Below, piece after piece: positions 1 to 17,487 of a stretch of DNA of 17,487 nucleotides (position 1 is its first letter; every line of letters starts with the position of its first letter). Below the pieces are notes generated by a model that was not told the DNA's origin, searched no databases, and saw nothing but the letters and a program-made list of their open reading frames with translations. Source of the stretch: Sulfurimonadaceae bacterium (GTDB lineage: Bacteria > Campylobacterota > Campylobacteria > Campylobacterales > Sulfurimonadaceae); the NCBI GenBank assembly GCA_041562555.1, contig JBFEXS010000036.1:1-17487 (forward strand), written 5' to 3'. A program made the position numbers and the translations under genes.

Positions 1-1314
1 ATCTGTCATCTTCATGCGGGAGGAAACCTCTACAGAGAGATCTCGGATGAGCAGTGTGTCACACTGTTAAAAGAGTCTATCGATCTTGTACGTTTCTATC
101 CGGATGCGATCGATTACAGGCCAACAATCATTGCCGTGCCCATGGATGATGAAGGAAGTCCCGAAGATCTTTTCGGGCGTCTTGAGATGCTGCGTTCAGT
201 ATATGCGGATCTGATCGAGAAAGACCTTGAAAACAGGGTCCTTGGTGAGAGTAAAGACTATTTTAGGGTGTTTGAAAAAGAAGAAGTACTCTCTTTACGA
301 GAGCGCGATATGGTATCCAAACCGCAAAGCCCTGAAGAGTGGATGATCCCGGCAGTGCAGCAGATAGATCTTGAAAAGATTCAGTTTCCTTTGGTGATGG
401 TACAGGAATACGGGATTAACCTTTTTCGTTTGGCTGCCAGTGTAAGTCTCTGTCTTGAACAAAAGCACGATGCAAGGATACTGCTCAATCACAAGGTTGT
501 CAATATTCATCAGGAGTGTGATTCCAAAGCCTGGTGTCTTGTCTACGAGCATGATGGAGAAGAAGAAAAAGAGAGTTTTGACTTTTTGATCAATGCAGCA
601 GGCTTTAGGACCGGTAAATTGGATGATATGATCGGGTATACGCGGGAACGTTTTGTGGAGTTCAAAGCGGCCTATGTAAGTCAATGGGAATCAAACAAGG
701 ATATTGTCTGGCCCGAGGTCATCTTCTACGGTGAACGGGGTACACCAAGGGGCATGGCACAGTTCACTCCCTATCCGGGCGGATATTTTCAACTTCACGG
801 GATGACAAAAGAGATCACCCTCTTTGAAGAGGGTCTGGTAAAAAGCTCGGCATACAGTGCACATCCCAAGCTTCATGAGAAGTTTATCGATAAGATTGAC
901 AGGTCATGGAAGGCTGTGGATATCAAAACCCGCTCACAATTGGCGATAGAACATGTGGCGAAGTTCATACCGGGCTTTGCAAATGCGCTGACAGTCTCTA
1001 AACCGCTTTACGGAGCACAGCAAATTCCGGGGCTTGATGAGAGCCTCAGAGCAGCAGATGTCTCCTTTGAAGCCGAAAACTATGCACGGTGCGAGATAGT
1101 AAAGGCTTCTTCGGTATTGAGCATGGCTGACATGATCACTCAAGAGCTTGTCTCTTTGGGTTATCTTGATGCGAGGGTACAGGGCAGACGGGACTTTGAG
1201 GATATGCGGTCCTTGAGTGAGGAAAAGATCAGTACCTATGCACAGACCCTTTGTGAAGAGAGAGAATACCCGGCATGCCTGGCACACCGGCTTGTTCCGC
1301 AGAGCGAAATCTAA
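1..1314 (+). CDS. FAD-dependent oxidoreductase (DAO-like superfamily), 5'-truncated by the window edge
   Basis: Frame 1 is open from base 1 (ICHLHAGGNLYREISDEQC...) to TAA at 1312-1314, so the true start lies upstream of the window. The HAGG motif and FDFLINAAGFRTG are typical of FAD-dependent oxidoreductases. Substrate unknown. Confidence 0.75.
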   Translation: MCHLHAGGNLYREISDEQCVTLLKESIDLVRFYPDAIDYRPTIIAVPMDDEGSPEDLFGRLEMLRSVYADLIEKDLENRVLGESKDYFRVFEKEEVLSLRERDMVSKPQSPEEWMIPAVQQIDLEKIQFPLVMVQEYGINLFRLAASVSLCLEQKHDARILLNHKVVNIHQECDSKAWCLVYEHDGEEEKESFDFLINAAGFRTGKLDDMIGYTRERFVEFKAAYVSQWESNKDIVWPEVIFYGERGTPRGMAQFTPYPGGYFQLHGMTKEITLFEEGLVKSSAYSAHPKLHEKFIDKIDRSWKAVDIKTRSQLAIEHVAKFIPGFANALTVSKPLYGAQQIPGLDESLRAADVSFEAENYARCEIVKASSVLSMADMITQELVSLGYLDARVQGRRDFEDMRSLSEEKISTYAQTLCEEREYPACLAHRLVPQSEI

Positions 1315-1326
1315 TACAGAACCACC

Positions 1327-2076
1327 TTAAGCATATCGTCGTATAAAAAGAGGATAATCGACCTTGCTGGGGCTTTTAATGATAAAGAGTTCGGCGTCTT
1401 TGTCCACGTTGATATTCAGGTGTGTCTGATCCTGGACGATGCAAAAGCCGTCCTTGGCCATCTTTTGTGTTTCAAGCTCCAAACTTCCATCTAAAAGGTA
1501 ACATGAATAGGTATAGGCATCATCGAGTTCGAGTTGATAGTTTCCTGCCGGAAACTGCAGTCTTTCGATCTTGACGGATGGTGTTCTCAACTGTATGGGC
1601 CCTTCATCGGAAATATAGGGGAGTCTAAGTATCCCGTCTTTCGTGTGCTGTACGAATCTCTCAGCGGGATAATCGGTATAGGAGGCAGGTCGATTCAAAG
1701 CAGAATCGAAGTCAGGATCAAACCAGATCTGAAAGAGTTCGGTTCCTTGTGTAATACGTTCGGAATGCTCCACCCCGGAGCCGGCCTGTATGACTTGCAC
1801 ATCTCCTGCACGCAGGGGGGTGTATACCCTGGAGGCAGTGTCATAATGCTCCACCTGTCCTTTGAACACAAAGGTGATGATCTCGAATCCCTTGTGGGGA
1901 TGAAGGGGGAACTCGGAGGTCTCGTGTGCGACAAGATGGGCCCAGTAAAAAAGGTTGGAATAAGCTTGTGTCCCTGTCATATCGGGAAAGGGAATAGGCT
2001 TGTTCTCCGTAAAAGCACCATTGAAAAGGGACTCGATTTGTTGCTCTTGTCTTGTTTTATAAACGGGAATACTCAT
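1327..2076 (-). CDS. Pirin family protein (bicupin)
   Basis: Metal-binding motifs HPHKGFEI and QAGSGVEHSE, plus FQIWF. An AAGGA Shine-Dalgarno (SD) lies ~6 nt before the ATG. Confidence 0.9.
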   Translation of the reverse strand: MSIPVYKTRQEQQIESLFNGAFTENKPIPFPDMTGTQAYSNLFYWAHLVAHETSEFPLHPHKGFEIITFVFKGQVEHYDTASRVYTPLRAGDVQVIQAGSGVEHSERITQGTELFQIWFDPDFDSALNRPASYTDYPAERFVQHTKDGILRLPYISDEGPIQLRTPSVKIERLQFPAGNYQLELDDAYTYSCYLLDGSLELETQKMAKDGFCIVQDQTHLNINVDKDAELFIIKSPSKVDYPLFIRRYA

Positions 2077-2087
2077 GTTTCATCCTT

Positions 2088-2687
2088 TTAATGCATCCAG
2101 TCGGCGTAGGTTCCATAGGTTTTATAGGCCTCATAATCCTTCTTATAGTACTGGATGATATCTGAGATTTGCCAGGCATCAAGATAGCCTACATGCACAA
2201 AGAGTGTATGTCCTTCGGGAGAAAACAGACGGTGCTCGGGTATGGTCTTATACCATAGACGTGCGGATAGCACATGCTGGGGGTCCAATTGATGACGCCT
2301 CGCCCACTCTTTTGCGGTCTGTACCGTGGCATGGTCATTGTATGCCGTACTTTTTCCTGTCATGATCGTGATGAAGTTGACATCAGAGCTGTATCGTGCC
2401 TGGACCTGTCTGACCTGGGGAGCCTGTCGCTGACAGGTCTTGCACCATGATGCGGCATACTCTGCCCAGAGATATTTTCCCTCATACAGTGCTATAGGGA
2501 CCTCTTCACCGAGAGCATTAAGGCGAGGCGGCATATTGAGAACATGTGAGTAGGAGGTATCGGACATGTTCCCGACGAGTGACTCAAGTCCTTTCATCTC
2601 ACCCCAGGAACGTTCTACCACTGCCGGGTTCTCTTCGCTGCAGGCATTGAGAAACAGAACGATCAAGATAAAGCATAGATAGCGCAC
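2088..2687 (-). CDS. Thioredoxin-fold (TlpA/ResA-like) lipoprotein
   Basis: WCKTC CxxC motif at 2433-2447 and a downstream cis-Pro-like TIPEH. Start re-called to GTG at 2687 because AAAGGAG (2694-2700) precedes it and it yields a lipoprotein signal (MRYLCFILIVLFLNA-C). Confidence 0.8.
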   Translation of the reverse strand: MRYLCFILIVLFLNACSEENPAVVERSWGEMKGLESLVGNMSDTSYSHVLNMPPRLNALGEEVPIALYEGKYLWAEYAASWCKTCQRQAPQVRQVQARYSSDVNFITIMTGKSTAYNDHATVQTAKEWARRHQLDPQHVLSARLWYKTIPEHRLFSPEGHTLFVHVGYLDAWQISDIIQYYKKDYEAYKTYGTYADWMH

Positions 2688-2800
2688 GGATGACTCCTTT
2701 AGATGAGTATACTTCATACAGTGATAAGATGCTATTAAGAAGTGCAATAAGTTTTGCTTTTTCAGTATTCAAACAGAGCGATAGCATAAGCTCTTTTATG

Positions 2801-2806
2801 TACAAT
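2801..2806 (+). promoter_or_regulatory. Sigma70-type -10 box (TACAAT), probably giving a leaderless methyltransferase mRNA
   Basis: TACAAT ends 7 nt before the ATG at 2814 and no SD-like sequence lies in between. Confidence 0.45.
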
Positions 2807-2813
2807 ACGTTTT

Positions 2814-3731
2814 ATGCTTACAATTGAGAATTTACAATCAGATTTATTGGAAAAGATCCGTTTAAAGGACGAAGAGTTTACGCGTCTGTTCCATGGGCGA
2901 GGCGGATGTTATGAGGGCTGGGAGTTCTTGACAATCGATTCTATCGACAGAGTCCTGAGCATCGCGTATTTTGACGAAATAGATGAAGATCTGGATACGC
3001 AACTGCATGAGATGTTTGCACGGATCTATCAAAGCGGTGCCTATGCGTCTCTTGTCTTGCAGCGACGTTATCTGCCAAAGGCTCCTTCCGAGGTGATCTT
3101 TGGAGAGCTTGATGAGAAAGTGTATGCCATAGAAAACGGACTTAAATACAAGCTCAATCTGCTGAACAATCAAAACAGCGGTCTCTTCGCTGATATGAAA
3201 TTGGGACGCTCTTTTGTACGTGAGCAGGCCCAAGGAAAGCGGGTGCTTAATCTTTTCGCATACACCTGTGCCTTTTCTGTGGCGGCGTATAAGGGCGGAG
3301 CAACTTCGGTGGTCAATGTGGACATGAGCAAGAAGGTGCTGGAGACAGGCAGGGATAATCACCGCCTCAATGGTGTTGAGGTCCGCGGCACGCGTTATAT
3401 GCCCTATAATATACTCAAGTCTTTCTCGCGTATAAAGAAGGCCGGTCCTTATGACCTGATCATTATCGACCCGCCGAGTTTTCAGAGGGGAAGTTTTGCT
3501 GCGACAAAGGATTATCAAAAGATCATTCGCCGTCTCAATGAGCTTGCAAGTGATACGTGTACAGTACTTTCATGTCTGAATGCGCCTAATCTGGATTCAC
3601 AGTTTGTTATAGATCTGTTTAAAGAGGAAGCACCTGAATTCCGTTTTATACGGCGTTTGGAAAACCTGGAGAGTTTTCCGAGCAAAGAGAGTGAACGGGC
3701 CTTGAAAAACCTGGTTTTTCAAAAGGACTAG
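2814..3731 (+). CDS. Class I SAM-dependent methyltransferase, RlmI/RlmK-like family
   Basis: SGLFADMK, the VLNLFAYTCAFS SAM-binding motif, VNVDMS and DLIIIDPPSF are characteristic of RlmI/YccW/RlmK-type enzymes. Confidence 0.85.
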   Translation: MLTIENLQSDLLEKIRLKDEEFTRLFHGRGGCYEGWEFLTIDSIDRVLSIAYFDEIDEDLDTQLHEMFARIYQSGAYASLVLQRRYLPKAPSEVIFGELDEKVYAIENGLKYKLNLLNNQNSGLFADMKLGRSFVREQAQGKRVLNLFAYTCAFSVAAYKGGATSVVNVDMSKKVLETGRDNHRLNGVEVRGTRYMPYNILKSFSRIKKAGPYDLIIIDPPSFQRGSFAATKDYQKIIRRLNELASDTCTVLSCLNAPNLDSQFVIDLFKEEAPEFRFIRRLENLESFPSKESERALKNLVFQKD

Positions 3732-3737
3732 GCCCTG

Positions 3738-6254
3738 CTATCGTTGCATTTTTGCAACAAAACCTTCTGCAAGGATGAGAAGAAGATCCCCTAAGAAACC
3801 ACGTGTTTTCTCATCATTGGCCTTAAGTGCCTCGGTAGAAAGCTTTTTCATGTAATAGGCATCATCAAGTTTCCATTCGTTCGTGACACTCTTATCTTCT
3901 TGAAGAGTCAGGGCATACTGGTATTTGTTCATCAGGTGAATCACATCCGAGAGTACCATCAGCTGTTTAAAGCCATTTTGTATATCGTTCTCAAGGCTCT
4001 CATCATCTTTCACGCCGTCATAACCGGCTTGAGCGATCTCGTTGCGGATTTTCGCATAGGCCTCAAGTTGCTCCATTAACTCTGTCAGAATCTCTTCATA
4101 TGGGTGAACAGGTTCTTCTTCCTGTACCTCTTGGGTCTCTTCTTTTGGTGTTGTCTCACCTTTTTTGAATGCTTCAAAGGCTTCTGCTTCTTGTTGTTTC
4201 ATCTCTGCAAAGCTGAGTGTTTTTTTCGCTTGTTCCTGCGCGAGCTTTGCTTTGTCTCTCTCATCAGCAATGAGATCTGCTTTTTCATCAATTTTTTTAA
4301 GATCAATCCATACGTCATCCAGAGTGCGCGAGAGCATGATGTTCGCGGCCAGAGCATATTGGCCTTTTGGAAAAGTGTTCAAGAAGAGATTGAAGTCTTC
4401 CGGTGCCTTTGAACCTTCGAGTTGTTTCCAGAACTTTTTCTCGACCTCTTGCATACTGATCTCTTTATCGCCAAGCCCTCTGTAGCGTCTTGGATAAGAG
4501 TAGCGCTTGTTGAAGTTATACCGGGAAGTCGTATGGTAACGGTTTCGGTAATATGTGTTGCGATTGTAATAATAGTTCTTTCCAGGCGGAGTGTAGACCC
4601 TGTTGAGTTTGTGCTGCTGCATGATAGGAACATTATGCACATATCGTGGCGTGTAGTAGTTTGTCCTTTTGTTCAAGTTGTTATAGTAGTTCTGGGAACT
4701 GTTGCTGCTCCCGGTGTTTGTCCAATATTTCAGTGTACCGTTTTTGGTTTTTCTTGTGTTCAGGTTCCACTTGTAATATTTTGAAAAATCAATGGTCTTG
4801 ATCGGAGCTGTCTGACTCAGTTTATACTGTTTCTTCGGAGGGGTATAAGTAACCGGCTTATATCCAAATCCAGTGGGTTGCAGACGAATAGGCTCACAAG
4901 CGATGGCATAATAGACACCGGGTTGGCATTTTGGACGTTTCCGCTTTGGCGGGAGATGTTTAAGTTGACGTTTCGGCGGGACATAACGACCCGTAGTCTG
5001 TTTATTAGGAAGTTTATATACGCGACGGCGATCGTAGCATTTTCTGGATTTGAAAGGGTTGTTACAGCTGCTGCTGCAGGGCCATCGCGTACACGGGTTC
5101 CAGGCTCTGCTGGCAGTATTGTTGTTCTCTATATCCTTTATCGTTTGCAATGCTATGGTATGGTATTTTCCATTTGGAAAATGGTTTGCGAAGCTTTTGA
5201 GTTCAAGTTTATTGACGGAATCTTTGACAAGAGCCCATGTGGCTTCTTCCCCGTCTGTTGCAACACCTTTTGGCATTCCCCAGTTCTCATTTTCATCAAG
5301 GGTGACCTCTTCGGCTTCAGAACTGTTCTCATCCAGACCTCGGGTGACACTGATCATCCCGCTTTGAGGAGCTATGGTCTGTGGTGTCGTTTCGACAGTA
5401 GCAGCACTGCTTAGGAAAATGAAATCACCTTTATCCAGATTTGGATTGCGTATCTTCCCATATTGTGGGTGTTGAGCATTTTTAGAATAGTTGACGACAC
5501 TGTCTTGTAGAAAACTGCTGAGTTCACTTCCTGTGATGTAGCCGTCTTTATTAAGGTCTCCTTCTCCTTCAAGAGCAGAGATGAATTGGCGTCGGAATAT
5601 ACTTTTGTCCGGTACTTTTTCATTTTCCGTTCCCGAAGAGATAAACATACGTACGGGCTTGGATGTCTTATAGGAGATATTCTCGGGAAGCGCTCGTGTC
5701 ACCGAGAAGATCGATCCGGAAAAACAGCTGTCAAATAGGAAGATTGCATGTTTTGCATCTATGTTTAAGGCATATTCTTCAATCCTTTGCAGACTGAGGG
5801 CACGGTTTTTAAACTCTCCCGGTTTTTTAAGAGGGTGAGGAGCATTTGTCGGGATGATATATCCTAAATGATCTCCTCCGTATTTGGGTTTGAGCGTATA
5901 TCCGTGGCCCGCAAAATAGAATAGAAGACGGTTCTCATAGGTACTTCCGTATTTTTGTATGAAGTCTTCAAAGGCGGCACTTAATTCCGTATCGTTTGGA
6001 TCAAGTACCGTCGTGACATGAAACTTTTGTTTCTCCAAAGCCTCTTTTACTGCCTGGGTGTCTTCTTTTACACCTTCTAGATCAGGCCACTCTGTCGTAT
6101 AGTCACTGACACCTATGACAAGTGCATAGCTGCCCGTATACAGTGTTGTCTTTTTACCATCGTTTAGATCTACAATGACTTCCGTGTTTGAAAGTAGAAA
6201 CATAGGAAGACACAGCAGAATGAAAAAGCGTAATGTCGCATATCGAATCATCAT
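3738..6254 (-). CDS. Secreted caspase-family (peptidase C14, orthocaspase-like) multidomain protein
   Basis: N-terminal hydrophobic signal, YALVIGVSDY, catalytic dyad YFAGHG (His117, 5904-5906) and FLFDSCFSG (Cys177, 5724-5726), and QHPQYG at the end of the domain. These are followed by two W...FPxGxY helical modules, a basic Tyr-rich segment and an acidic coiled-coil-like C-terminus. Confidence 0.9.
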   Translation of the reverse strand: MMIRYATLRFFILLCLPMFLLSNTEVIVDLNDGKKTTLYTGSYALVIGVSDYTTEWPDLEGVKEDTQAVKEALEKQKFHVTTVLDPNDTELSAAFEDFIQKYGSTYENRLLFYFAGHGYTLKPKYGGDHLGYIIPTNAPHPLKKPGEFKNRALSLQRIEEYALNIDAKHAIFLFDSCFSGSIFSVTRALPENISYKTSKPVRMFISSGTENEKVPDKSIFRRQFISALEGEGDLNKDGYITGSELSSFLQDSVVNYSKNAQHPQYGKIRNPNLDKGDFIFLSSAATVETTPQTIAPQSGMISVTRGLDENSSEAEEVTLDENENWGMPKGVATDGEEATWALVKDSVNKLELKSFANHFPNGKYHTIALQTIKDIENNNTASRAWNPCTRWPCSSSCNNPFKSRKCYDRRRVYKLPNKQTTGRYVPPKRQLKHLPPKRKRPKCQPGVYYAIACEPIRLQPTGFGYKPVTYTPPKKQYKLSQTAPIKTIDFSKYYKWNLNTRKTKNGTLKYWTNTGSSNSSQNYYNNLNKRTNYYTPRYVHNVPIMQQHKLNRVYTPPGKNYYYNRNTYYRNRYHTTSRYNFNKRYSYPRRYRGLGDKEISMQEVEKKFWKQLEGSKAPEDFNLFLNTFPKGQYALAANIMLSRTLDDVWIDLKKIDEKADLIADERDKAKLAQEQAKKTLSFAEMKQQEAEAFEAFKKGETTPKEETQEVQEEEPVHPYEEILTELMEQLEAYAKIRNEIAQAGYDGVKDDESLENDIQNGFKQLMVLSDVIHLMNKYQYALTLQEDKSVTNEWKLDDAYYMKKLSTEALKANDEKTRGFLGDLLLILAEGFVAKMQR

Positions 6255-6282
6255 ATAAATACCCCCGAAGAAATTGAGAATT

Positions 6283-6291
6283 ATTATAGCA
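6283..6291 (-). promoter_or_regulatory. Extended -10 promoter (TGCTATAAT) for the caspase-like gene
   Basis: Perfect TGnTATAAT on the minus strand ~30 nt upstream of the ATG at 6254. A GGGGG SD-like run lies at 6262-6266. Confidence 0.6.
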
Positions 6292-6314
6292 AATTTCTAT
6301 TTACAGGGGTGATT

Positions 6315-7664
6315 TCAAGTGTGTTTTTTAACAGCACTGAGTTGAAGTTCGAAGCAGGCACCCTCATCGGTATTATACGCGGTGATCTTGCCACCATGGG
6401 CGTCGACAATAATCTTGGCCATATAGAGGCCAATACCCGTACCATAAGTGTTGTAGGGTTTAAAGAGGGTCTCTTCTGCTATCGCGTCGGGAATACCTGC
6501 GCCGTTATCACAGATTGTCAGTGTAAGACGGTTGTTGTTATATGTACTATTGATGGTGATTTTACCCTCTATAGAAGAGAGTTTTCCTGCTTCGATACGA
6601 CTTAAGATAGACTCCTTGGCGTTGGAGACGATGTTAAGCAGCGCCTGGGAAAACTCATTGAAATATCCTTCGATAAGTATTTTGTCATTTGGCGTCTGGT
6701 GGATAAACTTTATATTCTTGGAGTGAAGTTGATGGCGCAGTAGCTTTTCTACATCCTGAATGGAACTATCTAAAGAGAAGAAAGCTTTTTCTCTATCTGG
6801 CGTAAGAAATTTTGAAAAATCGGTAATGGTGTGATTCATATAGTCAATCTGGGTCATCAGCTCGTTAAAGAGTTTGTCAAGGGATACCTCTTTGGAGAGT
6901 TCCTTGCGTAATTTCGCAGCCGCAATAATGGATGTGCTGGTGGCTAAAGGTTGTTTCCATTGGTGGGATACGGAAGCCACCATCTCTCCCATCATCGCCA
7001 TTTTGGACTGCTGTATCAGAAGTTCTTCCTGTTGTTGCTTCTCTAACAGGGCTTCTTGGACCTTTGTTTCGAGATTTTCTTTGTGGTCTCGAAGTTCTTT
7101 GTTTGCCCTGTTGATGACTTCAAAGGCCTCTACACGACTCAGCTCAAAATAATAGATCAGCAGGATGATGATGAGGTAGGTGAAGAAGAGGTTTGTAAAG
7201 GAGACCGCAGTGAAGGGAACGCTTTCAAAGGTATCGATACCCATGAATGCAATACTTAAGACTACAAGTATATAGATAGTAGTGATGAGGGTTCCTTTGT
7301 TAAGTCCTTTCAGGTAGATGGCCAGGGTTGGAAAGATAAGGGCCTGTGCAAAGGCATAGTCTTTATGGTTTTGATCATATATAAATAGTAGCGTCAGTGT
7401 AAAGATCGTAAAGAGCAGCAGGGTGCCCGAGAGTGAGATATTTCCTTTTTTTATCAAGAAATACCAACTGAGTCCAACCAGCAAAAGGCTGATGATCTCC
7501 AGTCCGGCAATGTAATAAAGCTTAGTATAAAATAGATTGTAAGTGATATAAAAGGAGAGCACGAAGGCCGCGATGTAGAGGGTGGATAGAATCAAAAAGG
7601 CCTGACGATAGGACTTTTGGTCTATGTCCAGGCCCAGGTTTTTATTTAAGAGTGAATGGAACAC
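6315..7664 (-). CDS. Membrane-bound sensor histidine kinase (HisKA + HATPase_c)
   Basis: About six N-terminal hydrophobic segments, a coiled-coil linker, H-box MGEMVASVSHQWKQPL, N-box QALLNIVSNAKE, G1 DNGAGI and G2 GTGIGLY. GTG start with an AAGGGGG SD. Confidence 0.92.
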   Translation of the reverse strand: MFHSLLNKNLGLDIDQKSYRQAFLILSTLYIAAFVLSFYITYNLFYTKLYYIAGLEIISLLLVGLSWYFLIKKGNISLSGTLLLFTIFTLTLLFIYDQNHKDYAFAQALIFPTLAIYLKGLNKGTLITTIYILVVLSIAFMGIDTFESVPFTAVSFTNLFFTYLIIILLIYYFELSRVEAFEVINRANKELRDHKENLETKVQEALLEKQQQEELLIQQSKMAMMGEMVASVSHQWKQPLATSTSIIAAAKLRKELSKEVSLDKLFNELMTQIDYMNHTITDFSKFLTPDREKAFFSLDSSIQDVEKLLRHQLHSKNIKFIHQTPNDKILIEGYFNEFSQALLNIVSNAKESILSRIEAGKLSSIEGKITINSTYNNNRLTLTICDNGAGIPDAIAEETLFKPYNTYGTGIGLYMAKIIVDAHGGKITAYNTDEGACFELQLSAVKKHT

Positions 7665-7756
7665 GAGACATCCCCCTTCTCACAAAAATAGATATTTGAT
7701 GCTCTTATGATACTATAATTCATGGTAAAGTGTACTTTGGCCTGTTCTCGTCCATA

Positions 7757-8050
7757 TTATTCGGATACAGATCTGACTTTTTCTGAAGGTTTGGAAATGA
7801 TCTCGATGTAAAACTCTTCCCATTCACTTTCTTTTGCTTTATCAATGCAAGAAGTGATCTCGGAGACCTTTATGAGATTTGCGTCATCGAGGTTCTTCCC
7901 GAACTTGCAGTCAAAGTCCCAAAAAGCGGATTCTCCCGGCAGTTTTTTCTTGCGTTCACGTTTGAGATAGCGGCGGATGTCATATTTGATCGATTCGATT
8001 ACACGATCAGGATGTTTGTTTGCTTGGGTCAGCTTAAATGTCTTCTTCAA
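7757..8050 (-). CDS. Conserved small protein, DUF6172-like
   Basis: MKKTFKL...IKYDIRRYLKRERKKKLP...FWDFDCKFG...FYIEI resembles the DUF6172 family from recall. TTG start preceded by AAAGG. Confidence 0.65.
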   Translation of the reverse strand: MKKTFKLTQANKHPDRVIESIKYDIRRYLKRERKKKLPGESAFWDFDCKFGKNLDDANLIKVSEITSCIDKAKESEWEEFYIEIISKPSEKVRSVSE

Positions 8051-8121
8051 AAATAACCTTTGTAATTAGTATGACATTGTACAGGAGAACTACTTGCGAT
8101 ACAATATATGAGAGGAAAATT

Positions 8122-8823
8122 ATGAATATATTCGTAACGGGAAGTTCGCGGGGATTAGGTGAGGCATTTGTAAATCATTACCTGACTTTGGGATGCAAGG
8201 TTTTGGGCATTGGACGATCGGAGGTAGAACGAAGGGACTATCTGTACAGACGTGTGGATATCTCCGATGAAAAGGAGTTGAAAAAACTGTTGGAAGAGAT
8301 GTTCCAAGAGATCAGTACACTTGATTTGATCGTCCTTAATGCGGGCATACTAGGGCGTATACAGGACGTCTCCGCATGTGATATGAAACAACTCAAAAAA
8401 GAGATGGATGTCAATATGTGGGCGAATAAGACGATCTTGGATTTTTTTATTGAAAAGAAGATTCCTGTCAAGCAGGTGATTGCTATATCATCGGGCGCAA
8501 GTGTGAACGGTTCTTTGGGGTGGAACGGCTATTCCCTCTCCAAAGCTGCCTTGAACATGCTGATCAAACTGTATGCCAGCGAGATGAAACAGACGCATCT
8601 GACCGCACTGGCTCCGGGCTTGGTCAAGACAGAGATGCTCGACAGTATTCTTCACGGTAGTCATGACACTGCACGTTATACCAGTGTACAAAGTCTGCGT
8701 GACAGTGAGGCGGCGGGTTTGGTATATACGCCTAAAGCAGTCGTTGAAAAGATCGTCTCATATCTACCCAGAATACGCAAGGAGTCAAGCGGTTCTTTTG
8801 TGGATATACGTGACCTTATCTAG
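8122..8823 (+). CDS. Short-chain dehydrogenase/reductase (SDR; benzil/sepiapterin-reductase-like)
   Basis: TGSSRGLG nucleotide-binding motif, LNAG, ISSGAS, catalytic YSLSK and APGLVKT. Start re-called to ATG 8122, which follows a GAGG SD and a TACAAT -10 at 8100-8105. Confidence 0.9.
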   Translation: MNIFVTGSSRGLGEAFVNHYLTLGCKVLGIGRSEVERRDYLYRRVDISDEKELKKLLEEMFQEISTLDLIVLNAGILGRIQDVSACDMKQLKKEMDVNMWANKTILDFFIEKKIPVKQVIAISSGASVNGSLGWNGYSLSKAALNMLIKLYASEMKQTHLTALAPGLVKTEMLDSILHGSHDTARYTSVQSLRDSEAAGLVYTPKAVVEKIVSYLPRIRKESSGSFVDIRDLI

Positions 8824-9463
8824 GCGGGCAGACAAAATAGCGCATGTTGATCGCTTTGAGCGTCGGGCTCCAGCCGATGTAACAGTCGTTTTTCAGCTGT
8901 TTCCAGTTCGTCTGAAAATAGTGTTCGAACACCTCACTGACATCACGATCAATGACAGCCATCCAGATAAAACCGACCTCTTTGAAGGCATGCACCTCCT
9001 TGCGCTTTCGAATAAGTTCCCGGAGGATGAACTCGACTCTGCATATATCATCCTCCCCGTCAAATGTGGCATAATCAAAGCTGGAGGCTATATGGCTGAC
9101 ACCGGAGATCTTTTTCCAAAAATCTCCGGTTCGTTTTGCTTCAAAAAGCGTCTCTTCCGGTGCATTTTCTTTCAGTGCAAGAAATTGTACGCAATGTACG
9201 GCCTGAGGTATTTCCGTCTTGATCGACTTCAAATGTGTCCTTGAATATATTGCAGGAGTTTCTCCCTTCTCGTCCAGAAGCCCGTTTTTCTCAAAGAATG
9301 AGACTGTCTCAGGCTCTTTCATCCTTGTGCGTGAATGGATTATGGAGATAGGAAAGGAGTCTTCCCATATCGTAGAACCTTCATTCAGGTGTGTCAAAAA
9401 GTTTTCTTCGGATAGATCACTCTTCTTTAGAGCAGCTTGGATCTCATTGACCAGTGTTTGCAT
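8816..9463 (-). CDS. Hypothetical protein (215 aa)
   Basis: ATG with an AAAGGAAG SD and an upstream TATAAT (9487-9492). It fills the gap between the SDR and yjbQ and has a globular-looking composition. No family recognised. Confidence 0.65.
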   Translation of the reverse strand: MQTLVNEIQAALKKSDLSEENFLTHLNEGSTIWEDSFPISIIHSRTRMKEPETVSFFEKNGLLDEKGETPAIYSRTHLKSIKTEIPQAVHCVQFLALKENAPEETLFEAKRTGDFWKKISGVSHIASSFDYATFDGEDDICRVEFILRELIRKRKEVHAFKEVGFIWMAVIDRDVSEVFEHYFQTNWKQLKNDCYIGWSPTLKAINMRYFVCPPR

Positions 9464-9571
9464 AAGGCTTCCTTTACATGAATGGCATTATAACTCTAAA
9501 GCTTATTGTTATTCTTATCTATAGTTTCTTGGACTATAATTTCAGCCAGTTATTATACACGGAGGTGATCC

Positions 9572-9991
9572 ATGAAAATGCAGCAACAAGAGATCCGTCT
9601 TAAAGCATATGCCAGAGGGTTTCATATCATCACGGATCTTATTGAAGAGACCATCTCGAAGATGGATGCCGTGGAAACAGGGATGATGCACCTGTTCATC
9701 AAACACACAAGTGCTTCACTCACGATCAATGAGAACGCAGATCCCTCTGTCCTGGAAGACATGGAGTCTTTTTACACGGACACAGCGGATGATAAAGCAT
9801 ACTATATCCATACCTACGAAGGAGCGGATGATATGCCGGCGCACATCAAAAGCACTCTGCTGGGCTCATCTGTTTCTATCCCTATATCGAATGGACGTCT
9901 GGCACTTGGGACATGGCAGGGGATTTATCTGGGAGAACATAGAGATCACGGGGGAAGGCGTGAGTTGGTACTGACGCTTTGGGGTGTTTAA
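9572..9991 (+). CDS. yjbQ: YjbQ/UPF0047 family protein (secondary thiamine-phosphate synthase enzyme)
   Basis: Signature motifs HTSASLTINENADPSV, EGADDMPAHIK and LGTWQGIYLGEHR. GGAGG SD and TATAAT at 9535-9540. Confidence 0.93.
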   Translation: MKMQQQEIRLKAYARGFHIITDLIEETISKMDAVETGMMHLFIKHTSASLTINENADPSVLEDMESFYTDTADDKAYYIHTYEGADDMPAHIKSTLLGSSVSIPISNGRLALGTWQGIYLGEHRDHGGRRELVLTLWGV

Positions 9992-10563
9992 CGCTCTATA
10001 AGAAGGTAGTGGCGCTTGTCGGTCTTGATGATCTTCACATGCTCGGCATCTTGGATCTCATCATAGACCCGTTCTCCTTTGAAGAACAGCAGCAGGGTGC
10101 CTTTGACGATAAAAGGCTGAGCAAAATCCATCAGGGTCTTTGTCTCTGTGACCGCCCGGGAGGTAATGAAGTCATAGGCAATCGGGGGAACCTGCTCGAT
10201 ACGCTTATTGAGTACCTCGACATTATTCAAACCCAGATCCGCTTTGATGAACTGCAAAAAACCTGCCCGCTTGGCCAAGGGTTCTACCAGGGTGAATTTT
10301 GTCGAACGCAAGGCCATCGCAAGTATCAATCCCGGAAAGCCTGCCCCCGTACCGATATCAAGAGCATTATTGATCTTGGGTAGGAAGCTTACAGGAAATA
10401 CAGAATCATATATATGCTCTGCGACCAGTTCTCTGGTCGTAGCTCCGGTAAGGTTATGGATCTTATTCCATTTAAGAAGGTGATCGGTATAGCGTTCGAC
10501 ATGCTCATAAAAGGTGTCAGGCAGAACGATCTTATCGGATTCAAGTTGGGCTTTTAGGTTCAT
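9988..10563 (-). CDS. rsmG: 16S rRNA m7G527 methyltransferase RsmG (GidB)
   Basis: LLKWNKIHNLTG, HIYDS, LDIGTGAGFPG, ITSRAV and FKG motifs. Its stop overlaps the yjbQ stop at TTAA 9988-9991. Confidence 0.96.
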   Translation of the reverse strand: MNLKAQLESDKIVLPDTFYEHVERYTDHLLKWNKIHNLTGATTRELVAEHIYDSVFPVSFLPKINNALDIGTGAGFPGLILAMALRSTKFTLVEPLAKRAGFLQFIKADLGLNNVEVLNKRIEQVPPIAYDFITSRAVTETKTLMDFAQPFIVKGTLLLFFKGERVYDEIQDAEHVKIIKTDKRHYLLIER

Positions 10564-10597
10564 AGTTTGACTTTATCAGTGGGTTAATCGTGATTGA

Positions 10598-10642
10598 ATT
10601 ATATCCAATTCGATCTCAAAGGGGTAGTAGATGCGCTATAAT
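10598..10642. promoter_or_regulatory. Divergent -10 boxes for rsmG (minus, 10598-10603) and the permease (plus, 10637-10642)
   Basis: Two perfect TATAAT hexamers in opposite orientation, each 25-35 nt upstream of its start codon. Confidence 0.5.
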
Positions 10643-10667
10643 TGCCTATCTTGATTGTGAGACATGA

Positions 10668-11627
10668 ATGAAACTGTTTTTGAAAAAAATGCTCTATTTG
10701 GCCTTTATGCTGTTGTTGATCTCTTTGATCTCCTTTGGGGCGATCCACGCTGCACCGAACAGTTTCTTCTCGGCAGGGGAACTTAATCCGAACATGACTC
10801 CCGAGGTCTTGGCACACCTCAAAGCGGTGTATGGGTTGGATAAACCTCTGCATATTCAATATCTTGACTGGATGAAGAACCTTCTTCAACTGAACTTTGG
10901 TGTCTCCTTTGTCAGTGGTCAGGAGGTGATCGACATGGTCAATGACCGTATCGGGATCACCCTTGTCATGAACATTGTCTCGATGTTCTTTGTCTTTGTA
11001 CTTTCGATCTACCTGGGGATAGTAGCTGCGATGAAGAGTGGAAGACTGAGCGATCTGTTGATCCGCCAGCTTTCGCTCTTTTCCTTTTCAATGCCTTCGT
11101 TTTATCTGGCACTCTTGCTTATACTGGCCTTATCGGTAAAACTGGAGTGGTTCCCAATCGCAGGACTCCATTCTATTGAGCCAAAGGAAGGATTCGCTTA
11201 CTACCTGGACATGGGATGGCATCTTTTTTTACCGATCTTCGTGATGGTCTTTGTCTCTTTAGGCTCGATGATCGTCTATGTGCGTTCTCTGGTCACCGAG
11301 ATACTTAAAAGTGACTATTACTTTTTTGCCAAGGCCAGAGGCTTGGAGGATAAGGTGCTCTTGCGATATTATGTGCTTCCAAACCTGATGCCACCGATCA
11401 TTACCCTGCTGGGGCTCTCCTTACCGGGTCTTATCGGGGGGTCTGTCATCCTGGAATCTATCTTCGGGATAGAGGGAATGGGACAGCTTTTTTATATGTC
11501 TGCTCTGAGTCGGGACTATCCGGTGATCATGGGGATCTTGATGGTCACAGCCTTTTTGACTCTTTTGGGAAATATGCTTTCTGATCTCATCCTGCTAAAA
11601 CTCAATCCCTATTTCAAACGCAGCTAG
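10668..11627 (+). CDS. ABC transporter permease, DppB/OppB/NikB family
   Basis: YGLDKPLHIQY, LNFGVSF, SMPSFYLA, EAA-like loop SDYYFFAKARGL, ESIFGIEGMG and SRDYPVIMG. Multiple transmembrane segments. Confidence 0.93.
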   Translation: MKLFLKKMLYLAFMLLLISLISFGAIHAAPNSFFSAGELNPNMTPEVLAHLKAVYGLDKPLHIQYLDWMKNLLQLNFGVSFVSGQEVIDMVNDRIGITLVMNIVSMFFVFVLSIYLGIVAAMKSGRLSDLLIRQLSLFSFSMPSFYLALLLILALSVKLEWFPIAGLHSIEPKEGFAYYLDMGWHLFLPIFVMVFVSLGSMIVYVRSLVTEILKSDYYFFAKARGLEDKVLLRYYVLPNLMPPIITLLGLSLPGLIGGSVILESIFGIEGMGQLFYMSALSRDYPVIMGILMVTAFLTLLGNMLSDLILLKLNPYFKRS

Positions 11628-11629
11628 GC

Positions 11630-11857
11630 TTATTGAAAATAGATAAAACAGATGCTTAGCAGGATAAACCCCATTCCAAACAGTTTGTAAAACTTTCCTG
11701 CCGATTCAATGGCTTTTTTCTCATCCTTTGTCTGTTCCAGTGTCTTTGTATAGATCTTATACCCAGAACCCTTGTCGTAACGCAGTAAAAATTTTATAGG
11801 CAAGACAATCAGTAATATGCCGATGCCAAAAAAGATCGAGATGATGAGTTGATGCAT
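11630..11857 (-). CDS. Small two-TM hypothetical membrane protein (75 aa)
   Basis: Two hydrophobic segments flank a charged loop. AAGGAG SD at 11866-11871. Confidence 0.7.
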   Translation of the reverse strand: MHQLIISIFFGIGILLIVLPIKFLLRYDKGSGYKIYTKTLEQTKDEKKAIESAGKFYKLFGMGFILLSICFIYFQ

Positions 11858-11877
11858 GATAGAGACTCCTTCGTGTC

Positions 11878-11906
11878 ATCTTAACGCAACTGGCTTTTGC
11901 TGTCAA
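11878..11906 (-). promoter_or_regulatory. Putative sigma70 promoter TTGACA-N17-TAAGAT for the small membrane protein gene
   Basis: On the minus strand, TTGACA (11901-11906) is followed by a 17-nt spacer and TAAGAT (11878-11883), just upstream of the SD. Confidence 0.45.
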
Positions 11907-11974
11907 TTCTGCAATTTATCCACGATTAGTTTTTATGCTTAGGCTGTGTAAAAAATTATACTAAGGGGAAAAAC

Positions 11975-13951
11975 ATGAAACGTGTACAATTGAGTATTTT
12001 AACATCGGTGTTCCTACTGTTGGGTTCGCCACATCTGCTTGTGGCACAAGAGAGTACTATCACAGAAGTAAAAGCCTATCAAGAAGTCAGTATCACTTCG
12101 GCAATACAGGCCCTGTTTGGTCATGTTAATGTGATACCGGATCCAAGAGTCATTTTGGAAGCACCGCAAATAGCTTCCAACGGAGCTGCTGTCCCTGTGC
12201 GGATTCGTACGACTATCCCTGCCAGGCGTATCGCACTCTTTCAAGATGCGAACCCTAAAGCATTGGTCGCAGTGTGGGAGCTGCATAAAAAAAGTGTGGC
12301 TGATTTTGAGATCAAAATCAAACTAAGAAGTGACGGGAATCCTAAGACCATCCGTGCGGTTGTCGAAGGGACGGACGGACGGTTGTATTACAGTGATGTA
12401 CAGATACAGATCGCTTTAGGAGGATGTGATGGTAGCGAAGGCAGTTATTCCGCTGCACCTTCTAGACCGGCCTATATGTCCGGACGAAGCTATGTACCTG
12501 CATCTCAAATCTCGCCCATGTCACTGCAAACTCCTCAACCGGGCAATACGGAGGAGTATAAAGCTATTAATGAAAACGGCTTCAAAGAGGTGCGCTCTTC
12601 GGCGCTGTCTACCTTTAGTACGGATGTCGACACCGCCTCGTATACAGTGATACGAAATTATCTTATGCAGCGTAACACGCTGCCTCCAAAAGATGCAGTG
12701 CGTATCGAAGAGATGATCAACTATTTTGAGTATGACTATGAGGAGGCAAGGGATGATCAACCTTTTTATATCAATACCCGTGTTGGAGAGAGTATCTGGA
12801 ACAAAGATACGAAGGTCATACAGATAGGCTTGCAGACGCAAAAAGTGGATATCAATGAACTTCCCGCAAGCAACCTGGTCTTTCTACTGGATGTATCAGG
12901 GTCGATGTATGCACCGAATAAACTGCCACTGTTAATCAAATCCCTTAAGCTGCTTGTGCAACAGCTGCGTGCGGTGGACAGGGTCTCTATCGTAGTCTAT
13001 GCAGGCTCATCAGGAGTGATTCTCAATCAGGCAAGCGGAGAAGAGAAAGGACGTATATATGCCGCTTTGGATAGTCTGCGAGCCGGTGGAAGTACTGCCG
13101 GAGGAGCAGGTATCAGGTTGGCCTATGATCTTGCTCAGCGTGCATTTATCCCTGGTGGAAACAACAGGGTGATACTTGCAACGGATGGAGATTTCAATGT
13201 AGGGGTGCGTAGTGAAAGTGCATTGGGTGAACTCATAGAGCAAAAACGTCAAAGCGGGGTGTACCTGAGTGTCCTCGGTTTTGGCAATGGAAATTATAAA
13301 GATAATCGTATGGAGGCATTGGCGGATAAAGGAAATGGAAACTACGCCTATATCGACAGCTTGCTTGAAGCCAAAAAGGTCTTGGTCACACAGATGAGCG
13401 GTACCCTGTATACCGTGGCCAAAGATGTGAAGATACAGGTGGAGTTCAATCCGGCAAAGGTACACTCCTACCGACTTATCGGATATGAGAACCGCTTGAT
13501 GGCAAATGAGGATTTTAATAATGACAAAAAGGATGCCGGAGAGATCGGTATGGGACACAGAGTCACCGCATTGTATGAGATCATTCCTGTATCCGATGAG
13601 CAAACACACCGAGTCGATCCATTGAAATATCAGTATGTCAGCTCTAATGATTATGAGGAGTTGGCCACGGTAAAGATACGTTATAAAGAACCTGACAAAG
13701 ATGAGTCGATACTGATGAGCAGCAGTGTCAAACCTGAGAGTTCGATGATCTCAAGGGATGATTTCTATTTTGCTCAGAGTGTGGCAGGATTCGGGATGAT
13801 ATTACGTAACTCTGTATATGCAAAAGGGCTTCAATATAAAGACGTGATAGCCTTGGCAAAAGATTGTAAGGGGATAGACAGAGACGGACATCGGGCGGAG
13901 ATGATTAAAATCATCGAAAAGGCGGAGATACTGCGACAGCTTCGGTATTAA
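11975..13951 (+). CDS. Secreted fusion protein: SoxY-like sulfur-carrier domain + YfbK-type von Willebrand factor A module
   Basis: Signal peptide at aa 1-24. SoxY-like domain at aa ~33-153 (APQIASNGAAVPV, ALFQDANP, IKL...AVVEGTDGRLY...IALGGCDG). Ser/Pro linker. YfbK motifs STFSTDVDTASY, AVRIEEMINYF, MIDAS FLLDVSGSM (12890-12904), ILATDGDFNVG, VAKDVKIQVEFNP, YRLIGYENR and DAGEIG. AAGGGG SD. Confidence 0.88.
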   Translation: MKRVQLSILTSVFLLLGSPHLLVAQESTITEVKAYQEVSITSAIQALFGHVNVIPDPRVILEAPQIASNGAAVPVRIRTTIPARRIALFQDANPKALVAVWELHKKSVADFEIKIKLRSDGNPKTIRAVVEGTDGRLYYSDVQIQIALGGCDGSEGSYSAAPSRPAYMSGRSYVPASQISPMSLQTPQPGNTEEYKAINENGFKEVRSSALSTFSTDVDTASYTVIRNYLMQRNTLPPKDAVRIEEMINYFEYDYEEARDDQPFYINTRVGESIWNKDTKVIQIGLQTQKVDINELPASNLVFLLDVSGSMYAPNKLPLLIKSLKLLVQQLRAVDRVSIVVYAGSSGVILNQASGEEKGRIYAALDSLRAGGSTAGGAGIRLAYDLAQRAFIPGGNNRVILATDGDFNVGVRSESALGELIEQKRQSGVYLSVLGFGNGNYKDNRMEALADKGNGNYAYIDSLLEAKKVLVTQMSGTLYTVAKDVKIQVEFNPAKVHSYRLIGYENRLMANEDFNNDKKDAGEIGMGHRVTALYEIIPVSDEQTHRVDPLKYQYVSSNDYEELATVKIRYKEPDKDESILMSSSVKPESSMISRDDFYFAQSVAGFGMILRNSVYAKGLQYKDVIALAKDCKGIDRDGHRAEMIKIIEKAEILRQLRY

Positions 13952-13957
13952 ACTCGA

Positions 13958-14000
13958 TGTTGGTATAGGCAGAGGGGCTTTGCTCCTCTGGCATACAGCA
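13958..14000. terminator. Hairpin between the convergent SoxY-VWA gene and nusA; possible bidirectional terminator
   Basis: Core stem CAGAGGGGC-TTT-GCTCCTCTG (13970-13990, one G-U pair), extendable imperfectly by GTAT/ATAC and TGTTG/CAGCA. No strong U-tract on either side. Confidence 0.45.
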
Positions 14001-15134
14001 TTATTTGAAAAGTGCCTCAAGGGAATCAATACCCTCTTTCTCTTCTTCGATCTCTCCGGTCTGGGAAGTAACGGTGCCTTCTTGCTCTTCAAGTTCGATA
14101 GCATAACCGGTAAGCATGGATGCAAGACGGATATTGATACCGCTTTTTCCGATCGCTTTGGACTTCTGATCTGAAGGAAGGATGACCTTTGCTTTTTTGT
14201 CTTCACCCTCGGCAGTATCTTGAATGACAACCGAGGAGATGATGGCCGGACTCATTGCACGGGAGATGAAAAGTTCCGGAACATTGGTGTATTCCACACA
14301 GTCGATATTCTCACCGTTCAGCTCTTCGCTGACGGCGTTGATACGTACACCCTTGACCCCTACGGTCGCACCTACAGGGTCGATCTTAGGATGGGTTGAG
14401 TACAGGGCGATCTTGGCACGCTCACCGGGAATACGTGCAGAGTGCTCGATCACGACGCTCTCGTCATTGATCTCAGGTACCTCAAGACGTAGAAGCTCCT
14501 CTAGAAACTTAGGAGAGGTACGGGAAAGTTCGATCACCATCCCGTCGGTTTTATCGACATTGACACGACGTACGACTGCTTTAAGGATATCACCTGCATT
14601 GAAGACCTCTCCTTTGATACGGCTCTTCATCGGAAGTACGGCACGGATCTCATCAAGCTCTACAAAGGTGTTGTTCGCTGAGTCAACACGAGTAACACGT
14701 CCGGAGATGATGGTACCGACTTTATTTTTGAACTTGTTATACAGTTCATCCTCTACCAGGCGTTGGATATGGAATTCGATCTCTCTATGAAGTTGGCCGG
14801 CAGCAGTACGCCCATAATCTTCAAGTTTGTGCTCATACTGCAGTTGGTCATCGATCTCTACATCCTCATCCAGTTCTTTTGCTTCAGTCAGTGAGATATA
14901 TGCGTCAGCCAGTTCCCCCTCTAGCTCTTCTGCATCGTCTTTAACAACGGTAATAATCTGGAATATACTTGCTGCACGTGTCTCTTCGTTGATTTCTACC
15001 TCATAGTCAAAGTGGTCTGAAATAACGCGTTTAGCAGTCTGTATGAAAGCAGTTTTAAGTGCCTCTTTTACTTTTTCCGGCTCTAGGCCTTTCTCGTGTG
15101 CAATTGATTCGATAATATCTACGATTTTTTCCAT
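14001..15134 (-). CDS. nusA: Transcription termination/antitermination factor NusA
   Basis: S1 and KH motifs: IELSRTSPKFL, LEVPEI, ARIPGERAK, DPVGATVGVKGVRI and AIGKSGINIRLA. Start re-called to ATG 15134 (MEKIVDIIE), which follows an AAGGA SD. Confidence 0.98.
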   Translation of the reverse strand: MEKIVDIIESIAHEKGLEPEKVKEALKTAFIQTAKRVISDHFDYEVEINEETRAASIFQIITVVKDDAEELEGELADAYISLTEAKELDEDVEIDDQLQYEHKLEDYGRTAAGQLHREIEFHIQRLVEDELYNKFKNKVGTIISGRVTRVDSANNTFVELDEIRAVLPMKSRIKGEVFNAGDILKAVVRRVNVDKTDGMVIELSRTSPKFLEELLRLEVPEINDESVVIEHSARIPGERAKIALYSTHPKIDPVGATVGVKGVRINAVSEELNGENIDCVEYTNVPELFISRAMSPAIISSVVIQDTAEGEDKKAKVILPSDQKSKAIGKSGINIRLASMLTGYAIELEEQEGTVTSQTGEIEEEKEGIDSLEALFK

Positions 15135-15246
15135 GGTTATATCCTTACAAATTTTCTGAAACATTGATAAGTTTAATAGGGGGAGACGATTCACCCACAC
15201 ATCCCATACACAGGGTATTTGGTAAATCTTATCAAAAGAGAAGAGT

Positions 15247-15297
15247 ATTATACTAAAAATAGCCTTAATACGTACTTTAGTAATAAAAAGATATAAT
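15247..15297. promoter_or_regulatory. Divergent -10 boxes for nusA (minus, 15247-15252) and the HP0268-miaB operon (plus, 15292-15297)
   Basis: Two perfect TATAAT hexamers in opposite orientation in an AT-rich intergenic region. Confidence 0.55.
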
Positions 15298-15348
15298 CGC
15301 GGTATTCATAAAACTCATAATGAGTAGAGATAAGAAAAGGAAATGACA

Positions 15349-15591
15349 ATGGAATTGAAGTTAGTACGTACAGAAATCAACGCAAAACCGAAAAAGACAG
15401 ACCTTGCAAAAATCGAAGCGATGGTAGAAAAAGATGGATCAGCGATCATCTATTTTGATAGAGACAACTCGCATAAAGACCTTATCGCATTGGGCGAGCA
15501 CTTTGAAAACTCGGAAAAAAGCTTTTACATGAGAGAAGTCCGTTATGGTCTTAACGATAACGACTACATGTACGAAGTACACGTTTTATAA
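15349..15591 (+). CDS. HP0268 family protein (small nuclease-like, Campylobacterota)
   Basis: MELKL...YFDRDNSHKDL...FYMREVRYGL..DYMYEVH resembles HP0268, and the position upstream of miaB matches known synteny. ATG 15349 is better spaced from the AAAAGG SD than ATG 15343. Confidence 0.85.
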   Translation: MELKLVRTEINAKPKKTDLAKIEAMVEKDGSAIIYFDRDNSHKDLIALGEHFENSEKSFYMREVRYGLNDNDYMYEVHVL

Positions 15592-15621
15592 TTTTTGTAC
15601 ATATTGCCAATAGAAGATTGA

Positions 15622-16926
15622 ATGTCTAAAAAAGTATTTATTGAAACACTCGGTTGCGCGATGAATGAGCGTGATACGGAACACATGATCGCAGAGTTGA
15701 GTGAAAAAGAGAATTATGAGCAGACCAGTGACAGTGACGATGCCGATCTGATCATCATCAATACCTGTTCGGTGCGTGAGCGTCCTGTACATAAACTCTT
15801 TTCCGAACTTGGCGGCTTTAACAAGAAGAAAAAGCCGGGTGCCAAGATCGGCGTGTGCGGTTGTACGGCATCACACCTTGGAAAAGATATCATCAAACGG
15901 GCTCCCTATGTGGATTTTGTTCTGGGTGCACGTAATGTCTCAAAGATCACAGAAGTGATCCATAAGCCCAAAGCAGTCGAGATCGATATCGATTATGATG
16001 AGAGTCAGTTCGCTTTTAAAGACTTTAGAAGCTCCCAACACAAGGCGTATGTAAACATCTCAATAGGGTGTGACAAGTCCTGTACCTTTTGTATCGTTCC
16101 TAAGACCCGGGGAGACGAGATCTCGATACCAACCGATCTGATCCTCAAAGAGTGTGAAAAAGCGACAGAGGCAGGGGCACAAGAGATCTTTCTTCTGGGA
16201 CAGAACGTCAACAATTATGGACGCCGTTTTTCCGGTGAGCATGAGAAGGTGAATTTCACAGAACTGCTTCGACGCATCTCCAAAATCGATAAGGTCAAGC
16301 GTATCCGTTTCACCTCTCCCCATCCTTTTCATATGGATGATGAGTTCTTGGAAGAGTTCGCTGCCAATGACAAGATCTGTAAGTCCATGCATATGCCGCT
16401 TCAAAGTGGCTCGAGTGAGATCCTGAAAGCGATGAAACGTGGGTATACCAAAGAGTGGTTCCTAAACCGTGCGAAAAAACTGCGTGAGATGGTTCCTGAC
16501 GTATCGATTTCAACGGATATCATCGTCGCTTTCCCGGGTGAGAGTGATTCGGATTTCGAAGATACTATCGATGTGATGAATCAGGTGAAGTTTGATCAGG
16601 TATTTTCTTTCAAATACTCCCCTAGACCATTGACAGAAGCGGCTGAGATGACCAATGAAGTAGATTCGGAAGTCGCAAGCGAGCGACTCGCGTATCTGCA
16701 AGGTTTTCAGAATTCCATCACCGATGAGATCACCGCCTCGTATCTGGATAAAGAGTATGAGGTCTTTTTTGAAGAAGTGCGTGAAGGGGGCTTTATCGCC
16801 GGACGCAGTGACAATAACATCTTGATCAAGGTCCAATCCGATGATGAAAGTCTATTAGGTACCTTCGCCAGAGTCAAGGTCGTCAAGACCGGCCGCATGG
16901 CACAAATCGGAGAACTTCTTGTTTAA
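15622..16926 (+). CDS. miaB: tRNA-2-methylthio-N6-dimethylallyladenosine synthase MiaB
   Basis: UPF0004 N-terminus ([21 protein letters not shown]), radical [38 protein letters not shown] and a C-terminal TRAM-like domain. Confidence 0.97.
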
Positions 16927-17487
16927 AAAGCTCTCCCGAAAGCTTGCTCTCCTTCTTCTCCCTTTTGTAGGCTCCATCTTTATCCGTCTGATCTATTGGA
17001 CAACACGCAGCAGTTATCATCATCCCGAGTCAATGCCTGAAGAACGATGCGTGATCGGATTTTGGCATGGAGATCTTCTGATGCAGCCCTTTAACTATTT
17101 TCAATGGAAAAAAGAACCGAAGATAGCCGTGATGATATCAGACCATTTTGATGGTGAACTTTTAGCCAAGACTATGTCCTATTTCGGTTTGGAAACAGTG
17201 CGTGGGTCTACCCGTAAAGGGGCTGCCAAGGCCTTGATACAAGCGATCAAGAAGGTACGCGACGGATATGACCTTGGATTGACACCTGACGGCCCGAAGG
17301 GACCGCGGTTTTCCGTCTCTGAAGGGATTATCGCAATCGCACAAAAGAATGATTCCTATATCGTCTTGCAAAATGCTGTTCCAGACCGCTATTGGCAGCT
17401 TGGTTCCTGGGATAGGTTCGTGGTACCTAAACCCTTTGCCCACATCGATTACTATTGCTGTGAACCATTTAAGGTAACGGGTATGGA
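16919..17487 (+). CDS. lpxJ: DUF374 / lysophospholipid acyltransferase family, likely lipid A acyltransferase LpxJ; 3'-truncated
   Basis: Absent from the ORF track because it has no stop in the window. TTG at 16919 overlaps the miaB end and follows GGAGA. It translates [16 protein letters not shown]...FWHGDLL...ISDHFDGE...VRGSTRKG...TPDGPKGP, and follows miaB as in Helicobacter/Campylobacter. Confidence 0.8.

Follow-up and report, generated by a model that had tools for sequence, protein, structure and literature searches.

At the centre of the Sox sulfur-oxidation pathway stands SoxY, understood as a small subunit, exported by Tat, that reaches each of the enzymes with its free C-terminal arm. 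The locus described here raises the question of what such a carrier is doing at the head of a far longer protein, in which a SoxY domain runs on in the same reading frame into the module of the YfbK-type VWA proteins, named after E. coli YfbK. To our knowledge YfbK-type proteins have neither a known ligand nor a known function, and the titles and abstracts among the matches listed in a literature search report no function for YfbK. The gene lies in a 17.5-kb stretch of DNA, which as a whole is referred to below as the window.

Domain architecture of the window protein

The gene is a single unbroken open reading frame of 658 residues with an ATG start (Table 1). An earlier note, made from the DNA letters, had described in it a SoxY domain bearing a GGC arm, followed by a linker and then the whole of a YfbK-type VWA module, a description borne out by Pfam, by alignments and by the match to Chlorobium SoxY 2nnc; its coordinates and its account of the frame, signal peptide, SoxY domain, Ser/Pro linker and MIDAS are likewise accurate. 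At the N-terminus, for which the note had proposed a profile check, Pfam SoxY (PF13501) matches residues 45-151 with 81.5 bits against a cut-off of 28.4 (E = 6.8e-23), covering profile positions 2-112 of 112, and vWF_A, VWA and YfbK_C follow in the YfbK-type order, each above its own cut-off. With these E-values and a frame open over 658 codons, the architecture is far beyond chance.

Read by eye from the sequence, the signal peptide begins with MKR and passes through a hydrophobic stretch to a putative cleavage point between LVA and QE. In the structure model the SoxY beta-sandwich (residues 53-147) has a pLDDT of about 90, and residues 150-196 fall below 50. The residues D306, S308, S310, T374 and D404, which we take to be the MIDAS by the DxSxS..T..D motif, are invariant in 49 aligned fusions. 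Searches of the window protein with Pfam and NCBIfam profiles found no protease domain, and no Pfam match to SoxZ was present in it.

Table 1. Features of the SoxY-VWA gene, numbered from the first letter of the window.
Feature	Position	Strand	Basis or remark
Shine-Dalgarno-like AAGGGG	11963..11968	+	six bases 5' of the ATG; read from sequence
Whole ORF (P0001), SoxY-linker-vWF_A-VWA-YfbK_C	11975..13951	+	ORF call and Pfam
Putative Sec-type signal peptide, about aa 1-23, without twin-arginine motif	11975..12043	+	inferred from sequence
Mature SoxY domain, aa 24-153	12044..12433	+	Pfam, PDB 2nnc match, structure model
Carrier arm ALGGCDG, aa 147-153	12413..12433	+	Cys151 codon 12425-12427
Ser/Pro/Tyr/Gly-rich disordered linker, aa 154-194	12434..12556	+	pLDDT, low identity
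vWF_A (PF12450), N-terminal part of the YfbK module, aa 191-282	12545..12820	+	Pfam 115.8 bits
VWA (PF00092), aa 300-463	12872..13363	+	Pfam 57.3 bits
MIDAS DVSGS, aa 306-310	12890..12904	+	T374 and D404 complete the site
YfbK_C (PF12034, formerly DUF3520), aa 476-651	13400..13927	+	Pfam 228.6 bits

The fusion is a conserved, monophyletic family

SoxY, vWF_A, VWA and YfbK_C occur together in 55 of the 120 best database clusters, and the same junction recurs in three (L001, L002 and L020) of 80 fetched genome loci, a pattern-selected set whose proportion is neither a frequency of fusion among genomes nor a measure of co-occurrence with sox clusters; the architecture that the earlier note had proposed to look for elsewhere is thus present in both collections. 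The genome scan searched with a single peptide pattern, [VI]V[EQ]GxDG[KRQ]LY, and retained the best 80 of 90 relatives; the orphan SoxY genes next to L002 and L020 escaped it. A further locus, L035, carries SoxY on a different VWA protein. The fusion records are labelled Sulfurovum, Sulfurimonas or Sulfurovaceae and, as far as sampled, constitute a small gene family confined to sulfur-oxidising Campylobacterota.

Both halves of the protein place the fusions together. A tree of 131 SoxY domains contains one branch (SH-aLRT 99) that parts 53 fused from 78 free domains; the tree is unrooted, so that this branch separates all fused from all free domains without identifying a parent free paralog. 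When the VWA parts of the 120 listed proteins were all placed in a FastTree phylogeny, a single clade of 58 (support 87) comprises the 55 fusions and three N-terminally cut fragments (P0067, P0076 and P0096). Its sister group, with joint support of 94, consists of 18 non-fused YfbK proteins, five of them named Sulfurovum, and a lipobox cysteine is found at about residues 18-24 in 15 of these (at residue 54 in P0068), the other three being N-terminally cut. Pairwise identities of the two halves are correlated (Pearson 0.65, 1176 pairs). Six near-duplicate fusions (P0008, P0010, P0012, P0014, P0019 and P0028) were left out of alignments A1 and A4, and alignment A2 holds 20 of the 55 fused SoxY domains.

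The gene is therefore real and vertically inherited, and the fusions are monophyletic with a conserved architecture. The suspicion of an assembly chimera, voiced in the earlier note, is refuted, and neither a chimera nor an artefactual read-through from one gene into its neighbour, for which no evidence was found, has more than the slightest chance of being the explanation: the junction is in frame in 55 clusters from independent contigs and again at L001, L002 and L020, the trees of the two halves agree, and base composition is even across the junction.

The YfbK module of the window protein is 62-71% identical to its nearest non-fused relatives (P0059-P0083), which are of lipoprotein type, several of them named Sulfurovum. 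With YfbK-type VWA proteins it shares the three Pfam domains, each scoring above its cut-off, and an intact MIDAS. Whereas the nearest relatives have a lipobox cysteine at about residues 18-24 and a short linker, the fusions have a signal peptide, SoxY and a linker instead; since these relatives are lipoproteins, the SoxY domain appears to have replaced the lipid anchor. Other YfbK-type proteins begin with a lipobox, CarboxypepD_reg, Cys-rich domains or zf-HC2. As judged from these sequence comparisons, the family fits a single old fusion in which a new low-complexity linker came to join a Campylobacterota-type soxY to a yfbK of lipoprotein type.

An internal carrier arm and a different export signal

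The arm of the window protein, QIQIALGGCDG with Cys151, aligns end to end with the C-terminal VKVTIGGCGG of Chlorobium SoxY 2nnc (E = 7e-12). The carrier cysteine is kept in 55 of 55 fusions, G149 and G150 are conserved in at least 90% of sequences in the fusion alignment, and the residue after the cysteine is Asp in 26, Gly in 17 and Glu in 12. That an acidic residue at this position (GGC-D/E-G) might serve as a MIDAS ligand within the same chain was considered and dropped as a general rule, given the Gly in 17 of 55 fusions. No cysteine other than the carrier follows residue 25 in 38 of the 55; at least nine have a second cysteine 2-6 residues downstream of the carrier, which the window protein does not.

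Free SoxY proteins of the SoxYZ complexes (Paracoccus 2ox5/2oxg, Chlorobium 2nnc, Thermus 4uwq) have the same full-profile Pfam SoxY fold, and the closest known free form is the SoxY of Campylobacterota soxC-cytochrome-soxY-soxZ clusters. Fused and free SoxY share a mature N-terminus of the form ..YR.TKP.AW.., the blocks APxxASNGxxVP and VVEGxDGKLY, the arm ..(V/I)ALGGC(D/E)G with its invariant cysteine and, by the model of the L020 domain described below, perhaps a pairing with SoxZ. They differ in the position of the arm, which is C-terminal in free SoxY and internal in the fusion, in the signal (Tat versus a putative Sec type), in the roughly 500 extra residues of the fusion, in the absence of an adjoining soxZ from the window and in the loss of a conserved interface Glu. 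In all 76 free SoxY from the fetched loci the protein ends 0-1 residue past the GGC[EG]G-type arm, those of Campylobacterota ending ...VALGGCEG-stop, whereas 507 residues of the window protein lie beyond Cys151. A twin-arginine motif (RRxhh within the first 35 residues) is present in 73 of the 76 free SoxY, the other three being cut by contig ends, and in none of the 55 fusions, the RRFLP of P0026 lying outside the pattern and hence uncounted. The fusions have lost both the Tat motif and the terminal arm.

The SoxY part is the least conserved folded part of the fusions, with a mean pairwise identity of 0.49 compared with 0.64-0.75 for the VWA module. Identity drops to 0.24 in the linker, and the distance from the carrier cysteine to vWF_A ranges from 21 to 65 residues (median 38, 49 fusions). 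Against TIGR04488, the equivalog model for the SoxY of thiosulfate oxidation, the window protein scores 81.1 bits, below the curated cut-off of 125; this miss is only partly specific to the fusion, because free SoxY of Campylobacterota sox clusters, at 117.4, 106.9 and 101.4 bits, also fall short.

Predicted SoxZ pairing and genomic neighbourhoods

When the fused SoxY domain of L020 (residues 18-146), rather than that of the window protein, was folded with its co-encoded SoxZ, the pair scored 0.92 against 0.11 for the best of three controls, a mark reached by 116 of 157 solved complexes and by two of 215 mismatched pairs. Contacts agreed between runs at 99% or more, and partner pLDDT was at least 92. 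The model supports a pairing of the L020 domain with its SoxZ, though the pass may reflect likeness or memory only, because SoxYZ complexes have already been solved (2ox5, 4uwq). Conservation at the predicted SoxZ contacts is no better than in the rest of the domain (0.63 versus 0.61), with 14 of 26 interface positions and 58 of 95 others agreeing with the consensus, and an interface Glu (NPE) that 96% of free SoxY retain is not conserved in the fused domains, where the changes at the interface are NPE to NPx and Ala to Leu. With an unremarkable interface and this Glu lost, some lineages, that of the window included, may have an altered SoxZ pairing or none.

DNA context was available for five fusion loci, the window together with L001, L002, L020 and L035. 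Neither tblastn nor a SoxZ profile found soxZ in the 17.5-kb window, and no other sox gene was present among the 16 neighbouring ORFs; its nearest syntenic relative, L001, likewise has no sox genes. At two of the five loci (L002 and L020) the order is soxY(Tat)-soxZ-fusion on one strand, and at none of the five does a gene for a Sox enzyme adjoin the fusion. The SoxZ encoded in these loci has no signal peptide of its own, which counts against a Sec-exported head meeting free SoxZ. Among the 76 free SoxY loci, 72 have a SoxZ ORF directly downstream under an ATG-only rule. Neighbours were annotated for seven of the 76: five are soxC-cytochrome-soxY-soxZ, one includes a SoxH-like hydrolase as well, and one is soxX-Y-Z-A..B.

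A MASE6 histidine kinase gene lies about 4 kb upstream of the window gene on the opposite strand, and no regulator adjoins the fusion at the other four loci. The window contains no Rfam match at gathering thresholds and no tRNA by ARAGORN, and a promoter and terminator scan around the gene found nothing above shuffled controls. Genes for TIR-TPR, KAP NTPase, AAA_21 and caspase-like proteins occur near some fusion copies. The role in a conflict system that these neighbours prompted was dropped, the anti-phage defence models of PADLOC matching no family for P0001 or for the L035 protein.

Related single-chain proteins

Internal GGCGG arms followed by a linker, as in the fusion, are found in the single-chain SoxY-SoxZ carriers, that is, the SoxYZ-like proteins of TIGR04557, associated with a quinoprotein dehydrogenase, and SoxYZ-S2/S4 (PMC11237559), which provide a precedent for an arm in this position. 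Two of four such proteins (P0179 and P0231) have a short Sec-like start and none has a Tat-type start; their C-terminal partner is SoxZ, whereas that of the fusion is the VWA module. The window protein scores 57.9 bits against TIGR04557, with a cut-off of 140, over the SoxY half only.

A second SoxY-VWA family comprises L035, from a Sulfurovum MAG, P0122 (665 aa) and P0161 (728 aa). Like the fusion, it runs from a putative Sec-type signal through a SoxY head with a Cys arm and a linker to a VWA that contains a MIDAS-type DxSxS, and its arms keep the carrier cysteine (AKAGCEG, VGGCDG). It differs in having no Pfam vWF_A or YfbK_C match and a CxxxxC motif before the VWA, and it is 26% identical to the window protein over 490 collinear residues. 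Its only member in the SoxY tree, the L035 domain, falls on the fused side. These sequences suggest that the coupling of SoxY to VWA persists across deep divergence.

The best Foldseek matches to the structure model (E = 1e-18 to 1e-11) are ArnB/VWA2, 4fx5, inter-alpha-inhibitor heavy chain 1 and pilus tip adhesins, which we take to be MIDAS-dependent binding modules. Like the window protein, all are built around a beta-sandwich-associated VWA; query-normalised TM-scores are 0.25-0.29, identities are 10-17%, and none has a SoxY domain. The ESM Atlas gave only generic VWA/YfbK clusters (scores 0.83-0.87), which serve as leads only. The top match of the profile search, P0121 (3047 aa, 17 stretches), was rejected as a repeat artefact, as it contains cadherin repeats and aligns with no more than the final third of the profile.

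Discussion

The reading that we favour, tentatively and at a little under an even chance, is that the fusion is a periplasmic tether working beside the Sox pathway, with a SoxY head that is thiol-active and binds SoxZ, joined by a flexible linker to a tail that binds through its MIDAS. We infer that the protein would be exported unfolded by Sec, unlike Tat-exported free SoxY, and its beta-sandwich head would still pair with a SoxZ in the periplasm in vivo. The invariant cysteine on the flexible internal arm would hold sulfane or persulfide sulfur or, alternatively, would bridge as S-S(n)-S to another thiol, for example that of free SoxY. Some 40 disordered residues away, the vWF_A-VWA-YfbK_C module would bind an envelope or protein ligand through its intact MIDAS, and the fusion would in this manner hold, sense or position a sulfur-loaded SoxYZ-like unit. 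Such a protein would stand alongside the Sox cycle instead of serving as one of its normal turnover carriers, because its arm is not a free C-terminal peptide; from the known structures, an internal arm could presumably not be served by SoxB or SoxAX. The periplasmic scaffold proposed in the earlier note, with sulfur carriage or sensing joined to MIDAS-mediated binding, is compatible with all of the findings. A more specific version, in which the arm cysteine takes up S8, polysulfide or a SoxYZ persulfide to form Cys-S(n)- while the MIDAS grips the envelope or Sox enzymes, is distinctly doubtful; if true, it would mean that the Sox machinery or the cell is physically docked onto solid or stored sulfur, and would link the thiol of a carrier protein to adhesion in a new way and give the widespread YfbK family its first functional handle.

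The tether has to be weighed against the possibility, unlikely yet credible, that the fusion is a true third Sox carrier on whose internal arm SoxAX, SoxB and SoxCD would act as on that of free SoxY, the first loading it and the other two processing it. The VWA would then serve only as an anchor that localises oxidation, for example at the outer membrane, on a sulfur globule or at the surface of solid sulfur. The near identity of ALGGC[DE]G to the VALGGCEG end of free SoxY in soxC-cytochrome-soxY-soxZ clusters and the invariance of the cysteine are consistent with this, as are the modelled pairing of L020 with SoxZ, insofar as it is not a memory of solved SoxYZ, and a passage of PMC11237559 linking arm variants of Sulfurimonas denitrificans SoxY to S8 oxidation. 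However, all 76 free SoxY have a C-terminal arm, which suggests a constraint not respected by the fusion; in the window the protein has lost the Tat route and the gene its adjoining soxZ; none of the five loci has a Sox enzyme gene next to the fusion; and fused domains score 81 and 77 bits against the SoxY equivalog model where free Campylobacterota SoxY reach 101-117. Quite unlikely in our estimation is a sulfane or redox sensor, in which the state of Cys151 (thiol, persulfide, or disulfide/polysulfide bridge) would alter VWA binding, so that aggregation, attachment or envelope signalling would follow the sulfur load of the periplasm. The position of the invariant cysteine on a disordered arm adjoining the linker would suit such a switch, and the second cysteine present in at least nine fusions could close an S-S(n)-S loop; by analogy with the non-fused relative P0116, which has an N-terminal zf-HC2 anti-sigma domain (PF13490), YfbK-type modules may be periplasmic sensor parts. 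Yet the second cysteine is missing from the window protein and most members, and the only candidate regulator is the distant, oppositely oriented MASE6 kinase gene of the window.

Two further readings would remove the sulfur chemistry from the fusion or the fusion from the mature protein. The SoxY domain could be a structural or docking module only, an Ig-like spacer or SoxZ handle, with all function residing in the VWA; the N-terminal parts of YfbK-type proteins are many and interchangeable, and the SoxY part evolves faster than the VWA module. We regard this as very unlikely, as the cysteine and its flanking glycines are held while surrounding residues vary, and the L035-type family retains the same cysteine. 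Alternatively, the product could be a pro-protein that is cut just past GGC[DEG]G, yielding two proteins, a VWA protein and an ordinary free SoxY whose arm is terminal. The sequence through the arm does amount to a complete mature SoxY, and free Campylobacterota SoxY stop at exactly this point. Against cleavage, no conserved motif follows the arm, where the first residue varies among Asp, Gly and Glu and the linker is poorly conserved, the protein contains no protease domain, and such a route is not needed because free soxY genes exist; we consider it highly improbable.

As to novelty, the statement of the earlier note that no SoxY-VWA fusion has been described holds insofar as full-text literature searches found no such paper, while public databases already contain the sequences themselves, named generically and with precomputed matches to both Pfam domains. 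Papers that join the terms SoxY, Sulfurovum and fused do not, by their titles and abstracts, concern such a fusion, and the SoxY family survey PMC11237559 makes no mention of VWA. In a 2026 Sox survey the transfer steps of zero-valent sulfur are called unclear (PMC13500833), and the fusion could bear on how these bacteria handle zero-valent sulfur. The clade keeps the SoxY head and its cysteine but departs from three rules of the family, those of a terminal arm, of Tat export and of a neighbouring soxZ. Should the head still bind sulfur, the dominant sulfur oxidisers of vents, sediments and sulfidic caves would possess a SoxY of a third kind. The fusion also places the YfbK-type VWA family in a setting from which a ligand could be fished out.

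Domain architecture of the fusion

By domain criteria the fusion belongs to both the Pfam SoxY family and the YfbK-type VWA families (see table). Along its whole length the SoxY part aligns with a Chlorobium SoxY of known structure (2nnc, E 7e-12), placing the window segment IQIALGGCDG on the C-terminal arm VKVTIGGCGG of that structure. An AlphaFold2 model built from 49 family members (pTM 0.63, mean pLDDT 79.9) contains a confident beta-sandwich at residues 53-147 and a confident VWA module, with residues 150-196 disordered. The architecture described in the earlier note thus proved accurate. Structurally, the VWA module most resembles ArnB/VWA2, 4fx5, inter-alpha-inhibitor heavy chain 1 and pilus tip adhesins, at TM-scores of just 0.25-0.29.

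Positions of the fusion gene, its domains and other features in the window and in related loci
Feature	Position	Strand	Remarks
Fusion ORF	11975-13951	+	658 codons open from ATG; AAGGGG precedes ATG
SoxY	aa 45-151	+	Pfam, 81.5 bits against cut-off 28.4; full profile covered
vWF_A	aa 191-282	+	Pfam, exceeds curated cut-off
VWA	aa 300-463	+	Pfam, exceeds curated cut-off
YfbK_C	aa 476-651	+	Pfam, exceeds curated cut-off
437-aa ORF	1-1314	+	Runs off 5' end
219-aa ORF	2088-2747	-	
838-aa ORF	3738-6254	-	
Histidine kinase	6315-7664	-	MASE6-HisKA-HATPase
215-aa ORF	8816-9463	-	
75-aa ORF	11630-11857	-	
-35/-10-like site	11906-11878	-	TTGACA..TAAGAT
soxY-soxZ-fusion module	L002:6624-9369	one strand	Sulfurovum
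soxY-soxZ-fusion module	L020:6682-9420	one strand	Sulfurovaceae
Second SoxY-VWA family	L035:9938-11962		
Conflict-system-type genes	L002:3040-4863; L035:7326-9038, 13057-13944		

A conserved family with a single probable origin

Among the 120 best clusters for the window protein, 55 (its own included) combine SoxY, vWF_A, VWA and YfbK_C, at 55-74% identity and from several independent sources, which refutes the suspicion of an assembly chimera raised in the earlier note. The fusion is genuine and conserved, and its taxonomic range is narrow. All 55 members keep the carrier cysteine, mostly as (A/S)(L/I)GGC(D/E/G)G, and across the 49 that remained for alignment once six near-duplicates had been omitted, C151 and the five positions of the metal-dependent MIDAS motif (D306, S308, S310, T374 and D404) are invariant. 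Mean pairwise identity is highest in VWA (0.75), followed by vWF_A and YfbK_C (0.64 each), the SoxY head (0.49) and the linker (0.24), and the spacing from the cysteine to vWF_A ranges from 21 to 65 residues. At least nine of the 55 carry a second cysteine 2-6 residues past the first, as CEGC, CGGSC, CGGGC or CDGSSC (P0031-P0044, P0055 and relatives), and these group in two adjacent subclades of the VWA tree.

When 131 SoxY domains were placed in a tree, a single branch (SH-aLRT 99) parted all 53 fused domains from all 78 free ones. When the VWA parts of all 120 listed proteins were analyzed, the 55 fusions and three N-terminally truncated fragments formed a clade of 58 (support 87), whose sister clade consists of 18 unfused YfbK proteins, of which five bear the name Sulfurovum (joint support 94). 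A lipobox-like cysteine lies near residue 18-24 in 15 of these 18 (at residue 54 in one), and the other three are N-terminally cut. The SoxY and VWA halves co-vary (Pearson 0.65, 1176 pairs). The simplest history is a single fusion event: a SoxY domain replaced the lipid anchor carried by a YfbK-type lipoprotein, and the gene then spread vertically.

The fused head departs from free SoxY

Species-representative genomes were scanned with a fused-SoxY profile and one peptide pattern, and the best 80 of 90 relatives that were kept comprised 76 free SoxY and 4 fusions. In all 76 free proteins the chain ends 0-1 residue past the arm; 73 have a twin-arginine motif, the remaining three being cut by contig ends; and 72 are followed directly by a SoxZ ORF lacking a signal peptide. 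Among seven free-SoxY loci sampled for neighbours, five read soxC-dihaem cytochrome-soxY-soxZ, a SoxH-like hydrolase is added in another, and the last has the order soxX-soxY-soxZ-soxA..soxB. In contrast, none of the 55 fusions matches the twin-arginine pattern, and the fused head, which retains the mature SoxY sequence and the cysteine, has thus lost the terminal arm position and the Tat route; in the window it has also lost its soxZ neighbour. The window fusion scores 81 bits on the NCBIfam true-SoxY model, whose cut-off is 125; free Campylobacterota SoxY also fall short of it, at 101-117 bits. By the tests made, namely this score, the missing terminal arm, the missing Tat signal and the missing soxZ neighbour, the fusion is not a true SoxY. 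The scan also returned Campylobacterota-type soxY genes in MAGs labelled Mollicutes, Flavobacteriaceae and Proteobacteria (L009, L017 and L031, with soxZ downstream in L017 and L031); these labels likely reflect binning contamination or old naming.

Genomic context in the window

The genes around the fusion are housekeeping or unrelated (RsmG/GidB, an ABC permease, NusA, an HP0268-like protein, MiaB and DUF374), with no sox gene among the 16 neighbouring ORFs and no SoxZ found in the window by tblastn or SoxZ-profile search of all six frames. The order GidB, ABC permease, fusion, NusA, HP0268-like, MiaB, DUF374 recurs in L001, a locus labelled Sulfurimonas sp. UWMA-0129. Because the fusion is only 65% identical between the two amid flanking proteins mostly at 85-93% (DUF374 76%), the gene is either fast-evolving or has been exchanged at a fixed locus. 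Of the syntenic genes, the 215-aa ORF, which has no family match, also stands out as fast-evolving (41%). The 75-aa ORF, with two hydrophobic stretches, lies upstream of the fusion within a gap of 347 bases and is itself preceded on the same strand by the -35/-10-like site; the matching gap of L001 holds no open equivalent.

Elsewhere in the window, the 838-aa protein has a hydrophobic N-terminal segment, a caspase-like Peptidase_C14 domain at residues 43-232 that also matches the PADLOC 'caspase' model (3.1e-10), a long low-complexity middle rich in Tyr, Asn, Lys, Arg and Pro, and a C-terminal part without Pfam match. No response regulator accompanies the sensor histidine kinase in the surrounding ORFs that were scanned. 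The 219-aa protein carries a lipobox-like LNAC and weak thioredoxin-like matches (22.7 and 21.9 bits, under Pfam cut-offs), and the 437-aa ORF has zero matches in Pfam, NCBIfam and PADLOC.

Gene neighbourhood and predicted pairing with SoxZ

Two fusions, in L002 and L020, are the third gene of a soxY-soxZ-fusion module with short gaps, the soxY bearing a Tat signal; the fetched flanks hold no further sox genes. The orphan SoxY proteins of both modules form long branches inside the free group of the SoxY tree, and that of L020 ends in ..TSPGCEG, without Gly-Gly ahead of the cysteine. When the L020 fused head (residues 18-146) was folded with its co-encoded SoxZ, the score was 0.92 in three runs against 0.11 for the best of three controls, by a mark that solved complexes pass in 116 of 157 cases and mismatched pairs in 2 of 215; contacts agree at >=99% and partner pLDDT is >=92. 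The model supports binding of SoxZ by the L020 head, yet shows likeness and not binding by that copy, because SoxYZ structures have already been solved. Predicted SoxZ-contact positions are no better conserved than the remainder of the domain (0.63 vs 0.61); a Glu shared by 96% of free SoxY is no longer conserved in fused heads, and at a position where free SoxY carries Ala the fused heads have a fixed Leu. Conflict-system-type genes (TIR-TPR, KAP P-loop NTPase, AAA_21) lie near the fusions of L002 and L035, and PADLOC gave zero matches for the fusion itself.

Other SoxY combinations

A profile search of 1.84 billion representatives returned 2270 proteins at E up to 1e-3; among the best 150, a cysteine lies within the last five residues in 114 and an RRxFL-like start is present in 103. 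The long matches include the present family (P0011), SoxZ-SoxY chains and a second SoxY-VWA family (P0122, P0161), the same as that at L035 (62% identity), in which a SoxY head and linker precede a VWA protein that matches neither vWF_A nor YfbK_C. Over 490 residues this second family is collinear with the window protein (26% identity); it retains a MIDAS-type DxSxS and has a conserved CxxxxC (..C.SLFCP..) ahead of VWA. The SoxY-plus-VWA pairing is thus of greater age, or recurs more often, than the YfbK-type family taken by itself, which argues for functional coupling of the two domains. An internal GGCGG arm also occurs in single-chain SoxY-SoxZ proteins (P0179, P0231, P0239, P0268), two of the four with a short Sec-like signal. 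SoxZ-SoxY-Sel1 repeats (P0269, 640 aa) and Sel1-SoxY (P0163, 257 aa) were also observed.

Discussion

Judged from its sequence, the fusion is a SoxY paralog that sits on a VWA scaffold and has its arm inside the chain; it is undescribed in the freely accessible articles searched. The earlier note knew of no described SoxY-VWA fusion, and this holds within the literature searched; the sequences are already in databases, where their names say no more than 'von Willebrand factor type A domain-containing' or 'DUF3520'. No article in that literature pairs SoxY with VWA, or von Willebrand factor with Sulfurimonas and thiosulfate; where SoxY occurs together with von Willebrand, or with Sulfurovum and 'fused', titles and abstracts do not deal with such a fusion, and for YfbK the titles and abstracts among the matches listed report no function. 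In the portions available, a survey of 1631 SoxY sequences covers SoxYZ fusions and arm variants, never VWA (PMC11237559); another study counts soxY paralogs outside clusters, calls sulfur transfer out of the periplasm unclear and uses 'fused' for sox(AX), not SoxY-VWA (PMC13500833); and Campylobacterota are described as typically having soxABXY1Z1 and soxCDY2Z2 (PMC12936845).

The architecture, invariant thiol, intact MIDAS, disordered linker, change of signal type and internal arm of the fusion are established, and the trees support its single origin through replacement of the lipid anchor. The protein would be exported by Sec to the periplasm, where its SoxY head may pair with SoxZ and may either bind sulfane sulfur or make an S-S(n)-S bridge, and the VWA module would bind a putative partner. 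For free SoxYZ, PMC5336275 reports both cross-linking via the arm cysteines and the formation of polysulfide adducts on SoxY.

That the fusion works as a normal turnover carrier seems improbable. Rival readings of it as a sensor, a spacer, a pro-protein or an artefact are less likely still. The arm is terminal in every free SoxY surveyed, and in the SoxB-SoxYZ structure (4uwq) it reportedly goes into the enzyme end-first; for these reasons we favour, tentatively, a role in which the fusion may serve as a tether, holder or sensor beside the Sox cycle.
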